Position numbers and translations under genes: made by a program
Source of the DNA: a bacterium
GTDB lineage: Bacteria; Patescibacteriota; Minisyncoccia; UBA6257; JAGOQP01
NCBI GenBank assembly: GCA_021814695.1
Contig: JAKAHY010000003.1
Coordinates: 20,692-84,691, forward strand
Reading direction: 5' to 3'
Length of the DNA stretch: 64,000 nt
Notes under the pieces: generated by a model
Database searches by the model: none
Seen by the model: only the letters and a program-made list of their open reading frames with translations
Told to the model about the DNA's origin: nothing
Part shown: positions 1 through 64,000 of the stretch, piece after piece
Numbering within the stretch: position 1 is the first letter of the stretch
Layout of the letters: each line of letters starts with the position of its first letter

Positions 1-1997
1 CGCATTGCCAGGGGCTTGGAACAAAGCTTGAGATTGATTTGGATATTATTCTCGAGCCGACCTTATCGCTTGAAGCCGGCGCCATCAAGCCTCTTTTTTC
101 TTTGAGCCGAATGGCTCGGCGCGCATTGGGGGCCAACTGGCAGCATTTTGTGACAGAAACAATAGTCAGGGACCATGGTTATTCTCCCAAGACTAAATTC
201 GGGGATCTTTCCAAGGAGGTTCAGGATTTGATTCTTTACGGAAGCGGGGAAAATTATATTCAACTTCAAGACGGAGACTGGGAAGGAAAAACTCAGTTTG
301 AAGGAATTTTACCCAGATTGGAGAGGTTATACTACGAAACGGATTCGGATTTTATAAGGCAAGAACTCGGTAAATATATGCGCGAAGCAACTTGTCCGGT
401 TTGTCAGGGAGCCAGAGTAAAAAAAGAGTCGCTGGCGGTAAAAGTCGGGGGAAAAAACATCGCTGAAGTTGCCACGCTACCGGCCCAAAAACTTGTTAAT
501 TTTTGCCGTGCCGAAATATACAAGGGGATGTCCCAAAGCCAAAAATCGGTAGCCGAACCTATAATAAAAGAAATAATTACCAAAACTCAATTTCTCAATG
601 ATGTCGGTTTGGATTATATGACAATCAATCGTTCGGCAACGACGCTTTCGGTGGGTGAAAATCAACGCATTCGTTTGGCGACTCAGCTGGGGTCGGGGCT
701 TTCGGGAGTCATTTACGTTTTGGATGAGCCGACTATCGGTCTTCATCCGCAGGACACCGACAGGTTGATAAATACGTTAAAGACATTAAGAGACCTTCAA
801 AACACCGTTGTTGTTGTTGAACACGACGAAAGAGTTATCGCAGAATCGGATTGGGTGATAGAGATAGGTCCGGGAGCGGGAGAGGATGGGGGCAAGGTTG
901 TTTTTACCGGTACTCCCCAGGAACTTTTGAAATCAAAAACTTTGACCGGAATGTATTTATCGGGCAAAAAAACAACCGAATCCGGACTTGAAAAAAATCT
1001 GACCGACATCAAAGAAAAAGAATCCATTAAAATATTGGGAGCTTCCCAATTTAATCTTAAGGACGTCGATTTTAAGGTGCCGACAAAAAAGTTTGTCTGT
1101 GTTGCGGGAGTTTCGGGTTCGGGAAAAAGCACCTTGGTATTGGATGTATTTGCCAAAGCTCTGGAAAAAGAAGTTCTTAAATATCCGTCGGTACCGGGAG
1201 ATTACAAAAAACTTGAAGGCCAGGACAATATTAATAAGGTGATCGTTATAGACCAAAGCCCGATAGGAAGAACTCCGCGTTCCAATCCGGCCACATATAC
1301 CGGAATTTTTACTCCGATAAGATTGTTTTATTCCCATCTTGAGGAGGCGCAAATCCGCGGATATGGTCCGTCATATTTCAGTTTTAACGTTAAGCCTGGA
1401 AGGTGTGAAGCGTGCAGAGGCGAAGGATACAAAAAGGTAGAAATGTATTTTTTGCCGGATATGTACGTCGAGTGCGAGGTCTGTAAAGGAACCAGGTTTT
1501 CTCAGGAAGTTTTGGATGTTAAATATAAAGACAAGAGCATTGCCGATGTCTTAAATATGAGCGTCAAAGAAGCTTTGGGTTTTTTCGCATCATTCCCTCA
1601 GATTTCAGAAAAGATAAAAGTTCTAAACGAAATCGGTCTTGGATATATGAAACTGGGCCAACCGGCAACGACTTTGTCGGGAGGGGAAGCCCAAAGAATA
1701 AAATTAGCCGACGAGTTGGCTCGACGCTCGACGGGCAAAACTCTTTATGTTTTGGATGAGCCGACGGTGGGCTTGCATTTCGACGACGTTAAAAAACTTC
1801 TTTATATTTTGCGCTCGCTGGTGGTTAAAGGAAATACGGTTTTGGTAATTGAACACAACCTGGACGTATTGAAAGAGGCCGACTGGATTGTTGAGCTTGG
1901 TCCCGGGGGCGGAGAAAGCGGAGGTAAAATTGTTTTCGAGGGAACTCTGGACCAGATAAAAAAGAAAAAAACAACAACCGGAAAGTATTTGATATAA
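1..1997 (+). CDS. uvrA: Excinuclease ABC subunit A, C-terminal ~650 aa; gene continues upstream of the window (no stop in frame back to position 3)
   Basis: Two ABC ATPase modules are present. Signature motifs are LSVGENQRIRLATQL and LSGGEAQRIKLADEL. The Zn-finger CPVCQG...CEAC...CEVC and the Walker A GVSGSGKST are also present. Confidence 0.93.
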   Translation, partial: HCQGLGTKLEIDLDIILEPTLSLEAGAIKPLFSLSRMARRALGANWQHFVTETIVRDHGYSPKTKFGDLSKEVQDLILYGSGENYIQLQDGDWEGKTQFEGILPRLERLYYETDSDFIRQELGKYMREATCPVCQGARVKKESLAVKVGGKNIAEVATLPAQKLVNFCRAEIYKGMSQSQKSVAEPIIKEIITKTQFLNDVGLDYMTINRSATTLSVGENQRIRLATQLGSGLSGVIYVLDEPTIGLHPQDTDRLINTLKTLRDLQNTVVVVEHDERVIAESDWVIEIGPGAGEDGGKVVFTGTPQELLKSKTLTGMYLSGKKTTESGLEKNLTDIKEKESIKILGASQFNLKDVDFKVPTKKFVCVAGVSGSGKSTLVLDVFAKALEKEVLKYPSVPGDYKKLEGQDNINKVIVIDQSPIGRTPRSNPATYTGIFTPIRLFYSHLEEAQIRGYGPSYFSFNVKPGRCEACRGEGYKKVEMYFLPDMYVECEVCKGTRFSQEVLDVKYKDKSIADVLNMSVKEALGFFASFPQISEKIKVLNEIGLGYMKLGQPATTLSGGEAQRIKLADELARRSTGKTLYVLDEPTVGLHFDDVKKLLYILRSLVVKGNTVLVIEHNLDVLKEADWIVELGPGGGESGGKIVFEGTLDQIKKKKTTTGKYLI

Positions 1998-2071
1998 ATA
2001 GATATAAGATTGAGATAAAGTTGATATATTAAGAGAGGTTGTTGTGAAGTGAAGGTGTTTATAAAAAAGAA

Positions 2072-2100
2072 GGGGAGCAGCGCGAAGCTGCTCCCTTTTG
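2072..2100. terminator. Bidirectional intrinsic terminator between uvrA and the convergent high-GC gene
   Basis: Perfect hairpin GGGAGCAGC-GCGAA-GCTGCTCCC, flanked by a T-run on the + strand and an A-run (T-run on the - strand) upstream. Confidence 0.8.
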
Positions 2101-2148
2101 AGACTGGCACGAATGTTTCGGGTTCTTGGTGTTGCGCTAACCCGGAGG

Positions 2149-2607
2149 TTAGCTGAGGAGGTCGATGATGCCGTTCAGCTCGGCCGCCTCGCTGTTGAGC
2201 TTGACCGCTTCCATCTGGAGCTCGGTTGCCTTGGCGTCTGCCTTGCCCTTGGTTTCGTTGACCTTGTAGCTGATCCTGTTGTGGATGGCTGCGATCTTGG
2301 CCTCCAGCCTGGAGATCTTAGCCTCCATCTTGAGGATCATCCGGTCGATAACGTCGCGGGCGCTCGAGAGAACATTGCGCGCCGCATCGTTCAGAGCATG
2401 AGCGCCGCTGACCTTGGCCTCGCGCTCGGACCGGGCCTCGTCAAGAGCGACGAAGTTGATGCCGGCGGACTCCAGGAAGTCCTGGAGATCCTGGACGGCG
2501 TCCTGCGACGCCACCCGACCGCGCGCTTCCCACCGCGTGAGAAGCTTGCGCAGCTCCTCGAGTCCGTACTTCGCCTTGAAAAGGTGAGACAGGGTTGTGA
2601 TCTTCAC
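2149..2607 (-). CDS. Hypothetical alpha-helical / coiled-coil protein, 152 aa, GTG start. It sits in a ~60% GC island inside the AT-rich genome
   Basis: ORF with RBS AAGGGAG 7 nt upstream of GTG. Consensus promoter TTGACT-16-TATAAT (rc of 2710-2738). Terminator at 2072-2100. A/E/R/K-rich heptad-like sequence. Confidence 0.6.
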   Translation of the reverse strand: MKITTLSHLFKAKYGLEELRKLLTRWEARGRVASQDAVQDLQDFLESAGINFVALDEARSEREAKVSGAHALNDAARNVLSSARDVIDRMILKMEAKISRLEAKIAAIHNRISYKVNETKGKADAKATELQMEAVKLNSEAAELNGIIDLLS

Positions 2608-2738
2608 TGGCGACTCCCTTCGGTCCTTTGTGCCCCTTAGTTCTCCTCAAAACCAGAGATTGGGGCTGGTTTTCTTTTCGTGCCTTAGTGTACGATTATT
2701 ACGAATGAAATTATAAACTATTGTATAAAAAAGTCAAC

Positions 2739-2878
2739 CCCGCACCTTTGCTCAACTCAAGCTATCGCTTGAATTAGTATTTATAACCACCAAAGCTGTT
2801 GATTGTTTTAAATTGGGCCGATAGCTTCAGCTCTTACTATCAAAAATGGCCTATTATACAGTTGAGCAAAGGTGCGGG
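2739..2878. repeat. Inverted-repeat element: 18-bp perfect arms CCCGCACCTTTGCTCAAC / GTTGAGCAAAGGTGCGGG, plus an inner IR (AGCTATCG / CGATAGCT)
   Basis: Direct reading of the sequence. The element lies immediately upstream of the -35 of the 2149..2607 gene promoter and between two divergent genes. Confidence 0.75.
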
Positions 2879-2977
2879 ATTAACCCCATTAGAAGCAGAT
2901 ATGCGCTGCGAGCACTTGCAGACTCTATCTGGATAAAGCATCTTAAAAAAGCATCTATTTTGATATAATTTAAAATA

Positions 2978-3196
2978 ATGAAAATAACCGTGATTGCTAA
3001 AGTCGGAAAAAAAGAAGAAAAGATTATCAAATTAAATAACTTGTTGTTTGAAGTCTGGACAAAAATGCCCGCCAAGGAAAACAAGGCCAACGAAGATATT
3101 ATTCGCCAGCTGGCCCAATATTTTAAAATTCCCAAATCCCGAATCAGCCTTTATCTCGGCAGAACTCAAAAAGAAAAAGTTTTTGAAATAAAATAA
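2978..3196 (+). CDS. DUF167 / YggU-family small protein (72 aa)
   Basis: Size and pattern (VxVxAKxxKKEEKI, LxxxFxIPKSRISLYLGRTQKEK) fit UPF0235/DUF167. Followed by hairpin terminator AAAGACCATAATATGGTCTTT. Confidence 0.55.
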   Translation: MKITVIAKVGKKEEKIIKLNNLLFEVWTKMPAKENKANEDIIRQLAQYFKIPKSRISLYLGRTQKEKVFEIK

Positions 3197-3238
3197 AAGA
3201 CCATAATATGGTCTTTAAATTCCGATCTATTATCTCGA

Positions 3239-3457
3239 TTAGTTCTGGTCCGTCTTTCCGGAAAGTCTTTTCAATTTATTTTCCAATTGATACGTTTTTT
3301 CGGTAGCTACGGCCAGGATGTACATTCCGACAAATTCAATACCAAGCGACAAATTTATCAACGATTCGTGCTTACTCGTTGCAAATCCTACCATACCGAT
3401 TACAAGCAATATAACTCCCAATATGACCAATCTGATGATGCGAACCAATCCTATCAT
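3239..3457 (-). CDS. Small membrane protein, 72 aa, two predicted TM helices
   Basis: Hydrophobic ORF with RBS GGAGGT. Shares the convergent bidirectional terminator at 3197-3238. Confidence 0.5.
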   Translation of the reverse strand: MIGLVRIIRLVILGVILLVIGMVGFATSKHESLINLSLGIEFVGMYILAVATEKTYQLENKLKRLSGKTDQN

Positions 3458-3541
3458 TTGGGTACCTCCGAATTTCTACAAATAATATAAGCGGTTTTCT
3501 ATAAGCTGTCAATTTTATTTGATTATCGATTAAGCCCCCGA

Positions 3542-4255
3542 TTATTTTATGTGATGGAAAACATCGACAATAAGCCGATCGTCGGGAGTGATTGTTTTTT
3601 CGATGGCTTTAAAAATAACATCTGCCACCTGTTGAGGGGTGTGGTACGGTTTTTCTTTTGGAAAAAGCCCTTTAAACATTTTTGTATTGGTTGATCCCGG
3701 GCACACCGTCACAAAATTCATTTTCAGTTTTTTTAACTCCTCATTTAATCCCTGGGTAATATTAATAACAGCGGCTTTGGTCGCGGAGTAAACAGCAATT
3801 TCATCAACGCCATAAATTCCTGCTCCGGAAGCGATGTTGATAACAGTTTTCCCTTGGCAAGAATTTGATGTTTCGCATAGTTTTATAAATTCCTGCATGC
3901 AGATAAATACCCCTTTTACATTAACTCCTATTACAAAATCCCAATCCTTTTCGGTTGTTCTCAAAAAATCTTCTCTTTTTGCCACTCCGGCATTATTTAT
4001 TAAGATATCCAGAGAGCCGAACTTTTTTTCAGCCGCCTCCATTGCTTTTCTGACCTGATTTCGTTTTCGGACATCTCCCTTGGCCAATAATACTCGGCCA
4101 TTAAGATTTAACTCCTTCATCTCGGTTGTCTTTGGAATGTCGGGAGAATAGATAACAACGTTGTATCCTTTGGAGAGAAGCAAATGGGCCGTTGCTAGAC
4201 CGATTCCGGAAGCGCCTCCGGTAATAAAAGCGGTTTTGATCTTGGTGGTTGTCAT
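3542..4255 (-). CDS. Short-chain dehydrogenase/reductase (SDR) family oxidoreductase
   Basis: TGGASGIGLATA Rossmann motif, NNAG, and YSATK (YxxxK catalytic motif). Confidence 0.88.
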   Translation of the reverse strand: MTTTKIKTAFITGGASGIGLATAHLLLSKGYNVVIYSPDIPKTTEMKELNLNGRVLLAKGDVRKRNQVRKAMEAAEKKFGSLDILINNAGVAKREDFLRTTEKDWDFVIGVNVKGVFICMQEFIKLCETSNSCQGKTVINIASGAGIYGVDEIAVYSATKAAVINITQGLNEELKKLKMNFVTVCPGSTNTKMFKGLFPKEKPYHTPQQVADVIFKAIEKTITPDDRLIVDVFHHIK

Positions 4256-4279
4256 GATATTATTCAGTATATCACAGTT

Positions 4280-5332
4280 ATGAGTTACGGATTATTTCTC
4301 GCTACGCTGATAGTTGTTCTTGGGGCCGCATTTGTAGCGGCGTACTTTTTGTTCGGAAAAAAGAACAAGGGAGAGGAAAAGACCCAGGATTCCGCCTTTC
4401 TTATGCTTCAAAATCAACTGAACGAAATAACGCGGGTTATGGACAGCAAATTGGGGGAATCACAGAAGGCCACAGTCAGCCAATTCCAGGAAAGTGCCAA
4501 AATAATCCGGGACGTGACCGAAAAATTAACCAAACTGGACGAGACCAACAAACAAGTTATAAATTTTGCCGACCAACTCAAGAATTTGCAGGATATTTTG
4601 AAAAATCCGAAACAGCGGGGAATTTTGGGAGAGTATTATTTGGAAACGGTTTTAAAAAATGTTTTTGCGCCCGGGCAATATCAGATGCAGTATGAGTTCA
4701 AGGATGGAGTGATTGTGGATGCCGTGGTATTTGTAAAGGATAAGATAGTTCCGATTGACTCAAAATTTAGCTTGGAAAATTACAACAGAATTTTGGAAAG
4801 CCGCACCGACGACGAGCGGGAAAGATATGAATCGGCATTTATCAGCGATTTGAAAACAAGAATAGACGAGACTTCCAAATACGTAAAACCCGAAGAGGGT
4901 ACGATGGAGTTTGCTTTCATGTTTATACCTTCCGAGGCCGTCTATTATGATTTGCTGATAAATAAAGTAGGAGCGCTTAAGGCCAATACGAGGGATCTAA
5001 TCGAATATGCCGCTCAAAAGAAAGTTATGGTTGTTTCGCCAACGACATTTCTGGCTTATTTGCAGACGGTTCTCCAGGGCCTTAAAGCAATGCAGATAGA
5101 AGAATCGGCAAAGGAAATCAGAAAAAGAGTTGAGGATTTAGGCAAACATCTGACGGCGTTTGATTCGTATATGGGAAAACTCGCCGGCCATCTGAGCACT
5201 ACCGTAAACACTTTCAATACTGCCCACAAAGAGCTTGGAAAAATAGATAAAGACGTTCTCAAGATAACCGGAGATTCGGGCGGAATAGAAATTAAGCAGA
5301 TTGAAAAGCCGACACTGTTTGACGAAGAATAA
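4280..5332 (+). CDS. rmuC: DNA recombination protein RmuC (short paralog, 350 aa)
   Basis: N-terminal TM helix, coiled-coil region, and the RmuC core FMFIPSEAVYYDLL...VMVVSPTTFLAYLQTV. Confidence 0.8.
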   Translation: MSYGLFLATLIVVLGAAFVAAYFLFGKKNKGEEKTQDSAFLMLQNQLNEITRVMDSKLGESQKATVSQFQESAKIIRDVTEKLTKLDETNKQVINFADQLKNLQDILKNPKQRGILGEYYLETVLKNVFAPGQYQMQYEFKDGVIVDAVVFVKDKIVPIDSKFSLENYNRILESRTDDERERYESAFISDLKTRIDETSKYVKPEEGTMEFAFMFIPSEAVYYDLLINKVGALKANTRDLIEYAAQKKVMVVSPTTFLAYLQTVLQGLKAMQIEESAKEIRKRVEDLGKHLTAFDSYMGKLAGHLSTTVNTFNTAHKELGKIDKDVLKITGDSGGIEIKQIEKPTLFDEE

Positions 5333-5442
5333 AATATCCGCCTGGTAGGCGGATTTATTTTGGGTGCGTGGGGTTGACTTTCTTTCCGGCGCGACTAAAA
5401 TTGCTATACGAATCAACTTTATAAGTAAAATATTTAAGCGAT

Positions 5443-5730
5443 ATGAACTTAAAACCGCTCTCAAACCATATTCTCATCCAACCTTTGGAGGAAGAAAAAA
5501 CAACGAAGTCGGGATTGGTGTTGCCGGAAAACGCTTCGGAAAAACCGACGCGAGGTAAAATCATTGCCGTAGGTTCCGGAAAGAAAGACGAAAAGGGACA
5601 ATTAATTTCCATGACCGTAAAAGTCGGCGATATTGTTTTGTTCAAAAAATACGGCCCTGACGAAATAGAAATGGATGGGGTTAAGTATCTTATAGGAGAT
5701 GAGGATGATGTATTGGCAATAATCGAATAA
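5443..5730 (+). CDS. groES: Co-chaperonin GroES
   Basis: 95 aa. LKPLSNHILIQP...KSGLVLPE...GKIIAVGSG is the classic Cpn10 sequence. Confidence 0.95.
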   Translation: MNLKPLSNHILIQPLEEEKTTKSGLVLPENASEKPTRGKIIAVGSGKKDEKGQLISMTVKVGDIVLFKKYGPDEIEMDGVKYLIGDEDDVLAIIE

Positions 5731-5769
5731 ATAATTGGTGGTAATTAGTAAATAATAATTTTTTAAACT

Positions 5770-7410
5770 ATGGCTAAGCAAATACTTTTTAATGAAAAAG
5801 CTAGGGATGCTATAAAAAGAGGAATCGATAAATTGGCCGAAGCGGTCAAGATGACCTTGGGTCCCAGAGGAAGAGCGGTTGTTATTGAAAAGGGATACGG
5901 CGCTCCGCAGGTAACTTTCGATGGAGTGACGGTTGCAAAGGAGATTGAGCTCGAAGATAAGTATGAAAATCTCGGAGCCGAATTCATAAAGCAGGCAGCC
6001 GACAAGACAAACGACGTCGTAGGCGATGGAACGACAACGTCGGTTGTACTTGCTCATGCGATGATAAACGAAGGCGAGAGGCTTATTCGCGAGAAAGGAT
6101 TTAATGTGATTCAGCTTTCGGAGGCTCTCAAAAAAATGAGCACGGACGTTATTAAAGAGCTCGAATCTCAAAGAGAGGTAATAGCGGACGACAAAAAAAT
6201 AAAAGAAGTCGCCACCCTTTCGGCGAAAGACGAAGGCATCGGAGAAAAAATAGCCGAAGTGATGAAAAAGATGGGCAAAGAAGGAGTTGTCACGGTTGAA
6301 GATTCAAATGCTATCGGAATAGACCACGAAATGGTGGAAGGAATGCAATTTGATAGGGGATACATTTCTGCTTATATGGTAACCAACCCCGATAAGATGG
6401 AGGCGACCATCGAAGATCCTTATATTCTTGTGACCGATAAGAAAATTTCCGCAATAAACGAAATTGTTCCGCTTTTGGAGAAAGTGATAAAGACCGGAAA
6501 AAAAGAAATGGTAATTATCGCCGATGACGTTGATGGAGAGGCTTTGGCAACTCTGGTACTCAACAAGCTTCGCGGAATATTTACCGTACTGGCTCTTAAA
6601 GCTCCGGGATTTGGGGACAGAAAAAAAGAAATGCTTCAGGACATCTGTGTTGTCACGGGAGCCGAATTTATTTCCGAAGAAATGGGCAGAAAGCTTGAAA
6701 ATGTAGATGTCACCAATTTAGGAACAGCCCGAAGAGTGGTGTCCAATAAGGACAATACAACAATAGTAGACGGAAAAGGCGGCAAGGACGCGATCGAAAA
6801 GCGCATCGCTCAGATTCGTTCACAGTTACAGAAAACGGAATCCGATTTCGATAAAGAAAAACTTCAGGAACGCTTGGGAAAACTTTCCGGAGGCGTGGGA
6901 GTTATCAAAGTTGGAGCTCCGACCGAATCGGCCCAAAAAGAACTGAAACAAAGAGTTGAAGATGCCGTAGCTGCCACAAAGGCGGCCATGGAAGAGGGAA
7001 TAGTCCCCGGAGGAGGAATGGCTCTTTACAATGTTTCTGTTAAGGGAGTTAAGCTTGCCGATGGATTTGATAAACATGTTTCGGAAGCGGCCAACTCAAT
7101 CATTCAAAAAGCCCTTCAGTCTCCTTTAGAGGCGATAGCGATCAACAGCGGTGCCGATTATAAAGGTGTTGTCGAAAAACTCGGAAAAGAAAAAGGAGAC
7201 AATTCATGGTTCGGATATAATGCGATGACCGATGAAGTGGGAGATTTAAAAGAGGCCGGCATTATTGATCCGCTGAAAGTTACCAAAACTGCTTTTATAA
7301 ACGCTCTTTCGGTTGCCGGAAATTATCTGACAATTGGAGCGGCGGTTACCGACATTCCGGAAAAGAAAGAAGAACCCAAAGGGATGCCGCATATGCATGA
7401 TTATGAATAG
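5770..7410 (+). CDS. groEL: Chaperonin GroEL
   Basis: 546 aa. AKQILFNEKARDAIKRGIDKLAEAVKMTLGPRGR is near-consensus Cpn60. A terminator hairpin follows at 7437-7468. Confidence 0.97.
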   Translation: MAKQILFNEKARDAIKRGIDKLAEAVKMTLGPRGRAVVIEKGYGAPQVTFDGVTVAKEIELEDKYENLGAEFIKQAADKTNDVVGDGTTTSVVLAHAMINEGERLIREKGFNVIQLSEALKKMSTDVIKELESQREVIADDKKIKEVATLSAKDEGIGEKIAEVMKKMGKEGVVTVEDSNAIGIDHEMVEGMQFDRGYISAYMVTNPDKMEATIEDPYILVTDKKISAINEIVPLLEKVIKTGKKEMVIIADDVDGEALATLVLNKLRGIFTVLALKAPGFGDRKKEMLQDICVVTGAEFISEEMGRKLENVDVTNLGTARRVVSNKDNTTIVDGKGGKDAIEKRIAQIRSQLQKTESDFDKEKLQERLGKLSGGVGVIKVGAPTESAQKELKQRVEDAVAATKAAMEEGIVPGGGMALYNVSVKGVKLADGFDKHVSEAANSIIQKALQSPLEAIAINSGADYKGVVEKLGKEKGDNSWFGYNAMTDEVGDLKEAGIIDPLKVTKTAFINALSVAGNYLTIGAAVTDIPEKKEEPKGMPHMHDYE

Positions 7411-7555
7411 TAATCAGTAAATAGTAATTAATAAATAAAACGGGGGTGATAAACGCCCCCGTTTTTATGTAGAGTTTTTTCGCTAATTACTAATAACCGA
7501 TTACCATTTACTGATAACGGGCGTTTTGTTTTTTATGCGATTATGATACAATTGA

Positions 7556-8143
7556 TTGGTAATAATTAATAATAACAATATGGATATTCTTTCATCGTTG
7601 AACGTTCTCTGGATTCTTTTGGTTCTGATCGTGTTGGCGACCATTTTCATTTACAACGGCCTTATCCGTACTCGTACCCGGGTTAAAGAAGCCTGGTCCG
7701 ATATTGAGGTACAACTCAAACGGAGATATGACCTGATTCCTAACTTGGTAAGTACGGTCAAAGGATATGCGTCACACGAGCAGGGAGTATTTGAAGACGT
7801 AACCAATGCCCGGGCAAACGCTCTTTCTGCGGGCTCCAAAGACGAAAAAGCTCAGGCAGAAAATGCTCTTTCGGGAACTCTAAAATCGCTTTTTGCGGTT
7901 GCCGAAAATTACCCCGATCTTAAAGCCAATCAAAACTTTTTGGATCTTCAGAGCCAACTGACCGATACCGAAGATAAAATTCAGGCAGCGCGCAGATTCT
8001 ACAACAGCATCGTAATGGATTTGAACACGCGAGTTCAGACGTTTCCTACCAATTTTTTGGCAAGAATATTTGGCATCGGACAAGAAGAATTTTTCGGGGT
8101 CGAATCCGAGGCGGAAAAATCTCCTGTAGAAGTAAAATTTTAA
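7556..8143 (+). CDS. lemA: LemA family protein (the true start may be ATG at 7580, MDILSS...)
   Basis: N-terminal TM helix then the LemA helical domain (IRTRTRVKEAWSDIEVQLKRRYDLIPNLV). Confidence 0.85.
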   Translation: MVIINNNNMDILSSLNVLWILLVLIVLATIFIYNGLIRTRTRVKEAWSDIEVQLKRRYDLIPNLVSTVKGYASHEQGVFEDVTNARANALSAGSKDEKAQAENALSGTLKSLFAVAENYPDLKANQNFLDLQSQLTDTEDKIQAARRFYNSIVMDLNTRVQTFPTNFLARIFGIGQEEFFGVESEAEKSPVEVKF

Positions 8144-8147
8144 TAAA

Positions 8148-8387
8148 ATGTCTTGGCAATATTTAAGTGGTCAGTTTGGAATGAATGCATGGGCATTGGT
8201 GGTGCTTGTTATCTGGACTCTTTTCTGGAAAGGATGGGCTTTATGGAAGTCTGCCAGAAGGGGAGAAAAATATTGGTTTGCTGCTTTGCTTATAATCAAT
8301 CTCCTGGGACTCCTGGAAATGCTTTATATCTTTGTGATTACACCCTGGATTGATTCCAAGAAAAAGAAAGCGGAGGTTAAAGAATAA
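8148..8387 (+). CDS. Small Trp-rich membrane protein (79 aa) between lemA and htpX
   Basis: Two hydrophobic helices. Operon position. Confidence 0.5.
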   Translation: MSWQYLSGQFGMNAWALVVLVIWTLFWKGWALWKSARRGEKYWFAALLIINLLGLLEMLYIFVITPWIDSKKKKAEVKE

Positions 8388-8454
8388 TTGACGTTTAAAA
8401 TAGGTTGTGAGAAAATTGCTCCGCATATCAAGCGGAGTAATTTATTAAATACTT

Positions 8455-9360
8455 ATGTCTACTACAGCATATTCATTCCGGGATTCAAACATAAGAAAAA
8501 CATGGGCGATATTTACGCTGTTTTTGATAATTGTTATCGGAGTGGGATGGATAATTTCACTGGCTTATAATGATGCCTCGATTCTTTATTTTGCGGTTAT
8601 TTTCAGTTTGGTAATGAACCTGATTGCTTATTGGAAATCGGATTCAATCGCGCTCTCTTTGTCACGGGCTCATGAGGCTGATAAAAATACCAACAGAGAT
8701 TTATTTAATGTTGTAGAAAATCTATCTATCACTACCGGAATTCCGACGCCCAAGATTTATATTATTGAAGATTCTTCGGCAAATGCATTTGCTACAGGAA
8801 GAAATCCAAAACATGCTTCGATTGCGGTAACTACCGGATTGTTGCAAAGGCTTAATAAGACCGAGTTGGAAGGGGTTATCGCTCATGAGATGTCTCATGT
8901 AAAAAATTACGACATTCTCGTTTCTACTGTTGTGGTTGTTTTGGTCGGGTTTATCACGATTCTTACGGATTTTTTTATGAGAAGTTTGTGGTGGCGGGGG
9001 CGGGATAGCCGCGAAAACAATGGATCTATCTTTATGATAATCGGAATTGCTACCGCTATTCTGGCTCCAATACTGGCGACAATTATTCAGATGGCCATTT
9101 CCAGAAAAAGGGAATTTTTGGCCGATGCGTCCGGAGCGTTGATAACCCGATACCCGGAAGGGCTGGCTTCGGCTCTTGAAAAAATATCCTCCGATAGGCC
9201 TATGGCACATCCCCAAAATGCCACGGCTCATATGTTTTTTTCCAGTCCGTTTAAGGCGGATGCCGGAGGTCAGCAGAAAACTCCGTGGTTTGTAAAATTA
9301 TTTATGACCCACCCGCCCATAGAAGAGCGTATCAAGGCATTGAGGCAAATGTCTCAATAA
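8455..9360 (+). CDS. htpX: HtpX-like M48 zinc metalloprotease
   Basis: HEMSHVKNYD (HExxH) motif, multi-TM topology, and a C-terminal PPIEERI motif. Confidence 0.9.
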   Translation: MSTTAYSFRDSNIRKTWAIFTLFLIIVIGVGWIISLAYNDASILYFAVIFSLVMNLIAYWKSDSIALSLSRAHEADKNTNRDLFNVVENLSITTGIPTPKIYIIEDSSANAFATGRNPKHASIAVTTGLLQRLNKTELEGVIAHEMSHVKNYDILVSTVVVVLVGFITILTDFFMRSLWWRGRDSRENNGSIFMIIGIATAILAPILATIIQMAISRKREFLADASGALITRYPEGLASALEKISSDRPMAHPQNATAHMFFSSPFKADAGGQQKTPWFVKLFMTHPPIEERIKALRQMSQ

Positions 9361-9397
9361 TCTTGCTATTTATTGCCGTTGAATTTATAGTTTCATT

Positions 9398-9730
9398 ATG
9401 AAAGAACTTGCCGGTTCCGAGCGGGCGCCGATGCCCGAACGGGAAGCAATTCGAAAAGAATTGGAGGCGCTCATTCAGATTGAAAATAATCCTCACTTAA
9501 AATCGCTTAATATAAGCGAAATAGGTGATGAAGAAATAGAACTGTTTGGAAAATATCTGAAAGGCTCGCTTGGGGAAATTGAATTAAAAATCCGGATGGA
9601 AGCCATATCCAAAGAGCTTCATTCCAAAGGCATTGGCAGCGAAAAAATCCTTGACGACTCACGGATGAATCTTTTAGCATATCTTTTGAACAAAACAATT
9701 CTTTCAAAAGTTGAAAATAAGCAGAAATAA
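9398..9730 (+). CDS. Hypothetical protein (110 aa)
   Basis: ORF only. Confidence 0.4.
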   Translation: MKELAGSERAPMPEREAIRKELEALIQIENNPHLKSLNISEIGDEEIELFGKYLKGSLGEIELKIRMEAISKELHSKGIGSEKILDDSRMNLLAYLLNKTILSKVENKQK

Positions 9731-9736
9731 AATCAA

Positions 9737-9761
9737 AATCCCGCTTAAAGCGGAAGGGTGC
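9737..9761 (+). repeat. 25-nt exact copy of the sequence spanning the tRNA-Ser 5' flank plus its first 10 nt (AATCCCGCTTAAAGCGGAAGGGTGC). The second copy is at 9948-9972
   Basis: Direct repeat seen in the sequence. Followed by a ~140-nt GC-rich segment (9762-9900) with long-range complementarity (CTGAAGCT / AGCTTCAG). Confidence 0.8.
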
Positions 9762-9962
9762 CCGCCTTGCGCCACCGCTGAAGCTAAGGCGGCACGTGGT
9801 CGCAAACCTCTTTCGCGTAAAGCTTCAGAGGTCACGGAATGCTACGGCGGGCAGGCAAGAGTTAGAGATGGAGAGTTCGCATAGTGGTCTAGTGCGCAAG
9901 ATTGTTCCCGATTTATCTGAAATTTTAAAAATGAAGTTATAAATCGCAATCCCGCTTAAAGC

Positions 9963-10049
9963 GGAAGGGTGCAGGAGTGGTTTAACTGGTGGTCCTGGAA
10001 AGACCATGTGCCAGAAATGGCACCGCGAGTTCGAATCTCGCCCCTTCCG
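9963..10049 (+). tRNA. tRNA-Ser (anticodon GGA), type II with a long variable arm, no encoded CCA
   Basis: Manual fold. Acceptor GGAAGGG/CCCUUCC, D-stem CAG/CUG, anticodon stem UGGUC/GACCA with loop CUGGAAA, variable stem GUGCC/GGCAC, T-arm GCGAG-UUCGAAU-CUCGC, discriminator G. Confidence 0.85.
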
Positions 10050-10053
10050 CTTT

Positions 10054-10141
10054 GTGCGGGAGAAAGCGTGTGTGGGGTAAAACCCACCGAGAGTTCGAAT
10101 CTCTCACCCTCCGCCATGTACGGGAGAAAGCGCGTGTCCCG
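10054..10141 (+). repeat. tRNA-like fragments: a ~60-nt acceptor/T-arm minihelix (…GAGAGUUCGAAUCUCUCACCCUCCGCCA) and a truncated second copy of its 5' 25 nt (10117-10141)
   Basis: Similarity to the tRNA-Ser 3' half (GAGTTCGAATCTC…CCTCCGC). Direct repeat TGTGCGGGAGAAAGCGTGTGTGGGG / TGTACGGGAGAAAGCGCGTGTCCCG. Confidence 0.6.
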
Positions 10142-10156
10142 ATAAATTAAAATTGA

Positions 10157-10186
10157 GAATCCCTGCCTACCGGTAGGCAGGGATTC
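10157..10186. repeat. Perfect 30-nt palindrome GAATCCCTGCCTACCGGTAGGCAGGGATTC
   Basis: Direct reading. It lies at the distal end of the tRNA-fragment cluster. Confidence 0.8.
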
Positions 10187-10267
10187 TAAGGAGGAGCGAA
10201 GCGACCACGTGAGATTCCCTCATCTTACTCATGTGATTTTTTATTTCAAAATATTTAATGTTATAAT

Positions 10268-10597
10268 TTGCACATGGAATACAATAACATTACAACGGTA
10301 CTTGAGTTGCCGGGTAAAAAAATAGTTAAAAACTTCGGTTTAGTGAAGGGGATTACGGTGAGGTCAAGGTCAATTTTCGGAACGCTCGGGGGCGCGCTAC
10401 ATACTCTTGTCGGCGGAAATATTACTTTATTCACCAATCTGTGCGAAAAAACACGCCAGGAGTCTTTTGAGCTGATGGTTAAACACGCGGAGGAAATGGG
10501 AGCCAATGCGATTGTCGGAGTGCGTTACGACGCTAATGACGTTATGTCGGGAGTAACCGAAGTGCTTTGTTACGGAACGGCAGTTTTGGTTGAGTAA
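10268..10597 (+). CDS. YbjQ / UPF0145 (DUF74) family protein
   Basis: SIFGTLGGA...ESFELMVKHAEEMGANAIVGVRYD...GTAVLV matches the YbjQ family pattern. Confidence 0.75.
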   Translation: MHMEYNNITTVLELPGKKIVKNFGLVKGITVRSRSIFGTLGGALHTLVGGNITLFTNLCEKTRQESFELMVKHAEEMGANAIVGVRYDANDVMSGVTEVLCYGTAVLVE

Positions 10598-10731
10598 AAA
10601 ATTTAGCTTCCAAGAAATACCAAGAAGCCGGGAGTTTTTGATAAGAATAAAATAGCAACATTATAATTATATAGTTTCCTGCAGATAAAAACCGCTTTAA
10701 GCAAGGCGGTTTTTCTGGTAAGATAAATCCA

Positions 10732-11307
10732 ATGAAGAAAGAGAAATCGATTTTTATTAAGATACTTTTAATGGCGTTAGGCGTGTTTTTAATTGCGGGA
10801 GCGATGATATTTCTTAATATATTATCGGAAAATTACGTCACAACAATTCGCGATCTTCCCATGTATCTTGCTAATTATTTGTGGTTTTCTAAATCTTCGT
10901 CTCCACTTGAAATAATCAAGATGTCGGTTGATTCGCCCAATTCGCCTAATTTGACATATCCCTTTTCCGACACAAACATCAAAGTTGAATTGAAAAGTAA
11001 TACTTATGCATTTGTGAATGAATATTATTTTCAATTTTATCTGGACGGCGCTTATTATATGGATGGCGAAGGAATGCTCTCTCTTGCTCATGGCGATACA
11101 TATGAAGTGCCGCCTTCAACATTTGAGGCTGTTATTAGTAATATAGCCGAAGCTTGCAAATTCTCCGGCTTAAACGCTGGACAGCATAATCTTCTTTTAA
11201 AAGTCACTACGGACAAAAAAATATCATTAATGACGGATATGTCAGGGCCTACAGTTAGTGAAAAATCAATTCAATTCAATCTTGATAGCTCTTGTCAAAA
11301 AAAGTAG
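10732..11307 (+). CDS. Hypothetical membrane-anchored protein (191 aa)
   Basis: N-terminal TM helix, no recognisable domain. Confidence 0.45.
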   Translation: MKKEKSIFIKILLMALGVFLIAGAMIFLNILSENYVTTIRDLPMYLANYLWFSKSSSPLEIIKMSVDSPNSPNLTYPFSDTNIKVELKSNTYAFVNEYYFQFYLDGAYYMDGEGMLSLAHGDTYEVPPSTFEAVISNIAEACKFSGLNAGQHNLLLKVTTDKKISLMTDMSGPTVSEKSIQFNLDSSCQKK

Positions 11308-11333
11308 CATAAATAAGATTCACGTTTTGTAAT

Positions 11334-12029
11334 ATGTCTTTCGAAAAACCAAAACCAATACCCGAAGAAAACGAACTCCCTCTTAAGATTTCTAAATCAG
11401 AAGCATCTGCTCACCAAGGCAGGGAATCGGCTTTGACCGATATTAAACTTGAAGGCAAGGACCAAGCCTTTGCTTTAAAGGAGGTAAAGAAAGAAGAGTT
11501 TGCATCCATTGAGGAAATGAAAAAGAGCAAGGATTTTTACGACCATCTTAAAAGAATGCCGGGATTGGGAAAATTTGTTTTAAACACCAGTTTTTTCAGC
11601 GCGCGGGAAACCGCTCAGGAAAATCCTCACGCTTACAGAATCCAAAAACTTGTAGAGGGTAAAAGATTGGACGAGCTGAAAGACGAAGAGCTCTATTCCG
11701 ATCCGGAGCTTACAAAGCAGTTGCTTGATTTTGTTGACTCCGCCATCGAATCTCTTAAGAAAGCGAACGAAAGCAAAGAGGGCAGCCCCGATTTTTACGG
11801 GGACAAATTGGCGGCGATTTATCTGTACAATCCCAGATACAGCGGAAACATAATTATTGCCGATAAACCGGATGAAAATGGAAGAAGGATATTTTTAGTG
11901 GATACCAGCCGGCAAGTTCAGCAGGCGAGCAAAATAGGCGGTCTGTATCAAAAACACGTAGGAAGCCAACTGCAGATTATTCAGCTCGAGAGGTGGAAGA
12001 AAAAAATAGAAGAACGCCTGGCTAAATAA
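11334..12029 (+). CDS. Hypothetical protein (231 aa)
   Basis: ORF with plausible spacing. No confident family. Confidence 0.45.
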   Translation: MSFEKPKPIPEENELPLKISKSEASAHQGRESALTDIKLEGKDQAFALKEVKKEEFASIEEMKKSKDFYDHLKRMPGLGKFVLNTSFFSARETAQENPHAYRIQKLVEGKRLDELKDEELYSDPELTKQLLDFVDSAIESLKKANESKEGSPDFYGDKLAAIYLYNPRYSGNIIIADKPDENGRRIFLVDTSRQVQQASKIGGLYQKHVGSQLQIIQLERWKKKIEERLAK

Positions 12030-12054
12030 GAATTCGAACCGGCTACGTTGCGTA

Positions 12055-13380
12055 TTAGCCGCCGATTACAACTTTGGAAATTCCGAATATATTCCTGACC
12101 GAATAGTGGTCGGAAAAACTTATATCTTTTCCATTTGCGATATACGGGTCGCGCATAAGATATTTTCCTCTACTGCCACTGACCAGAACGACAAAATGGG
12201 TTCCTCCATAAGCCTTAAGCCCGATAACGACAGGGTTGCCGGTTGAAAGCGTTGAATCGATTGCGGCGGTTTTACGCGTCACACTCACGCCGTCGACGTT
12301 GATGGTATACAAAAGATATGCCGGATAATAGACGGCAAAATTATCCGGATTGGAATTTATCGTCACGGGAGTAACGTCCCGATAATTATAGTGAGTCATT
12401 ATCATCGCCATAGATGTAACCAGACATCCGTCGCTGGCAAGATTAAATTGCGTTCCGTTGAGAGCGTTGCTGCCCCAAGCCATATCCCGCTGATTGTAAT
12501 AGCAGCCCCAAGCATCGCAGACGGTTTGATTGGGGAGTAGTTTTGAACCGCCGGCATTTTTGACGAAATCCGAAAAACTTTTTACCTGAGCTTCTGCGGC
12601 GGCGAGTAATTTTTGGTAATTCGATTCCTGAGCCTTTGTGTCGGCAAGCAACTGGTTTTTGGATTGGACTGTTGCGGCCAGAGATTTTTGCTGAAGCGCC
12701 AGAGATTTATTTTGCGCCGTAAGTGTGGCCTGTTTTTCCCTGGATGCAGCCTGAGAATTGGTCAGATCAACTTTCTGCGCTTTGAGGGAGCTGATATTGT
12801 CTTGGATGTCGTTTTCCAGCTGGATGTTGGCGTTGATGTCGTCCCAAATCTGGGAAATGGTATCGGATGATAACATTTGCATAAGTAACGATTGCCCGTC
12901 GGCTATTTGAAGGTTTCTCAAATATGCCCCAAGCGTTGTTCTGTTTGTGGCGATTGTTTTTTCCGTATCCACTATTTTCCCTCCCAACTGTTTAATTTGC
13001 AGTTGAGTCGTGTTTATCTGGCGTTGAGTCACCGATATCTGTGCCTCCACTTTTTTTCGCTGCAAGTCGAGAGTGTTAATTGCGGCCTGAAGCGTTTTTT
13101 TATCCGCTCCTATCTGCTGAAGTTTTACCTGATATTGTGCAATTTGCAGATTTAGGGTGGCTATCTGCTGATTATCGGCATCAATTTGAGCCTGAAGAGA
13201 GTTTGAATCCGGCGTCGCTGTTGTGGTTGCTGCCTGAACTGCCATCGATCCCCAAACGATAATGACATAAATAAAAACGGCAGTAAAAAGCGTGGCGAAT
13301 GTTATTTTGCGTGTTATGTGTGAATTCATCAGAGTTAAACCTATTCTATTCATTTTTCCCGATATTGGATGCTTCGTCAA
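12055..13380 (-). CDS. PcsB-like secreted coiled-coil protein with a C-terminal papain-like (C39-like/CHAP-like) peptidase domain. Putative cell-wall hydrolase
   Basis: N-terminal TM/signal, ~200 aa of Q/L-rich heptads, and a C-terminal Cys...His pair (GCLVTSMAMIMTHY ... GGTHFVVLVSG). Confidence 0.6.
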   Translation of the reverse strand: MTKHPISGKMNRIGLTLMNSHITRKITFATLFTAVFIYVIIVWGSMAVQAATTTATPDSNSLQAQIDADNQQIATLNLQIAQYQVKLQQIGADKKTLQAAINTLDLQRKKVEAQISVTQRQINTTQLQIKQLGGKIVDTEKTIATNRTTLGAYLRNLQIADGQSLLMQMLSSDTISQIWDDINANIQLENDIQDNISSLKAQKVDLTNSQAASREKQATLTAQNKSLALQQKSLAATVQSKNQLLADTKAQESNYQKLLAAAEAQVKSFSDFVKNAGGSKLLPNQTVCDAWGCYYNQRDMAWGSNALNGTQFNLASDGCLVTSMAMIMTHYNYRDVTPVTINSNPDNFAVYYPAYLLYTINVDGVSVTRKTAAIDSTLSTGNPVVIGLKAYGGTHFVVLVSGSRGKYLMRDPYIANGKDISFSDHYSVRNIFGISKVVIGG

Positions 13381-13493
13381 ATGCTGTTTATTTATTTGAT
13401 TTTATTATTTGCACCAAAAACATAAAACCGCACGTATTATTACCTGTAGGGTTAGAAAAGCCATCTAACTCAAATAATTAATAATAAAAAATT

Positions 13494-14342
13494 ATGTTAA
13501 GAAAAAATTACGTTTCTTTGTTGGCAATATTAGGCGTAGCAATCGTTGTAGTTTTAATCGCGCCGATGGTGGCCCAAACTATGGGACTGGCAATGGGAAT
13601 TGCCTCGGTTACTCCGGTATTTGCCGAGACGACAAGTGCCAACAGCAATGTGCCTGTAGGACATTTTTATCGGGGAGAGGGTTCCGATAGGGAAAACGGA
13701 GCCAATATGAGACCCGCGGTCTTTGGAACGGTCTCGGCGGTAAATGGAAACATGATTACCGTTACCAGTAAGCTCAGATTTAGACGTAGCGGCAATAATG
13801 CCACGACCACCGCCGCCACTACTGCGACCTATACGGTTGATGCGAGCAAGGCTACCGTTACAAAAAACGGAGCAAGCTCATCGGTCGCAAATATTGCGGT
13901 CGGAGACATGATCATGGTTCAGGGAACCGTTAGCGGAACAAATGTTACCGCAACGGCAATCAGAGATAATGTTGTCCAGCGGGATTTTCAAAGAACGCAG
14001 CCAAACCCGATAATTCAGGGAAATGGCCAGCCGATAGTCAGCGGTAGCGTGACTGCGATCAACGGTAATACCATTACTATTACCAATAAGAGCAATGTCA
14101 CTTACACTATTGATGCTTCCGGCGCCACGGTTCAGAGCGGAAACTCAACCTCGACTCTTTCAAGCATAGTTACCGGCGATAATGTGATTGTCCAGGGTGC
14201 CGTAAACGGAACTTCGGTGACTGCGTCCTCAATTATCGTTCAGGGAAAGCCCGCCAATACGGCGTCTGAAGATTCATCCAGACCTCGATTGGGATTTCTT
14301 GGGGGAATATTCGGATTCTTCCAGCATTTATTTGGATTTTAA
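13494..14342 (+). CDS. Secreted protein with two tandem DUF5666-like beta domains
   Basis: Signal/TM, internal ~70-aa duplication (…INGNTITITNKSNVTYTIDASGATV…), Thr/Ala-rich. Confidence 0.6.
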   Translation: MLRKNYVSLLAILGVAIVVVLIAPMVAQTMGLAMGIASVTPVFAETTSANSNVPVGHFYRGEGSDRENGANMRPAVFGTVSAVNGNMITVTSKLRFRRSGNNATTTAATTATYTVDASKATVTKNGASSSVANIAVGDMIMVQGTVSGTNVTATAIRDNVVQRDFQRTQPNPIIQGNGQPIVSGSVTAINGNTITITNKSNVTYTIDASGATVQSGNSTSTLSSIVTGDNVIVQGAVNGTSVTASSIIVQGKPANTASEDSSRPRLGFLGGIFGFFQHLFGF

Positions 14343-14472
14343 TCATTGAAATTAATTGGATGTCAAAAACAGAAGGATTGTCGCCCTTCTGTTTTTTGCG
14401 GAAAGATAGGTCCCATTCTTTTCTGGTATAATTATTGACAGGAAAGGATAAAAACAAGTATCGTGCCAACCT

Positions 14473-15018
14473 ATGCAATCTGATGAGCAATTAGTCGGCT
14501 TATATCTGAAAGGGGAGGAACACTCGCTTGAGATTTTGATAGGCAGGCATGCCGGCCATGTTTTTAATTTTATACATCAGTACGTAAAGAACTCCGACCA
14601 AGCCGAGGATTTGACTCAGGAAACTTTCGTAAAGATTTGGAAAAACATAAAAAAGTTTGACGTTAAAAAAAGTTTTCGGATCTGGATGTTTCAGATTGCC
14701 CGCAACACGACCATAGATTTTTTAAGAAAGAAGAAGAACATAAATTTTTCCGAATTGGAAAAAAATGACGGGACCGAATTTGATGCCGTAGACGAATCCT
14801 TAAACCCCGAAGAAATTTTGGAGAGGAAATCATCCGAAGAGGCCGTAACAGGAGCGTTGGAAAAAATTTCGGACAAACACCGTTCGGTAATTACTCTTTA
14901 CTATCGCGAAGGATTTAATTTGAGGGAAATATCCGAAATTATGGATCAACCGTTGGATACCATCAAAAGCCGTCATCGCAGGGCTTTAGGGGAGCTTAAA
15001 AGATTGTTGTCCAAATGA
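14473..15018 (+). CDS. ECF-type RNA polymerase sigma-70 factor
   Basis: Region 2 (DLTQETFVKIWKN..., FRIWMFQIARNTTIDFLRKK) and region 4 (LREISEIMDQPLDTIKSRHRRALGELKRLL). Confidence 0.88.
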   Translation: MQSDEQLVGLYLKGEEHSLEILIGRHAGHVFNFIHQYVKNSDQAEDLTQETFVKIWKNIKKFDVKKSFRIWMFQIARNTTIDFLRKKKNINFSELEKNDGTEFDAVDESLNPEEILERKSSEEAVTGALEKISDKHRSVITLYYREGFNLREISEIMDQPLDTIKSRHRRALGELKRLLSK

Positions 15019-15062
15019 CGAAAATGCACCAAAATTATAAGATAATGCGTATATAACAGCGT

Positions 15063-15500
15063 ATGGAAAAACGGGAAAAAATTGAAAATATTCTTTCCGG
15101 ATCATTGATTCAGTCCCCGGAAGGGCTTTCGGATAAAATTATTTTGGCAATCAGCATCCGAGCCAAAAGATCCGCAAGAATCAGAGCGTATGTTTTTTCC
15201 GCCACCTCGTTTGCGTCGGCGGTTTTGTTGTATCTTACGGGTAAGATGGCCGTCTCCGAATTGTACAGGAGCGGCACCTCTCAAGTTTTCTCTCTCGTAT
15301 TTTCCGATTTTCAAACGGTTGTGAGTAATTTAAGCTCGTTTGTCCTGACTATCGCCGAATCGTTGCCGGTTTTGCCGATAGTATATGCAATCTCGAGCGC
15401 CGTTGCTCTTTTTGTCCTGTCGGCTTTTGCGATAAACAATATTAAAAAAACGGAGTCGATCAAAATAAATTTTTATAAAAATGGATACAAACATGCTTAA
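15063..15500 (+). CDS. Putative membrane anti-sigma factor (145 aa)
   Basis: Position directly after the ECF sigma gene. Hydrophobic segments. Confidence 0.45.
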   Translation: MEKREKIENILSGSLIQSPEGLSDKIILAISIRAKRSARIRAYVFSATSFASAVLLYLTGKMAVSELYRSGTSQVFSLVFSDFQTVVSNLSSFVLTIAESLPVLPIVYAISSAVALFVLSAFAINNIKKTESIKINFYKNGYKHA

Positions 15501-15984
15501 GTCGAAATGGTTTAGGATAGCGGTCTGCTCGGCATTGGGGCTTATTGTCCTTTTGCTGGTTTTTTTGTTGGGCGCGTATATAGGCGAAAAGAAAGCCGAG
15601 TTCGGATACCAGTGGGGACAAAATTACGGAAGATTTTTTGGCGAACCCAGAGTGGGATTCTTCAATAACGCCACCGGGAGCAGCATGCAGGGTCCGCAAG
15701 GGCCGATGGGAATGAATGCCTTCGGTAATGGAGGAGTTGTGTTGAAAGTCGACGGTTCCACGATGGCGATAAAAGGTAATGACAATATAGAAAAAGTTGT
15801 CGCTATCGATGCTCAAACTCTTATCCGGGAAGGAAACACCGCCGTTTCTTTGAGTGATGTCGAGCCCGGGGACCAAGTTGTAGTTATCGGTTCTCCCAAT
15901 AACAGCGGACAGATAATTGCCAGATTTATTCGCGTGTTTGAACGCCAAACTCAGCCGACTCCGACAAGCACTATCAATAAATAA
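15481..15984 (+). CDS. Secreted DUF5666-like domain protein
   Basis: Signal/TM plus the domain VLKVDGSTMAIKGN...GDQVVVIGSPNNSGQIIARFI. Confidence 0.55.
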   Translation: MDTNMLKSKWFRIAVCSALGLIVLLLVFLLGAYIGEKKAEFGYQWGQNYGRFFGEPRVGFFNNATGSSMQGPQGPMGMNAFGNGGVVLKVDGSTMAIKGNDNIEKVVAIDAQTLIREGNTAVSLSDVEPGDQVVVIGSPNNSGQIIARFIRVFERQTQPTPTSTINK

Positions 15985-16006
15985 TTAAATTAATTTCAAT
16001 AAAAAA

Positions 16007-17752
16007 ATGAGCTGGATAAAAAGCACCGCCGGTCTGGTTTGGAGTAAGGCAATAGCGCATAAATTTATAGCATTTATCATTATCGTCGCTGTTGTCGGCG
16101 GAGGATACTACGAATACAAACATTTAACTGCGGGAACGGTGACGACTCAGTATGTTACTTCGGCCGCGGAGAAAGGAACTCTTGTTGTTTCTGTTTCGGG
16201 AAGCGGCCAGGTTTCGGCTTCCAATCAGACCAATATTCAGGCGCAGGTGTCGGGAATAGTTTCCAGCGTTCCGGTAACCGATAACCAGAAAGTTAAAGCC
16301 GGACAAATCCTTGTGATCTTGGATACGACAAATGACGAAAGGGCTGTCCGCAATGCGCAATCCAGTTTGGAAAATGCGCAACTGGCATTACAAACTCTTT
16401 TACAGCCGCCAAGTACGTCTACATTGCTTCAATCCCAGCAATCAGTGGTTCAATCCCAGCAGTCTCTTCAGAACGGACAAAATAGTCTAGCTTCGGATTA
16501 TACGAGCGCTTACGCCGACGTCTCGAATGTTTTTATTGACCTTTCCGGGGTCATGGCCGGACTGAATAATGTTTTGTACAGTACGAGCATTAACAAAATT
16601 CAGGCCAATGTTGACGCGTACACAAATCTGATAGCCGATATCAATGCCAATGCCACTCAATATCATGACAGCGCCATATCCGGATATCAGGCAGCCTATG
16701 CCGCATACAATCAGGCTTTGGCGGATTATAAAAACTCGAGTATAAACTCCAGCACTTCAACAATAGAATCTTTACTCTCCGAAACATACGGTACGCTCAA
16801 AATAGTTTCTACCGCCAACAGCAATGTCAAAAATTTGCTGGACTTGGTCAACACAACTTTGCAGCAGCAGGGGAATTTAAAAATTCCGGCTCAGTTGAAT
16901 GTGGACGAAACGAGCATGCAGTCTTATATCTCGACGACAAATAATCATCTCCAGACAATTTTACAGATTCAAAATTCTATTCAATCCGATAAGCAGGCGA
17001 TAACCATCGGACAAATTTCGGTAAAACAAACAGCCGCAGCTCTTGAACAGCTTCAGAGCGGACCGACTCAGCTTCAGATTCAAACTCAGAAATTGTCGGT
17101 GACTCAGGCGCAAAATGCGCTCTCGGACGCAAAAGAAAATCTTAACAACGATTATGTTAGGGCTCCTTTTGACGGAATTATTACCGACATAACCGCCCGC
17201 GTGGGACAGCCGGCAAGTGGTACTCTGGCGGTTCTTGTCAGCAATGCTCAGCTGGCTCAGGCGACCCTCAACGAAGTGGACGTGGTTAATGTTAAAGTCG
17301 GCCAGCAGGCGACCGTGACTTTTGATGCTCTTCCGGATATGACGCTTACGGGAAAAGTATCCGAAGTTGATACTATAGGCACCGTTGTCCAGGGAGTTGT
17401 GAGTTATAACGTTCAGGTAGCGTTGGACGTTTCGAATGATCAAGTCAGGCCGGGGATGAGTGATACTTTGGCGATAATTACCAATGTAAAACAGGATGTT
17501 CTGCTTGTTCCCAATGCCGCAATCAGCACCAAGAGTGACGCCTCATATGTCCAGGTTTTGGGCGCGGATGGATTGCCGACACAGGTGGAAGTAACGACCG
17601 GATTGGCAAACGATACCCAAACCGAAATTCTTTCGGGAATTAATGAGGGAGACAAAGTCGTAACCAGAACAATTACATCAACCGCAACGACCCCGACAAC
17701 GCAATCTTCGGGCGGGTTGGGCGGAATTAGAATTCCGGGAATCGGGCGATAA
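16007..17752 (+). CDS. HlyD/MacA-family periplasmic adaptor (membrane fusion protein), with long coiled-coil
   Basis: N-terminal TM, lipoyl/biotinyl-like motifs (VSGIVSSVPVTDNQKVKAGQILVILD; YVRAPFDGIITDITARVGQ). Confidence 0.82.
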   Translation: MSWIKSTAGLVWSKAIAHKFIAFIIIVAVVGGGYYEYKHLTAGTVTTQYVTSAAEKGTLVVSVSGSGQVSASNQTNIQAQVSGIVSSVPVTDNQKVKAGQILVILDTTNDERAVRNAQSSLENAQLALQTLLQPPSTSTLLQSQQSVVQSQQSLQNGQNSLASDYTSAYADVSNVFIDLSGVMAGLNNVLYSTSINKIQANVDAYTNLIADINANATQYHDSAISGYQAAYAAYNQALADYKNSSINSSTSTIESLLSETYGTLKIVSTANSNVKNLLDLVNTTLQQQGNLKIPAQLNVDETSMQSYISTTNNHLQTILQIQNSIQSDKQAITIGQISVKQTAAALEQLQSGPTQLQIQTQKLSVTQAQNALSDAKENLNNDYVRAPFDGIITDITARVGQPASGTLAVLVSNAQLAQATLNEVDVVNVKVGQQATVTFDALPDMTLTGKVSEVDTIGTVVQGVVSYNVQVALDVSNDQVRPGMSDTLAIITNVKQDVLLVPNAAISTKSDASYVQVLGADGLPTQVEVTTGLANDTQTEILSGINEGDKVVTRTITSTATTPTTQSSGGLGGIRIPGIGR

Positions 17753-17756
17753 AAAT

Positions 17757-18473
17757 ATGATTGAACTTAAAGGCGTAAATAAAGTTTATAAAACCGGAGA
17801 CGTAGAAACGTGGGCCTTAAAAGATATTTCATTCAAAGTGAATGACGGAGAATTTATTTCCATTATGGGGCCTTCGGGTTCGGGAAAATCAACGCTGATG
17901 CACATCATCGGAGCGTTGGATACTCCCACAAGCGGCGAGTATCTTCTGGACGGCAAGGATGTTTCCAAAATGGCCGACGACGAGTTGGCCGATATCCGAA
18001 ACGATAAAATCGGATTTGTTTTTCAGCAGTTTAATCTTTTACCAAGAATCACGGTTTTTCGTAACGTTATGCTTCCGCTTATATATGCCGGGACTCCAAA
18101 AGAAGCGCGCGAAGAATCGGCGCGTAAAGCTTTGATTTCGGCCGCGTTGCCGGAAAATTGGTGGACTCATCATTCCAACCAGCTTTCGGGAGGACAGATG
18201 CAACGTGTGGCTATTGCCAGAGCATTGGTCAATAATCCGACGATAATTTTAGCCGATGAGCCGACGGGAAATTTGGATTCCAAAACCGGAGAAATAGTTT
18301 TAGGCACATTTCAGAAACTTCACGAACAGGGGCGCACAATAGTTTTGATTACCCACGAACTTTATGTTGCCGAACACGCCGAGAGAATCATTCACATTGT
18401 TGACGGCCAGGTAAAATCCGACAGCAAGAGCCATCCCCGAAGAAAAATATCAATGAAAGATTACAAAGATTAA
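17757..18473 (+). CDS. ABC transporter ATP-binding protein (MacB/LolD type)
   Basis: [36 protein letters not shown]. Confidence 0.93.
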
Positions 18474-18482
18474 CACCCAAAT

Positions 18483-19706
18483 ATGGAAATATCGGAATTA
18501 TTACAAGAAGCATTTTCAGCCGTGACGCTCAATAAGGCGCGCTCGGGTTTGACGATTTTGGGTATAGTCATCGGAATCGGTTCGGTTATTGCCATGATCT
18601 CCATCGGCCAGGGGGCTCAGGGTTCCATTACTTCAAGTATTCAATCTATCGGCTCCAATCTTATTTTGATTACGCCCGGATTTCAGCGGACTCCCGGAAG
18701 CCAGGTGAGCGCCGGCCGCGGGAGTGCCGAAACTTTGCGTCAGGAAGACGCCGACGCCATCGCCAACCAGGTATCAATGATACAAGCAGTTGCTCCCGAA
18801 ATAACCCGTCGCTATCAGATTACGGCATTGGGTAAAAACACGAATACCTCCGTTGTCGGAACCGTTTCCAGTTATCCGGAAGTAAGAAACATTCAGATAG
18901 ATTTGGGAAATTTTATTACCGACCAAAACGTAAAGGACGGTTCCAAAGTGGCCGTGCTGGGTCCGACTACCCGGGACGATCTTTTCGGTACCGGCGTGGA
19001 CCCAACGGGAAAAACCATCCGTATTAATAATATAAATTTCCAGGTGGTCGGAGTTACCGTAGCTAAAGGTGGAAGCGGATTTGGGAGCCAGGATGATATG
19101 ATATTTGTTCCGATTTCAACGGCTCAAAGATATTTGGAAGGGGATACTTATGTAACCACAATCAGCGTCGAGGCGCAGGATGCGCAATCGATGACTCAAG
19201 TTCAGGATCAGATAACCAGCCTGCTTTTGGAAAGGCATCATATTTCCGATCCGACTCTGGCGGATTTTCAGGTATTAAACCAAACCGATATTCTTTCGAC
19301 GGCATCGACCATTACCAATACCTTCACTATTCTCTTGGCTTCAATTGCAGGAATTTCTTTGATTGTCGGAGGTATCGGAATCATGAATATGATGCTCACA
19401 ACCGTTACCGAGAGAACGCGTGAAATAGGATTAAGAAAAGCCATCGGCGCCAAGAAGCGGGATATCAGCACTCAGTTTCTGATAGAGTCGGTGATGCTGA
19501 CTTTCTTGGGTGGTATAGTGGGAATTATATTAGGCTGGATGCTTTCAATGCTGGTAACTTATTTTGCGGGTATTACCACGAGTATTTCCTGGTGGTCAAT
19601 TCTGCTGGCATTTGGAGTGTCGGCCGGAATCGGAATCGTATTCGGATATTATCCGGCCCGTCGTGCGGCCTCTCTTAATCCGATAGAAGCTTTGAGATAC
19701 GAATAA
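18483..19706 (+). CDS. ABC transporter permease, MacB/FtsX family
   Basis: MacB_PCD-like periplasmic domain plus a C-terminal FtsX 4-TM segment. Confidence 0.88.
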   Translation: MEISELLQEAFSAVTLNKARSGLTILGIVIGIGSVIAMISIGQGAQGSITSSIQSIGSNLILITPGFQRTPGSQVSAGRGSAETLRQEDADAIANQVSMIQAVAPEITRRYQITALGKNTNTSVVGTVSSYPEVRNIQIDLGNFITDQNVKDGSKVAVLGPTTRDDLFGTGVDPTGKTIRINNINFQVVGVTVAKGGSGFGSQDDMIFVPISTAQRYLEGDTYVTTISVEAQDAQSMTQVQDQITSLLLERHHISDPTLADFQVLNQTDILSTASTITNTFTILLASIAGISLIVGGIGIMNMMLTTVTERTREIGLRKAIGAKKRDISTQFLIESVMLTFLGGIVGIILGWMLSMLVTYFAGITTSISWWSILLAFGVSAGIGIVFGYYPARRAASLNPIEALRYE

Positions 19707-19734
19707 TAAATATAAAAACAACTAAAATAAAAAA

Positions 19735-20178
19735 ATGAATAACAAAAAAGATATGAAAAAAATGTTGCCAATGGCAATAGTGGCAGTCGTCGCTTTGGTA
19801 GCGGGATATTTTGCGGGCGCGCATTTCGGTTCGGGCACTCAGCCTTCGAGCACAAGAAATTTCGGCAATTATCAGCAAGCCGGAGGCGCTGCTGCCGGTA
19901 GAAGAGTCGGAGCAGTCGGTGCGGGTTTTGTCCGCGGAAACATCATTTCCAAAAACGATACCAGCATAACCATCCAACAGCCGGACGGAAGTTCCAAAAT
20001 AATATTATTTTCCGCTTCTACGCCGGTTATGAAATCGGTAACGGGAAGCTCCACTGATCTATCCACGGGACAGGAAGCAACAGTCATCGGAACGACAAAT
20101 TCCGACGGCAGTGTAACGGCGCAATCGATTCAATTGGGACAACAAAGGCCGCAAATTCAAACTCAAACAAATCAATGA
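19735..20178 (+). CDS. Secreted DUF5666-like domain protein
   Basis: Signal/TM plus VRGNIISKNDTSITIQQPDGSS...GQEATVIGTTNSDGSVTAQSI. Confidence 0.55.
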   Translation: MNNKKDMKKMLPMAIVAVVALVAGYFAGAHFGSGTQPSSTRNFGNYQQAGGAAAGRRVGAVGAGFVRGNIISKNDTSITIQQPDGSSKIILFSASTPVMKSVTGSSTDLSTGQEATVIGTTNSDGSVTAQSIQLGQQRPQIQTQTNQ

Positions 20179-20594
20179 AAAAATACATAATCACTACGGT
20201 TTCGATTATCGCCGCCGTAGCATTGTTGGTGGTGGGTTATTTTGTCTTTGTAGGAATGTCTGGAAAAACAGTTTCCACAACTCCCGGAGCCAAACTTTCC
20301 GACCAACCTTACGCTAAATTCGCTTATTTAGTTTCGGGCGACACGTTAAGTCCCGAGGCTCAAACCGCACTTGCCGGATTTACCGTCCAAAAACAACCGG
20401 CGTCCGATGGGGGAACGGATATCACTTTAAAATCAACTCAGGCCGGCGGACAGGACCTGCAATATCATTTACAGAAAGGCCAGCAACTATATTTCGTTGA
20501 GACCAGTATGGGAGACGATCAGGGCAATCAGGAATATGGGATGTACGACGATAAAGGAGTGATAACGGATGCCAACGGATATATAGTTCAATAA
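20175..20594 (+). CDS. Hypothetical secreted protein (139 aa)
   Basis: N-terminal TM/signal. Start overlaps the upstream stop. Confidence 0.45.
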   Translation: MKKYIITTVSIIAAVALLVVGYFVFVGMSGKTVSTTPGAKLSDQPYAKFAYLVSGDTLSPEAQTALAGFTVQKQPASDGGTDITLKSTQAGGQDLQYHLQKGQQLYFVETSMGDDQGNQEYGMYDDKGVITDANGYIVQ

Positions 20595-20713
20595 GCGGTG
20601 GGGAAAATGGGGCTATGGCCTCATTTTTTATATCGGCAGCAGTAACAAAATAAAATAAACGATAAAAGCATTTGACAAACGAATAAAATAATGATATAAA
20701 AAACCTACTGGAG

Positions 20714-20932
20714 GTGTTCTTGAAAGACCAAGCTTCGTGTCCGCGACTCGCTCAGGCAGAACCGTCCACCGAAGGTGGCAAAGCGCTGATCGATTGCATC
20801 GGTCCGTCCGAGAAGTGCTCGGACTGTCCGCTCCGTGACAGCGACTGCCAGATCGCCTGGTTCGGGCAGGAGCCCGACAGGTTCAACAGTTTCCAGCGCC
20901 GTCGGGCGCTCAAGGATCTTCTGGGGGATTAG
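20714..20932 (+). CDS. High-GC small Cys-containing protein (~70 aa; GTG at 20714 or TTG at 20720)
   Basis: Promoter TTGACA-17-TATAAA, RBS GGAGG, terminator CCAGGCGTCGCCTGG plus T7. Five Cys (CPRL...C...C..C...C). Confidence 0.5.
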   Translation: MFLKDQASCPRLAQAEPSTEGGKALIDCIGPSEKCSDCPLRDSDCQIAWFGQEPDRFNSFQRRRALKDLLGD

Positions 20933-21043
20933 CTCTTTATATGTTATTTGTTCGTGCCAGGCGTCGCCTGGTATTTTTTTACGTTTTTTCTTGATTTTAA
21001 ATTTGTTTTGGCTAAACTACAGGCAGTTCTCATTGGAGGGGAA

Positions 21044-21298
21044 ATGTCGAGACCGACGAATACTAAAACGGTATCATTGAAAATCAGGCATCTTCTGATC
21101 TTTGTTATTATGGTCGGGTTGATTCCAACAATTATGATGATGGGAGTTTTGCTAGGAAGTTTCTATCTGGCGGAACTCTTGAAGTTGTATTTGCTGGCCC
21201 CGATTGGTGTTTTTCTGGGCTTGATGATTATTTTACCCGTATCATTTAAGGGGAATGATTTGTTTAGAAAGTGGTATCCGCAGTATTTTACCGACTGA
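21044..21298 (+). CDS. Small membrane protein (start chosen at the ATG after GGAGGGG; the ORF track starts at 20948)
   Basis: Two or three hydrophobic helices. Confidence 0.45.
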   Translation: MSRPTNTKTVSLKIRHLLIFVIMVGLIPTIMMMGVLLGSFYLAELLKLYLLAPIGVFLGLMIILPVSFKGNDLFRKWYPQYFTD

Positions 21299-21401
21299 AT
21301 TTTGGTCGGTTTTTTTGTGAACATAAATATGTGTCCGATAATTTGACTATTGTCTGAAATGATGTTTTTATACTGCCAGTACGCGAAAAAGGAGAACGAA
21401 G

Positions 21402-21926
21402 ATGAACTCTGACAATGGCAGTTTGGAGAATGTCGACGTATCTTCGTTTGCAACCAAAACCAAAAAGGGACTGTCCGTACTCGCTATTTTGGGGATTGTG
21501 GCAGTCGCTGTTGTGTGCCTGGTGTCGGTTTTTAAAGGCCGAGAAGATGCGAATGCGATGAATGAAAGGGTAGGCGCCGGGTTTTCTAAAGAGGAAATCG
21601 CCGGTATGGAAAAGACTGTTAATGCGGCAAAGTCCATCAACGTCGATGTTTTCAAGTTGATTGCCAAACTGAACGCAGAAGGCACAATCGTTCCGCCGTC
21701 TATGGCAGCAGCTGCGTTTGAGGCCGATAGGAGCCTCGACGGTGCAATCAGAGATTATATTGATGCTCTCCATCTGCAGATCCGTTGCATTGAAGATAAA
21801 AGTCTTACAAAAGATTCCATCAGCTCTGAAGCGGATGCCATTCGGGTAAGATTCAGAGGGCATTTTTATAGGGCGTCGTACATTTGGTATAGAATCGCAA
21901 TAGAGGCCAAAAGAATCGCCAGATAA
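21402..21926 (+). CDS. Hypothetical membrane-anchored protein (174 aa)
   Basis: RBS AAAAAGGAGAACGAAG-ATG. Terminator CCGGAGTTTATGCTCCGG plus T-run. Confidence 0.55.
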   Translation: MNSDNGSLENVDVSSFATKTKKGLSVLAILGIVAVAVVCLVSVFKGREDANAMNERVGAGFSKEEIAGMEKTVNAAKSINVDVFKLIAKLNAEGTIVPPSMAAAAFEADRSLDGAIRDYIDALHLQIRCIEDKSLTKDSISSEADAIRVRFRGHFYRASYIWYRIAIEAKRIAR

Positions 21927-21986
21927 CCGGAGTTTATGCTCCGGATTTTTTTATCCTTTTGTCGGCACGAAAGACAGTAAAAACAT

Positions 21987-22550
21987 TTATCTGATCCCCG
22001 TATCGCAGAAAATAGTTGTTGTGGCGTAAGAATCGGGGCCGACGGTTACTTGCGGATGGTCGCAACGGGGAAGATTGCTTTCTCCCGCTCCCAAAGTGTA
22101 GTCACCGGGAGGAAGTGATAGCGAGAATTTTCCATCGGCTCCGCTGTTGGTAAATGCTATGGCATGCACCGGATCGTTTGAGCGAAAAACCGCGACCATT
22201 GTTTGGTATGGTTTGTCGGCGCAGTTGGGGTCGGGCGGATTTTTTTGAACGGGGCAGGTCGGACCCAGCATCACAATTCCTTTTATTCCAGATTTGTAAG
22301 GCAGTATTCCTTGTGTGCCGGTTCCTTCTTGAGGGCTGGTTGTTGTAGTTGCAGTTGGGCAGGGAGTGAATTCGCAGTTGGGTCCTGTGCGGCCGACATA
22401 CGAACCGTCCGGACAAAGTTTAGCTTCCTGAGTGCAGGCAATTTGCGAAGGAATAGTTTGTATGGGGAGTGAATTGGAAAACAACCAATAGACACCTAAA
22501 GTGGCGGCAATGGAAATTAAAGCGAAGATAATTAAATTGGTTTTGCTCAT
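21987..22550 (-). CDS. Secreted Cys/Pro/Thr-rich hypothetical protein (187 aa)
   Basis: Signal peptide and paired cysteines. Confidence 0.5.
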   Translation of the reverse strand: MSKTNLIIFALISIAATLGVYWLFSNSLPIQTIPSQIACTQEAKLCPDGSYVGRTGPNCEFTPCPTATTTTSPQEGTGTQGILPYKSGIKGIVMLGPTCPVQKNPPDPNCADKPYQTMVAVFRSNDPVHAIAFTNSGADGKFSLSLPPGDYTLGAGESNLPRCDHPQVTVGPDSYATTTIFCDTGIR

Positions 22551-22645
22551 ATTTTTATTATCTTATATATAACTTTATTAGAAGTATACATAATTTTATC
22601 GGAAGTGGTTTAAAATTAACAGAGTAATATTTTTCAATTTATAAA

Positions 22646-22679
22646 ATCACGCATTTCGGCGATCGTCGAAATGCGTGAT
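22646..22679. promoter_or_regulatory. 13-bp perfect hairpin/palindrome ATCACGCATTTCG…CGAAATGCGTGAT between divergent genes
   Basis: Direct reading. Followed by GGGGTTGTTTTTTGGG on the + strand. Confidence 0.5.
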
Positions 22680-22741
22680 CGAGGGGTTGTTTTTTGGGAA
22701 ATTTTGTTTAGAATATCAGCAGTTCTTAATGGGAGGGTAAA

Positions 22742-23113
22742 ATGATGTCCCCTGAAAAGGAAAAAGCACTTGAAGATAAGTATCTGTTTTTTCGACCCGT
22801 CTGGGGAGTGGAATGCGGTGATGGCTGGTTTGGAATTATTGACGAGCTGTGCGCTAAACTTTCAAGGATGGATTTGAGTGGCGCAAGAATAGAATTTATC
22901 AAAGAAAAATTTGGTGGCATGAGAGTCGGACTTTCTCACGTCGGAGGGAAAAACTATGGAGACGCACTTTCTATTATTGAGTATGCCTACGATAGAAGCA
23001 TGGAGACATGCGAGGAATGCGGACGGCCCGGCATCTTGAGGGACATTAAGGGATGGTTTAAGACGTTGTGTGACGGATGTTTTGCCAAGACATTGAGTCG
23101 GTCGAATGAATGA
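22742..23113 (+). CDS. Hypothetical protein (123 aa) with a C-terminal CxxC…CxxC motif
   Basis: RBS GGGAGGG. CEECGRPG…CDGC. The stop overlaps the start of the next small ORF (ATGAATGA). Confidence 0.55.
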   Translation: MMSPEKEKALEDKYLFFRPVWGVECGDGWFGIIDELCAKLSRMDLSGARIEFIKEKFGGMRVGLSHVGGKNYGDALSIIEYAYDRSMETCEECGRPGILRDIKGWFKTLCDGCFAKTLSRSNE

Positions 23114-23255
23114 AATCAAAGTAGCAAATGCTATTTTACCGGAAGAGTTGAACCTCGCCGACGACGACAATTGTTGCCCGGCCTGGTCGGGACCAATTTC
23201 CGAATCACCGGATAAACCGATACGAGATGAATGTTGTGATGATGACGACGACTAA
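23106..23255 (+). CDS. 49-aa strongly acidic CC-motif peptide (MNEIKVANAILPEELNLADDDNCCPAWSGPISESPDKPIRDECCDDDDD), translationally coupled to 22742..23113
   Basis: ATG overlaps the upstream stop. Clean intrinsic terminator AAGACGACTTAAAGTCGTCTT plus T7 directly after. Below the ORF-track size cutoff. Confidence 0.45.
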   Translation: MNEIKVANAILPEELNLADDDNCCPAWSGPISESPDKPIRDECCDDDDD

Positions 23256-23338
23256 AACCAAAAGACGACTTAAAGTCGTCTTATTTTTTTATCTTGTTAA
23301 AAATAAAATTAAAATGCCATAAATGGCAGGGATTTTTT

Positions 23339-23580
23339 GTCACCCCTTTAATCGTAAAAGAGTGGCGCCAAAACTATTATATTTTTTATCTATGAAGAGA
23401 TGGTGGATATTTTGCTACTTTTTGGGTCGGCAAAAAGTAGCGCAAAAACCGACAGGCTTTTGCAAATCTTATAATTAATTTATTTCGTTTGGGCTTCTGT
23501 CCAAAACTCAACCTCATTACATTCGGGATTTAAACAGTTGGACAGATTGCTTTGCAACCGCCCTCACTCGCATAAATTAA
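23339..23580 (+). repeat. Repeat element copy 1 (hairpin CACCCCTTTA…AAAAGAGTGG followed by a ~200-nt conserved tail with CTGTCCAAAACTC…TTGGACAG)
   Basis: Alignable to 24705-24880 and partly to 49845-50040. Confidence 0.65.
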
Positions 23581-23730
23581 TTAGATAAGATTTTCGGCCT
23601 GGTGTTTCCCTTATGTCATTCCAGCGGACGCTGGAATCCAGTATTCATCTATAAGATTTCTGGCTCAGGCTTATAAAAAATAAAAAAAACAGCTTGGCAG
23701 ATGCCAAGCTTGATGAGGATGAAGAAGGGT

Positions 23731-24054
23731 TCAGTTTGTGTGAGGGGGCTTCTCAACGAAGCCGTTGTCTTCCGCCCAGGCACGGAAGTCCGGTCCGGCG
23801 ACCTGGACGATGTTCTTGATCTCGACGATGAAGATCGTGCGCGGTCGGTAGTCGGTCGGGTCGGTGAACGCCTCCAGCTCTTCTTTGCAGTAGGCGATAC
23901 CGGCGGCCGAGAACATCGGGTTCTGGAGCAGCACTACCGGCAGGCATCCGGAGGGGACGGCGTCCCACTCCAGCGTTTTTCCTGGCACCTCGGTCCCGTA
24001 TTCGACGAGGAAGGTCTCCTTACTCATGTTGCGCGGGTTGATGTAGTAGCCCAT
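23731..24054 (-). CDS. High-GC hypothetical protein (107 aa)
   Basis: Promoter TTGACT-17-TATTAT, RBS AAGGAG, terminator AAGCTTGGCATCTGCCAAGCT plus T-run. Confidence 0.55.
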   Translation of the reverse strand: MGYYINPRNMSKETFLVEYGTEVPGKTLEWDAVPSGCLPVVLLQNPMFSAAGIAYCKEELEAFTDPTDYRPRTIFIVEIKNIVQVAGPDFRAWAEDNGFVEKPPHTN

Positions 24055-24229
24055 TGCCCTCTCCTTTCTTTTCCTTATTTGAGTTAACAGCTAGTTAAAT
24101 AATAACATAATTAGTCAAATAAGTCAATAATTGAATATCAAATTCCTAATTACTAATGTCTAATTACTAACACACATAAGTAAAAAAAGTGGCCCATCTC
24201 CGAAGAGTTGGGCCGTTGGGTGCTGATTT

Positions 24230-24313
24230 CTACTTCCCGTTGGAAGAGTTGGCCTCCTCGATGAGGGGATCGAAGAAGCTGTTGAGTGCGTCGTCGAAGG
24301 TATCGAATTCCAT
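24230..24313 (-). CDS. 27-aa acidic peptide (MEFDTFDDALNSFFDPLIEEANSSNGK)
   Basis: Promoter TTGACA-16/17-TATACT, RBS AAAGGAGG 6 nt from ATG, intrinsic terminator GGCCCAACTC-TTCG-GAGATGGGCC plus T7. Confidence 0.45.
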   Translation of the reverse strand: MEFDTFDDALNSFFDPLIEEANSSNGK

Positions 24314-24704
24314 TTCCGGCCTCCTTTTGAAGTTCTAAACTGTTTAAAGTATAGCATAAAATTAAGATTTGTCAATAAGGTGTGATTAATTACTATTAAC
24401 TGTTTACTATTAACTGATTACTTGTTATCATTCAATTACAACTTAATAGAAGTTATCAAGAGTGGCGGGGAGGGAATTGGCCCCATGATCCGCCCAGCAA
24501 CTTGTCTTAGGTCTCGACGCTTAGGATAAAGTGCTAAATCCAATCCCCGAAGGCGTACTCGTCCTGAGCTCGCCGAAGGAGAGAGATAAGGTAGGTCGAT
24601 TTTTAATGCCTTTAAACTCTTTCCTTCTCGGGAGAGAGTTTTTCTTTGCCTCGTCGAAGCTTTAGCGAAGGCGGGTATTTATTATCCTTTCGGGCAATGG
24701 CTGT

Positions 24705-24880
24705 TTGCCACCCTTTTGACCGCAAAAGGGTGGCGTCTAAAACTCCCAGGCTTAACATATGCTTATAATTCAGTCGATTCGCGCTTCGCTCCTGTCCACA
24801 ACTCGCTTCGCTCAAACAAGTGGACAGCAAAACAGCTCGCGCTCATCTGACTGGATTAAATAAGCATATGTGGCCTGGCC
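24705..24880 (+). repeat. Repeat element copy 2 (hairpin CCACCCTTTTG-ACCG-CAAAAGGGTGG plus conserved tail CTGTCCACAACTC…GTGGACAG)
   Basis: Direct-orientation partner of copy 1. Compensatory changes preserve the stem. Confidence 0.65.
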
Positions 24881-24968
24881 GTTGAGAGTTATCACGGATA
24901 TCAAAAAATCCGTATAAATCCGTTACATCAGCATTAATCCGTGTAGTAATTAATATCTAACTAATAAC

Positions 24969-25172
24969 ATGATCATAAACGCAAACGATGAAAATAACAG
25001 AAAAGGTTTCATAATTGGAACCAGCGTGGCTCATCTGAAAAAATATAAAAAAACCGTAATACAAAGGGCGGTCGATAACGAACTCATTCCTATAAGTACT
25101 AAGGGAAAAACAAAAGAAGAGATTGTTAAAGAACTGATGAAACAAGCGAAACATATTATTGATCGCAATTAA
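24969..25172 (+). CDS. Hypothetical small basic protein (67 aa)
   Basis: ORF only. Confidence 0.35.
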   Translation: MIINANDENNRKGFIIGTSVAHLKKYKKTVIQRAVDNELIPISTKGKTKEEIVKELMKQAKHIIDRN

Positions 25173-25216
25173 TCTCAACTTCTATCCATTTATATCAACT
25201 AATATCTATTAACATC

Positions 25217-26182
25217 ATGCTTAACGAAAAAATAAGAACCTGCGAATACGTCTCCCCAAAACATCCAGATAAAATCTGTGACCAAATTGCCGATGCTATT
25301 CTGTCCGCTTATCTGAAAAAAGACAAAAAAGCGCGGGTGGCGGTGGAAGTTATGGGCGGGCACGGAGTGATAAATATATCGGGAGAAATAACCAGTAAAG
25401 CGAAAGGCATAAAAATACGAGATATAGTAGAGAAAGTGATATATGAGGGAACCGATATAGATAGAGATAGATTGAGATACGGTGGAGATAATATAAAAAA
25501 TAGAGATAAATTAAAACACAATAGATACAAAATCAATATAAACATTACTCATCAAAGCCCGTTTATTGCGCATGGAGTGGATACCGGCGGAGCGGGAGAT
25601 CAGGGAGTTATGGTCGGCTATGCCTGCAACGAGACCAAATCGCTGATGCCTCTGGAATACGAACTGGCCAAAAATTTGTGCCTGAATATTTACAAAAAAT
25701 ATCCTTATGACGGAAAAACTCAGGTAACTATAGACGGCAAAAAAGTTACGGCAGTTGTCGCCAGTTTTCAAAACACCAAAACTCCGGAATTGGAAAAATT
25801 GGTCAGGCGGCTCATAAAATCGGAAAAATATTTTATCAATCCTGCGGGGGAATGGCCGGTCGGAGGATTTGACGCCGACAGTGGGCTTTCGGGAAGAAAA
25901 ATTGTAGTTGATGCTTACGGACCAAACGTTCCGGTCGGAGGCGGAAGTTTTGCCGGCAAAGACCTGACTAAAGTAGACCGAAGCGGAGCGATGATGGCCC
26001 GAAAAATTGCCGTTGAGCTTCTAAAAAAGCACAAAGCCAAAGAGGTGCTGGTGAAACTGGCTTATGTAATTGGCGTACAACAGCCGGTAATGGCAGTGGC
26101 TTTAGCTGATGGAAAGTTGATTGAAGTAAAAGGCAGGGATTTGAGTACGAAGGGGATAGTGGAAACTTTGAGTTTTATCTGA
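25217..26182 (+). CDS. metK: S-adenosylmethionine synthetase, unusually short (321 aa), with a low-complexity insert encoded by GATA-rich DNA
   Basis: HPDKICDQIADA, GAGDQGVMVGYA, and GGGSFAGKDLTKVDRSGAMMARKIA are MetK motifs. Confidence 0.82.
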   Translation: MLNEKIRTCEYVSPKHPDKICDQIADAILSAYLKKDKKARVAVEVMGGHGVINISGEITSKAKGIKIRDIVEKVIYEGTDIDRDRLRYGGDNIKNRDKLKHNRYKININITHQSPFIAHGVDTGGAGDQGVMVGYACNETKSLMPLEYELAKNLCLNIYKKYPYDGKTQVTIDGKKVTAVVASFQNTKTPELEKLVRRLIKSEKYFINPAGEWPVGGFDADSGLSGRKIVVDAYGPNVPVGGGSFAGKDLTKVDRSGAMMARKIAVELLKKHKAKEVLVKLAYVIGVQQPVMAVALADGKLIEVKGRDLSTKGIVETLSFI

Positions 26183-26221
26183 AAAAGGCATAAAATATGA
26201 TCAATCGTATCTAAACTCAGC

Positions 26222-29200
26222 ATGCCCCAAAAGATCTCAGATTATATAACCGAGGTATCAGATAAATATAAAACTGGCCGTGCCGGAGAGCATGCTTATA
26301 GGCCCACTTTTGAAAAGCTCATTAAGTCGATAGATCCAAAACTTTCGATCATTAACGATCCGAAACGTACAGAACACGGAGCGCCTGATTTTATATTTGT
26401 AAGGGGAGACTTGATAGCGGGCTATGTTGAGACAAAAGATATAGATGAGGATCTTGATAAGACTGAAAAATCAGAACAGATAGAAAGATATTTAGGTTAT
26501 TCAAATCTAATTCTCACTAATTATCTCGAATTTCGTTTTTTTAGAAACGGAGAACATTATGGCGAGCATATTATTATAGGGAAGATAATTGACGGAGTCG
26601 TTAAAATTCAAGAAGATCAGATCAGTTCTTTGGAAGATGTTATTTTTGATTTTTTATCTGCTAAGCCAGAAGCTATAAAAAGTGGAATTCGTCTGGCAAA
26701 AATTATGGGAGGTAAGGCGCGCCGTATAAGAGATAGCGTAAAACAATTTCTGACTAAAGAATCGGAAGATAATCAAGAACTCTCGCGCGTTTACGAAACA
26801 ATAAAAAAACTTCTGGTTCACGATTTAACTTCCGAATCATTTGCGGATATGTACGCTCAGACTCTTGTTTATGGGCTTTTTGTGGCTCGTTATTATGACG
26901 AATCTCCGGATAATTTTACGCGTCAAGAAGCGCGTGATCTTATACCGGCATCAAATCCATTTCTGCGTCATTTCTTTGACCATATTGCTGGTCCGGATTT
27001 TGATAAACGATTAGCTTATATAGTAAATGAACTTTGTGAGGTTTTCTCGGTCGCGGATGTTCAAGTTCTCATGAGTCAGTATTTTAAGCAAGAGGATTTG
27101 TGGGGGAAGATACATAAAGGCCCTGATCCGGTTATCCATTTTTATGAGGATTTTTTAAAAGAATATGATTCTGAATTGCGTAAAAAAATGGGAGCATTTT
27201 ATACTCCATTACCAGTTGTAGATTTTATTGTCCGGTCAGTTGATTATCTCCTCAAAAAAGAGTTTAACTTATCCGGGGGCCTTGCTGATGCTACTAAGAC
27301 AGGGTTAGTGCACAAAGTTCAAATTCTTGATCCAGCCGTAGGGACGGGAACATTTATTAGTGAAATTATTCGTACTATCTATCAAAGTTTTTCTGGGCAA
27401 GAAGGACGTTGGCCGACTTATGTTTATCATGATCTTTTGCCTCGTTTACATGGCTTTGAATTAATGATGGCGCCTTACACCATTGCCCACCTTAAATTTA
27501 GTATGATGTTAAAGGAGACGGGTTTTAAACACTTTAACAATAGTAGGCTTGGTATCTATCTGACAAATTCTCTAGAGAATGGAGACGCTCAAGATAGTTT
27601 ATTTACAGGATTTGGTTTTGCCGAGAGTATTGCGGAGGAATCCAAAGAGGCGTCAAAAATCAAGAATGAAAAACCAATCATGGTTGTTGTTGGTAACCCG
27701 CCATATAGCATTAGCTCCTCGAATAAGGGTGAGTGGATTCTAAATCTTATTAAAGACTACAAAAAAGACTTGGGCGAAAGAAAAATTAATCTAGATGATG
27801 ACTATATAAAATTTATTCGTTTTGCAGAACATTTTATAGAAAAAAATGGAAGTGGTATTGTAGCTATGATAACCAATAATTCATTTATTGATGGAATTAC
27901 TCATCGTCAAATGAGGAAGCATTTATTGGAAACATTCGACAATGTTTATATTCTTAATTTGCACGGCAATTCTAAGAAAAAAGAAAAGTGTCCAGACGGT
28001 AGTAAAGATGAGAATGTTTTTGATATTCAACAAGGCGTATCTATTTCAATTTTTGTAAGAAAAGAAGGCAAAAAACAAGAATTAGGAAAAGTATTCCACT
28101 CTGAATTATACGGCAGACGTCAAGATAAGTTTGAGAAACTTAATTCTTTTGATTTAGAAAACATAAAATGGCAAAGACTTAATACCATAGAGCCTTATTA
28201 TTTCTTTATCCCAAAAGATTTTAGTTTGAGTGATTCTTATGATAACTTTTTCTCTATAACAGATCTGTTCAAAATTTATTCAGCAGGGATAAAAACTAAA
28301 GTTGATAACATATCAATAGACTTTGAAAGAGAATCACTCGGGAAAAGAGTTGAAGACATACTTACAAATAAATATTCATTGCAAGAAGTCATTAAAAAAT
28401 TTAGCTTGAATCCAAAAACTACCTGGGAATACAACAATGTTCTGAGGGCGAGTTTTAACGATAAAGTTTTGTCTTTCTATGATTATAGGCCGTTTGATAG
28501 AAGATTTATCTACTATGATAAAAATTTTCTTTCCAGAAGTAGATCGCAAGTAATGGATAATTTTTTTAATAAAGATAATATAGGCTTAGAAACTTCACGT
28601 ATGGGTGATTACATTTTTATTTCTAAAAATATTTCAGACGAGCATTTTGTTTCAGATAATTCATTTAAATTTCCACTTTATCTGTACCTAGATAATGGTC
28701 AGCAAATATCCAATCTTAAAAATGAGATCGTGGGAAAAATTACAGGAATTACTGGCAAAGCAGCTCCCATAGATATTCTTGATTATATTTATGCAGTCCT
28801 CCATTCGCCTAATTATAGAAAAAAATATGAGGAATTTTTAAAAATTGACTTCCCGCGGATACCATATCCAAAAGACAGAAAAACCTTTGAGAAATTAGTG
28901 AGTTTTGGAAAAGAGTTGAGAGAACTGCATCTTTTAGAATCTACAAAGCTTAAAAACTTTATCACGACATTTCCAGAATCAGAAAGTGATCTCGTTGAGT
29001 CAAAATATCCAAAATATAAGGATGGGAATGTTTATATAAATAGTACTCAATATTTTGGTAATGTTTCAGAAGTTATCTGGAATTTCTACATAGGAGGATA
29101 TCAACCTGCTCAAAAATGGCTTAAAGATCGCCAAGGCCGAAAACTTTCAAATGAAGACATTGAACACTATCAAAAGATGATTGTAGCTTTGATGGAGACA

Positions 29201-29242
29201 GACGGGGTTATAAAAGAAATTGATAAAATTTATGTTCAATAA
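26222..29242 (+). CDS. Type IIG restriction-modification enzyme (MmeI-like PD-(D/E)XK endonuclease fused to a gamma-class N6-adenine methyltransferase and a target-recognition region)
   Basis: N-terminal PD…ExK (APDFIF…GYVETKD), MTase motif I (ILDPAVGTGTF), motif IV (VVVGNPPYS). 1006 aa. Confidence 0.8.
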   Translation: MPQKISDYITEVSDKYKTGRAGEHAYRPTFEKLIKSIDPKLSIINDPKRTEHGAPDFIFVRGDLIAGYVETKDIDEDLDKTEKSEQIERYLGYSNLILTNYLEFRFFRNGEHYGEHIIIGKIIDGVVKIQEDQISSLEDVIFDFLSAKPEAIKSGIRLAKIMGGKARRIRDSVKQFLTKESEDNQELSRVYETIKKLLVHDLTSESFADMYAQTLVYGLFVARYYDESPDNFTRQEARDLIPASNPFLRHFFDHIAGPDFDKRLAYIVNELCEVFSVADVQVLMSQYFKQEDLWGKIHKGPDPVIHFYEDFLKEYDSELRKKMGAFYTPLPVVDFIVRSVDYLLKKEFNLSGGLADATKTGLVHKVQILDPAVGTGTFISEIIRTIYQSFSGQEGRWPTYVYHDLLPRLHGFELMMAPYTIAHLKFSMMLKETGFKHFNNSRLGIYLTNSLENGDAQDSLFTGFGFAESIAEESKEASKIKNEKPIMVVVGNPPYSISSSNKGEWILNLIKDYKKDLGERKINLDDDYIKFIRFAEHFIEKNGSGIVAMITNNSFIDGITHRQMRKHLLETFDNVYILNLHGNSKKKEKCPDGSKDENVFDIQQGVSISIFVRKEGKKQELGKVFHSELYGRRQDKFEKLNSFDLENIKWQRLNTIEPYYFFIPKDFSLSDSYDNFFSITDLFKIYSAGIKTKVDNISIDFERESLGKRVEDILTNKYSLQEVIKKFSLNPKTTWEYNNVLRASFNDKVLSFYDYRPFDRRFIYYDKNFLSRSRSQVMDNFFNKDNIGLETSRMGDYIFISKNISDEHFVSDNSFKFPLYLYLDNGQQISNLKNEIVGKITGITGKAAPIDILDYIYAVLHSPNYRKKYEEFLKIDFPRIPYPKDRKTFEKLVSFGKELRELHLLESTKLKNFITTFPESESDLVESKYPKYKDGNVYINSTQYFGNVSEVIWNFYIGGYQPAQKWLKDRQGRKLSNEDIEHYQKMIVALMETDGVIKEIDKIYVQ

Positions 29243-29294
29243 AATAAAAATAATATAAATTTTAAATAAGTTTTGATGATGGTACGATAATTTT

Positions 29295-31454
29295 ATGAAA
29301 AAAATACAATTAAAATTAGCAAATTGCTACGGAATTAAGAAATTAGAAAGAGATTTTGATTTTTCGAATAACGGTACTTATGTAATTTATGCTCCCAATG
29401 GAGTTATGAAAACTTCATTTGCGAAGACATTTAAAGACTTAAGTTTAGGATTAAATTCTAAAGATTTGATTTTTCCAGAAATAGAGACGATCCGTGAGAT
29501 TAATAAAGAGAACAATACTAATTTGTCTAAAGAGGAAGTTTTTGTTGTAGAGCCATATAATGAGGATTTTAATTCAGAAAAAATATCTACCCTTTTGGTT
29601 AATAAAGAATTGAAAGGCAGATATGATAAAATCCATTTAAAAATTGATGAAGAAAAGAGCGGGTTACTAAAAGAATTAAAAAACTTATCTGGATTTCGAG
29701 ATGATATCGAAGAAGAAATTTCTCAAGCTTTTACAAGTGAGGACGATAGATTATTTGATTCTCTAGAAAGGGTGGAAAAAGAAGTTATGGATATTTCAGA
29801 ACCTGTGTATTCTGATATTTCTTATAAAGAGATTTTCAATGAAAAGGTTCTAAATTTTCTGATGACTAAGGATTTCAAAGAAAAAATTGAGCAATATATT
29901 AAAAAATATGACGAATTAATTGAAAGTTCAAAATATTTTAAAAAAGGTATATTTAATCATAATAATGCATCAGTTATAGCCAAGAGTTTAGTAGATAATG
30001 GTTTCTTTAAAGCACAACATTCCATTTCTTTAAATACAAGAGAAAGTAAAAATGAAATTTACACCAAAGAAGAACTTGAAAAAGTCATTGATGAAGAAAA
30101 AAACGCTATATTGAATAACCCTGATTTGGTGAAAGTTTTTGAAGAGTTGGACAGCAAATTAAAAGCTAATAAAGAATTGCGTGATTTCAGAGATTATTTG
30201 TTAAATAATCCAAAAATTTTACCAGAACTGAAAAATCTTGATAGTTTTCGACAAAAATTATGGGTATCCTATTTTAAGAGTCAAAAAGATTTATACGAGA
30301 GTTTCTTAAAGGAATACCATTCTGGAAAAAGTGAATTGGACAAAATAATAGAACAAGCTAAAACAGAAGCAACGCACTGGATGGATGTGATAGACATCTT
30401 TAATGAAAGGTTTTCAGTTCCGTTTAAGCTTAGTATAAAAAATCAGGGTGATGTTATTTTAAAACGAGATGTTCCTAGTATCGCTTTTATATTTAAAGAT
30501 TCAAATGGCGAAGTTCCTGTAGAAAAATTAAATTTACTCCAAGTATTAAGTAGCGGAGAGAAACGTGCTCTGTATATCTTAAACATAATTTTTGAAGTTC
30601 AAGCAAGAAAAGAAGAAAATCAGGAAACCCTATTTATTATTGATGATATAGCAGATTCTTTTGACTATAAAAATAAATACGCGATTGTTGAATATTTGAA
30701 AGATATTTCGGAAGAAACAAATTTTTATCAAATAATTTTAACTCATAACTTCGATTTTTTTAGAACCGTTCAGAGCAGGTTTGTTCCTTATGATAATTGT
30801 TTAATGGTTGAAAAAACAACTGAAGAATTAAAAATAGTAAAAGCAGATTATATAAAAAATCCATTCAAATACTGGATGAATCATTTAGATGATGATAAAA
30901 AATTAATAGCATCAATTCCGTTTGTAAGAAATCTTATTGAATACACAAAAGACACAAACGATGATGATTTTTTGAAATTAACATCATTATTACACGTTAA
31001 ATCAAATTCCGATTCTATTTTTAAAAGCGATTTACAAAATATTTATAAAAGTATATTTCCTAACTTATCACTAACCTTAATAGGTAAAGATGAAAAGGTT
31101 ATTAATTTAATTTTTAATTTAGCAGATACCTGTTTAACTGCGACCGTAGGCATAAATCTAGAAAATAAGATTCTTCTTTCTATTGCTATTAGATTGGTAG
31201 CGGAAAAATTTATTTTAAGTAAGATAACTGATAAAAGTGAGATTGTCGGAAAACAAACAAGGAAACTTTTTGAAAGATTTAGAAATGAATTTAATAAAGA
31301 TAATTTTGAACAAGAAAATATTAAAATACTAGAGCAAGTTAATCTTATGACTCCAGAAAATATACACTTTAATTCATTTATGTATGAGCCTATTTTAGAT
31401 ATGTCGGATGATCATTTGAAAAACTTATATAACGAAGTGAAAAAATTAAAATAA
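29295..31454 (+). CDS. SMC/OLD-like ABC ATPase (719 aa) with a degenerate Walker A and a ~390-aa helical insert between Walker A and the signature motif
   Basis: The N-terminus follows the OLD/AAA_21 pattern (MKKIQLKLANCYGIKKLE…YAPNGVMKTSFAKT). Signature LSSGEKRALYIL, Walker B/D-loop LFIIDDIADSFD, H-loop ILTHN. Confidence 0.65.
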   Translation: MKKIQLKLANCYGIKKLERDFDFSNNGTYVIYAPNGVMKTSFAKTFKDLSLGLNSKDLIFPEIETIREINKENNTNLSKEEVFVVEPYNEDFNSEKISTLLVNKELKGRYDKIHLKIDEEKSGLLKELKNLSGFRDDIEEEISQAFTSEDDRLFDSLERVEKEVMDISEPVYSDISYKEIFNEKVLNFLMTKDFKEKIEQYIKKYDELIESSKYFKKGIFNHNNASVIAKSLVDNGFFKAQHSISLNTRESKNEIYTKEELEKVIDEEKNAILNNPDLVKVFEELDSKLKANKELRDFRDYLLNNPKILPELKNLDSFRQKLWVSYFKSQKDLYESFLKEYHSGKSELDKIIEQAKTEATHWMDVIDIFNERFSVPFKLSIKNQGDVILKRDVPSIAFIFKDSNGEVPVEKLNLLQVLSSGEKRALYILNIIFEVQARKEENQETLFIIDDIADSFDYKNKYAIVEYLKDISEETNFYQIILTHNFDFFRTVQSRFVPYDNCLMVEKTTEELKIVKADYIKNPFKYWMNHLDDDKKLIASIPFVRNLIEYTKDTNDDDFLKLTSLLHVKSNSDSIFKSDLQNIYKSIFPNLSLTLIGKDEKVINLIFNLADTCLTATVGINLENKILLSIAIRLVAEKFILSKITDKSEIVGKQTRKLFERFRNEFNKDNFEQENIKILEQVNLMTPENIHFNSFMYEPILDMSDDHLKNLYNEVKKLK

Positions 31455-31470
31455 ATAATTAAAAGATTTT

Positions 31471-32880
31471 ATGACCATAATGATTTTACTAATAATAAAT
31501 ACTTTTGGAATCGCTCTTTTGACATTTCTGTTTTTTAAGAATAAACAATCTGATAATGCCGGCCAAATAACAAAAGCTGTTGAGATTTTATTTGATAGAA
31601 TGGATAAGGCTTTTAAGGAAGAAATGTCTCTAAATAGAAAAGAGTCGGCAGACTCAGAAAAAAGATTACGCGAAGAAATTTCTAGCTCATTTAAGGGATT
31701 TGGAGATTCGCTTGATAAAAGAATGTCCGAACTTGCTAGTACTCAAAATAAGAATTTTGAAGGATTTTCTATAAAACTTACAGAATTAATTGATAAGAAT
31801 GATACAAAAATAGAAAAAGTCAGAGAAACAGTTGAAAGAAAGCTTGAAAATATACAAAAAGACAACGGCGAAAAATTAGAAATGATGAGGCAGACAGTAG
31901 ACGAGAAGCTCCAATCTACCTTAGAGAAGAGACTGGGAGAATCATTCAGGCAAGTAAGCGACAAACTGGATTCTGTCCATGTCGGGCTTGGAGAAATGAG
32001 AAATCTGGCGTCTGACGTTGGTGGTCTAAAAAAAGTTTTAACAAATGTAAAAACACGCGGTATCTGGGGTGAGGCACAACTGGGTGCTTTACTGGACCAG
32101 GTATTATCTCCGGAACAGTATGCAAGTAACGTTGCAGTTAAGCGTGATGGCAGAGAAAGAGTAGAATATGCTATCAAATTACCAGGCACTAAAGAAGACG
32201 GAAGTGATCCCGTGTGGTTGCCTATAGATTCAAAATTTCCTCAAGAAGATTATGATCGTCTAATTAGCGCATACGAACAAGCAGATGCCAATGCAATTGA
32301 TGTAGCGTCTAAACAACTGGAGCTTAGGATTCGCAATGAAGCCAAAAGTATCAACGAAAAATATATTGATCCACCCAATACAACAGATTTTGCCATATTA
32401 TTTTTACCATATGAAAGTTTATATGCAGAGGTTATTAGGCGCCCCGGTCTCTGCGAAACAATTCAAAGAAGCTACAGGGTTACAATAACGTGTCCGTCAA
32501 CATTGGGTGCTTTATTAACCAGTCTTCAAATGGGATTTAAAACTCTTGCTATACAAAAGAGATCAAGTGAAGTGTGGGAAGTGCTCGGAGCAGTAAAAAC
32601 GCAATTTGGTAAATTTTCTAACTTGCTCGAAAAAACTCAAAGACAATTGAAAACCGTAGCTGGTACAATTGAAGAAGCTACTAAAAAAACCAAGACAATT
32701 GAGGGTAAACTAAGAAAAGTACAACAATTACCAGAATCTTTATCAATTAAGGTACTAAAAGGAGTGGAAGAGTTGGAAAATAGCCAGGAGGATGCAGAAG
32801 GAATAGAAAAGACGTCAATTTCTGAGACGCAAGAAGATTTTTCAGATAAAGAGATTAGATCAGAAGACCTACCGTTTTAG
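31471..32880 (+). CDS. rmuC: DNA recombination protein RmuC, second full-length paralog (469 aa)
   Basis: TM helix, coiled coil, RmuC core DFAILFLPYESLYAEVIRRPGL…RVTITCPSTLGALLTSLQMGF. Confidence 0.85.
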   Translation: MTIMILLIINTFGIALLTFLFFKNKQSDNAGQITKAVEILFDRMDKAFKEEMSLNRKESADSEKRLREEISSSFKGFGDSLDKRMSELASTQNKNFEGFSIKLTELIDKNDTKIEKVRETVERKLENIQKDNGEKLEMMRQTVDEKLQSTLEKRLGESFRQVSDKLDSVHVGLGEMRNLASDVGGLKKVLTNVKTRGIWGEAQLGALLDQVLSPEQYASNVAVKRDGRERVEYAIKLPGTKEDGSDPVWLPIDSKFPQEDYDRLISAYEQADANAIDVASKQLELRIRNEAKSINEKYIDPPNTTDFAILFLPYESLYAEVIRRPGLCETIQRSYRVTITCPSTLGALLTSLQMGFKTLAIQKRSSEVWEVLGAVKTQFGKFSNLLEKTQRQLKTVAGTIEEATKKTKTIEGKLRKVQQLPESLSIKVLKGVEELENSQEDAEGIEKTSISETQEDFSDKEIRSEDLPF

Positions 32881-35800
32881 GTATCATTCTTCAATAAATC
32901 CTCCTCAAAACTTTTGATTCCGTTGAAGCCCATTTCTGCGTATTTTGATATGTCCGGAAAGTCGAGATTTATTATTTTCTTATAAACAATGCCTATTAAG
33001 GCCTTTAGGCGCTCAACTTCTTGCGGATCTATGTCCAGTGTTAGCCCAACGAGTTCTTTATGAAGGGGTTCTATAAAGCTTATAACTCCTTTATTTACCG
33101 TATATTTATTTCCGAATGCTTTGGAGTTTTCTATAAGGAGTTTATAGAATATTAACTGATTACGGTTGCGCCAGGCCTTAATTTTTGCGTACTGGTCGGT
33201 TGGGGACCAGCTATCTATTGGTTTTCCGGTTTTAAAATCCTCAACTATCATTTTGTTCCCTTCGATTTTTATTTTATCTATTCTTCCTGTTATGGGCGTT
33301 CCGTCTATAATTGCCCCCTCCTTTTTGAAATCAAATTCACTCTTATCGTCAATTGAAAAAGATTTCTTCTTCTGATTATAAAAGTTTTCAATTGCTTTCT
33401 GTCCTCTTTGCAGTAGGAGATCAAAATCCTTTTGGTTGAGCCGTCCGTTTTTTAGGGATTCTTCAAACCAAATTAACACCTCTTTAGTCGGAGGTAGTTT
33501 TTTATTATTTTTTAGGTAGTTGTATGTGCGTTTGATAGTTTCATGAGCGGCCGATCCAAGAATGCCACTTGGGGTCTTTGGTTCAGGAAATAAAAGCAGA
33601 TTTTTTTCAAAGAAAGTTGCTGGTCCGCCATCAACAACATTTAAGAAATTCTGTAAATGAGTAACGTTGAGTTTATAGTCGTCCAAAATTGGTTTTAAAA
33701 GCGCTTTTTCTTCGGCTACAAAAGGGGGAGTGTGCAACATATTTAATTGATCAACTAGCATCTCTTCCGGAACTCGATTAATATCTTTTATTTCAATAAA
33801 TTCTGGTTCAAAAGATTTTAAAGCACCTTCCGGGGATATAAATCCAAGGCGAGAAGATTCTTTTCCCTTGTTGTCATATTTATATGATGTCAGATATAAC
33901 AATCTTTTGGCTCTGGTGATGGCAACATAAAAAAGTCGGAGTTGATCATCTATATTGTCTCCTGCTGGGCTGATGGGTAAATTCGATGGCAGGGTTATAT
34001 TATTTCTACCTCGTCCGGTTCCGGCCCAGGAATCTTCCTGGCAATTTAAAACAAATACGGCTTCAAATTCCAATCCTTTGGCTTTGTGTGCGCTCATCAA
34101 TTGGACCGCTTCGTTGGAATTAATAAAAGGACTGGTGTTATTTATGGGGAGGTTGTTTTTTGTGTGGATGTCAAAAAATTCAATCATCTCTCCAATATTT
34201 ACTCTTTTACCACGTCTATATTCTCTTAGGGATTCAATAAATGATTTTAATGAAGATAGAAAATTTAAATAATCTGCTCTGTGTTTGGTAAATTTGTCCT
34301 TGTTAAAATAATAAGATCTAAATGGACTAAACATATCATTGCTACCCGCAGTTTCTTCCTCGGTTTTTTCATCTGAAAGGATTTGCTGGGGTCCACCAAT
34401 GAGCTCCTGGAGAACTTCTTCTGCCGTTGCGTAAGTTGCTAGTCCTCCCAAGTTAATGAAAAATTCCGCTATGTCACTTAGCTGTCCTCCTAATTCTTTC
34501 ATAACCATAAGCCACGGCTTGTTTTCTTTTATAGCCTTTATAGAAAGCTCCCAAATCATTGATCGTTTTATATTCCAGAACGGATAGTTTAATATCTCCG
34601 GTAAAAAGTTATCGGCATCGTCCGATTTTTTCATTATAGAGTCAACAAATTTGGCCATCGTGATAAGTTCCAAAATGTGCGGTTCCTGCAAAACATTTTG
34701 CTGGCGTTCGTAAGCAATTGGAATTTTAGCCATGTGGAAATAAGGAGCTAGAGATTCAAGGTCTTTATGTTCGCGAGCGATAACGGCAATTTCTTTGGGG
34801 GATATGCCTTGTTCAATCAATTTTTTTATTTCGGTTGTTATCCAATGATATTCTATTTCTTTGGAAGCAAATTCTTTTGAATGGATTTTTCCATCTTTTA
34901 TATTTTTATTACTGGCGATCAGCTCTTTTTTTAATTCTGGAAAGATATTTTCAAGACGATTAACACCTTTTTTAATTATAAGTTTTGCTGCGTCTAATAT
35001 GTCTTGAGTTGATCGATAATTTTCTTTAAGAACTATTAGCTCTGGTTTGCGGTATGTGTTTTGAAAACCGCTGACGTTGGTAATTTCTGCCCCCTGAAAT
35101 TTGAAAATTGCCTGGTCATCGTCTCCGACAACCATTATATTGGGTCTGCCTTCGTTGACAGGGTTATCAGTTAGAAGCTTCAATAACCTCATTTGGGCAT
35201 CATTGGTGTCTTGAAATTCATCCACAAGAATATATTGGTAGCGTTCCTGTAAGTCCAGTTTTACGTTTAAATTGTTTTCGAGCACGGAGATTGCGTCCAG
35301 GATCATATCGTCAAAATCATAATATTCGTTTTCTCTCAACTTCTTCATATATTTTTCGTATATGTCGGCTAACGCCTCCATCCTTTCGATGTTTAAAAGA
35401 TCGGTGATATGCCTGAATCCATCCTCGCCTTTTTCTGTCCATTCATTTTTCCATTCTGTTACTGGGGATGTTGCATTCAAATCCTCGGCGTTTTTGACGG
35501 CTTGGGCGAGTGAGTACGCTAGTGATTGAGCAAAAGGTCTAAAGAAGCCCGGTAATTTTTTAGATTTAAAAGCGCCGATCTCCTTGGCGGCTGAAATTGC
35601 GGCAGGATATAATTTTTTTGAGATCCTGTCATTAAAAACAGATTTGATTATTGGGTCTGCATGTTCTATTTCTTTTTTATTTTCGGCTAATATAGTTTTG
35701 AATTCATCCGGAGTAAGCCCGGCTTTTTTAAGATATTCGATCGCCTTTTTTGTTTTATATAAGTAAGTAAATTGACCATTGAACTCTGATCGCAGGGGAT

Positions 35801-36203
35801 TATCATATGGAAGTTCGGTAAATATTTTTTCTAATATTTCTGTCTGTGTTATCTGGTCAGCAGGAAGAAGAGTGGCGCCATTATAAAAATATTCCGGATA
35901 ATAATTTATTATTTCAACTCCAAAACTATGAAAAGTATGGATAGAAACTCTGTATGCGTCATGGCCGATAAGACCAGCTAATCGGTTGCGCATATTGAAT
36001 GCGGCGGCGTCGGTAAATGTTAAACACAATATATTTCCTGGGGAGGCGTCAGTATTTTTTAAAATATTAGCCACACGCAAGCTCAGAAGCTCGGTTTTTC
36101 CGGATCCCGGCCCGGCTATAACCATCACGGGGCCATCTATGGTATCAACGGCCTGTTTTTGTTGTTTATTTAAATTTTTAATCCTATCTTCAAATGTGCT
36201 CAT
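32877..36203 (-). CDS. UvrD/PcrA-like superfamily-1 helicase fused to a C-terminal RecB-family PD-(D/E)XK nuclease domain (1108 aa)
   Basis: Helicase motifs: AGPGSGKT, DEFQDTN, VGDDDQAIFKFQGA, NYRST. Nuclease motif: GRIDKIKIEGNKMIVEDFKTGK. Confidence 0.85.
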   Translation of the reverse strand: MSTFEDRIKNLNKQQKQAVDTIDGPVMVIAGPGSGKTELLSLRVANILKNTDASPGNILCLTFTDAAAFNMRNRLAGLIGHDAYRVSIHTFHSFGVEIINYYPEYFYNGATLLPADQITQTEILEKIFTELPYDNPLRSEFNGQFTYLYKTKKAIEYLKKAGLTPDEFKTILAENKKEIEHADPIIKSVFNDRISKKLYPAAISAAKEIGAFKSKKLPGFFRPFAQSLAYSLAQAVKNAEDLNATSPVTEWKNEWTEKGEDGFRHITDLLNIERMEALADIYEKYMKKLRENEYYDFDDMILDAISVLENNLNVKLDLQERYQYILVDEFQDTNDAQMRLLKLLTDNPVNEGRPNIMVVGDDDQAIFKFQGAEITNVSGFQNTYRKPELIVLKENYRSTQDILDAAKLIIKKGVNRLENIFPELKKELIASNKNIKDGKIHSKEFASKEIEYHWITTEIKKLIEQGISPKEIAVIAREHKDLESLAPYFHMAKIPIAYERQQNVLQEPHILELITMAKFVDSIMKKSDDADNFLPEILNYPFWNIKRSMIWELSIKAIKENKPWLMVMKELGGQLSDIAEFFINLGGLATYATAEEVLQELIGGPQQILSDEKTEEETAGSNDMFSPFRSYYFNKDKFTKHRADYLNFLSSLKSFIESLREYRRGKRVNIGEMIEFFDIHTKNNLPINNTSPFINSNEAVQLMSAHKAKGLEFEAVFVLNCQEDSWAGTGRGRNNITLPSNLPISPAGDNIDDQLRLFYVAITRAKRLLYLTSYKYDNKGKESSRLGFISPEGALKSFEPEFIEIKDINRVPEEMLVDQLNMLHTPPFVAEEKALLKPILDDYKLNVTHLQNFLNVVDGGPATFFEKNLLLFPEPKTPSGILGSAAHETIKRTYNYLKNNKKLPPTKEVLIWFEESLKNGRLNQKDFDLLLQRGQKAIENFYNQKKKSFSIDDKSEFDFKKEGAIIDGTPITGRIDKIKIEGNKMIVEDFKTGKPIDSWSPTDQYAKIKAWRNRNQLIFYKLLIENSKAFGNKYTVNKGVISFIEPLHKELVGLTLDIDPQEVERLKALIGIVYKKIINLDFPDISKYAEMGFNGIKSFEEDLLKNDT

Positions 36204-36422
36204 AGTTAAAACAATACTTCAAATTTTAGATCACGTCTATTGTGAGTATGATATAATAATACAAATGTTTCATCTGCCACCAAATTTTGCTTGGGAATTG
36301 ATAAAGAACATGGTCTTTGTTTGGTGGTTGCTAATTAAAGCATTCTGGCCGTTTTTGGTTTTATTAGCCCTTTTCTACGTTCTTGATTATTGGATTAGTA
36401 ATAAAAAAAGAAAAAATAAAAA

Positions 36423-36896
36423 ATGAATGATATTGAATTTTCTAGAGATTTAATAAAAGGTAAAATTGCGGAAGTCGTGTTTGAGCAAATGTTTAGATCC
36501 TCAGGGAAATATACGATACTGCATTCCGGTTACGAATATACACTTCCTGAACTTGCACAGTATCAGCATATAGCGGAAGTGAAAGCCGTTATCGAAAATA
36601 TAAGAAATGCTCCTGATTTTGTTTTAATATCTCAGGATAAAAAAGAAGTGCATTTAGTAGAGGTAAAATATCGTACACATAGACGTCCAAATGAATTAAA
36701 GGAAATCGCGGAGGATGTGTTAAAAATCTGGAATCCATGTTGGCTATTTGTTGCATCTCCAGACGGTTTCTTTTTTGAACCCTGTAATACTGTTGTAAAT
36801 AATAATGGTGAGATGGGATTGCTTTATTCAAAATGGGTCAACGAAGACATTCAGCGAGAATTTCTTAAATTATTGAACGAATTTGAAAAAAAATAA
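36423..36896 (+). CDS. Small PD-(D/E)XK nuclease-fold protein (YraN/UPF0102-like)
   Basis: GKIAEVVFE … APDFVLIS…VHLVEVKYR (E / PD / EVK). Confidence 0.55.
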   Translation: MNDIEFSRDLIKGKIAEVVFEQMFRSSGKYTILHSGYEYTLPELAQYQHIAEVKAVIENIRNAPDFVLISQDKKEVHLVEVKYRTHRRPNELKEIAEDVLKIWNPCWLFVASPDGFFFEPCNTVVNNNGEMGLLYSKWVNEDIQREFLKLLNEFEKK

Positions 36897-37149
36897 ACCC
36901 ATGAGCAAGGATGAAGAGTTGATATATGAAAATTGCCCCATATGTCTTAAAACGGGATTTGATGGGCACCTGGCTTATCTGGCAATATTGCATTACCAGA
37001 TTGAAGCCGGAAAAGAAGAAGGCGTCCCGATTGACAAGGTTTTCGATAAAACTCAGGCACTCAAGCATTCTATTAATAAAGAAAATGTGCATGAAAATAT
37101 CATCATTTCTCTGAGGCGGCTTGAAAAAATTGAAAAAAATAATAAATAA
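36883..37149 (+). CDS. Hypothetical small protein (88 aa; alternative start 36901)
   Basis: ORF overlapping the preceding stop. Terminator AATCCGCCCAAGGCGGATT plus T-run. Confidence 0.4.
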   Translation: MKKNKPMSKDEELIYENCPICLKTGFDGHLAYLAILHYQIEAGKEEGVPIDKVFDKTQALKHSINKENVHENIIISLRRLEKIEKNNK

Positions 37150-37247
37150 TCCGCCCAAGGCGGATTTTGTGTAGACAAATTGACGCTATAATCTTTTTAA
37201 TGTAGCTTGAATTCAGCAACTATATAAAACCAAAGGAGGGGCGACAG

Positions 37248-37703
37248 ATGCCTAAAAAAATCCAATGCTATCTAGCCGGTTCGTTTATTCCATTTGGAGG
37301 TTGCGAAGATTGGCGCGATTATGTTGAGTCGAATTGTCTGTGCGGAAAAATCTCATTTTATGATCCCAGATCAGATACTGAGCAGGAATCTATAGCATCT
37401 TTTACGTCTCAGGATTTGAAAGGGGTAGGGTCGAGTGATGTCATCTTCTGTTTTATGGATAAGAACGCGGGTGAGGTCGGATCTGCTGCAGAATGCGGAT
37501 TTGGCCTTGCTAAAAATCGGATGGTAATTCTTTGTATTGGGGAGGACGTTGACTTCCCTCATCCGTTTATGTTGGGGCTTGCGCGTCGAGTGATTATCGG
37601 ACTTGATGCCGGAATAGAATATCTCAAAGGTCTTGCTGATTATGGAATTGAGAATGAATTTGCTGTTGCCTACGATTTTTTGAAAGATAAGAGCCAAAAA
37701 TAA
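37248..37703 (+). CDS. Nucleoside 2-deoxyribosyltransferase-like (NDT/Rcl-fold) protein
   Basis: CYLAGSFIPFGG motif and flavodoxin-like layout. Near-identical terminator TTCCGCCCAAGGCGGATT plus T-run. Confidence 0.5.
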   Translation: MPKKIQCYLAGSFIPFGGCEDWRDYVESNCLCGKISFYDPRSDTEQESIASFTSQDLKGVGSSDVIFCFMDKNAGEVGSAAECGFGLAKNRMVILCIGEDVDFPHPFMLGLARRVIIGLDAGIEYLKGLADYGIENEFAVAYDFLKDKSQK

Positions 37704-37722
37704 TTCCGCCCAAGGCGGATTT

Positions 37723-37920
37723 TTGTTGTATAATAAACTCATGAGCAATAAATATCATAGCGGGGGAGCGAGTGCGGTCTACGGCCTGGGGTTTGTCGGC
37801 GCGGCTATATATTTCATCGGCCACGCGGCAACTTTCTGGCTGGGAGTTTTAGGCTTTCTTAAAGCCCTTGTCTGGCCGGCATACGTCGTCTACTACGCCC
37901 TCCAAGTTCTGGTAAAATAA
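37723..37920 (+). CDS. Small membrane protein (65 aa)
   Basis: Two hydrophobic helices. Confidence 0.4.
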   Translation: MLYNKLMSNKYHSGGASAVYGLGFVGAAIYFIGHAATFWLGVLGFLKALVWPAYVVYYALQVLVK

Positions 37921-37970
37921 TTCCATTACAGACATTCCAATCCCGATATATCGGGATTGGAATGTCGTAA

Positions 37971-38672
37971 GTGAAGAAAAATAAAAAAATGCGAACGGAT
38001 AAAAAAATATTTACAATCGTTCTGCTGGTTTTGGGATTGGCTTGGGCCGGAATCACCAGCGCCCATCAGCCCAGGATTGAATTTAATTCCAATCCGACAA
38101 TCGACAATCCCGTTCCAATTTCCAATCCGGGAGTTTCTCAGGCATTTTACGGCGATCTTAAGGGTAGTCCCCAGTACTACGAAATCAAACTTGATAGCCC
38201 TTTAGATTTTTATTTTGGTGTTTTGGTTCCGGATGTTCCGGGAATCGGGAAAAATGTTTCGGCCGGGCTTATCATAGAAAATTCGCCAAAAAGTTCGTAT
38301 GCCGCTTTTCTGGACGCCTCCAGGTCTGACTGGAATATATTTTACGAGGAATTTGCAGGAGATAATTATTTTTTTGGACCCGATACCACAATAAATCTTC
38401 CGGCGGGAAATTATCTGATCAAGGTATTTAATCCTGACAATGTCGGAAAATATGTTTTAGTTGTCGGAAAGGAAGAAGTCTTTCCTCCAAGTGAATGGCT
38501 GAGTGCGGCAATAAAATTGCCTTTGCTAAAAACCCAGTTTTTTGAAAAACCGATATGGTCGTTATGGGAAGGAAAAATCGGAAAATATCTGGTTATTGGG
38601 TATCTGATATTTATTATTCTGGTTATTGGCGCAATTTATCTAATTGTAAAAAAATTAGTTGCAAGAAAATGA
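37971..38672 (+). CDS. Secreted hypothetical protein with a C-terminal TM anchor (233 aa)
   Basis: Signal peptide plus C-terminal hydrophobic helix. Confidence 0.5.
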   Translation: MKKNKKMRTDKKIFTIVLLVLGLAWAGITSAHQPRIEFNSNPTIDNPVPISNPGVSQAFYGDLKGSPQYYEIKLDSPLDFYFGVLVPDVPGIGKNVSAGLIIENSPKSSYAAFLDASRSDWNIFYEEFAGDNYFFGPDTTINLPAGNYLIKVFNPDNVGKYVLVVGKEEVFPPSEWLSAAIKLPLLKTQFFEKPIWSLWEGKIGKYLVIGYLIFIILVIGAIYLIVKKLVARK

Positions 38673-39178
38673 AGCCAAAAACGGTCACGGTCAATGACAA
38701 AATGCAGAAAGGGTATAAATATACTCTAACCGAACCGGCCGGAAGAAATTTTGACCCGAGATTCAAGCCGGAGCTGACTCCAAAACAAATGCTTGAGTTG
38801 GGAGTCTTTGGCGGGAAATATATGACCGACTGCGGGAAAGAATTTCCCAAAAGCTGGTTTACGAGGGCAAAGCTTTCTCCCGAGCACCACGATGACTCTC
38901 TTAATTTTTTCCATAAGCACGCGAGCCAGCCGCTTAAAGTTTGGAGGGAAAAGTGATGGATTTATCCGATGGATCCTAGGGGTTGGTTTCAATGGTACTG
39001 CCGCTATTATATGGGGCGCAGAATTCCCGGAGAGGATGAGCGTCAGATAAAGCGTTGGCTGGCGATAAGGCGCCATATCGCGCAATTGAAAAAAAATTGC
39101 CGAAAAGGTGACCTTAAATGCCGGCCCGTCCAAAGGCAGGCGTTGCTCCATTGGGCGTACGACTCCCGCCGTTATTAA
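38669..39178 (+). pseudogene. Conserved hypothetical gene interrupted by a single in-frame TGA (38954-38956). The two halves (MKPKTV…VWREK / [14 protein letters not shown]…) are in the same frame
   Basis: Frame arithmetic (38954-38669=285). The ATG overlaps the upstream stop (ATGA). TGA is a genuine stop elsewhere in the window. Confidence 0.5.
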
Positions 39179-39215
39179 AATATCGACTCCGGTCGAATTT
39201 TGGTATAATGGATTT

Positions 39216-39776
39216 ATGAACAATACAAAATTTATAGCAATTCTTATCGTCGTGGCTTTGGTCGTTGTTGGGGTTTATATGCTTGAAAACAGAAACGCAA
39301 CAGCTCCCGTTGTTTCCATGTCCGGCCAGACCCAAACATCGTTTGACCCGATGAATGCCACTTATAATATAGATGGTAAAGCTTACGCGCTCGTCAACGG
39401 AGTATCGGAAGTAGAGGCCGCTCCCGGATCGGCGTCAAAAATAACCACCCGTTATTTTGGCAATCAGGCCAGCGGAGACCTTAACGGAGATGGAGTGCCC
39501 GATTATGGATTTTTGATTACCCAAGACGGGGGAGGCAGCGGAACTTTTTTCTATGCGGTTGCGGCGATAAAAACGTCTTCCGGATATCAAATGACAAACG
39601 CCTATATTTTGGGAGATAGGATTGCTCCTCAGACTACGGAAATTATGGGTCAGGAGTTGGTGGTAAATTATGCGGATAGAAATCCCGGTGAGCCGATGAC
39701 CGCCCAGCCATCTTTGGGAGTATCAAAATATTTTAAAGTTACGCCCGATAATCAGCTTTTAGAAATTACTCCGTAG
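39216..39776 (+). CDS. Secreted/membrane-anchored hypothetical protein (start at MNNTKF…; the ORF track extends to 39108)
   Basis: TATAAT 8 nt upstream of the ATG. Signal/TM helix. Confidence 0.5.
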   Translation: MNNTKFIAILIVVALVVVGVYMLENRNATAPVVSMSGQTQTSFDPMNATYNIDGKAYALVNGVSEVEAAPGSASKITTRYFGNQASGDLNGDGVPDYGFLITQDGGGSGTFFYAVAAIKTSSGYQMTNAYILGDRIAPQTTEIMGQELVVNYADRNPGEPMTAQPSLGVSKYFKVTPDNQLLEITP

Positions 39777-39807
39777 TTATTTTTGGCGATAGTTATATAA
39801 TAAACAT

Positions 39808-40110
39808 ATGAGAGGATTTATTAATTTTATTCGTGAACAGGGAGTTGTGGGCCTTGCGGTCGGATTTATTTTAGGCGGCGCGGTATCCAAAGTAGTCTCT
39901 GCCCTGATAACCGACATTATCAATCCGATTTTGGGATTAATTTTGGGATTGGCGGGGGATTTAAAAACAGCATCGTTTGGCATCGGTTCGGCACAGGTTA
40001 TGTATGGGGATCTTATCAGTGTGCTTATAGATTTTATCGTGATTGCGCTGGTTGTTTATTTCGGAGTCAAAGTCATAGGGCTCGACAGATTGGATAAGAA
40101 AAAGGAATAG
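39808..40110 (+). CDS. mscL: Large-conductance mechanosensitive channel MscL
   Basis: FIREQGVVGLAVGFILGGAVSKVVSALITDIINPILG matches the MscL TM1 region. 100 aa. Confidence 0.88.
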   Translation: MRGFINFIREQGVVGLAVGFILGGAVSKVVSALITDIINPILGLILGLAGDLKTASFGIGSAQVMYGDLISVLIDFIVIALVVYFGVKVIGLDRLDKKKE

Positions 40111-40240
40111 TAGCCGGTAATAAAAAGACCGGTTTTTTATATCCCGAATGTAATTGACTAAATTATTAAATAATGATATAATCTTTTTGTGAACTAAAGC
40201 AGTACTTTACAACAAAACCAAACCGGAAAGGAGGCGTCAG

Positions 40241-40855
40241 ATGAGCGCGGAGCTGTTTGGCCTTCTTTCGGGAGGCCTCGTGGTGGTGAGCATTATCCCA
40301 TACTCAATTCGGACGTATCAGAGGAAAGTTGCTCCGAGACTCACGAGTTGGGCGCTTTGGTCATCGATCGGACTCATTCTGCTCCTCACTTACAGAAGTT
40401 CGGGAGCGGAAGCAAACATCTGGCCGGCAGTTTTCGGATTTTTCAATCCGATGCTTATCGTGCTTATCATCATCATAAGACAGCGCGGTAAGTTGGAATG
40501 GCCGAACAATCTGGAGATTGCCTGCATCGTGATCAGCATGACATCTCTTGTCATGTGGGTCATGGCGCATGAGAACAAAGAGCTTTCGCAATATGCTCTA
40601 TACATGGCGATCGTCGCCGACATCTTCGCTTCGATTCCGACCATCGACTTTGTATGGAGGCATCCGGACGAAGATCGGCCGTTTGCTTGGGCGTTGTTTG
40701 CAATTGGATACGGACTCGCGTTCTTCGCGATTCCCGAATCCACATTTGCAAACTACATTTTGCCCGCCTACATGGTTACCGCTTCTCTCAACATCATGTT
40801 CCCGTTGGTTTTGTACAGGCTAAAGAAAAACATTCCACTCAAAGAGTGGATCTAG
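40241..40855 (+). CDS. Hypothetical polytopic membrane protein (204 aa), moderately GC-rich
   Basis: Promoter TTGACT-17-TGATATAAT, RBS AAAGGAGG. 6-7 TM helices. Confidence 0.55.
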   Translation: MSAELFGLLSGGLVVVSIIPYSIRTYQRKVAPRLTSWALWSSIGLILLLTYRSSGAEANIWPAVFGFFNPMLIVLIIIIRQRGKLEWPNNLEIACIVISMTSLVMWVMAHENKELSQYALYMAIVADIFASIPTIDFVWRHPDEDRPFAWALFAIGYGLAFFAIPESTFANYILPAYMVTASLNIMFPLVLYRLKKNIPLKEWI

Positions 40856-40950
40856 CCCCGCATAGAAGATTCTATTTCTCCTGCGGGGTTTTTGTTTTAA
40901 TTTTGCGATGATATAATAACCTTAGAACACAACACAAAAGGAGAGTGTTT

Positions 40951-41327
40951 ATGGGTAAAGGCCGAAAACTTAGCCTTAAGAAAGCCAAAGAGAATTTGGG
41001 CAAGGCGATGGAAGAAGGGGATCCGAAGAAAATCGCTGCCGCTGCCGCAAGAGTGATGCTGGCCGATCCCATGTCAAATAATGTTTTTTGTACGGCCTCG
41101 CTCTTTTACCGCTGCTTTCTAAATTGGTTAAGGACAAGCGATATGAGCCCTACGTTGACCATGTCATCAGGCCGATGATTTTGGCGGAAATGAAAGAGAT
41201 AAAAAAGAAGGTCGGCAAGCCTCTTCCAAGGCATTACAAGGAGATTGTCATTAAGTCATTTATGTACGCGCTCAGGAAACCGTTGCGGAAAAACAAAGCA
41301 CCTCAGGAATCAAATAAAGAAGAATAA
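40951..41327 (+). pseudogene. Small basic protein gene apparently split by a frameshift at a T6 homopolymer (41084-41089). Adding one T fuses the two ORFs into ~125 aa
   Basis: RBS AAAGGAGAG. The two ORFs (40945..41178, 41088..41327) are contiguous in shifted frames. Confidence 0.45.
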
Positions 41328-41474
41328 CCGGGAAAGCCCGGATTTTTTTATAAAGAATTGACTTAGGTATTTGCTTTAGATAGCGCTTTTTAATATTCAA
41401 AACCTTTTTGAGGGCTTTATTTAACCATAAAAAACGTCTATAATAGGGATTATAATAATAGTCTAATTTAATTA

Positions 41475-43040
41475 ATGAAAAACATTCTTTTCAAAGTGTG
41501 GGGGTTTGTAAAACGTCGATGGCTTTTGGTTTCTATTCTTGTGATTATTCTTTTGGTTGTCGTTCTCTTGTTTAGCAAGGGCAATGGCGCCATTTCAACG
41601 GTTGCCGTAACCAGAGGCTCGGTTGTTTCTTTGGTAAATATCACCGGACAAGTAAGGCCGCCACAAAGTTTGGATATGGCTTTCTTGCAGGGGGGAAGAA
41701 TAGCAAAAATATATGTTTCCGTGGGAGATAAGGTTTCAGCCGGACAAACTCTGGCTCATTTGGAGAACGCCGATCTTGTTGCTCAGGTGGCTCAAGCGGA
41801 GGCCAGCGTTAAATCGCAGCAGGCTCAATTGGACGAGCTTGTAAACGGAACGCGCCCCGAAACTTTGCAATCCAAAAAAGCCGAACTCGACCAGGCTAAA
41901 GCGCTTTTGGCCAGTTATCAGACCAATGCCATAAACGTTCTTAACGATGCTTATGCCAAATCGGATGATGCGGTGAGAAAACAAACCGACGGAATGTTTA
42001 ATAACGATAATTCAAATTATCCGACACTGACTTTTTCTTCCGGTGATGCCCAAGCCGTTATTGACGCTCAATCGCTCCGGGTAAGTGCCGGATCCGAATT
42101 AAGCAAATGGCAAACCGAGCTTTTGCAGCTGCAATCCGGATTCACCTCAGATTCCATAGACGCGGCGCTTGCCAGCGGACAAAACCATCTGACGGTTATC
42201 AGAAACTTTCTTCAAAGAGTTTCGGATGCGCTCGAAAGCCCCATAGGGATATCCGCCGCTACCGTCGATTCCTATAAACTTAACGTCAATACCGGACGCA
42301 CAAACGTAAATACCGCTTCAACCAACATTACCAGCCAACAGCAGTTGATTGTTTCCCAAAAATTATCCGTAGATAAAATCCAAAGCGACTACGATCTGCT
42401 CGTTGCCGGTTCGACCCCCGAACAAATTGCCTCCCAACAGGCGCAGGTTGATGAAGCCAAAGCAAACGCTCTATACCAGGAAGCCTTGTACGAAAAAACT
42501 TTAATCAGAGCTCCGTTTGACGGAACCGTTACAAGATTGCCGTTTAGGCAAGGAGATACGGTCACGATAAGCGACGCGGTGGTTTCTCTCGTGGGAACCG
42601 GAAAAATGCAGATTGAAGGAAGCGTTGCCGAGACCGATATATCCAGGGTAAAAATAGGGGAATCGGCTCAGGTGACGCTGGATGCTTATGGACCGAACGT
42701 TATTTTCGATGCCAAAGTTATAAAAATAGACCTTTCGGCAACGGCATTGGAAGGAGTCGCCACCTACAAGACAACTTTAGAATTCAATCAGATGGACTCT
42801 CGGATTTTACCGGGACTGACCGCCAACGTTGATATTCTTTCGGACAAACGGGATAACGTTTTGTACATTCCTACCCGTGACGTAGTGGAGCAAGAAGGAA
42901 AAAAATATGCCAATGTTCTTGTTAATGCCGAAGACAAGCAAACCAAGCAGGTTGAAATAACTACCGGCCTCAGGGGTTCGGACGGAAAAACCGAAATAAC
43001 TTCGGGGCTTAACGAAGGAGATTCGGTTGTGGCTGAATAA
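41475..43040 (+). CDS. HlyD/MacA-family periplasmic adaptor (second paralog)
   Basis: N-terminal TM, coiled coil, LIRAPFDGTVTRLPFRQGDTV. Confidence 0.82.
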   Translation: MKNILFKVWGFVKRRWLLVSILVIILLVVVLLFSKGNGAISTVAVTRGSVVSLVNITGQVRPPQSLDMAFLQGGRIAKIYVSVGDKVSAGQTLAHLENADLVAQVAQAEASVKSQQAQLDELVNGTRPETLQSKKAELDQAKALLASYQTNAINVLNDAYAKSDDAVRKQTDGMFNNDNSNYPTLTFSSGDAQAVIDAQSLRVSAGSELSKWQTELLQLQSGFTSDSIDAALASGQNHLTVIRNFLQRVSDALESPIGISAATVDSYKLNVNTGRTNVNTASTNITSQQQLIVSQKLSVDKIQSDYDLLVAGSTPEQIASQQAQVDEAKANALYQEALYEKTLIRAPFDGTVTRLPFRQGDTVTISDAVVSLVGTGKMQIEGSVAETDISRVKIGESAQVTLDAYGPNVIFDAKVIKIDLSATALEGVATYKTTLEFNQMDSRILPGLTANVDILSDKRDNVLYIPTRDVVEQEGKKYANVLVNAEDKQTKQVEITTGLRGSDGKTEITSGLNEGDSVVAE

Positions 43041-43049
43041 TTTCGCAGC

Positions 43050-43772
43050 ATGGAAAAGCTCATAGAGGTAAAAAATTTAACCAAAGTATACGAGGAGGGG
43101 GATTCCAAAACCTTTGCCGTAGACGATATTTCCCTGACCATCGACAGGGGAGAATTTGTTTCCATAGTCGGACCTTCCGGTTCCGGAAAATCGACCCTGA
43201 TGCATATTTTAGGATGCTTAGACAGGCCGACTTCGGGAAAATATTTTTTTAACGGCAAAGAGATTAATTCATATTCGGACGAGGAGCTTGCCAAAATCCG
43301 GAATAAGGAAATAGGGTTCGTGTTTCAGGCATTCAATCTTCTGCCGCGTTTATCGGTAATGGAAAACGTTATGATGCCGCTGGTGTATGCCGGAATTCCG
43401 GAGTCCAAGCGGTTGACACAATGCGAAAGAGCCGTGGATTTGGTCGGGCTTCATGACAGGGAAAAATATCAGACGGCAAAATTATCCGGCGGACAGAAAC
43501 AAAGAGTCGCCATTGCCAGAGCCATCGTAAACGAGCCGGCGATAATATTTGCCGACGAACCTACCGGAAACCTGGACTCAAAGTCCGGGGCGGTTGTTTT
43601 GGAATTTTTGCAGAAGCTTAATAAAGAGGGACACACGATAGTTATCGTTACCCACGAAACTTACGTAGCCGAATCCGCCAGAAGAATAATCTCTATAAAG
43701 GACGGTAAAATAGAAAGCGATATGAAAGTCGAACATCAGAGAATTGTTTCCAAAGACGCTTTAATAAAATAA
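43050..43772 (+). CDS. ABC transporter ATP-binding protein (MacB type, paralog)
   Basis: [36 protein letters not shown]. Confidence 0.93.
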   Translation: MEKLIEVKNLTKVYEEGDSKTFAVDDISLTIDRGEFVSIVGPSGSGKSTLMHILGCLDRPTSGKYFFNGKEINSYSDEELAKIRNKEIGFVFQAFNLLPRLSVMENVMMPLVYAGIPESKRLTQCERAVDLVGLHDREKYQTAKLSGGQKQRVAIARAIVNEPAIIFADEPTGNLDSKSGAVVLEFLQKLNKEGHTIVIVTHETYVAESARRIISIKDGKIESDMKVEHQRIVSKDALIK

Positions 43773-45014
43773 ATGAAAACCAAAGATACTCTAAAAATTG
43801 CAGTCGAAGGCCTGACTACGCATAAATCGCGTACGATGCTGACAATTCTGGGAATAGTTATCGGAATCGCTTCGATCATGCTTGTGATGTCCATCGGGCA
43901 AAGTGCCCAGAATCTGATATTGGGTCAGATACAAAGTTTCGGCCCGACTCTCGTGTCGGTGCACCCGGGACGCCGGCCCCAAAGCTTGGCGGGATTTACG
44001 GGAGTTCTTTTTAACGATTCGCTAAAACAGCGGGACGTTGATACGCTTGCCCAGAAAACAAACGTACCCGACGCGGTTCGTATCGCGCCTTACGTTTTTA
44101 CCAGCACTCCGGTTTCTTTCGGATCGGAATCGTATACAACTTTTGTCATGGGCAGTTCGCAGGATGTTTTTAATTCCTTCCATTTGGACGTAGCCCAGGG
44201 AGTCGCTCTTACGGACTCGGATGTCGCCTCAAGAAGCTCAGTGGCTGTTATCGGACAAAAATTGGCAAACGAACTGTTCGGCGCCAATAATCCGATAGGA
44301 CAAAACATAAAAGTCAAAAATAAAAATTTCAGAGTCATAGGGGTTCTTGCTCCAAAGGGACAGATGGTTTCTTTGAACTGGGATGAAATTGTCTTGACTC
44401 CTTATTCTTCTCTTCAGCAATATGTTTTGGGAATACATTATTTTAACGAAATTTCGGTTGAGGCCAGTTCTTTGGCGACCGTACCGACGGTGATTGCCGA
44501 CATAACCAGAGTTCTCAGGCAAAACCACAACATAACGGATCCGACAAAAGACGACTTTTATATTCAAACTCAGGAAGATGCGGCCAATACCGTCAGCTCC
44601 ATTACCGACATTCTTACATTACTGCTCACCTCCGTTGCCGCTATTTCGCTTGTAGTGGGCGGAATCGGAATTATGAATATAATGTTGGTTTCGGTTACCG
44701 AGCGAACCAGGGAAATCGGGTTGAGAAAATCTTTGGGAGCAACCGATAAAAATATACTTGTCCAATTTTTGACCGAGGCCATTATGCTGACTCTTGCGGG
44801 CGGAATAATCGGAATTATTTTAGGTACGTCTTTAGGACTCGCGATAACTTATATGATAGATAAATTCGGCGGCCTTTCGTTTCCGTATTCGTTTTCTCTT
44901 TCGGGAGCGATATTGGGCGTTATAGTTTCGAGCGTCATCGGATTGGCTTTCGGAATATTTCCGGCAAGGCAGGCATCCCAAAAGAGCCCGATTGAGGCTT
45001 TGCGTTACGAATAG
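43773..45014 (+). CDS. ABC transporter permease, MacB/FtsX family (paralog)
   Basis: Domain architecture as in 18483..19706. Confidence 0.88.
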   Translation: MKTKDTLKIAVEGLTTHKSRTMLTILGIVIGIASIMLVMSIGQSAQNLILGQIQSFGPTLVSVHPGRRPQSLAGFTGVLFNDSLKQRDVDTLAQKTNVPDAVRIAPYVFTSTPVSFGSESYTTFVMGSSQDVFNSFHLDVAQGVALTDSDVASRSSVAVIGQKLANELFGANNPIGQNIKVKNKNFRVIGVLAPKGQMVSLNWDEIVLTPYSSLQQYVLGIHYFNEISVEASSLATVPTVIADITRVLRQNHNITDPTKDDFYIQTQEDAANTVSSITDILTLLLTSVAAISLVVGGIGIMNIMLVSVTERTREIGLRKSLGATDKNILVQFLTEAIMLTLAGGIIGIILGTSLGLAITYMIDKFGGLSFPYSFSLSGAILGVIVSSVIGLAFGIFPARQASQKSPIEALRYE

Positions 45015-45034
45015 AAACTCCGTTTTTTGTTATC

Positions 45035-45185
45035 CACAGCCATTATTGACGCTGTATATTGATAAGGTACAATAAGAGAGCATAAAGCAATTTATTCCAA
45101 TCGTTGCTTATGTTCGCCAAGGGCGAATCGGTTTCTTGGTGTGAGGCCTTGAAATCAAAAAGTAAGGATTGGGCTTCAAGGTCCC
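45035..45185 (+). promoter_or_regulatory. Promoter TTGACG-17-TACAAT followed by a ~110-nt structured leader ending in an intrinsic terminator (CCCCTCCG-TTTG-CGGAGGGG plus T-run), immediately upstream of the ITPase gene
   Basis: Direct reading of the hairpins. Geometry typical of riboswitch / attenuator leaders. Confidence 0.5.
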
Positions 45186-45191
45186 CTCCGT

Positions 45192-45785
45192 TTGCGGAGG
45201 GGATTTTGTGTATATGGAGAATTATTATCGGCTTATGATATAATCGCGTTTATGTTATCTATAGCAGTCGGAACAACTTCCGAACAAAAAATAGGATATC
45301 TCAAGGAAGTATTAAAGGAGCTCAATATTGATGCTCAAATTTTTCCGTGCGAGGTAAAAAGCTTGGTTTCCGAACAGCCGTTGACTTCGCAGGAAACAAA
45401 AGAGGGCTCAATTAACCGCGCCCGGCACGCATTCGAGCTGACAAAAGAATCGAGAAAGTCCGTTGATTTTGCAATCGGAATCGAGGTCGGATACGAAATA
45501 AACGAAAAGGGAAATTACGAAATATTTTGCTGGACTTCGGTTATTGACGGGAAAGGAGACACTATATCGGGGCAATCGAGTAATTTTTTGATGCCCAATT
45601 TATTTCAGAAAGTAATCAAAGAAGACAAATATGTTTATCATTATCTTGATGAATATATGGCGAGCCACAATGACGTCGTAGAAAAAGCAGTCGGAGAAAT
45701 GATCCGCAACAGAAAGCCGTTTATAGTGGATGCCACAAGAAAAGCTCTCATGTACCATCTGAAGAAAGAAGATTTTAAACAATAA
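45192..45785 (+). CDS. YjjX-family non-canonical purine NTP pyrophosphatase (ITPase/XTPase). The likely true start is ATG 45252
   Basis: SEQPLTSQETKEGSINRARHAF … GIEVGY … DGKG … RKPFIVDATR. Compare E. coli YjjX: EQPFGSEETRAGARNR. Confidence 0.7.
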   Translation: MRRGFCVYGELLSAYDIIAFMLSIAVGTTSEQKIGYLKEVLKELNIDAQIFPCEVKSLVSEQPLTSQETKEGSINRARHAFELTKESRKSVDFAIGIEVGYEINEKGNYEIFCWTSVIDGKGDTISGQSSNFLMPNLFQKVIKEDKYVYHYLDEYMASHNDVVEKAVGEMIRNRKPFIVDATRKALMYHLKKEDFKQ

Positions 45786-45795
45786 TCAAAAACAG

Positions 45796-46728
45796 ATGAA
45801 AAAAGCGGTTAAAATTATTTTTTTGATTGCCGTTGTGGGGGTTGCCGGATACGCGTTCCGCAACCAATTGGAATTTGTCGTTTCGAGATTTAAAACCCAA
45901 TTTTTACCCTGCCAGCAGCCGATAACATATTCCATCGGTTCTTTTGATTCGCGGTTCGGCATTACAAAGGAAAACTTTCTCACAGACGTGAATAAAGCGG
46001 TTCAGATATGGGACAAGCCGGTTAACAGGCAATTATTCGAATATTCTCCCACGGGAAGTTTGAAGATTAATCTTATTTATGATTATCGTCAGGAGGCTAC
46101 AAACAAACTTCAGCAATTGGGTATAGTCGTGGATAACACCAATAGCTCATATGACGCAATCAAAACAAGATACGACACGATGATGGCCGACTATCAGCAG
46201 AAGAAATCGGCATTGGATGTTCGCATCGCATCTTTTCAAAGCCAGCAAGACGCGTACAACGCGGAAGTCAGTTCGTGGAATAAAAAAGGAGGAGCGCCGG
46301 AAAATATTTACAATCAGCTCAATCAGCAAAAAGCTTCCCTGGATGCGGAAGTTGTCGCCATAAATCAGGAGGAGTCGGTTCTGAATGCGGAGGCGACAAA
46401 CATCAATGCTTTGATTGTCGCATTAAATCAACTGATTAACGAATTAAATCTGAACATTTCCCAATATAATGCCGTAGGCGGACAACAAGGGGGAGAATTT
46501 GAAGAGGGGAGTTTTCAAAGCGGTCCGGCAGGTGAATCGATTGATGTCTATGAATTTAGCAGTCAGGATAAACTCATCAGGGTATTGGCGCATGAACTTG
46601 GGCACGCGTTGGGTCTTAATCACGTTAATGATCCTAAAGCGATCATGTACAGATTAAATTATTCAACCAACGAAAGTTTATCGACCGCGGATCTGGCGGC
46701 GTTAAAATCATTGTGCGGTATAAAATAG
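45796..46728 (+). CDS. Secreted metzincin-type zinc metalloprotease with coiled-coil region
   Basis: HELGHALGLNH (HExxHxxGxxH) plus Met-turn AIMY. N-terminal signal/TM. Confidence 0.75.
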   Translation: MKKAVKIIFLIAVVGVAGYAFRNQLEFVVSRFKTQFLPCQQPITYSIGSFDSRFGITKENFLTDVNKAVQIWDKPVNRQLFEYSPTGSLKINLIYDYRQEATNKLQQLGIVVDNTNSSYDAIKTRYDTMMADYQQKKSALDVRIASFQSQQDAYNAEVSSWNKKGGAPENIYNQLNQQKASLDAEVVAINQEESVLNAEATNINALIVALNQLINELNLNISQYNAVGGQQGGEFEEGSFQSGPAGESIDVYEFSSQDKLIRVLAHELGHALGLNHVNDPKAIMYRLNYSTNESLSTADLAALKSLCGIK

Positions 46729-46755
46729 TGCGCTTATTCCGGATTCTTGTGTGTA

Positions 46756-46784
46756 TTGACAATTATATTTATATATGATATACT
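46756..46784 (+). promoter_or_regulatory. Consensus sigma70 promoter TTGACA-17-(TGa)TATACT driving the GC-rich RNA
   Basis: Direct reading. Confidence 0.65.
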
Positions 46785-46790
46785 AACATC

Positions 46791-47121
46791 GTTGTACACT
46801 TAATAATGTCTAAGGTGTGTTCGGGGAGGCGCATATCGCGACGAAGCGTAATGTGCCAAACCGGACACCTCCAAAGGCGCTTCGAGCGCCAGACAGTGGA
46901 CCGATGGTCCACACGGGGCGGCTAGTGCTGCTCCACGAGTCCGGCCGTCAAGAATCGGTAATATCCGGCGGCATCAAGCGGATCAACCCGAAAACCACGG
47001 CTCGACTCCAAACACCCGGGGTAGCGCCCATGCATGCCAACCGCGGCTAAGTCCGCAACCGGCTCATAGGGTAATGCGCCCCACTCCAACAACAGGACGT
47101 TTCTTCGGAAACGTCCTTTTT
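46791..47121 (+). ncRNA. Candidate structured ncRNA (~330 nt, ~60% GC) with paired 5'/3' ends (GGCGCAU/AUGCGCC) and an intrinsic terminator. Identity unresolved
   Basis: Promoter plus terminator (GGACGTTTC-TTCG-GAAACGTCC-TTTTT) on the + strand. No credible ORF. Confidence 0.5.
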
Positions 47122-47186
47122 CATTTACCTTTATTTGGCAATTAGTTCTATAATTAAGATATTAGAATTAACCTGTTTAATTTAAT

Positions 47187-47480
47187 ATGACTCCACAACA
47201 ATTAAGGGAAAAACTGGCCAAAGGAGAAAAGGTTAAGATACTCGATGTCCGTGAGCGCGAAGAATATGAGCAGGGAGATAAAATAGAAGGGGCCGAAAAT
47301 ATGCCTATGGGCAGGGTTTTTGTAGAAGCTCAAAAAGGAACATTGCCGAAAGATGAGCATATAGTGACCGTATGCAAAACCGGAGGCAGGTGTGAAATTG
47401 TCGCCCGCGAACTCAAAAACAAGGGTTATAATATAGAGCATCTTGAGGGAGGAATAGATGAGTGGAAAAAACAAAATTAA
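47187..47480 (+). CDS. Single-domain rhodanese-like sulfurtransferase
   Basis: Active-site loop CKTGGRC. 97 aa. Confidence 0.82.
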   Translation: MTPQQLREKLAKGEKVKILDVREREEYEQGDKIEGAENMPMGRVFVEAQKGTLPKDEHIVTVCKTGGRCEIVARELKNKGYNIEHLEGGIDEWKKQN

Positions 47481-47540
47481 GATACAGATAGAAATAAGTT
47501 AATACAAAATAAATTGTCGGGTTTGTGATATAATTTACCT

Positions 47541-47720
47541 ATGAAGAACAAATTTGAAGGAATTTTTGAAATAATTGCGGCACTTATAGTTCTGTTTTCT
47601 TCGATGTGGGATCCGAAAATTTCGATTGTTTTGTCAGTCTCCGCACTGATTATTTTTGGTGTCATTAAATTATTGACCGGCGAAAAAAATAAAAAGTCGC
47701 AGCCGGAAATTAATAACTAA
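47541..47720 (+). CDS. Possible small membrane protein (59 aa), below the ORF-track cutoff
   Basis: Hydrophobic ORF after a TATAAT-like box. The annotated antisense ORF 47477..47665 looks less plausible. Confidence 0.3.
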   Translation: MKNKFEGIFEIIAALIVLFSSMWDPKISIVLSVSALIIFGVIKLLTGEKNKKSQPEINN

Positions 47721-47728
47721 AATAAAAT

Positions 47729-48133
47729 ATGAAAGGTTTTGTAGATAATATAGAGAAGCTTTCATTGGAGAATGAAAACTTCCGCAAAGTTTTGTACACC
47801 GCAAAAAACAGCCAATTAGTGGTGATGAGTCTGTTGCCGGGAGAAGAAATCGGAATGGAGGTCCATCACTTGGATCAATTTATAAGAGTCGAATCCGGAC
47901 AGGGGAAGGCTATTTTGGATGGAGTTGAGCATGATATAAGCGACGGATTTGCCGTAGTTGTCCCGGCCGGGACAAATCACAACATCATCAACACCTCTCA
48001 AGCGGAAAAGATGAAGTTGTATACCGTTTACTCTCCTCCGAATCACAAAGACGGAAAAATACACGTTACCAAAGCGGATGCCGAGGCCGACGAAGGCGAG
48101 CACTTTGAGGGCGTGACAACCGAACAAATGTAA
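47729..48133 (+). CDS. Cupin-domain protein
   Basis: Cupin motifs G(x)5HxH…(MEVHHLDQFIRVESGQG) and PAGTNHNIIN. Confidence 0.75.
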   Translation: MKGFVDNIEKLSLENENFRKVLYTAKNSQLVVMSLLPGEEIGMEVHHLDQFIRVESGQGKAILDGVEHDISDGFAVVVPAGTNHNIINTSQAEKMKLYTVYSPPNHKDGKIHVTKADAEADEGEHFEGVTTEQM

Positions 48134-48141
48134 ATCAATTT

Positions 48142-48669
48142 ATGAACAAAAAGATTTTTGTAATCAGGGGATTGCTCCGATTGGCTTTGGGATGGATATT
48201 CTTGTGGGCATTTTTGGATAAGCTTTTCGGGCTCGGATTCTCTACGGCAAAAAGTTCTTCCTGGATTGCCGGCGGTTCTCCGACTCTCGGTTTTTTAAAA
48301 AATGCCGTTACCGGACCGTTGGCCGGTTTTTATCACGGAATAGCCGGAAATCCCATTGTTGATTGGTTGTTTATGCTCGGGCTTTTGGCGGTAGGACTGC
48401 TTCTTATGCTTGGGGTTGCCATTCGTTTTGCCAGCGCTATCGGAATAGCCATGTTGGCTTTAATGTATTCGGCTCTCTTATTGCCGACAACCAATCCGTT
48501 TTTGGATGAACACCTGATTTACATTCTGATTCTGGCGGCTTTGTACATAAGCGAACCCGGAGAATTTTTAGGACTCGGAAAGTGGTGGAAAAATTACGTG
48601 TTTGCAAAAAAATTCTATATTTGCGGCAATGCGGAAAGTGAGCCGACATCGGGAGCTGTAAACCAATAA
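48142..48669 (+). CDS. DoxX-family membrane protein
   Basis: 4-TM topology and a DoxX-like N-terminus (RLALGWIFLWAFLDKLFG). Confidence 0.65.
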   Translation: MNKKIFVIRGLLRLALGWIFLWAFLDKLFGLGFSTAKSSSWIAGGSPTLGFLKNAVTGPLAGFYHGIAGNPIVDWLFMLGLLAVGLLLMLGVAIRFASAIGIAMLALMYSALLLPTTNPFLDEHLIYILILAALYISEPGEFLGLGKWWKNYVFAKKFYICGNAESEPTSGAVNQ

Positions 48670-48672
48670 ACA

Positions 48673-49785
48673 ATGAAATTCGTCATCTTTATGATACCTG
48701 GGCTGGCTTTTATTGCGGCGGCAAGCTGGCTGATTTATCTTTCAATTGTAAAGTGTTTTTCGATTCAGGCACTCTCGGGGAAGTTGATTGTGGCGGTAGT
48801 ATTGTTTTCCATTATTTTTGGATTCTTTGTAATGTCGGCTATCTCGCGGGCTTATGAAAGTCCGCTGATAAAATATCTTTATCTGATATTTGCCGTGCTG
48901 GTGGGGGTAACGATTTTTGCGTTTTTTGCATCGGTTATCGGATGGATTGTAATAGGCCTTGCAAAGTTGTCGGGAATATCAGCCACGCCTCATATTGTAA
49001 TGATCATAATGATGATCCTGGCGATTATTTTTTCGGGATATAACATCTGGAACGCTTATAATCTGAAAGTAACCGACATTAACGTTCCAATCAGAAACCT
49101 TCCGGATTATTGGAAAGGCAAGACGATAGTCCAGATTTCGGATGTCCATCTGGGGAATGTCCACGGGGTAGCGTTTTTAAATAAGATAGTGGATATGGCC
49201 AACGCCCAAAAACCGGACATTATTGCCATTACCGGAGATTTGTTCGACGGAATGGACGGAGATTTGGCGCCTTTTATCGGTCCGCTCAACAGGCTAAAGG
49301 CCAACGACGGAATCTTTTATATCAGCGGAAATCACGAATTATATCTTGGGCTCGATAAAGCTCTGGCGGTAATTAACCAAACAAAGATTCGGTTTATTGA
49401 TAATAAAATAGTTGATGATAACGGGCTTCAGATAATCGGAATTGGATACGGCCAGGATATGGTGGCACAGGATATCAGAAAAATAATTACTTCAAATCCG
49501 GATTACAATGCGTCTATGCCCAGCGTCCTTTTGTATCACATTCCGCTTCCCAGCCAGATTGAAGTGGCTAAAGAAATGGGAATAGGGCTTTATCTGGCCG
49601 GCCATACTCATGTGGGACAGATGTTTCCGTTCGATTTCATAACCCACATAGTTTATAAGGGATACGATTATGGCATTCATCGGGAAGGGGATTTCACCGA
49701 ATATACATCAAGCGGGGCCGGTACTTGGGGCCCGCCGATGAGAAGCGGAAATACTCCAGAGATTGTTGTCGTTCATTTGCAATAA
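48673..49785 (+). CDS. Membrane-anchored calcineurin-like metallophosphoesterase
   Basis: N-terminal TM helices. ISDVHLG, TGDLFDG, GNHE motifs. Confidence 0.85.
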   Translation: MKFVIFMIPGLAFIAAASWLIYLSIVKCFSIQALSGKLIVAVVLFSIIFGFFVMSAISRAYESPLIKYLYLIFAVLVGVTIFAFFASVIGWIVIGLAKLSGISATPHIVMIIMMILAIIFSGYNIWNAYNLKVTDINVPIRNLPDYWKGKTIVQISDVHLGNVHGVAFLNKIVDMANAQKPDIIAITGDLFDGMDGDLAPFIGPLNRLKANDGIFYISGNHELYLGLDKALAVINQTKIRFIDNKIVDDNGLQIIGIGYGQDMVAQDIRKIITSNPDYNASMPSVLLYHIPLPSQIEVAKEMGIGLYLAGHTHVGQMFPFDFITHIVYKGYDYGIHREGDFTEYTSSGAGTWGPPMRSGNTPEIVVVHLQ

Positions 49786-49844
49786 GTTTTTTATTGCTTT
49801 TAATCATAAACAAATGCTGCCAAAGTCGGCAGCTATTTTTATCA

Positions 49845-50040
49845 CCCTTTGTTCCGGCAAAGGGTGATACCTAAACCGGCAAGTTTTATATATTCTCTCA
49901 ATTAAATCAAAACAAATATTTCGCTTTATCTTGAACTCGTCCTCACTTTGTTCGGACTCAAACAATCAAGACAATTCTCACTTTTTATGAAAAGTGAAAA
50001 ATCGCTTATATTTGCTTGATTTAATTATGCTCGCATATAT
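49845..50040 (+). repeat. Repeat element copy 3 (hairpin TCACCCTTTG-TTCCGG-CAAAGGGTGA plus a partly conserved tail), directly upstream of the 50.2 kb RNA promoter
   Basis: Similarity to the hairpins at 23341 and 24714 and to the flanking …CTAAAAC… tail. Confidence 0.55.
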
Positions 50041-50181
50041 AACTTGATTGATAAGATGAGAGAGCAGAAACCAGTTTTTTAATACAAAAAAGCGCCTAAT
50101 TTTTCGGCGCATCACCTTTCACAATCAAAGATCGTTCGTTGCAATTCAAAAAGAGGCCATATTTGCCGATTCTTGTAAGGC

Positions 50182-50209
50182 TTGACAAATATATTCATTA
50201 TGCTATAAT
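50182..50209 (+). promoter_or_regulatory. Consensus sigma70 promoter TTGACA-16-TATAAT
   Basis: Direct reading. Confidence 0.7.
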
Positions 50210-50216
50210 GCACTCG

Positions 50217-50993
50217 TATTGAAAATCAAATAAAAGGAGGGAGGTGAGTGGAGGCGCAAAAAAGCGCCAGCGTCCGAAACAACAACCGCTACTCGTCGAC
50301 CGCTAACCGACATCGTGTCGGTTCTCAGGGCCCGGACCGAAATCTTGCCCGTGGCCAGAGCCGATTATGACTACTGACCAATTGGTCAGAGTCAATCATG
50401 GCTTTTGGCCCAAGGCGGGGATTTGCGGCAAAGGGGTCCCGAACGCGGTAGTAAAGTCCATGGAGGGCACAATGCTTTAGACTAAGGCCTAAGGCCCAAT
50501 CCGACGACAGACGATCCGCCGAGCCTCCAAGCGCGCAAGGGGTGCGCGCTACTACATAAATGACCCCACGGAAAAAAACGTGAGCGGAGGAAAACACCGG
50601 ACCACCATCTGGCACAGAGTAAAGGACTCTGGATAGCCGGCAAACCGCCGCGCCCCAAGTTAAGACGACGAAGCGGCACAGGGGCGTGGCACGAGAGACG
50701 ACGGAGGAGCCACGAATGCATACACTCCGTAGACTCAACTCATAGAGGGATGAAGCGGCGCCTCTATGAGTAGCTGTCCGAACCCGGGAACGACAGGTTT
50801 CCCAGGGCGTGACGCCGCCGGTTAGGGAGAAGACGGAGCGCTCTCCCGCGTAAAAAATGCTCCAAAAGTACTTTGTGCCCCGGGGATAAATGGGCCAAAC
50901 CCTGGGTGGAACAGGCCTCGTAAGCGCGACCGCGTAAGTGTCCCGCAACCGGGAGCGTCCAGCAAGCAGTACGGACGCTCCTTTTTCTTTTTT
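50217..50993 (+). ncRNA. Candidate large structured ncRNA (~770 nt, ~62% GC) bounded by a consensus promoter and an intrinsic terminator (GGAGCGTCC…GGACGCTCC plus T-run). Identity unresolved
   Basis: Sharp GC jump relative to the flanks. Many internal stems, e.g. CUCAUAGAGG…CCUCUAUGAG. All + strand frames are closed (the track shows no + strand ORF of 60 aa or more). The only long ORF (50325..50948, minus) is antisense to the promoter and terminator and is composition-driven. Confidence 0.55.
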
Positions 50994-51034
50994 AAATATT
51001 CACTAATATTTTTTTATAATGATATAATTAGCTT

Positions 51035-51526
51035 ATGAGGAAATTGAGCTACATTATTATTCCGCTGATTGCTTTGGCTACCGCTTTATCCGGAGGATGG
51101 TTTACCGGAAAGGGAATGAGTTGGTATAAAACAATAAATCTTCCCGATTGGACTCCGCCGGGAAGCGTTATAGGATTTGTTTGGACGGTTATTTTTATAT
51201 TGACGGCAATTTCCGCGATTATCGTTTGGAATAAATCCGAAAGGACAAAAAAATTCAAATGGGTCGTGGCTCTTTTTATAGTTAACATTTTTCTTAATGT
51301 CGGATGGAGCTTGGTATTTTTCTTTCAGCATCAGATCGGAGCGGCCGTTATGGATGCGTTTGCTCTCTGGCTCTCGGTGCTTCTTTTGATTCTTTATATG
51401 CGCATAATGGCTCATCAACAGGGAAAGATGGCGCTGTATTGGGCTTACATCGCATTGCTGCCGTATTTGATTTGGACAACTTTTGCCACATATCTGACCT
51501 ATGCCGTGTGGTTGTTAAACAAATAA
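51035..51526 (+). CDS. TspO/MBR family tryptophan-rich sensory protein
   Basis: 5-TM, Trp-rich (WFTGKGMSWYKTINLPDWTPP…). Confidence 0.85.
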   Translation: MRKLSYIIIPLIALATALSGGWFTGKGMSWYKTINLPDWTPPGSVIGFVWTVIFILTAISAIIVWNKSERTKKFKWVVALFIVNIFLNVGWSLVFFFQHQIGAAVMDAFALWLSVLLLILYMRIMAHQQGKMALYWAYIALLPYLIWTTFATYLTYAVWLLNK

Positions 51527-51531
51527 AATTT

Positions 51532-51879
51532 ATGCTTAAACTCAAACGCGCATACGAACCAGCCCAAAGAGGAGACGGCTTTAGGGTTCTTGTGGATCGT
51601 CTTTGGCCCAGAGGAGTTAGTAAAGCAAAAGCTAAATTTGACTTGTGGCTTAAGGATGTAGGGCCAAGCACTCAGTTGAGAAAGTGGTTTGGCCACGATC
51701 CGAAACGATGGAAGGGGTTCGTTTCTCGGTATAATAAGGAATTGAAATCGAAAGTAGACGATTTTAAAATGCTTAAGGCTAAATCCAAAAGGGGAACCGT
51801 GACTTTGATATATGGTGCCAGGGACAGGGAGCATAATGAGGCATTGGTTATAAAAAAGAAAGTCGAAAAAATGAAATAA
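51532..51879 (+). CDS. DUF488 family protein
   Basis: YEPAQRGDGFRVLVDRLWPRGVSKAKAKFDLWLKDVGPSTQLRKWF fits the DUF488 pattern. Confidence 0.7.
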   Translation: MLKLKRAYEPAQRGDGFRVLVDRLWPRGVSKAKAKFDLWLKDVGPSTQLRKWFGHDPKRWKGFVSRYNKELKSKVDDFKMLKAKSKRGTVTLIYGARDREHNEALVIKKKVEKMK

Positions 51880-51912
51880 AATAATTGTTGGACGGAATAT
51901 TAACGGGTACAA

Positions 51913-52740
51913 TTGATAAAAATGCTAAAGGAGCAGCACTCAAAACACAACAAGCATTTCAATATTATTTATCCGGCATCCACGGTACAAAAGCTGTATT
52001 CTATTTTTGTGACTCCGGTTATAGTCTTGGCGGTTATTTGGGTACTGATAAAAACATTTTCTTTATTTCCCGGAATTCCCAAAGTGGTTGACTATGAAAT
52101 AGTGGCAAAAGCATTCGGATATACCTTTTGGAGACTTTTAGTGGCATATGTTTTGGCGTTGATAGCATCCGTGCCGCTTGCGTTATGGGCAAACAAGAGC
52201 GATACAGCCGAAAGAATTTTATTACCGACGTTTGATATCATCCAGTCGATTCCGGTTCTGGCTTTTTTTCCGATAGTAATTGCGGTTTTCATACAATTTG
52301 GGATGTACAACGGAGCGGCGATATTCATACTTTTTCTGGCAATGCTCTGGAATATGGTTTTTAGTCTTATCGGGGGGCTAAGGTCAATTCCGGCCGATAT
52401 CAAATCCGCGGCTAGAGTTTTTGGCATAACCAAACTCTCTTATCTTAAAAAAATCCTGCTCCCGGCAAGCGTTCCTTATCTTGTTACCGGATCGCTTTTG
52501 GCGTGGGCTCAAGGGTGGAATATTATAATTGTCGCCGAAGTTTTACATACCTATATTCCCGGAGGTACCGCTTCCCAGGACCTTTTTGGAATCGGAAGTA
52601 TGCTGGTAAATGCGGCCGCCGGTTCCCAACAGGAGCTTTTTGTCGCGGCGATTGTGGCGATGGTTATCGGAATTGGGCTGATTAACTTTTTTGTTTGGCA
52701 AAAATTATTACACTATGCAGAACGATTCAAATTTGAATGA
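51913..52740 (+). CDS. ABC transporter permease (NitT/TauT / BPD_transp_1 type)
   Basis: 6-TM topology with the EAA-like loop AARVFGITKLSYLKKILLPASVPY. Confidence 0.85.
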   Translation: MIKMLKEQHSKHNKHFNIIYPASTVQKLYSIFVTPVIVLAVIWVLIKTFSLFPGIPKVVDYEIVAKAFGYTFWRLLVAYVLALIASVPLALWANKSDTAERILLPTFDIIQSIPVLAFFPIVIAVFIQFGMYNGAAIFILFLAMLWNMVFSLIGGLRSIPADIKSAARVFGITKLSYLKKILLPASVPYLVTGSLLAWAQGWNIIIVAEVLHTYIPGGTASQDLFGIGSMLVNAAAGSQQELFVAAIVAMVIGIGLINFFVWQKLLHYAERFKFE

Positions 52741-53443
52741 CATTATAGTTTTTGAAAACGTTTCAAAAACATATCAGCCGCAAAATGATGTTGGAATAAA
52801 AAACGTCAGCTTTTCGGTTCACAAAGGAGAATTTTTATGCCTTATCGGCCCTTCGGGTTGCGGTAAATCGACGGTTCTTAAAATAATTACAGGGCTTGAA
52901 AAAGAAACCTCCGGAAAAGTAATCAAGCCGGAGAAAGTCTCTATGGTATTTCAAAACGGGGCGCTTTTTCCTTGGCTAACCGTTTATGAAAATGTCGCCA
53001 TTGCTCTCCAATCCGAAAATGTCCCCAAGGAAAATATCCAAAAAATGGCGATGAAGCATATCGAGATGATGGGTTTGGGGGAATTTACGAATAAATACCC
53101 CAGGGAACTTTCCGGAGGGCAGCGCCAAAGAGTTGGGATTGCCAGGGCGCTGGCGGTTGATCCGGCGGTGTTGTTATTGGACGAACCATTCTCGGCGTTG
53201 GATGCCAAGACGACCGATGAACTTCACCGGGACATACTTAAAGTATGGGCGGAAACAAAAAAGACCATAATAATGGTTTCTCATTTGATAGAAGAATCGG
53301 CAGCTCTGGCCGATAGAGTGTTGTTGATGAAAGACCAGACTATCGATTATGAATTTAAAATTACACTTCCTCATCCGCGCCACGAACAAGCAGCCGATTT
53401 TTTGAAGTTGATTAACGAGATTCGCAGGAGATTTTTTAGGTAA
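52715..53443 (+). CDS. ABC transporter ATP-binding protein (NitT/TauT type; the ORF-track start is 52691)
   Basis: GPSGCGKST, LSGGQRQRVGIARAL, LLLDEPFSALD. Confidence 0.92.
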   Translation: MQNDSNLNDIIVFENVSKTYQPQNDVGIKNVSFSVHKGEFLCLIGPSGCGKSTVLKIITGLEKETSGKVIKPEKVSMVFQNGALFPWLTVYENVAIALQSENVPKENIQKMAMKHIEMMGLGEFTNKYPRELSGGQRQRVGIARALAVDPAVLLLDEPFSALDAKTTDELHRDILKVWAETKKTIIMVSHLIEESAALADRVLLMKDQTIDYEFKITLPHPRHEQAADFLKLINEIRRRFFR

Positions 53444-53980
53444 TTAACCCAAAAGCCGTGAGGCGGCGACTATAATTGCTATGATAAGGATTTGGCTGGT
53501 CACCCCTAAAACGAGGTGATTTTTAATTTCGTATTTTGTGTGGACCCATCGGTGAAATTTTTGAAGAGAGCGAAACGGCTCTATTTTAAGTTTCCAATAT
53601 ACAAACTGAAGGGCGTCGGGAAGCATTCCTCCAAGAGCTCCTAAAATTAAAATAGAAGCCTGATAATCGGACTTGGGGCTAAACAGCCAGACACTCAGGG
53701 CTATCCCAGCCGCAAAATCAATAAATATTTTTGAAATATCTATAATGAATTTTTTTCCAAAAACCATATCTCCGTTAAGCGGGTCGGAAGGATTGTTTTC
53801 GTGTGAAAGCAGTCTGTAGTTCCAATGGGGAATGGCATCCAATACGAAGTGACTTAAAAAAGCGGCAATGAATGCTGCTGCCGGATTTGAAGGAAAAAGT
53901 CTTGCCGCCGCCGCTCCGGCGATGGCGTGAGTCATTAATATCATTGAGTAAAGTATATCGCCCAAATATCTGGCAATCAA
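53444..53980 (-). CDS. Hypothetical membrane protein, possibly a YdjM-like membrane-bound metal-dependent hydrolase
   Basis: Hydrophobic segments with conserved His (FLSHFVLDAIPHWNY). Confidence 0.45.
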   Translation of the reverse strand: MIARYLGDILYSMILMTHAIAGAAAARLFPSNPAAAFIAAFLSHFVLDAIPHWNYRLLSHENNPSDPLNGDMVFGKKFIIDISKIFIDFAAGIALSVWLFSPKSDYQASILILGALGGMLPDALQFVYWKLKIEPFRSLQKFHRWVHTKYEIKNHLVLGVTSQILIIAIIVAASRLLG

Positions 53981-54006
53981 GAAGATTAGTTATTATAATT
54001 GATTAA

Positions 54007-54549
54007 ATGGAAGGTTATACTATCGCTCTGGGAACTATTTCCGAACGCGAGTTGGAATATCTGAACGAAATTTTAAACGAACTGAATATAAATTCTTTTG
54101 TAGTATCCGTTGAGGCCGACAGCCTAGTTTCAAATCAACCGATTTCATCGGACGAAACCAAAAAAGGATCTTTAAACAGGGCGCGTCATGCATTCCGCAT
54201 AGCCAAAGAACATGGCGAGGGCCAAATTTTAGGCGTTGGAATCGAAGTGGGATACGATAAAAATCGATTCGGCCGATACGAGGTTTTATCTTGGGCATCT
54301 ATTGTGGACGGCAAAGGAAAAGAAATTTCCAAAAAATCGCATTCGTTTCAAATCCCTCTTTTTTTCAACCACGCACTGGAGTCGGGAGAGCATATTTCCG
54401 ATTATGTGGATGAGTATGTCAGTAAAAGAAAGACCGGAGAAGAAAAAATAGTGGCCCATCTTATAAACAACCGGCGCCCGTTTATTGTAGGCGCAACCAG
54501 GGCCGCCTTTGTCCATTATTTACTGGATAAAAAAACTTCCAATAAATGA
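54007..54549 (+). CDS. YjjX-family ITPase/XTPase (second paralog)
   Basis: SNQPISSDETKKGSLNRARHAF…GIEVGY…DGKG…RRPFIVGATR. Paralogous to 45192..45785. Confidence 0.72.
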   Translation: MEGYTIALGTISERELEYLNEILNELNINSFVVSVEADSLVSNQPISSDETKKGSLNRARHAFRIAKEHGEGQILGVGIEVGYDKNRFGRYEVLSWASIVDGKGKEISKKSHSFQIPLFFNHALESGEHISDYVDEYVSKRKTGEEKIVAHLINNRRPFIVGATRAAFVHYLLDKKTSNK

Positions 54550-54556
54550 GAGTCGG

Positions 54557-55588
54557 CTATTGAGTGCTGGATGGGCTGCTTGTCGAGTAATCCGAACGAT
54601 AAGTGCTGAATCCGTTCCATAAAGCCCATCCGGTACATCCGGCATCGGTGCAGGCTCTTATTTGAGCATCTATATCCTGCGGAGTGTAATCCATAAGTTT
54701 CCAGGGAGAAATAGATTCAATGTTGAATGCCTGAATCCACGAACGCAGGCTCGCTATTCTTTTCGGGTCGTCTTTTACTTTTGCCCAACCGGCAGTAAGA
54801 GCTTGAAACACGGTTTGATAAGGTTCGGTTCCCGGATGTTTTATCCCGAAAGTTCCCAGAGCCCAATGCGATGGGTAGGGCATCGGCATTATATAATCAA
54901 AATTCTGGGCAGCGTCTTCCAGGCTTTGGCCGATTCCGGCTTCGGGATTGATAAATGTTGTTCCGAAAATATCGGCCGAAATGGGAAATCCATATTTTTG
55001 CCTTACTTCTTTATTAAGAAACTCAAAGAAAGCCTGAATCGTGGGACGTCTTTGTTCGATGGGGGTTTGGCTTTGAGCTTCGGTCGGACCGCCGTAACGG
55101 ACATAGTCGTAATTGATTTCGTCAAAACCCAAATCGTAAGCGGATTTTGAAGTAGTGGCTATCTGGTCCCAACGCTCTCTGGAAGCCGGATCATACCAGG
55201 ATTTTTCTCCGTTTTTGAAAGCCACAATTCTGCCTATGAGATAAATGTTTTTATCGTGCAATCCCGACAGAATTCCTTTTACCTTTTCGTTATTTATGTC
55301 AAAAAGTCCGGATCCGTCGGAACGGACATCTATTACGAGCGAATTGAATTCATTCTTCTCCAAATTCGATATAACCTCCTGTAATTTTTTAGGGGATTCA
55401 AAGGAGTAGAAGGTAACATACAAAGCTTTGACTACGGCCGGCGTTGCAATATGAATAACCTTAATTTCTTTTACGACCGGTTGTTCTGTCGGGGTGGTTG
55501 CCGAAAGATTAATGGTATTGTGAACAGTAAAAAAAGCCGTTCCGGCCAGAATGAAAACCGCGGCAATTGTGGCATATAACTTAAACAT
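54557..55588 (-). CDS. Secreted putative glycoside hydrolase-like TIM-barrel protein (GHL/DUF4015-like)
   Basis: Signal/TM. Weak family resemblance only. Confidence 0.45.
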   Translation of the reverse strand: MFKLYATIAAVFILAGTAFFTVHNTINLSATTPTEQPVVKEIKVIHIATPAVVKALYVTFYSFESPKKLQEVISNLEKNEFNSLVIDVRSDGSGLFDINNEKVKGILSGLHDKNIYLIGRIVAFKNGEKSWYDPASRERWDQIATTSKSAYDLGFDEINYDYVRYGGPTEAQSQTPIEQRRPTIQAFFEFLNKEVRQKYGFPISADIFGTTFINPEAGIGQSLEDAAQNFDYIMPMPYPSHWALGTFGIKHPGTEPYQTVFQALTAGWAKVKDDPKRIASLRSWIQAFNIESISPWKLMDYTPQDIDAQIRACTDAGCTGWALWNGFSTYRSDYSTSSPSSTQ

Positions 55589-55794
55589 GCTTTAGATAGA
55601 TATTACCACGTGTTTTTTACTTTACAAACCCCACACCTTTTCTCAGCTCGAGCGAAGCTCGAAAAAAAACAAAGTTTTATAATTTGTTTACCAATAAACT
55701 TTATTTGGCAGTCATCAAAAACAGAGGATTTATGATATTGGCTTAGATAAGGTGCGGGGTAAACCCCCCGCGCAAAAAGTGATATAATACAATT

Positions 55795-55962
55795 ATGGAA
55801 AAAAGGACGTGTAAAAAATGTCACGGTCCGGCCGACGAATATATTTGCGAAAGATGCGGCCACGTGATGAAAGATTGCGACCCCAAGCACGAATGCGGAA
55901 TGGAGAATTGCCATCCTCGCTGTACCCAGTGCGGAAAGTCGGAAGAAAATTGCTCGTGCTAA
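55795..55962 (+). CDS. 55-aa Cys-rich protein (12 Cys; CxxC…CxxC…C…C…C…CxxC…CxC), apparently leaderless
   Basis: Extended -10 TGaTATAAT (55780-55788), ATG 7 nt downstream. Below the ORF-track cutoff. Frame verified by hand. Confidence 0.45.
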   Translation: MEKRTCKKCHGPADEYICERCGHVMKDCDPKHECGMENCHPRCTQCGKSEENCSC

Positions 55963-56023
55963 GTAGTCGTATTGTGTCCGCTTAATGGCGGGCAGGGTTT
56001 ATTTTTGCCTTTTAAATTAATAT

Positions 56024-57070
56024 ATGAAAAATAAAGAATTGTTCATATCCTCTGAAGGAGAAACGAAAAAGGGCCCAAAGGAATATTTAGTGGATGAAAT
56101 TATGGCCGATAACGGAGTTTTTGACGACAGCTCTTACGATCTGGTAGTAAAATTTGCCAATGGCCAAAAACTTAATCCGGAAAGAACGGAAAAGGCCAGG
56201 GCAATAATTAGCGAATGGTGGCTTAACAAGTATGGATTTCCATTTGAACTAAAAACGGAGAGAGAAGAGGTATTGAGAAGAAAATACGGCCCCAGCAAGG
56301 AAATGCGCGATTCGGTTTTATTACAAGAGGAGTTGCTTAACGCCATAAAAGAACAGGATAAGGATAAGATTCAGAAATTAAAAATAAAGTACACAAAAGA
56401 ATTCCCCGATCAGTTGGAAGGCGTTGAGGTTCTTTTTGCCTTGCCTGAACTTCTTAAAAAAACCAAAAGTTTTAACAATCATGAAAAAGGAGTGAAATAC
56501 ACTCCCGAAACTTTCAGGGATTTATGTGAAAGCCAATTTCTTGTTACGCATTTTATTTTACTAAACAGTGGCGACAAACCGTTTCTGAGTCAGTTTTGGC
56601 AGGTTATGGAATTTATCGCCGAAAGAGACGGAACCAAACACGAACTCAACATAATAAGAAGAGGCATTGTAAGCCAGGTTTCGGTTGACCTGATTCTCAA
56701 GGAGTTGGGGATGGCTCCACAACTTTCTCATCCAAGAGAGGACGCTTTTGAAAAGACCGATATGTGGATTGAAAATAAAACCCGGGTTCAGGTTAAGGGA
56801 AGTGAATATATTTCGGAGCCGGCCATAATCAGTACGGATGAAGTGGTTTTTCCCGGAGTAGTCACAAAAGAACCCAATCAAGAGACTTATTTTAATTCCA
56901 AATTTTCCTATGAAACGGCACAATTTAGGGCAAAAATAAAAAAAATAAATCCCAAATCAGAGGGAATATTCTTTGTGATCCCGACTCATATGATAGATTT
57001 CGTTACCGGCCAGCCGGACGAAAAGCTTGTGGATTTTTTCAGGAAAAAAATGGAAGAAAGAAAAAAATAA
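56024..57070 (+). CDS. Hypothetical protein (348 aa)
   Basis: ORF only. Confidence 0.5.
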   Translation: MKNKELFISSEGETKKGPKEYLVDEIMADNGVFDDSSYDLVVKFANGQKLNPERTEKARAIISEWWLNKYGFPFELKTEREEVLRRKYGPSKEMRDSVLLQEELLNAIKEQDKDKIQKLKIKYTKEFPDQLEGVEVLFALPELLKKTKSFNNHEKGVKYTPETFRDLCESQFLVTHFILLNSGDKPFLSQFWQVMEFIAERDGTKHELNIIRRGIVSQVSVDLILKELGMAPQLSHPREDAFEKTDMWIENKTRVQVKGSEYISEPAIISTDEVVFPGVVTKEPNQETYFNSKFSYETAQFRAKIKKINPKSEGIFFVIPTHMIDFVTGQPDEKLVDFFRKKMEERKK

Positions 57071-57092
57071 TCCCCCCGGTTGGGGAGTTTTA

Positions 57093-57779
57093 TTATCCGT
57101 CGATCCCGAGAAACTTCAGATCGCGGAAAAGATTCTTTCGGAGATCAAAATATCTCTCGTTGATATCCTTGGGTTTTTCGTTCAAGCTGATAACCACCAA
57201 TTCGTCCCAGGTATGGAACGAACAGGGAAATGGAGTGGTCACGTTTTTTACAACAACGGCGTTGATCACCATTCCGGTATTCTTGATAATATAATCCCTG
57301 TGGATTCCGTCCATAATCACAAGGTCGGCCCCATGTTGTTCAATAATCGGTGGAATATAAAGCGCCATACACTTGCGTTCGTTCTCGTCGCGTCCGAAAG
57401 CAAAGAATGCTCCCAGTTCGCCAAGTCCGCCGGTAATCATAAACTCGTCGAAAATATCGGTTACGCTTTCCAGTAGGTAAACGTAATTTTCCCGGTAAGC
57501 GAATTTCTGGCCGATTTTCAGCAATCGGGGGTCAAGCTTAAGCATTTCAATCTCGTTATCGGCAAATACTGGCTGCCCGTCGAGCGTGGTAATCCGGCTT
57601 ATGAAATAGGCCAGCGTGTTTCTGCGCATAGGAACGATTGATTCTACTTCTTTCATATCCCTGAGAGGCAAAATAACCTGTACGGTATTGAGGTTTGGCA
57701 ATCTTAGGCCGTGATTGAACCGGTCGGGTGAAAAACGCGTCCAAAAGTCATCCGCGGGGATTTCCCATTCGGGCCTCAT
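57093..57779 (-). CDS. Hypothetical protein (228 aa)
   Basis: ORF only. Confidence 0.5.
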   Translation of the reverse strand: MRPEWEIPADDFWTRFSPDRFNHGLRLPNLNTVQVILPLRDMKEVESIVPMRRNTLAYFISRITTLDGQPVFADNEIEMLKLDPRLLKIGQKFAYRENYVYLLESVTDIFDEFMITGGLGELGAFFAFGRDENERKCMALYIPPIIEQHGADLVIMDGIHRDYIIKNTGMVINAVVVKNVTTPFPCSFHTWDELVVISLNEKPKDINERYFDLRKNLFRDLKFLGIDG

Positions 57780-57849
57780 TTTTTAGGCTCCTTTTTTTTG
57801 AATCGTGCTTGGGGTATTATAGTAATGAAAAATTCATCAGTCAAAGAGC

Positions 57850-58407
57850 ATGAAAATAGGATTCGATTTGGACGGAGTAATAATAGACCATACCGACAGC
57901 AAACTGATTCTCGCCAAAAGGCTGGGTTATGATTTGACGCCACAACAAACCGCTTCCGACGAAATTCAAAAAATAATTCCTTCCGAAATCCTTTCCAATA
58001 TTAGAAGTGCCATTTATGACGATGCCGATATAGCGATGTTGGCAAACTTAATGACGGGAGCGGTTGAATCTTTGGATAGCCTAAAAAAATCTTTTGTGCC
58101 GATATTTCTGGTATCTCGAAGGCATAATCCAAATGTACCCATAGATTTTATGAAAGCCAAAGGATTGTGGCCGGAATACTTTAACGCAGAAAACTCCTTT
58201 TTTGTGGCGACGGTTGCGGAAAAAAATTCAAAAGCAAAAGAAATCGGAGTAACCCATTTTTTGGACGACGAAATGAATGTCATAGAAGTTTTGAAAGATG
58301 TTCCGAACAGATTTTATTTTGACAGATTCAATTTATGCGGAGACGGCGACGGATACACCAGAGTTGTTTCCTGGGAAGATTTTTTGAAAAAAGTTTATGG
58401 TTACTAA
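57850..58407 (+). CDS. HAD-superfamily hydrolase (5'(3')-nucleotidase-like)
   Basis: Motif I FDLDGVI. C-terminal FLDDE. Confidence 0.65.
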   Translation: MKIGFDLDGVIIDHTDSKLILAKRLGYDLTPQQTASDEIQKIIPSEILSNIRSAIYDDADIAMLANLMTGAVESLDSLKKSFVPIFLVSRRHNPNVPIDFMKAKGLWPEYFNAENSFFVATVAEKNSKAKEIGVTHFLDDEMNVIEVLKDVPNRFYFDRFNLCGDGDGYTRVVSWEDFLKKVYGY

Positions 58408-58663
58408 TTTTAGGACAAGAGTTTTTGATATAGTCTCCAAAATAAAAAAGGGCCAAACTTTGTCGTACAAAAGCGTTGCGGAAATGGCGGGAAGCCCTAA
58501 GGCTTATCGGGCCGTAGGGAATATACTCCATAGCAATCACAATCCGAAAATTCCGTGCCACAGGGTAATTTGCTCGAATGGAGATATCGGAGGATATAAC
58601 AGAGGAACAAAAAGAAAGGCGATAATGCTTAAAAAAGAAGGGACTACAAAATTTAAACAATAA
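58397..58663 (+). CDS. Methylated-DNA-protein-cysteine methyltransferase DNA-binding/active-site domain protein (MGMT C-domain only, 88 aa)
   Basis: PCHRVI active-site motif, plus FRTRVFD … AYRAVGNILHSN. Confidence 0.8.
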   Translation: MVTNFRTRVFDIVSKIKKGQTLSYKSVAEMAGSPKAYRAVGNILHSNHNPKIPCHRVICSNGDIGGYNRGTKRKAIMLKKEGTTKFKQ

Positions 58664-58690
58664 ATTAATTAATCTCCAATTATCCGAAAT

Positions 58691-59851
58691 ATGCACATAT
58701 TGAATTTTTTGAGGCGTTATAGGGATAAATTTGACGATCCCGCAAGGCACCTTTTACGGATAGAAATAAATTCAAAATATCTTAAGGATAATATCGCCAG
58801 ATTTAAAACGCTTTATCCTCACCATCATTTGGCGGCGGTGCTTAAGAGTAATGCCTATGGCCACGGCCTTAAGGAAGTCGGCAGGTTTTTGGATAGGCAA
58901 AAAGAGGTGGAATGTTTTGTCGTGGACAGCATTATAGAAGCGCAAACTTTACGCGATGTGGGAACGCACAAACCGATAATTGTTTTGGGGTATGTCCCCA
59001 GAGTAGCGCTAAAATCGCTTAAAAAAATAAAACAAGTTATATTTGTCGTTAATTCCGTGGAGCAGGCGGAATTGATGCAGGCGACGATAAATTTCAGGCT
59101 GGAGGTGCATCTTAAAGTCGATACCGGAATGAACCGCCAGGGGATAGCCCTTAGCGAACTGACTCACGTAATAGACGTGCTTAAATCCAATAAAAAAATT
59201 ACCATTGCGGGCATGATGTCTCATTTAGCCGATGCCGACGGCCCTACGGGTCTGGCCACTCAGGAGCAAATAGGAAAATGGAAAATAGCTTTACAAAACT
59301 ACAAGAGAGCGATACCGGAGAGCCGGAATCATATTTTTCATTTTGCGGCAACTGCCGGGGCCAGATATCTTTCTACGGCCGAAAGTAATCTTGTTCGTGC
59401 CGGAATCGGGCTTTACGGTTTTGATACGACTCAGGATAAGCAGCTCAAGGTAAGGCCGGTGCTTTCGTTTTGGTCAAAAATAGTAAATCTTAAAGAAATA
59501 AAAGCGGGGGAAAAAATCGGATACAACTTTACTTTTACGGCGCCTAAAGATATGAAAATTGCCGTTCTTCCCTGCGGTTACTATGAGGGAATTCCCAGGG
59601 CGTTGAGCAATAACGGATTTTTCTATTACAAGGGAACGCCCCTAAAAATTTTGGGGAGAATAAGTATGAATTTAACCGTAGTGGATGTTACCGATGTGAG
59701 CGAACCGCTTCACCTTGAAGACGAGGTGGAAATATATTCGGCAAATCCGGAGCAACCGAATTCTGTGGAGAATATCGCAAAACTTTGTGATACGATTCCT
59801 TACGAAATTTTAGTCCGATTGGCGCCTACGATAAGAAGGGTGATCAAATAA
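58691..59851 (+). CDS. alr: Alanine racemase
   Basis: PLP-lysine motif AVLKSNAYGHG. Length 386 aa. C-terminal beta domain. Confidence 0.85.
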   Translation: MHILNFLRRYRDKFDDPARHLLRIEINSKYLKDNIARFKTLYPHHHLAAVLKSNAYGHGLKEVGRFLDRQKEVECFVVDSIIEAQTLRDVGTHKPIIVLGYVPRVALKSLKKIKQVIFVVNSVEQAELMQATINFRLEVHLKVDTGMNRQGIALSELTHVIDVLKSNKKITIAGMMSHLADADGPTGLATQEQIGKWKIALQNYKRAIPESRNHIFHFAATAGARYLSTAESNLVRAGIGLYGFDTTQDKQLKVRPVLSFWSKIVNLKEIKAGEKIGYNFTFTAPKDMKIAVLPCGYYEGIPRALSNNGFFYYKGTPLKILGRISMNLTVVDVTDVSEPLHLEDEVEIYSANPEQPNSVENIAKLCDTIPYEILVRLAPTIRRVIK

Positions 59852-59927
59852 TCATAAATAATAGTACGGCTATCCTTTGTACCGATTTGCGTTTATACTG
59901 CGTACAACATATTAAATAGATGTATTT

Positions 59928-61652
59928 ATGTCCGATCCCATACAGGAAATAAAAGATAAATTGGATATTGCCGATGTTATCAGGGAATATATTCCCTTAA
60001 TGCCGGCAGGAAAAAATTTGAGAGCCGTGTGTCCGTTTCATAAAGAGAGGACGCCGTCTTTTATAGTTTCTCCCGACAGACAGACATGGCATTGTTTCGG
60101 GTCCTGTAACGAAGGAGGGGATGTTATCAGTTTTGTGATGAAGTATGAGCACGTAGAATTTTATGAGGCTCTGCAAATGCTTGCCCAAAAAGCGGGAATA
60201 GAACTTCGAAGAATAAGCCCGTCCAGCCAAAAAGAATTCGGAATTCTTTACGACATAAATTCCGCCGCAAAAGATTATTTTGTCCAGCAAAGAAACGATG
60301 AACAAGCGGCAAAATACATTTCTTCCAGAGGACTTAAAAACGAAACGCTTGATGATTTTGAAATCGGATACGCGCCCCAAAGCATTGATGGTCTGATAAT
60401 CAATCTTGTAAACGCCGGATATGATGTTGCCGATGTTGAACGTGCGGGACTCGCTTTCAAAACCGAAAGGAAAACTTATATGGACAGATTCCGCGGGAGG
60501 ATTATGTTTCCGATTTACAATACTTTCGGTAAGGTAGTCGGATTTTCAGGACGCATCCTGCCGGAGCTGGATACGGGCGAAATGGGGAAATATGTCAATT
60601 CTCCCGAAACTCCTATTTTCAATAAATCCAGGATTCTTTACGGGCTTCACAGAACAAAACAGAATATCCGGGAAGAAAAAACAGCTTTTCTGGTTGAGGG
60701 CCAGATGGATTTTTTGATGCTTTATCAGGACGGGGTAAAAAATTGCGTTGCGACATCGGGAACTGCTCTTACGCAGCATCATCTGGAAGTGCTTAAAAAG
60801 ATTGCCGAAAAAATTATAGTCGCCTTTGACAGCGATGACGCCGGAATGATAGCCGCGGAACGTGCCATAGATATGGCTCACGCAATAGATTTAAACGTCG
60901 GGGTGTTTCTCTTAAACGACGCCAAGGACGCCGCCGAATACATCCAAAAAAATCCGGGCAAGATAAAACATCTTATAGATTCCGGCTCAATGAGCGCTTT
61001 AGATTTCTATTTCAAGCGGTATATTGATAATTCTGCCGAAGGGGATATGAAAAATAAAACCAGGCATGTTTTGGAAAAAATTCTCCATATTTACAGCCCT
61101 ATGGAACAGAGCCGATGGATAAAAAAAATTGCAGAAAAAATAGGACTTCCCGAATCATCTTTATCCGATGAGCTTAGACTGCTCAAATCCAAGCACCCTC
61201 CAAAAGCGTCTTCGGATACTGGCCAGGCATTAAAAAATGCCGATGAGCCGCCGCTTAAGACCAGAGCCGATAAAGTAGCAATGGAGATAATTTTAATGTC
61301 TCTTTTGGACGAAAGTGAATTACCCAAACTCGAAGACTTTAAGGCATTTTTCCCGGAACGATTTTGTAAGGTTATAGATTTTTTGCAGGGCGTTCAGGTG
61401 GATGATGAGGAAGCAAAAGCATTGGCTCGATTTGCAGAACTGAAATCATCATTGCGTTATGGAGATTTTGATATGGAAAAAGTGCCTTTTGAAATAAACG
61501 TGCTTCTTAAGGAGTTAAAAAAAGAATTTTATAAGGAAAGAAAGGACGTTCTTATGGAGCAGATAAAGAAAGCGGAAAAAGACGGAGATGAAACCAGATC
61601 CTCACAGTTATTGCGGGAATTTGACGAATTGGCAAAATTAGTGAATAATTAG
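59928..61652 (+). CDS. dnaG: DNA primase
   Basis: CHC2 zinc finger CPFHKERTPSF…HCFGSC, TOPRIM (EGQMDFL), DnaB-interaction C-terminus. Confidence 0.93.
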   Translation: MSDPIQEIKDKLDIADVIREYIPLMPAGKNLRAVCPFHKERTPSFIVSPDRQTWHCFGSCNEGGDVISFVMKYEHVEFYEALQMLAQKAGIELRRISPSSQKEFGILYDINSAAKDYFVQQRNDEQAAKYISSRGLKNETLDDFEIGYAPQSIDGLIINLVNAGYDVADVERAGLAFKTERKTYMDRFRGRIMFPIYNTFGKVVGFSGRILPELDTGEMGKYVNSPETPIFNKSRILYGLHRTKQNIREEKTAFLVEGQMDFLMLYQDGVKNCVATSGTALTQHHLEVLKKIAEKIIVAFDSDDAGMIAAERAIDMAHAIDLNVGVFLLNDAKDAAEYIQKNPGKIKHLIDSGSMSALDFYFKRYIDNSAEGDMKNKTRHVLEKILHIYSPMEQSRWIKKIAEKIGLPESSLSDELRLLKSKHPPKASSDTGQALKNADEPPLKTRADKVAMEIILMSLLDESELPKLEDFKAFFPERFCKVIDFLQGVQVDDEEAKALARFAELKSSLRYGDFDMEKVPFEINVLLKELKKEFYKERKDVLMEQIKKAEKDGDETRSSQLLREFDELAKLVNN

Positions 61653-61680
61653 GGTAATTATAGCCATTTAACCAAAGCCT

Positions 61681-62916
61681 ATGGCAAAAAAACCATCTTC
61701 AAAAAAGAAGGCGAATAAAAAGTCGCCAAAGCGTTCTGTTAAACACGTAAAGAAGTCGGTTAAAATTTCCAAAAAAGTCCACAAGAAAGCAGTCAAGAAG
61801 ACAAAGGGGGCAAAGAAGACATCAAAACAATCAAAGAAAAAAACTGTTTTTGATGAAAATCTTATTAACGAACTTGTCACCCGCGGAAAAGGAAGGGGAT
61901 TTGTTACCGACACCGAAATTTTGACTATCTTCCCGAACATCGAAAACGATGTTGATTTTCTGGAGCAAATATATTCCCAGCTCGAACAGCACAATATAAA
62001 AGTTATTGAAGTCAGCCAGTTAATAGATACGCCCGAGACGGCCAAGCCGGTATCGCCCAAAGAAATAAGTTCTTTGGAAGCAACCGAACTTCCCGATGCC
62101 GTTCAGTTATATCTTAAAACTATCGGAAGAACAGCTCTCTTAACGGGACAGGAAGAAAAGGATTTAGCCAAGCGTTCAGAACGGGGAGACGAAGAGGCCC
62201 GCCACAGACTGATTCAGGCAAACTTGCGTCTGGTGGTTTCCATTGCTAAGCACTACGTAAATCGAAGCACAAATCTTGGAATTTTGGATTTGATTCAGGA
62301 GGGAAATATTGGACTTTCTAGAGCGGTTGATAAATTCGATTACCGGAAAGGATTCAAATTTTCAACTTACGCTACTTGGTGGATTCGCCAGGCGATTACC
62401 CGCGCGTTAGCCGATCAGTCGCGCACCATCCGCATTCCGGTGCATATGGTGGAAACGATTTCAAAATATACTCAAATCAGAAGGCGTCTGGCACAGGAAT
62501 TGGGAAGAGAGCCGCTGGCTGAAGAAATTGCTATAGAAATGGGAATCTCGGTGGATAAAATCCGCCATATTCAGGAAATTTCACAGGAAGTTTTATCGCT
62601 TGAATCTCCCGTTGGAGAAGATGAGGACAACTCCACTCTGGCCGAATTCATAAAAGACGAAAAAGGATTGGCTCCCGACCAGGTTACTGCCCATTCGTTG
62701 CTTAAAGAAAAAATAGAAGAAATTATGAATGATTTGGCGCCCCGCGAAAGGGAAATTATCGGAATGCGTTTCGGACTTGAAGACGGAGTGACACACACTC
62801 TTGAAGAAGTCGGACAGAAGTTCGGAGTTACCCGCGAGCGTATCAGGCAGATTGAAGCCAAGGCGCTTGAGAAAATGCGTGAGCACGAAAAATCAAAAGC
62901 GTTGGAGGAATATTAA
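61681..62916 (+). CDS. rpoD: RNA polymerase primary sigma factor with a Lys-rich N-terminal extension
   Basis: Region 2.4 ([27 protein letters not shown]) and region 4.2 ([24 protein letters not shown]). dnaG-rpoD operon order. Confidence 0.95.
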
Positions 62917-63059
62917 AAAGAGGGTATAGGGGTTAGGGTAAGGGGCAAAGTATATAAAAAAATAAAACCAAAGGCCGTCTCATCCGAGGCGGTTTTTGGC
63001 TGTTTGACAAAATATGCGGAGGGGGGGGATAATTAAAGTAATAATTAACAAATAAAAGT

Positions 63060-63494
63060 ATGAGGTTTGAACAATATAAACCAAGCCAAGAAGAAATAAA
63101 GAAAGCTGAGAAAGCAATGACTATCAATCAAGATTTGGCGTCACTTCTAAGGCATAACAAAAAAGAATTTGAAGAACATGTTCAAGAATGGAAGGTTACA
63201 AGAAATGAGAATGGGAGCACTGATGTGAGTGGTATTATTGATGGAACTAAAATACAACTTCACGGGGAGCGATATAAAGGAGGTAATACTATTGGAACTT
63301 ATTGGTCTGGAAAAGTAGGTGTGGGTGGAAGAATGGTAGAGATATCAGAAAATGATGCTATGCATCTATTTGATAAATATAATACAAATAGCGAGGCCGC
63401 TGAAGAACTTCCCGAATATGAAGCTAAAGCCAAAAAGGATATTGAAGAAATGAAATCTGCTAATGAAATTGTAGATAAATTATTGGGCAGATAA
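63060..63494 (+). CDS. Hypothetical protein (144 aa)
   Basis: ORF followed by terminator AAAACCGCCTGTTATGGGCGGTTTT. Confidence 0.45.
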   Translation: MRFEQYKPSQEEIKKAEKAMTINQDLASLLRHNKKEFEEHVQEWKVTRNENGSTDVSGIIDGTKIQLHGERYKGGNTIGTYWSGKVGVGGRMVEISENDAMHLFDKYNTNSEAAEELPEYEAKAKKDIEEMKSANEIVDKLLGR

Positions 63495-63598
63495 CTATTT
63501 AGAATTATCTTTCAATAAAACAAAAAACCGCCTGTTATGGGCGGTTTTGATTTTTGCGTCATAAAAGTATAGAATTCATCTATACTTTTTCGTTTACG

Positions 63599-64000
63599 AT
63601 GTTTTTAGAACTGAGAAAAAAATTTTTTGAATTCTGGAAAGAAAGAGGTCATGCGGTTGTAAAATCGTCGTCTTTGGTGCCCGACGATCCGTCGGTGCTT
63701 TTGACGACAGCAGGGATGCAGCAGTTCAAAAGATATTACACGGGCGAACTTAATGCTCAATCGGATTTCGGTTCGTCCCGCACTACCTCAATCCAAAAAT
63801 GTTTTCGGACTTCCGATATAGAAGAAGTGGGCGACGATACTCACCTGACGTTTTTTGAGATGTTGGGGAATTTTTCATTTGGTCCGGTAAAAAGCGACGA
63901 TCCCAAGGACACAAATGGGAATGGTGGGTATTTCAAAAAAGCGGCTATTGTTTGGGCGTATGAATTTTTGACCAATATTCTGGAAATAGCTCCCGAAAGA
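63599..64000 (+). CDS. alaS: Alanine-tRNA ligase, N-terminal part (continues beyond the window)
   Basis: [11 protein letters not shown] motif and class-II aaRS N-terminus. Confidence 0.85.

Follow-up and report, generated by a model that had tools for sequence, protein, structure and literature searches.

The GC-rich segment at positions 46756-47121 (+) appears to encode a real, non-coding, structured RNA of a new and very narrow family, and not an RNase P RNA, SRP RNA, 6S RNA or tmRNA. It lies in a 64,000-nt stretch of a Patescibacteria metagenome-assembled genome with 41.5% GC (hereafter the window), whose DNA matches GCA_027341185.1 contig DAIENI010000001.1 and GCA_027423255.1. Our preferred reading, to which we assign a probability of roughly 0.55, is that 46791-47122 (+) constitutes an independent gene for a structured ncRNA of about 300-330 nt that belongs to a new lineage-restricted family and acts in trans through a conserved 3' module. 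Knowledge of regulatory or structural RNAs in the Patescibacteria (CPR) is scant, and this family provides a concrete candidate with well-defined predicted ends, a 3' module that is conserved and a gene cluster linked to it. Patescibacteria genomes are about 1 Mb in size, and in such a genome a 330-nt structured RNA with a strong promoter is a sizeable cost, so it is probably useful.

The first-pass annotation had described the segment as a GC-rich promoter-to-terminator island with internal hairpins and no credible ORF. We confirmed that the unit is a real observation. The promoter TTGACA-17-TGaTATACT (Table 1) is preserved in the homologous loci L009 and L016 as TTGACA-17-TGnTATATT, and this despite the fact that the DNA 5' of it is only 61-67% identical. 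Promoters scoring at least 11/12 are about fourfold enriched in the window (10 observed versus 2.5 ± 1.5 in shuffles). At the other end, AGGACGUUUC-UUCG-GAAACGUCCU at 47094-47117, followed by T5, forms a terminator hairpin of −14.6 kcal/mol that is preserved in the homologues with one compensatory pair. The GC content of the unit is 0.58-0.64, with 0.62 for the body, versus 0.415 window-wide. The predicted fold of its + strand has a free energy of −148.9 kcal/mol and a z of −6.9; for the − strand z is −3.3. Transcription would start at a strong near-consensus promoter, with a predicted 5' end 7 nt past the −10 box, and end at a strong intrinsic terminator.

Table 1. Predicted elements of the RNA gene and of the adjoining intergenic DNA (window positions).
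Feature	Position	Strand	Remarks
Upstream promoter element GATTCTTGT	46742..46750	+	5 nt ahead of −35 box
Sigma-70-type promoter TTGACA-17-TGaTATACT	46756..46784	+	TTGACA 46756-46761, TG-extended TATACT 46779-46784; 11/12 consensus matches, extended −10 TG; kept in L009, L016
Inferred 5' end GUUGU, 5' strand of closing helix P1	46791..46795	+	Pairs with ACAAC 47089-47093
H1, long variable hairpin	46814..46872	+	Outer GUGUUCGG/CCGGACAC, inner GGCGCAU/AUGUGCC
H2, hairpin GGCGC-UUCGA-GCGCC	46876..46890	+	Variable
H3, hairpin GUGGACC-GAU-GGUCCAC	46896..46912	+
H4, hairpin GGGGCGGC-UAGU-GCUGCUCC	46915..46934	+	Module conserved family-wide
H5, long hairpin	46937..47008	+	Base GAGUC.GGCCGU / ACGGCU.GACUC conserved, interior variable
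Unpaired junction CCAAACACC	47009..47017	+	H5 to H6
H6, irregular hairpin	47018..47082	+	65 nt; symmetric AACC/AACC internal loop
C/A-rich 3' tail ACUCCAACAAC	47083..47093	+	Last 5 nt are the 3' strand of P1
Intrinsic terminator	47094..47122	+	10-bp stem, UUCG loop, T run
TATAAT −10 box of the rhodanese gene's putative own promoter	47149..47154	+	Outside the RNA, past its terminator

Homologues were collected by walking outward from the two neighbouring proteins, a matrixin and a rhodanese. Long forms of the RNA occur in three lineages, namely that of the window, L009 (matrixin 85% identical) and L016/L015/L017 (rhodanese 92% identical). Short forms occur in two further lineages, L023/L025 and L024, upstream of a 79%-identical rhodanese, and loci L018-L020 carry an AT-richer hairpin series of about 130 nt with a near-identical terminator. 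Lengths among the related forms run from about 140 to about 340 nt. R1, a covariance model whose only input was the 3' module of the long forms, detects the short forms where they should lie and on the correct strand, with 26 bits in L023 (E = 6e-5) and 21 bits in L024 (E = 9e-4), and these model matches link the long and short forms into one putative family. The flanks of L023 and L024 are 98-100% identical to one another and the element between them is only 37-79% identical.

The family is previously undescribed and limited to a few uncultured Patescibacteria lineages. L010-L014, with a matrixin of 64-74% identity, lack the RNA at the syntenic position, and no RNA adjoins the rhodanese genes found in a different context (L021, L022, L029). 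Within the window a search for a second copy of the RNA, by R1 with filters off, by BLAST and by repeat search, returned none. We also searched with a 22-nt core pattern that includes the CCAAAC junction and matches every known family member: it had 0 matches in 185,579 GTDB species representatives and hit one contig in the JGI collection, already in our known set, so that across the JGI, GTDB and viral collections it matched this family alone. Earlier patterns run on GTDB and JGI gave no match. Three scans of viral contigs, one of them with the core pattern, were empty, the phage and plasmid collections contained nothing similar to the RNA, and PADLOC run on the neighbouring genes returned coiled-coil noise only and no defence context; with no repeats either, we rejected a mobile element or defence system as the source of the RNA. 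Searches of the literature brought up neither a description of this RNA nor any study of regulatory or structural RNAs in Patescibacteria.

The three long-form lineages fold independently into the same layout, a row of hairpins H1-H6 closed by a GUUGU/ACAAC helix (P1) and followed by the terminator. Each of the three long forms, folded separately, is predicted to pair the GUUG/CAAC part of P1; since this part is invariant in sequence, covariation cannot speak to its pairing. Between the long forms the 5' module is 58-68% identical and the 3' module 85-91%, with H6 and the tail nearly invariant. In the 5' module the outer stem of H1 has a single wobble change and a single pair altered in compensation, from U-A to C-G; the inner part of H1 is replaced in L009 and L016 by unrelated yet hairpin-forming sequences. 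At the position of H2 those two loci retain a hairpin that differs in sequence and length, and by hand alignment H3 in L016 reads GCGGAC-AAAA-GUCCGC, with a compensatory change from U-A to C-G. H1-H3 would seem to be free in sequence provided that hairpins remain, and are probably stabilising or spacer elements. We had considered accelerated evolution of the 5' module but dropped the idea for the long forms, since its 58-68% identity is close to the 61-67% of the intergenic DNA upstream; it may still apply to the pair L023/L024 alone.

In the 3' module, covariation could be followed across long and short forms in an alignment we call A8. H4 (helix 1) has 8 pairs, of which 4 are changed on both sides, with 100% of cells paired; the H5 base (helix 2) has 11 pairs, 3 of them changed on both sides; and the interior of H5 varies, L009 carrying a 9-nt deletion there. 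Over all of A8, which is model-guided and thus fitted to the model and which holds three long-form and two short-form lineages with few covariation events, 98.6% of cells are paired versus about 40% in slid controls, the pairs changed on both sides come to 7 (those of H4 and the H5 base), and 0 of 500 shuffles attain the observed values. The first-pass annotation had named covariation in homologues as a check; compensatory changes are present there, the unit has conserved secondary structure, and both refuting conditions set by that annotation turn out to favour an RNA. No part of the long forms is better conserved than H6, which hardly changes between the window, L009, L015 and L016, in contrast to a 16% difference in the rhodanese coding sequence; since it lacks variation, the predicted pairs of H6 (helices 4-7) are outside the reach of covariation. 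The short forms keep only the H6 base GGGGCG/CGCCCC, which there serves as the terminator stem. CCAAAC of the junction is present in every long and short form, and the 3' tail, invariant in the long forms save for one C-to-U in L015, repeats the junction motif ACUCCAAAC.

As is characteristic of trans-encoded sRNAs, the unit is intergenic, has its own promoter and intrinsic terminator, and contains no conserved ORF. We propose that its functional part is the 3' module, comprising H4, the H5 base, the CCAAAC junction, H6 and the ACUCCAAC tail, and that the C/A-rich unpaired motifs and the invariant H6 would be presented to a partner; in this way, we infer, the RNA acts in trans. An RNA-binding protein or G-rich stretches of mRNA such as Shine-Dalgarno sites are candidate partners. 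The unpaired C/A-rich motifs speak for base pairing; the internal loops of H6, being invariant, speak for a protein or a tertiary contact. A duplex search of the window's start regions found complementarity of the C-rich tail to regions containing a Shine-Dalgarno site, of a generic kind. RsaE and RoxS of Firmicutes are trans-acting sRNAs with C-rich unpaired seeds. Like them, the window RNA has its own promoter and intrinsic terminator and carries C-rich single-stranded motifs amid stable hairpins that could pair with G-rich ribosome-binding sites; unlike them, it is three times larger, and it is not known to share sequence or model similarity with either.

If the partner were a protein, the RNA might instead serve as a scaffold or sponge that binds or sequesters it, much as 6S, Ms1, CsrB or Y RNA do; the protein would then sit on H6 and on CCAAAC/ACUCCAAC. 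We regard this as unlikely, although it is the alternative to which we give the most weight. The H6 stems and AACC/AACC loops are invariant where coding DNA differs by 16%, and constraint on every H6 nucleotide suggests a need beyond base pairing; the strong promoter, the very stable hairpins with UUCG or GNRA-type loops and the repetition of the C/A-rich motif are in keeping with it as well. On the other hand, no candidate binding protein is encoded nearby, no known protein-binding motif was recognised in the RNA, and most of H6 is missing from the short forms. 6S and Ms1 are also stand-alone genes with a strong promoter and a terminator, in which structure is kept while sequence varies. The window RNA differs from them in its predicted and covariation-supported layout as a row of local hairpins, in having no Rfam match and in its far narrower distribution.

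The genomic position of the RNA raises the question of a role in cis. The 458-nt intergenic space that contains it separates a Peptidase_M10 (matrixin) gene (45796-46728) from the gene for a 97-aa rhodanese (47187-47480). In five lineages the RNA always immediately precedes rhodanese, in the same orientation, while its upstream neighbour is of four kinds: matrixin (the window, L009), an NTPase (L016), a Cys-rich ORF of 64 aa (L023, L024) and an ORF of 114 aa (L018). In L010 and L012 the RNA and rhodanese are both absent. Some functional or historical link joins the RNA to the rhodanese-cupin-DoxX cluster downstream, and so tight a linkage could reflect a cis role. The linked cluster consists of sulfur- or stress-related genes.

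Such a role would make the RNA a leader of the rhodanese operon, a riboswitch-like attenuator or insulator that would respond to a signal and whose terminator would govern read-through into rhodanese-cupin-DoxX. The constant adjacency and the joint absences just described speak for it, and so do L024 and L018, in which the 5' end of the RNA is antisense to the rhodanese start region (P ~0.009 and ~0.03, respectively); this complementarity keeps regulation of the cis neighbour alive as a rival. It does not extend to the window, L009, L016 and L023, which lack significant complementarity to the start region: the 5' end of the window RNA pairs with it no better than shuffles do (P = 0.6), and full-length duplexes against it are meaningless loopy structures. 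A YTAYAAT box stands between the terminator and the rhodanese ATG at a constant distance, 29-33 nt ahead of the ATG in all lineages, including the RNA-less L021. The conservation of this −10 box even where there is no RNA suggests that rhodanese is transcribed from a promoter of its own and that the RNA is a separate transcription unit. A riboswitch has no intervening promoter between itself and its gene, and here a predicted −10 box lies past the terminator. The terminator itself is a perfect 10-bp stem with a UUCG loop for which no competing anti-terminator was noticed by eye, and what would be the aptamer is anywhere between about 140 and 340 nt long, with gain, loss and replacement of hairpins. 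We therefore consider a cis leader distinctly unlikely.

Long GC-rich intergenic regions of AT-rich genomes are where the Breaker laboratory's GC-IGR approach has found orphan structured ncRNAs (PMC6429828, PMC8632094, PMC11109978). The window RNA resembles these in being a long GC-rich intergenic region of an AT-rich genome with conserved structure. It differs in that it matches 0 of the 4227 families of Rfam 15, including any GC-IGR motifs deposited there, and in having its own promoter and terminator and not lying in a 5' UTR.

The same exact promoter module recurs at another GC-rich unit, 775 nt long, at 50182-50990, whose promoter lies at 50182. The module, GATTCTTGT-N5-TTGACA, occurs exactly only twice in the window, at the RNA promoter and at 50168-50187, and all other matches in the window need 3 mismatches. 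The RNA and the 775-nt unit flank the rhodanese-cupin-DoxX-phosphoesterase cluster and may, judging from this common promoter module, be co-regulated. We rejected homology between the two: R1 scores less than 3 bits on the 775-nt unit and BLAST of the RNA against it finds nothing, leaving the promoter module alone as what they share. A bolder proposal would make both units co-regulated members of a new Patescibacteria-lineage-specific class of large, intricately folded RNAs with a dedicated RNP-scaffold or ribozyme role, as opposed to ordinary base-pairing sRNAs. We hold this to be improbable; were it true, the replacement of hairpins between near-identical strains would amount to diversifying selection.

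It is very improbable that the element has no function as RNA at all, being instead a GC-rich remnant or a palindromic DNA stack kept by template-switch mutation or recombination and transcribed incidentally. Palindromes may retain complementarity through template-switch mutation, without selection on RNA. The mirrored − strand fold is just 4-11 kcal/mol weaker than that of the + strand, the resemblance of other GC-rich islands in the window to imported protein genes would suit such an origin, and the divergence of the element between the near-identical flanks of L023 and L024 points to local recombination. Against this, the element is framed exactly by a near-consensus promoter and a strong terminator, both conserved; conservation of H6, of the junction and of the tail, unpaired bases included, exceeds that of the neighbouring coding DNA; the fold contains 6-8 G-U pairs on the + strand only; and there are no repeats or paralogues elsewhere in the window.

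The first-pass annotation had taken the unit for a candidate housekeeping ncRNA, closed at its ends like RNase P, SRP, 6S and tmRNA and containing a P4-like pair, and had named an Rfam search as the check. A reduced or otherwise diverged member of one of these classes is now largely refuted and we give the idea scarcely any credence, even though size, GC-richness and terminal closure fit. Across the whole window the sole Rfam match at the gathering score is a SAM riboswitch elsewhere, and lowering the threshold to E ≤ 10 yielded nothing relevant in the 701-nt locus, in the 309-nt body alone or in seven homologous or syntenic loci. The RNase P RNA A and B models had no match at the gathering score in the window or at E ≤ 10 in the locus and the homologous loci; nor, at E ≤ 10 at the locus, did the SRP models (4.5S and Bacteria_large_SRP), 6S RNA or the tmRNA families, including permuted ones. 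ARAGORN found no tmRNA in the window, in agreement with the earlier remark that tmRNA features are lacking. The rod with a central bubble typical of 6S is not seen either: folded independently, three lineages are predicted to form six local hairpins, two of which show covariation.

RNase P RNA deserved closer attention, given that the RNase P RNAs of CPR, which includes the Patescibacteria, are diverged and fall below Rfam cut-offs (PMC8172020). Since they may evade Rfam in this way, we examined the P4-like pairing directly. The pair GAGUCCGG/ACCCGGGG is present in the window sequence as the first-pass annotation had reported, but the helix is not kept: its 3' half changes from CCCGG to CACGG in both L009 and L016, uncompensated, and its 5' half, which lies in the H5 base, pairs locally, GAGUC.GG(C/U)CGU with ACG(G/A)C(U/C).GACUC, with a compensatory change from C-G to U-A. 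Covariation thus favours the local H5 helix and we rejected the P4-like one; the short forms, moreover, lack the GAGUCC string altogether. The proposed end closure fared similarly. GGCGCAT (46828-46834) and ATGCGCC (47074-47080) are both there, but the complementarity decays uncompensated to GGCGCAG in L009 and GGCGUCA in L016, and in the predicted folds both segments pair locally; this closure, too, was rejected.

Compared with RNase P RNA in general (RF00010/RF00011, CPR forms in PMC8172020), the window RNA is alike in its length of about 330 nt, in being GC-rich in an AT-rich genome, in closure by a terminal helix, in having variable peripheral hairpins around a conserved core and in short strings that superficially resemble CR-I and CR-V (GAGUCCGG, CCAAACACCCGGGGUA). 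It is unlike RNase P RNA in having no model match at the thresholds tried, in not maintaining P4, in lacking the layout of specificity and catalytic domains, in being missing from close relatives and in having short forms without the motif. RNase P RNA is vertically inherited and found in all relatives; absence from the syntenic relatives L010-L014 and from the GTDB representatives therefore makes the distribution of this RNA unlike that of a housekeeping gene. RNase P-like strings by themselves are insufficient for calling a housekeeping RNA.

Finally, a 77-aa ORF at 46817-47050 (+) and a 56-aa ORF on the − strand lie over the same unit, and the central ~40 codons of the + frame are common to the window and L009. 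The first-pass annotation had judged the 77-aa ORF not credible and would have revised its view had conserved protein homologues come to light; there are none among 5.8 billion proteins, and Pfam has no match to the ORFs of either strand. In L009 start, stop and frame differ outside those central codons, and in L016 the frame is broken and there is no equivalent ORF. No gene is called in the gap between matrixin and rhodanese among the listed loci from 16 matrixin-carrying contigs, and the gap DNA is identical in every one of these loci that was retrieved. A small protein gene has a negligible chance of being the explanation and is already refuted by 1-nt indels in L009 and L016 that fall within the best-conserved part and break every frame on both strands, by nucleotide conservation that runs across these indels and past the ORF stop codon, and by the lack of a Shine-Dalgarno sequence at a proper distance. 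Annotators should be warned that the GC-rich islands in these genomes mix imported protein genes and RNA genes.

When two loci carrying short forms of the RNA are compared (L023:2290-2440 and L024:2250-2440), identity is 98-100% over 2.25 kb upstream and again through the rhodanese gene, but falls to 37-79% exactly across the RNA gene. The differences within stems are mostly compensatory, and the RNA gene of L024 has one extra hairpin. At these two loci the RNA gene is an allele-like replacement, arising from either a recombination mosaic or diversifying selection. Contig ends also fall in or beside this gene in other retrieved loci: that of L006 ends inside it, those of L015 and L017 start inside it, and those of L027 and L028 start 38 nt upstream of the rhodanese ATG. 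Such repeated breaks suggest that strain heterogeneity at the RNA gene disrupts the assemblies.

Two of the shorter RNAs carry, at the 5' end, sequence antisense to the mRNA of the neighbouring rhodanese gene at its start region or first codons. In L024 (2250-2270) about 10 consecutive pairs can form with the rhodanese mRNA (CAGUUCUUCG/CGAAGAACUG, P about 0.009), and in L018 (2317-2340), a member of the AT-richer hairpin series, a duplex of roughly 19 bp spans the AUG with interruptions (P about 0.03). No comparable pairing of the 5' end with the rhodanese start was found in the window, in the long-form loci L009 and L016, or in L023. From the end of the RNA terminator to the rhodanese start codon, the DNA (47124-47186 in the window) shows high conservation across the long-form lineages and includes a TATAAT box. 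The rhodanese promoter to which this box belongs would have a −35 region overlapping the terminator's T-tract, and its initiation could therefore be disturbed when the RNA is transcribed.

The GATTCTTGT-N5 module that precedes the promoter of the RNA gene also precedes a perfect promoter within a second GC-rich unit (50168-50990, plus strand; see the table below). This promoter appears to drive a GC-rich stretch of 775 nt with a fold z of −5.6, at whose 3' end we recognized by eye a terminator-like hairpin and T run (GGAGCGUCC...GGACGCUCC-U5) that is unlisted in the terminator scan. The stretch has no Rfam match, and its plus strand lacks any ORF of 90 aa or more; its minus strand holds a 207-aa ORF, called as a gene in a source annotation, for which Pfam returned no match. 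The unit is possibly a large ncRNA and may be co-regulated with the RNA upstream of the rhodanese gene.

Features of the window outside the RNA gene
Feature	Position	Strand	Remarks
152-aa coiled-coil-like ORF	2149-2607	-	
70-aa Cys-rich ORF	20720-20929	+	In island 20672-20932; own near-consensus promoter, GGAGG Shine-Dalgarno
107-aa ORF	23731-24054	-	
SAM-I riboswitch (S box)	24450-24592	+	Rfam, 49.2 bits
Second sRNA-like unit	45029-45210	+	Between MacB-type permease and NTPase gene
Promoter of 775-nt unit	50182-50209	+	Perfect TTGACA-16-TGcTATAAT

The second sRNA-like unit has a perfect DnaA-box-like sequence, GTTATCCACAG, 8 nt upstream of its TTGACG-17-TACAAT promoter, and a similar box, GAGTTATCCAC, lies at the promoter of the short forms of the RNA described here. 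The predicted transcript of this second unit, about 135 nt long, has long-range pairing and a CCCCUCC/GGAGGGG terminator. The unit has no Rfam match and is kept in L009, L023 and L012 (a syntenic relative without the RNA gene), with 14 of 43 pairs compensatory.

The SAM-I riboswitch is the sole Rfam family above its gathering score within the window. The remaining GC-rich islands (20672-20932 on the plus strand, 23731-24054 and 2149-2607 on the minus strand) look protein-coding rather than RNA. None of their ORFs has a significant Pfam family: the 70- and 107-aa ORFs are without any match, and the 152-aa ORF has a sub-threshold match to Spc7 alone (16 bits, where the cut-off is 34.5). By eye, the 70-aa ORF resembles the 64-aa ORF that immediately precedes the short-form RNA of L023.

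Follow-up and report, generated by a model that had tools for sequence, protein, structure and literature searches.

A stretch of approximately 770 nt on the + strand of a metagenome-assembled Patescibacteria genome, lying between a promoter at 50,182–50,209 and a terminator ending at 50,993, was identified as a probable gene for a functional non-coding RNA, a reading to which we assign a probability of about 0.85. Positions refer to the 64-kb window, the whole stretch of DNA that was analysed, and the copy found there was compared with the loci of relatives, designated L004–L017 and L063–L066. As judged from these comparisons, the existence of the gene, its limits, its lack of coding function and the conservation of its base pairs are shown, and the locus has the properties of a stand-alone bacterial non-coding RNA gene, namely a predicted promoter and terminator of its own, compensatory pairing and no conserved ORF. 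On the same grounds, the RNA is a previously undescribed family within the known category of large ornate bacterial RNAs and, as far as the data show, this family appears confined to a small clade of Patescibacteria (Candidate Phyla Radiation, CPR). The original prediction, a large structured non-coding RNA that might represent a novel class, holds up: sequence blocks, terminator and base pairing are conserved in homologues, the promoter is kept in most full-length copies, no reading frame is shared and no Rfam family matches. Our explanation in full, in which an independent gene of a new CPR family would encode an RNA that acts in trans and is tied to the neighbouring TspO protein, is held with less assurance, at somewhat better than even odds.

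The unit opens with a predicted promoter of the sigma-70 type (50,182–50,209, + strand), in which TTGACA (50,182–50,187) and TATAAT (50,204–50,209) are separated by a 16-nt spacer and the −10 hexamer is preceded by TG, forming an extended −10 element (TGn). All 12 positions agree with the consensus, in line with the promoter originally proposed, and this is the single perfect TTGACA-N16–18-TATAAT site in the 64-kb window, for which shuffling gives an expectation of 0.04; it is the strongest-looking promoter in the window. An identical perfect promoter with a similar spacer stands ahead of the copies in L066 (2460–2487) and L013 (84–111), so that three of the four full-length copies have one, while no recognisable promoter was found for the L011 copy in the 165 nt available upstream. 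Judging from the distance to the −10 hexamer, transcription would start at about 50,216, giving an A/U-rich 5′ leader (50,216–50,239, + strand) whose length varies between copies and which in L013 is A-rich and about 110 nt long.

At the other end, an intrinsic terminator is predicted at 50,951–50,993 on the + strand, with a G+C-rich stem of 9–10 bp formed by GGAGCGTCC (50,952–50,960) and GGACGCTCC (50,973–50,981), a 12-nt loop and a U5CU6 tail (TTTTTCTTTTTT) that runs to 50,993. The hairpin and T-run proposed from the first reading of the sequence were thus recovered at 50,952–50,993, and an automated terminator scan had passed over them only on account of the loop, which exceeds 8 nt. Every homologue has a terminator; that of L013 occupies the same place with a wholly different stem (GGGGCACC/GGUGCCCC) followed by a U-run. 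Transcription would thus begin at the consensus promoter and stop at this strong terminator, both transcript ends and the abundance of the RNA being deduced from such sequence signals. Base composition changes between the same two signals. In 200-nt windows, G+C rises from 0.30–0.34 upstream to 0.51–0.605 inside and drops to 0.365 downstream, which bears out the predicted rise, whereas the predicted level of 62% was slightly high, the maximum being 60.5%. The whole unit has a G+C content of 0.578 vs 0.415 for the 64-kb window, and the homologous RNAs (0.53–0.58) differ in the same direction from their own flanks (0.41–0.42). The RNA occurs as a single copy in the window. Gene callers left the interval empty.

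Homologues of the RNA were found via the downstream tspO gene (163 aa). Beyond the copy in the window, they comprise three full-length copies (L011, L013 and L066), a nearly full one (L065) and five 3′ halves or fragments (L012, L063, L014, L015 and L064), and RNA identity between lineages ranges from 48 to 74%. The L011 copy measures about 620 nt in all, with about 220 nt lost. Wherever a contig with this type of TspO extends far enough upstream, the RNA immediately precedes the gene, and no such RNA was found at the next closest TspO type (55% identity; L016 and L017). Synteny was also followed via the metallophosphoesterase gene upstream of the RNA, and the loci reached in this way (L004–L010) all lack the RNA; in L004, the closest by this protein (82% identity), the homologous stretch ends about 60 nt short of the RNA promoter.

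Two motif scans with patterns conserved among the homologues gave no matches in 185,579 species-representative genomes, and the same was true of two scans of the JGI metagenome collection, while the 7 and 38 motif matches obtained in IMG/VR were all attributable to chance by profile search. The patterns are strict: they work on the local sequences, but L066 and L065, which were found later, break one of them, and the scanned collections return neither the window's own genome nor the metagenome of L011. Absence from these scans is therefore weak evidence of rarity and shows no more than the lack of a wide distribution. No description of this RNA, or of any large RNA that is linked to TspO or comes from CPR bacteria, was found in the full-text literature. 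This narrow distribution limits both the general importance of the family and the comparative evidence that it offers.

The possibility that the interval is a protein-coding or decayed protein gene, whether through a 207-aa antisense ORF, a small sense ORF or a G+C-rich pseudogene acquired from elsewhere, was examined in the same set of homologues. Such a gene is suggested by the 207-aa frame that stands open on the − strand (50,325–50,948), by a 20-codon GTG frame readable after AAAGGAGG at the 5′ end of the window RNA, and by the genuine small protein genes that account for other G+C-rich islands in the window. However, the 207-aa ORF runs opposite to the conserved promoter and terminator, a search of 5.8 billion proteins (clusters) returned no relative other than the ORF itself, and its frame is broken in every RNA homologue, the longest frames there being of 113–114 codons and lying in other frames, all of which agrees with its initial reading as a composition artefact. 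A search with the ORF for genes wrongly called on homologous RNAs returned nothing beyond the ORF itself. The small 5′ ORF, suggested as a possibly conserved leader, is not conserved, falling from 20 codons in the window to 13 in L011 and 5 in both L013 and L066. On the + strand, the longest ORFs inside the unit have 40 and 37 aa, consistent with the earlier statement that none reaches 60 aa. Between homologues, the longest open frame differs in both strand and frame, and no shared frame with synonymous-site variation, which would have spoken for a protein, was found. The three codon positions carry similar numbers of mismatches (64/59/51 and 116/106/96), with no 3-base periodicity, no more than 9 of 29 and 9 of 28 gaps have a length divisible by three, and the six-frame translation of the interval gave no Pfam matches. 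A coding origin is hardly credible in view of these results.

Along the + strand, the non-coding RNA is predicted to form a 5′ domain held together by a long-range helix, then a conserved hairpin that is likely part of a pseudoknot, a middle domain that varies between copies and can be dispensed with, and finally a 3′ domain that is conserved. The 5′ domain (50,240–50,528) would be closed by helix P1, in which GGAGGU (50,240–50,245) pairs with GCCUCC (50,523–50,528). This helix can form in the window copy, in L011, in L066 (as GGUGAGG/CCUCACC) and, with wobbles, in L013, and the domain is closed in the independent minimum-energy folds of both the window copy and L066. Within it, the hairpin ACCGACA-UCG-UGUCGGU (50,306–50,322) has two pairs changed on both sides and one changed on one side; the variant GCCGGCA/UGCCGGC replaces A-U by G-C at positions 1 and 5. 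Further along, a long hairpin ends in the tip CUGACC-AAUU-GGUCAG (50,374–50,389), whose stem covaries (CUGGUC/GGCCGG in L066, CUAGCC/GGCUAG in L065) around an AAUU loop that is invariant and self-complementary. A mostly unpaired block, CGCGGUAGUAA...ACAAUGCUUUAG (50,444–50,480), is kept in the window copy, L011 and L013 and partly in L066 and L065.

The strictly conserved segment that follows (50,531–50,567) consists of the hairpin GCGCGC-AAGGGGU-GCGCGC (50,531–50,549), then AAAUGACCCC, with its CCCC at 50,564–50,567; the 17-mer GCGCGCAAGGGGTGCGC and the AAATnnCCCC block are found in each of the five copies that extend over this segment. The GGGG of the loop and CCCC at 50,564–50,567 form a candidate pseudoknot, which we regard as likely; it is unproven because its bases are invariant and offer no covariation. 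Next comes a hairpin with the conserved loop UAAAGGA (50,609–50,640), with CAGAG/CUCUG at the tip and CUGGC/GCCGG at the base. Two to three pairs of its tip differ on both sides, giving CGCAG/CUGCG in L013, L066 and L065 and CGUCG/CGACG in L011, and the loop is kept.

The middle domain (50,641–50,860) is mostly missing in L011, and in L012, L013 and L066 it has a different length and a different set of hairpins. Its first helix, GCCGCGCC/GGCGUGGC (50,647–50,690), encloses a loop with the recurring word ACGAC(A)GA and has three positions at which both partners change among the window copy, L013 and L012, with GCCGCUCG/CGAGUGGC and GCUGCGCG/CGCGUAGC as the replacements in homologues. The hairpin CUCAUAGAGG/CCUCUAUGAG (50,739–50,770) has 100% of its alignment cells paired in six sequences and three pairs changed on both sides; its homologous version CCCGUAGGGG/CCUCUACGGG is compensated. 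In a third hairpin, GGGAGA...UCUCCC (50,825–50,847), the closing pair is G-C, C-G or U-A across homologues. Two long-range contacts may also involve this domain. ACGGAG (50,701–50,706) is a candidate partner of the invariant CUUUGU at 50,871–50,876 through an A-U/G-U exchange, as both ACGGAG (window copy and L013) and ACAGGG (L066, L065 and L063) can pair with it; support is moderate because the changes are one-sided only. CUACUCG (50,289–50,295) and UGAGUAG (50,767–50,773) form a second candidate pairing, with partial comparative support.

The 3′ domain (50,862–50,950) is the best conserved part of the RNA, near-identical in nine of ten loci and divergent in L013. It contains (G/A)GUACUUUGU, the helix CCCGGGG/CCCUGGG (50,879–50,906) and a hairpin with a GUAA tetraloop (50,924–50,946), and it has an invariant ACUUUGU and a probable pseudoknotted helix.

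The minimum free energy of the window copy is −312 kcal/mol (z = −5.5 vs dinucleotide shuffles), and z reaches −8.3 in L013 and −7.8 in L066, these copies being 54–74% identical. The reverse strand of the window copy folds about equally well (z = −5.2), so the strand was assigned from the promoter and terminator. For covariation, seven sequences were aligned with MAFFT, and the RNAalifold structure, with one hairpin added by hand, provided 79 pairs in 13 helices. In this structure, 91.1% of cells are paired, vs 31–47% when partners are slid by 1–3 columns and a mean of 87.4% (sd 0.6) in column shuffles, none of 500 of which reached the observed value; 15 pairs are changed on both sides, vs 1–4 after sliding and 6.0±1.7 in shuffles (0 of 500 reach 15); and the covariation score is 0.156, vs 0.030–0.066 and 0.110±0.008, respectively, all of these numbers being inflated because the sequences, about five of them independent and from one narrow clade, share ancestry and also served to derive the structure. 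Hairpins checked by hand agree in showing clean compensation. MAFFT misaligns some parts, and the global fold is partly resolved; alifold helices 5–7 (50,673–50,685 with 50,914–50,921) are probably misalignment artefacts and are not claimed here.

Known families were searched for with the 4,227 models of Rfam 15. At gathering thresholds, cmscan on the whole window reported only a SAM riboswitch elsewhere (24,450–24,592) and nothing on the RNA. With E≤10 on 50,100–51,050, four chance-level matches appeared, the best of 22.8 bits lying on the − strand over the terminator, and none was to RNase P, OLE, GOLLD, ROOL, HEARO, raiA, introns, tmRNA, SRP, 6S or rRNA; scans of L011, L012 and L013 at E≤5 gave nothing on the RNA either. 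The result fits a novel class, and of the more specific suggestions made beforehand, membership in OLE, GOLLD, ROOL or HEARO and derivation from a group I or II intron are not supported, as no covariance model for them matched at any level.

RNase P RNA (RF00010/RF00011) deserves separate mention as the candidate for a highly divergent universal RNA that Rfam models might miss in CPR. The window RNA shares with it a high G+C content, a structured nature and presumed high expression, its promoter being of the very strong kind typical of housekeeping RNAs, and three similar short words (AAAGTCC, GCAAACCGCC and GAACCCGG) occur in RNase P order. Their order had been noted correctly, together with a doubt about length that the present data share, but the identity itself is not supported, as the homologues keep none of the three words. 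In them, AAAGUCC is replaced by AAGGCAA, AAGCGCC or ACGACCG and GCAAACCGCC by ACAGACCUCC or CCGCUCGCU, and GAACCCGG is not alignable; the words vary or are missing in L011, L013, L065 and L066, and L011 dispenses with the segment that carries two of them. Moreover, an RNA of about 770 nt is roughly twice as long as bacterial RNase P RNA, no RNase P, tmRNA, SRP, 6S or rRNA model matched in the window or in three homologues, and the scans of species representatives did not find the family, all of which makes a divergent housekeeping RNA very improbable.

If the RNA derived from a mobile element, a phage or an intron (an ORF-less group II intron, for instance, or the RNA of a retroelement or the guide RNA of a transposon), this would fit with the rearrangement of the region between relatives, with the break of synteny in L004 close upstream of the promoter and with a G+C content unlike that of the genome; some large RNAs (GOLLD, ROOL and HEARO) are indeed linked to mobile elements. 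In their size, structure, intergenic position and above-background G+C, HEARO, the omega RNA of IscB (RF02033), and the group II introns (RF00029 and related models) also resemble the RNA described here. Nevertheless, no Rfam model for HEARO, GOLLD, ROOL or introns matched, including Intron_gpII and D1–D4, and neither a domain V nor an interrupted host gene was found. The RNAs begin with GGUGAGU, GGUGAGG or GGUGGUG rather than with the GUGYG 5′ end of group II introns. Genes for IscB, IsrB, TnpB or HNH proteins are not adjacent in any locus, nor is there a reverse transcriptase, integrase or phage gene nearby. BLASTN of the RNA against 50,697 phage records and 72,556 plasmids gave no match, and the IMG/VR matches were chance. 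A single-copy unit in the window, bounded by a bacterial promoter and terminator of its own, is therefore distinctly improbable as a mobile-element product, and an independent RNA gene remains the preferred reading.

Downstream of the RNA (region 50,999–51,526), the tspO gene (51,035–51,526, + strand; Pfam TspO_MBR) is a linked neighbour that lies outside the RNA unit. The left neighbour of the RNA varies, being a metallophosphoesterase gene in the window, a 74-aa gene in L011, a DUF4015 gene in L066 and something else in L013, and the genes to the right of tspO also change between loci, while the adjacency of RNA and tspO stays. At least three rearrangements of the surrounding genes have left the RNA in its place directly upstream of tspO, a constancy that suggests a functional connection with the protein or operon. 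This link is the only functional lead for the RNA, and it could be mere inherited gene order, the relatives being few and close.

The same adjacency, always on the same strand, with some 40–55 nt between the terminator tail and the tspO ATG, and surviving rearrangements on both sides, could also be read as the mark of a giant cis-regulatory leader, in which the RNA would sense a ligand or condition and set the balance between termination at 50,951–50,993 and read-through into tspO. However, tspO has a promoter element of its own, TGATATAAT, at 51,020–51,028, exactly 6 nt before the ATG, and the arrangement of TGnTATAAT, 6 nt and ATG follows the RNA terminator in ten of ten loci with no Shine-Dalgarno sequence. 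An extended −10 placed exactly 6 nt before the ATG implies that the tspO mRNA would be leaderless and start at the AUG, and a read-through transcript would carry that AUG internally with no ribosome-binding site. The terminator is strong and no conserved alternative pairing was found: an AGCGUCC repeat (50,268/50,955) could compete with the terminator in the window copy, but L011, L066 and L013 lack it. At the loci tested, neither a gene dependent on read-through nor a conserved antiterminator was seen, as would characterize a riboswitch or attenuator. In addition, about 220 nt of the 750 nt can be lost, as in L011, and we know of no riboswitch near 750 nt, the present RNA being several times longer than any. 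Because tspO has its own promoter and no antiterminator is conserved, a giant leader or attenuator appears rather unlikely.

We therefore prefer an RNA that would act in trans, as the scaffold of a ribonucleoprotein, as an RNA-only assembly or as a ribozyme, and that would not regulate the next gene in cis. Structured bacterial RNAs longer than about 500 nt are few, including the ribosomal RNAs, group I and II introns, OLE, GOLLD, ROOL, HEARO and a handful more, and each of them has proved biochemically unusual. To our knowledge, none of the OLE, GOLLD or ROOL kind is known from the Candidate Phyla Radiation. In genomes as strongly reduced as those of the CPR, an RNA gene of 770 nt with the best promoter in 64 kb probably has a use. 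Action in trans is proposed by analogy with OLE, ROOL, GOLLD and raiA RNAs, and the statement as a whole, that the RNA acts in trans and is functionally tied to TspO, seems at best modestly favoured.

The nearest analogy is OLE RNA (RF01071), an ornate RNA of about 600 nt whose gene lies beside oapA, encoding a small multi-pass membrane protein, and which forms a membrane-bound particle (PMC3413148, PMC12265935). Like OLE, the RNA reported here is a large G+C-rich non-coding RNA with its own, apparently strong, expression, and it lies beside the 5-helix membrane protein TspO, to which it may be tied on the OLE–oapA model. In contrast, RF01071 does not match, the neighbour is TspO (PF03073) rather than OapA, the interaction is hypothetical here, and OLE belongs to the Bacillota, whereas the present family is found in Patescibacteria with a far narrower distribution. 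OLE, ROOL and GOLLD form RNA-only assemblies, as seen by cryo-EM, which in GOLLD and ROOL are homo-oligomers (PMC12286853). GOLLD (RF01998) and ROOL (RF03087) are comparable in size (approximately 580–800 nt), in their many hairpins and in a modular build with variable parts, and the invariant self-complementary AAUU loop (50,380–50,383) could in principle mediate self-association. They differ in that their models do not match, the region is not phage-like, with the only tRNA of the window 40 kb away, and the RNA is absent from phage records and IMG/VR. Finally, the raiA motif RNA (RF03072) is likewise a stand-alone structured RNA with its own promoter and terminator and lies upstream of a particular gene that it does not regulate in cis (PMC10861870), yet it measures about 200 nt, is widespread in Bacillota and Actinomycetota, and has no model match here.

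A bolder version, in which the RNA would be the core of a new CPR particle, be it a membrane ribonucleoprotein with TspO, an RNA-only complex or a new large ribozyme, is a minor possibility; if it were true, a genome of about 1 Mb would bear the cost of a 770-nt RNA whose function has no parallel among those known. With its defined ends, modular build, dispensable middle and one constant protein neighbour, the RNA is a tractable target for structural work, and the family may offer a route to the role of large RNAs in episymbiotic bacteria.

A second RNA of about 330 nt in the window (46,756–47,125) was considered as a smaller paralogue, as it shares words with the large RNA in the same order, and was rejected: the local alignment of the two scores 26, where the shuffle maximum is 27, and the profile of the large RNA gave no match to it. 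The word ACCGCG..UAAGU..CCGCA, which both contain, stands in a different hairpin context in each.

A second G+C-rich unit, built in the same way as the large structured RNA gene upstream of TspO and lying 3 kb from it, occupies positions 46756-47125 of the forward strand, with a G+C content of about 0.60. It starts with a promoter-like TTGACA-17-TGnTATACT sequence (46756-46784, forward strand) and ends in a terminator, GGACGUUUC-UUCG-GAAACGUCC followed by a T-run (47095-47121, forward strand), and the unit of about 330 nt contains no credible ORF. Its predicted fold has a z-score of -7.6, an Rfam search with E<=10 returned no matches, and its 3' part shows about 93% conservation with positions 1-188 of L004, a related locus that lacks the large RNA. 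The two units have no relationship at the sequence level. The region 46756-47125 is probably a second structured RNA, undescribed so far.

Three other G+C-rich islands carry small genes with plausible protein sequences, of 152 aa (2149-2607, reverse strand), 72 aa (20714-20932, forward strand) and 107 aa (23731-24054, reverse strand), so that in this genome an RNA gene cannot be recognised by high G+C content alone. Their G+C content is 0.57-0.63 versus 0.415 for the genome, two of the three have Shine-Dalgarno sequences and strong promoter-like sites, and these genes may have been acquired. Rfam also places a SAM-I riboswitch (RF00162) at 24450-24592 on the forward strand; it scores 49.2 bits against a gathering score of 44.4 and has two insertions that the model lacks.

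Within the large RNA, one hairpin ends in a 16-nt palindrome, CUGACC-AAUU-GGUCAG (50374-50389; about 2654-2669 in L066 and 113-128 in L065), which is missing in the homologue from L013. Because its self-complementary AAUU loop is invariant and the stem around it covaries, this tip could be a site of RNA-RNA self-association. The word ACGAC(A)GA/GACGAC turns up more than once, in loops predicted for different domains (50504-50513, 50663-50670 and 50695-50703), and is retained at matching places in homologues from L012, L013 and L066; it may represent a repeated motif for protein binding or tertiary contact. In the 3' strand of P1, the helix closing the 5' domain, the 10-nt unit CCGAGCCUCC occurs once in the window and in L011, versus about 2.5 tandem copies in L065 (251-280). 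The terminator loops are unusually long, at 11-12 nt (50961-50972; 957-967 in L013), and share GCAAG despite entirely different stems, which suggests that the terminal hairpin may have a role beyond termination.

To the left of the large RNA, we compared window positions 49786-50180 with L004 (2864-3553), L066 (426-2407) and L011 (1-70). In relatives, a 74-aa gene, a polysaccharide deacetylase gene and a DUF4015 gene separate the metallophosphoesterase gene from the place of the RNA. All three were apparently lost from the window genome, a change that would have put the large RNA beside the metallophosphoesterase gene.

On the other side, the start of TspO (51020-51037) was compared with the corresponding positions of L011-L015 and L063-L066. 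All ten loci show TGnTATAAT, exactly 6 nt and then ATG, with no Shine-Dalgarno sequence, a conserved arrangement that points to a leaderless TspO mRNA. The rhodanese gene at 47187 likewise has no obvious Shine-Dalgarno sequence.

Follow-up and report, generated by a model that had tools for sequence, protein, structure and literature searches.

The window analysed here, a 64-kb stretch of a patescibacterial contig, carries on its forward strand a short gene encoding a 55-residue protein (MEKRTCKKCHGPADEYICERCGHVMKDCDPKHECGMENCHPRCTQCGKSEENCSC, the exact translation), which is preceded by a GC-rich palindrome and an extended -10 element and followed by a terminator-like hairpin (Table 1). The peptide contains 11 cysteines (C6, 9, 18, 21, 28, 34, 39, 43, 46, 53 and 55), rather than the 12 counted in the first-pass annotation, together with four histidines; the three CxxC pairs noticed at that stage are all found in the translation, along with a C-terminal CxC. 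Its Cys content (20%) compares with 9.8% for the next highest ORF and a mean of 2.3% among the 133 ATG-initiated ORFs of 40-80 aa found in the six frames of the whole window. Since the peptide is hydrophilic (GRAVY -1.13) and has neither a hydrophobic N-terminus nor a signal peptide, it is probably a cytosolic protein.

Table 1. Features of the small gene and its surroundings, in window coordinates (L numbers denote genomic loci of the protein family).
Feature	Position	Strand	Details and basis
CDS of the 55-aa Cys11His4 mini-protein	55795..55962	+	ATG at 55795, stop TAA (55960-55962) included; homologues, syntenic orthologue, family alignment, AF2 pLDDT 90.5
Codons of C6-C21, CxxC-x8-CxxC knuckle pair, predicted metal site 1	55810..55857	+	zinc-ribbon/rubredoxin type
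Codons of C28-C55	55876..55959	+	C/H28-x3-H32-x-C34-x4-C39-x3-C43-x2-C46-x6-C53-x-C55; eight ligand-capable residues
Extended -10, TGaTATAAT	55780..55788	+	sequence; layout kept in L011, L015 and L009
GC-rich perfect palindrome, GCGGGG-TAAACC-CCCCGC (GCGGGGTAAACCCCCCGC)	55754..55771	+	lies across the promoter's -35 region
Terminator-like hairpin and T-rich tract	55975..56006	+	8-bp stem, 5 GC pairs, loop TAAT; consensus match

A gene missed by annotation and its predicted transcription layout

The gene is uncalled in every NCBI, ENA or Logan contig with identical DNA (including two NCBI MAGs), no called gene was matched in an exact-sequence look-up of the 55-aa peptide, and at least one relative has been annotated with a truncated start. 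The lack of a call in all these annotations, and the fact that chance alone often yields ORFs of 55 codons, are what can be said for a chance ORF, or for a non-coding region in which the promoter and hairpins serve, for example, a small RNA. Such a reading is nevertheless extremely improbable, because the frame and its Cys/His scaffold are kept in at least 256 homologous protein clusters, an intact orthologue persists at a syntenic locus whose identity has fallen to about 68%, the alternative frames of the forward strand contain stops in the window and/or in L011, the sole antisense frame that stays open shows no sequence conservation, and Rfam gives no match at E<=1 in 55580-56030. Homology and synteny thus settle the coding status of the 55-codon ORF, and the suspicion that a genuine small Cys-rich protein gene had been overlooked proves well founded: 55795-55962 is shown to be a real, conserved protein-coding gene skipped by annotation pipelines.

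The syntenic arrangement, in which a 56-aa family member lies between a DUF4015 gene on the minus strand and genes for a 365-aa protein, MGMT, Alr and DnaG, is found in L011, L012 and L013. At L011, the flanking proteins are 65-70% identical to those of the window and the small protein only 44%, and the 56-aa ORF, whose loss or frameshift in a relative conserving the flanking genes had been proposed as grounds for refutation, is intact and keeps every scaffold Cys and His (the comparison is with one relative, the lineage of the window being sparsely sampled). For the 348-aa protein encoded downstream, a scan of genome contigs gave no relative and a metagenome scan returned only the known locus.

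The first-pass annotation had placed an extended -10 element just upstream of the ATG and proposed a leaderless gene. The element is indeed there, with a spacer of 6 nt (ACAATT) between hexamer and ATG, so that the ATG begins at the seventh base past the hexamer, too close for a Shine-Dalgarno (SD) site to fit between the two. Its position in the DNA sequence predicts a leaderless mRNA beginning at, or adjoining, the A of the ATG. This layout is credible, since the same geometry recurs: TGnTATAAT-N6/7-ATG is also found ahead of ORFs (100-186 aa) at 10274, 39216, 39808, 45252, 51035 and 54007, TATAAT-N6/7-ATG stands ahead of many long ORFs in the window, and a TGnTATAAT-N6-ATG start is kept in the syntenic orthologue as well as in two further members of the family. 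As a family trait, a leaderless start was rejected, TAWAAT being found 4-9 nt before the ATG in only four of 40 GTDB loci; SD-like motifs occur at ten of these 40. The leaderless layout characterises this genome rather than the mini-protein family.

The GC hairpin described ahead of the promoter is likewise present. Together with its flanking bases, the palindrome forms an 8-bp stem (55752-55773; dG -16.6 kcal/mol, z -3.3), and it occurs once in the window, against a chance expectation of 0.01. It may be an operator, or be without function. Two more specific roles were tried and rejected, that of an intrinsic terminator, because no T-run follows the stem on either strand, and that of a conserved operator, because the palindrome is unique in the window and missing at the orthologous locus L011. 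CsoR operators are of the form CCCC-N-GGGG, and the palindrome is of the opposite form, GGGG-N-CCCC. On the other side of the gene, a terminator-like hairpin that had gone unmentioned (stem-loop at 55975-55994; dG about -16 kcal/mol, z -2.3) separates it from the next gene, which starts with an ATG at 56024. With its extended -10, putative leaderless mRNA and own 3' hairpin, the small gene appears to be a stand-alone unit in this genome.

The family, its scaffold and its predicted metal ligands

Homologues escape a word-indexed search with the single peptide, which returned no matches, and an exhaustive phmmer search was required to find them. Against 1.84 billion representatives, phmmer gave six matches of 56-77 aa (E 2e-8 to 5e-4), and profile searches extended these to 15, then to at least 256, protein clusters at 90% identity, all of 45-96 aa. 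P0005 and P0006 (713 and 780 aa), also matched by phmmer, were set aside as repeat proteins whose resemblance is confined to a CxxC...YxCxxCG module. Identity between the window protein and family members, of which the mainstream sequence MSCKKCGGETEGYKCDMCGAEAKEHDANHTCGGDHCMPKCKACSQAETKCSC is an example, lies at 32-49%; every named member is annotated as 'hypothetical', and Pfam and NCBIfam both lack a family model matching either the window protein or mainstream members. Altogether, 43 genomic loci were found, 31 of them labelled Patescibacteria and the others Limnocylindria, Actinomycetota, Omnitrophica or DPANN archaea, which shows that the family is concentrated in Patescibacteria/CPR, with scattered copies in the other four groups. 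Plasmid and phage collections contain no family match, and a mobile-element origin was rejected on this ground.

Members of the family, for which a length of 52-70 aa served as the yardstick, share the scaffold CxxC-x8-CxxC-x10-H-x-C-x4-C-x3-CxxC-x6-CxC, which becomes CxxC-x8-CxxC-x6-[H/C]-x3-H-x-C-x3-[H]-C-x3-CxxC-x6-CxC when the His variants are written in, that is, ten conserved Cys and one to three His in about 53 aa (a broader alignment being too diverse for a pattern scan, a tighter subset was used). The window protein carries all ten scaffold Cys and H32 and departs from the scaffold at the two semi-conserved His positions, where H28 is replaced by Cys and H38 by Asn. In an alignment of 66 sequences, C6, C9, C18, H32, C43 and C53 are invariant, C21 and C55 are each present in 65, C46 in 64, C39 in 62, and C34 in 60, with His taking its place in five. 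Position 28 is His in 56 sequences and Cys in the window protein alone, and 63 of the 66 have at least one His or Cys at positions 28 and 38. These exchanges between Cys and His, at C34, at H28 and in alternation between 28 and 38, look like the signature of metal ligands. By prediction, the eight ligand-capable residues from C28 to C55 supply two metal sites, or a single cluster, beyond the site expected of the N-terminal knuckle pair, so that the model would accommodate about three metal ions per 55 residues. The predicted division of ligands is C6, C9, C18 and C21 for one site, H32, C34 and C39 with either C/H28 or H38 for another, and C43, C46, C53 and C55 for the third. At some 13 Cys/His ligands per roughly 53 residues, this would be among the densest predicted metal-site arrangements in folded bacterial proteins.

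Conservation extends beyond the ligands. Seven other positions (G15, K17, G22, E24, G35, K42 and A49) show conservation of at least 90%, and the EGYKCD, CGGEHC, MPKC and EAE segments are unusually well conserved across phyla in their non-ligand residues, a pattern that would suit a protein with a specific partner better than a simple metal sponge. Family members are acidic (median net charge -3, thiolates uncounted). That the gene is real and that its product is a metal-binding mini-protein of the Cys10His(1-3) family is, in our view, very probable.

Predicted fold, gene neighbourhood and known small metal proteins

AF2 models both the window protein and a mainstream member confidently (pLDDT 90.5 and 95.4, respectively), with strands in the former at residues 4-5, 12-18 and 24-25. 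Foldseek finds no whole-fold match in the PDB, where no solved relative of the family was found either, and the N-terminal half alone resembles a rubredoxin-type zinc ribbon, superposing locally on the rubredoxin domain of LapB (2.0-2.1 A over 30 columns, query TM 0.44-0.45, E >1). The Pfam/NCBIfam zinc-ribbon matches, including Zn_ribbon_LapB, are all under cut-off, and the weak matches from Foldseek and HMM searches are confined to zinc-ribbon, rubredoxin or RING-type domains. A sequence profile run against the PDB gave only C2H2/Zn-ribbon matches, none of them significant. Taken as sub-threshold indications from models and profiles, these results favour the earlier zinc-ribbon proposal for the N-terminal CxxC-x8-CxxC. 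It should be kept in mind that AlphaFold cannot show whether a predicted Cys4 pocket truly holds metal (PMC11241148).

Across the family, the small gene is usually monocistronic and its neighbours vary. A conserved operon partner was looked for and rejected, the largest neighbour cluster (ABC-type ATPases) being present at only six of 47 loci, and no modifying enzyme, protease or exporter recurs among 224 neighbouring proteins. The most frequent Pfam family among these 224 neighbours within 2 kb is Multicopper oxidase, and copper-efflux or copper-oxidase genes lie within 4 kb of the small gene at eight of about 47 loci, in at least three lineages. CueO-like oxidases adjoin it in L029 (with a 50-nt gap), L033, L039 and L047; ATPases scoring above the cut-off of TIGR01511 (copper-translocating P-type ATPase) are found in L033, L051, L052 and L056, and ATPase genes or fragments also in L047 and L019. 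The last of these, from an Acidimicrobiia MAG, has YbjQ_1, a CsoR-family repressor, CopZ (HMA) and an ATPase 0.7-2.3 kb away, and is the only locus with a CsoR-family gene near a family member. Since five of the eight copper loci belong to related Paceibacteria-type genomes (the L029, L033, L039, L047, L051, L052 group), there may have been as few as three independent association events. Other loci have SOD/VKOR/HtrA, HtrA/MsrA, DsbA or OsmC neighbours, and four further family contexts contain no metal genes. Within the 64-kb window there is no copper or zinc gene and, by tblastn, no SmtB- or CsoR-like gene.

Several known small proteins invite comparison. Like the BmtA/SmtA metallothioneins (PF02069), the window protein is about 55 aa long, apparently cytosolic and furnished with about ten Cys plus His and aromatics; in both, part of the chain adopts (here by prediction) a defined zinc-finger-type fold rather than being floppy, and some family members, like some bmtA genes, adjoin metal-efflux ATPases. 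SmtA binds four Zn in one cluster. The two nevertheless differ in their Cys/His spacing, in the lack of a linked SmtB/ArsR sensor here, and in that the genes linked to the mini-protein family, where present, concern copper and not zinc. PF02069 has no match at E<=1 to the window protein or to seven mainstream members, and phmmer with an approximate SmtA query found no family member at E<=10. A metallothionein-like nature, one of the first-pass options, is plausible, with no sequence relationship to this known family and only a partial link to copper genes. Bacterial metallothionein genes are themselves often missed by annotation, being so short (PMC3323870).

By definition (PMC11241148), the window protein belongs to the C(P)XCG class, a motif class and not a homology family, with CERCG and CTQCG plus CKKCHG, i.e., two CxxCG and one CxxCxG; in mainstream members the CxxCG count is two to three. 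The C(P)XCG zinc-finger micro-proteins (Haloferax HVO_2753 and HVO_0758; DUF1610) are likewise shorter than 70 aa and built on CxxCG knuckles, and they too lack significant structural homologues in Foldseek (PMC11241148). Alignment of the family with them is weak, N-terminal, limited to about 20 residues and not significant (6ydh, DUF1610, E 0.024 over 19 residues; 9fhl, HVO_2753-like, E 5). They also lack the H-x-C-x4-C-x3-CxxC-x6-CxC half of the present family, and bind zero or one Zn (PMC11241148), as opposed to the about three sites predicted here. With rubredoxin-type zinc ribbons (the LapB C-terminal domain, desulforedoxin-like knuckles), the family shares two CxxCG knuckles, predicted here to lie on a beta-hairpin; the match to LapB-type domains covers half of the protein at E >1, however, and the mini-protein is free-standing and not part of a larger protein.

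On the copper side, CopZ/Atx1 chaperones and Cu(I) metallothioneins such as mycobacterial MymT are small cytosolic copper proteins. The mini-protein would resemble them as a small, probably cytosolic CxxC protein encoded at some loci beside copper P1B-ATPases, but it has neither the ferredoxin-like HMA fold nor the MxCxxC motif of CopZ/Atx1, a true CopZ is also present at L019, and most family members are encoded away from cop genes. Because tblastn finds no CopZ in the CPR cop loci L033, L051, L052 and L056, it is conceivable that the mini-protein is a stand-in for CopZ there.

What the mini-protein may do

The reading that we prefer, to which as a whole we give a probability of about 0.45, is that of an unannotated cytosolic mini-protein with three Zn/Cu-thiolate sites that buffers metal or hands it over. 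Mechanistically, (i) the N-terminal knuckle pair would form a site of the rubredoxin-type zinc-ribbon kind, (ii) the remaining eight ligand-capable residues would supply either two additional tetrahedral sites or one small cluster, (iii) the metal bound would be a soft one, Cu(I) or Zn(II), and (iv) the mini-protein would serve in the cytosol to buffer metal or pass it on, like a metallothionein or a metallochaperone. A soft-metal role is suggested because copper-export P1B-ATPases, CueO-like oxidases and, once, a CsoR-CopZ pair are the only recurrent neighbours of the family. The restriction of the copper link to eight of about 47 loci, and the lack of a metal sensor linked to the window gene, speak against this reading, as do the four contexts free of metal genes, the absence of copper or zinc genes from the window and the well-conserved non-ligand residues.

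Several small archaeal and bacterial zinc-finger proteins act as adaptors or regulators, and the same metals, probably Zn, might merely hold the fold together, leaving a conserved acidic surface to bind a partner or regulate an enzyme or complex, with no part in metal homeostasis. A structural adaptor of this kind is a strong rival, though less likely than the metal-handling role. It would account for the high conservation of non-ligand positions among distant phyla, for a rigid and confidently predicted AF2 fold and for the absence of metal genes near most loci, and the closest weak matches are the zinc ribbons of Spt4, Nop10, LapB and archaeal ribosome-associated small proteins. It leaves the copper-gene neighbours unexplained, however; no conserved neighbour or fused domain suggests a partner, the acidic character of the protein runs contrary to nucleic-acid binding, and the lineage of the window diverges faster than its flanks (44% vs. 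65-70%) while swapping ligands, which would be unusual for a tightly co-evolving interface.

A redox protein, either a rubredoxin-like Fe(Cys)4 electron carrier or a zinc-thiolate switch or sacrificial thiol buffer against oxidative stress, is improbable. Although the two N-terminal knuckles follow the rubredoxin CxxCG pattern, they are separated by eight residues, as in zinc ribbons, and not by the roughly 29 of rubredoxins; and although rubredoxins and rubrerythrin are among the best whole-chain Foldseek matches (all at E >1), no reductase or oxidase partner shows conserved linkage. Some loci do lie near genes for Fe/Mn-SOD, VKOR, DsbA-like thioredoxin, MsrA, MsrB, OsmC or a sulfide-quinone-reductase-like flavoprotein, but such neighbours vary by locus and each is seen only once or twice. 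Far less likely still is the Cys-rich secreted peptide precursor contemplated in the first-pass annotation, whether as a bacteriocin, a RiPP precursor or other modified peptide, or a disulfide-rich toxin, a reading that has small size and high Cys content in its favour and nothing else. Against it stand the hydrophilic sequence devoid of any signal peptide or hydrophobic segment, a single scaffold conserved over the full length with no split into leader and core, the covariation of His with Cys at ligand positions, the lack of recurrent modifying enzymes, proteases or exporters nearby, and the empty searches of plasmid and phage collections.

Small proteins are systematically lost from annotation, and the gene described here is an instance of this. 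The family to which it belongs is large, comprising at least 256 clusters (90% identity), conserved over phyla and even domains, widespread and uncharacterised, and it lacks a name, a Pfam/NCBIfam model and any solved or similar structure. How CPR bacteria handle metals is poorly understood, and our literature searches found no paper on metallothionein in CPR, nor any on leaderless genes in Patescibacteria. The broadest reading of the metal-handling proposal, which we hold only tentatively and consider less likely than the proposal itself, is that the family represents an unrecognised class of prokaryotic metallothionein, or copper/zinc-handling mini-protein, with a three-metal fold of its own, which might stand in for CopZ/BmtA in ultra-small host-dependent lineages (CPR and some DPANN) and be exchanged horizontally among groundwater and sediment organisms. 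If the copper/zinc-handling reading were true, the family would constitute a new kind of metallothionein or chaperone among prokaryotes, as well as a compact scaffold of interest for metalloprotein design; if the protein were a structural adaptor instead, it would be among the most widespread CPR-specific micro-proteins. Under either reading, a length of 55 residues makes the mini-protein directly testable through synthesis.

A short cysteine-rich gene and its start

With a cysteine content of 20%, the small ORF on the forward strand lies far outside chance composition, the next-highest value among the 133 short ATG-initiated ORFs in the six frames of the window being 9.8% and the mean 2.3%. 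The first-pass annotation had counted 12 cysteines where the product contains 11, together with four histidines, but the ORF itself, its extended -10 element and the GC hairpin upstream read in the sequence as it described them. No gene is called here on identical DNA in two NCBI MAGs, one ENA contig and three Logan contigs. Six small homologues (56-77 aa, E 2e-8 to 5e-4) came out when 1.84 billion representative proteins were searched exhaustively with phmmer, and profile searches yielded 15 and then 256 clusters, all of 45-96 aa and free of Pfam domains. Those with names are all 'hypothetical', apart from one label, 'RecJ-like', that is plainly spurious.

At 44% identity the closest homologue is P0001, encoded at a locus, L011, where the gene order of the window recurs: DUF4015 (on the reverse strand), the small ORF, a 365-aa unknown protein, MGMT, alanine racemase and DnaG. 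Flanking proteins are 65-70% identical between the two, and the ORF is unchanged in frame and nearly so in length (56 vs 55 aa), with all scaffold cysteines and histidines in place. The first-pass annotation had proposed to look for an intact ORF in relatives that conserve the flanking genes; in the window's own lineage a single syntenic relative was found, and in it the ORF is intact. The alternative forward frames contain stops in the window, in L011 or in both, and the sequence of the single antisense frame that is open shows no conservation between them. A non-coding region in place of the gene is essentially excluded, since frame and scaffold are kept in L011 and the region has no Rfam match. 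Judged from its sequence, the small ORF is a genuine gene, and we put at roughly 0.9 the probability that it encodes a metal-binding mini-protein of this family. The protein encoded downstream (67% identical between window and L011) belongs to no Pfam or NCBIfam family and, since a pattern scan of 185,579 GTDB species genomes found no relatives, appears lineage-restricted.

The gap between the -10 element and the ATG is too short to hold a ribosome-binding site. The same geometry (TGnTATAAT or TATAAT, then 6-7 nt, then ATG) is found 5' of ORFs of 100-186 aa at 10274, 39216, 39808, 45252, 51035 and 54007, among others, and by this recurrence is a normal gene start in the window's genome, where leaderless mRNAs appear to be a common expression mode, many genes lying 6-7 nt past TATAAT, often as TGnTATAAT. 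The ATG at 47541 is also placed in this way. The L011 orthologue has TGtTATAAT-N6-ATG, and the geometry is kept in L015 as well. In L009 the same TGtTATAAT-N6-ATG lies 30 nt 5' of the called start of P0017 (45 aa), which shows that this database protein was called from an internal ATG of a 55-aa family member (MDEQNCKKCGMKCEGYKC...) and that family members have been mis-started as well as missed. As a trait of the whole family the leaderless start was rejected, since it occurs at only 4 of 40 GTDB loci, with SD-like motifs at 10 of 40. The GC palindrome overlaps the -35 region, occurs once in the window, has no T-run beside it on either strand and no counterpart in L011; a lineage-specific operator is one possibility, a lack of any function the other.

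Features of the window and of loci carrying family members
Feature	Coordinates	Strand	Details
Small gene CDS	55795-55962	+	ATG 55795, stop TAA 55960-55962; product MEKRTCKKCHGPADEYICERCGHVMKDCDPKHECGMENCHPRCTQCGKSEENCSC
Extended -10	55780-55788	+	TGaTATAAT; 6 bases before small-gene ATG
GC palindrome	55754-55771		GCGGGGTAAACCCCCCGC; 8-bp stem, dG -16.6 kcal/mol, z -3.3
Terminator-like hairpin, T-rich tail	55975-56006		3' of small-gene stop codon
Downstream gene, window	56024-57070	+	348 aa
Downstream gene, L011	6291-7388		365 aa
49-aa ORF	23106	+	MNEIKVANAILPEELNLADDDNCCPAWSGPISESPDKPIRDECCDDDDD; two CC pairs, acidic tail; among the most Cys-rich short ORFs of the window, after the small gene
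SAM-I riboswitch (RF00162)	24450-24592	+	49.2 bits vs gathering score 44.4
Candidate non-coding RNA	50183-50990	+	gene-free, ~770 nt
Full-length P0017 gene, L009	5971-6138		= L046 4001-4165
Retroelement, L007	2362-3733		bAvd and RVT_1 reverse transcriptase
Region with Andersenbacteria paralogue, L056	3238-4165		
Region with Andersenbacteria paralogue, L057	3276-4156		
Gmad2-domain protein gene, L063/L064	4124-4801		

Elsewhere in the window, a gene-free gap has a GC content of 0.51-0.59 (0.415 for the whole window), a promoter of its own (TTGACA-N17-TGcTATAAT) and a terminator made up of a hairpin and a T-run. Its RNA (MFE -311 kcal/mol, z -4.6 vs 20 shuffles) gives no Rfam match, whether at the gathering threshold or at E<=1, and the gap has no equivalent in L011; we regard it as a candidate large structured non-coding RNA.

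Family scaffold and predicted metal sites

We aligned 66 distinct sequences, consisting of database proteins and translations of 43 loci from GTDB species genomes. Numbered on the window protein, C6, C9, C18, H32, C43 and C53 are invariant, C21 (65/66), C34 (60/66, with His in 5), C39 (62/66), C46 (64/66) and C55 (65/66) are nearly so, and position 16 is aromatic. Histidine occupies position 28 in 56 sequences and position 38 in 53, and 63 of the 66 have His or Cys at one or both; the window protein, alone in having Cys at 28 and with Asn at 38, is by alignment a divergent family member. Such interchange of Cys and His at fixed columns is a classical signature of metal ligands. One Andersenbacteria MAG has two paralogous small genes, whose products both have His in place of C34 and each of which is directly preceded by a ~240-aa gene ending in a SHOCT domain.

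By the depositors' own labels, 31 of the 43 loci are of Patescibacteria type (Parcubacteria lineages, Saccharibacteria, Berkelbacteria), the others being Limnocylindria (3), Aenigmatarchaeota (2, one truncated), Gammaproteobacteria (2) and, once each, Acidimicrobiia, Actinomycetes, Omnitrophica, Bryobacterales (a degenerate copy) and an unclassified 'bacterium'. These counts are lower bounds, owing to a scan with two exact peptide patterns only; plasmid and phage collections gave no match. The Bryobacterales copy has lost several scaffold cysteines and one Aenigmatarchaeota copy (L060) stops after H32, and both are probably decaying pseudogenes outside the main host range.

Confident AlphaFold2 models of the window protein (pLDDT 90.5, 18 sequences) and of a mainstream member (95.4, 105 sequences) have a common secondary-structure pattern. 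Metal-filled and empty Cys4 pockets are indistinguishable to AlphaFold (PMC11241148). Neither model has a Foldseek match below E ~1, and the weak matches are, without exception, to metal-knuckle domains. Locally, the best superpositions cover only the N-terminal ~30 residues, one being on the rubredoxin-type domain of LapB (2.0 A, query TM 0.45, E not below ~1) and the other on a small archaeal ribosome-associated zinc-ribbon protein. Zinc-ribbon matches among Pfam, NCBIfam and PDB-sequence profiles are all sub-threshold and to the first ~22 residues. The zinc ribbon originally suggested survives as a resemblance of the N-terminal half, by sub-threshold matches. By motif logic, C6, C9, C18 and C21 are predicted to form a rubredoxin-type zinc ribbon, and C28, H32, C34, C39, C43, C46, C53 and C55 either two further sites or one cluster.

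Genomic neighbourhood and likely role

At family loci the small gene typically has intergenic spacers on both sides and its neighbours vary, with no partner gene conserved across the family and copper as the only recurrent theme. Among 224 neighbours within 2 kb, the Pfam families that occur most often are multicopper oxidase domains. In L029 (where it is 50 nt upstream on the same strand), L033, L039 and L047 (where the end of an ATPase lies at the contig edge), a CueO-like oxidase adjoins the small gene. P1B-ATPases above the cut-off of TIGR01511 (copper-translocating P-type ATPase) are less than 4 kb away in L033 (in the order ATPase, DUF6629, small gene, HXXEE protein, oxidase), L051, L052 and L056, and in L019, from an Acidimicrobiia MAG, YbjQ_1, a CsoR-family repressor, CopZ and a copper ATPase are found at 0.7-2.3 kb. 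Eight of ~47 loci are copper-linked, in at least three unrelated lineages, five of the eight being from related genomes; chance proximity would concern ~1-2% of genes (one cop locus in a ~1-Mb genome), which is our estimate and not a computed control. Oxidative or envelope-stress genes (SOD/VKOR/HtrA, HtrA/MsrA, DsbA-like, OsmC) are neighbours at other loci. Against the copper link, four further contexts show no metal genes and the window has no copper gene. Elsewhere, in L007, the gene for family member P0004 has a diversity-generating retroelement and a HicAB pair a few kb upstream, and just upstream of the gene for family member P0078 is a Gmad2-domain protein gene, whose product has a Cys-rich C-terminus and carries PF27854 'Heavy_Cys_CGP' in precomputed annotation.

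The role that we consider likeliest for the window protein, tentatively and at slightly less than even odds, is to buffer Cu(I)/Zn(II) in the cytosol or to hand it over, in a metallothionein-like or chaperone-like manner, because of its ligand density, the Cys/His plasticity at positions 28, 34 and 38, the speed at which non-ligand residues have diverged in the window lineage and the copper neighbours. Across phyla, non-ligand residues are strongly conserved, which speaks for the main rival, a purely structural zinc-finger adaptor with a putative partner, a reading that we consider possible but rather unlikely. A redox role is improbable, and the secreted peptide (or RiPP) entertained by the first-pass annotation is essentially excluded.

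As for known families, the window protein is like BmtA/SmtA-type metallothioneins in size, ligand types and a predicted, partly zinc-finger fold (PMC3323870) but falls outside them, with no PF02069 or SmtA similarity, and by its motifs it can be classed with the C(P)XCG micro-proteins (PMC11241148) but is not homologous to the characterised ones, while its N-terminal half has with rubredoxin-type zinc ribbons a likeness of resemblance only. This partial likeness without membership makes its family a new, putatively metal-binding one of a known kind, that of small proteins with several metal sites.
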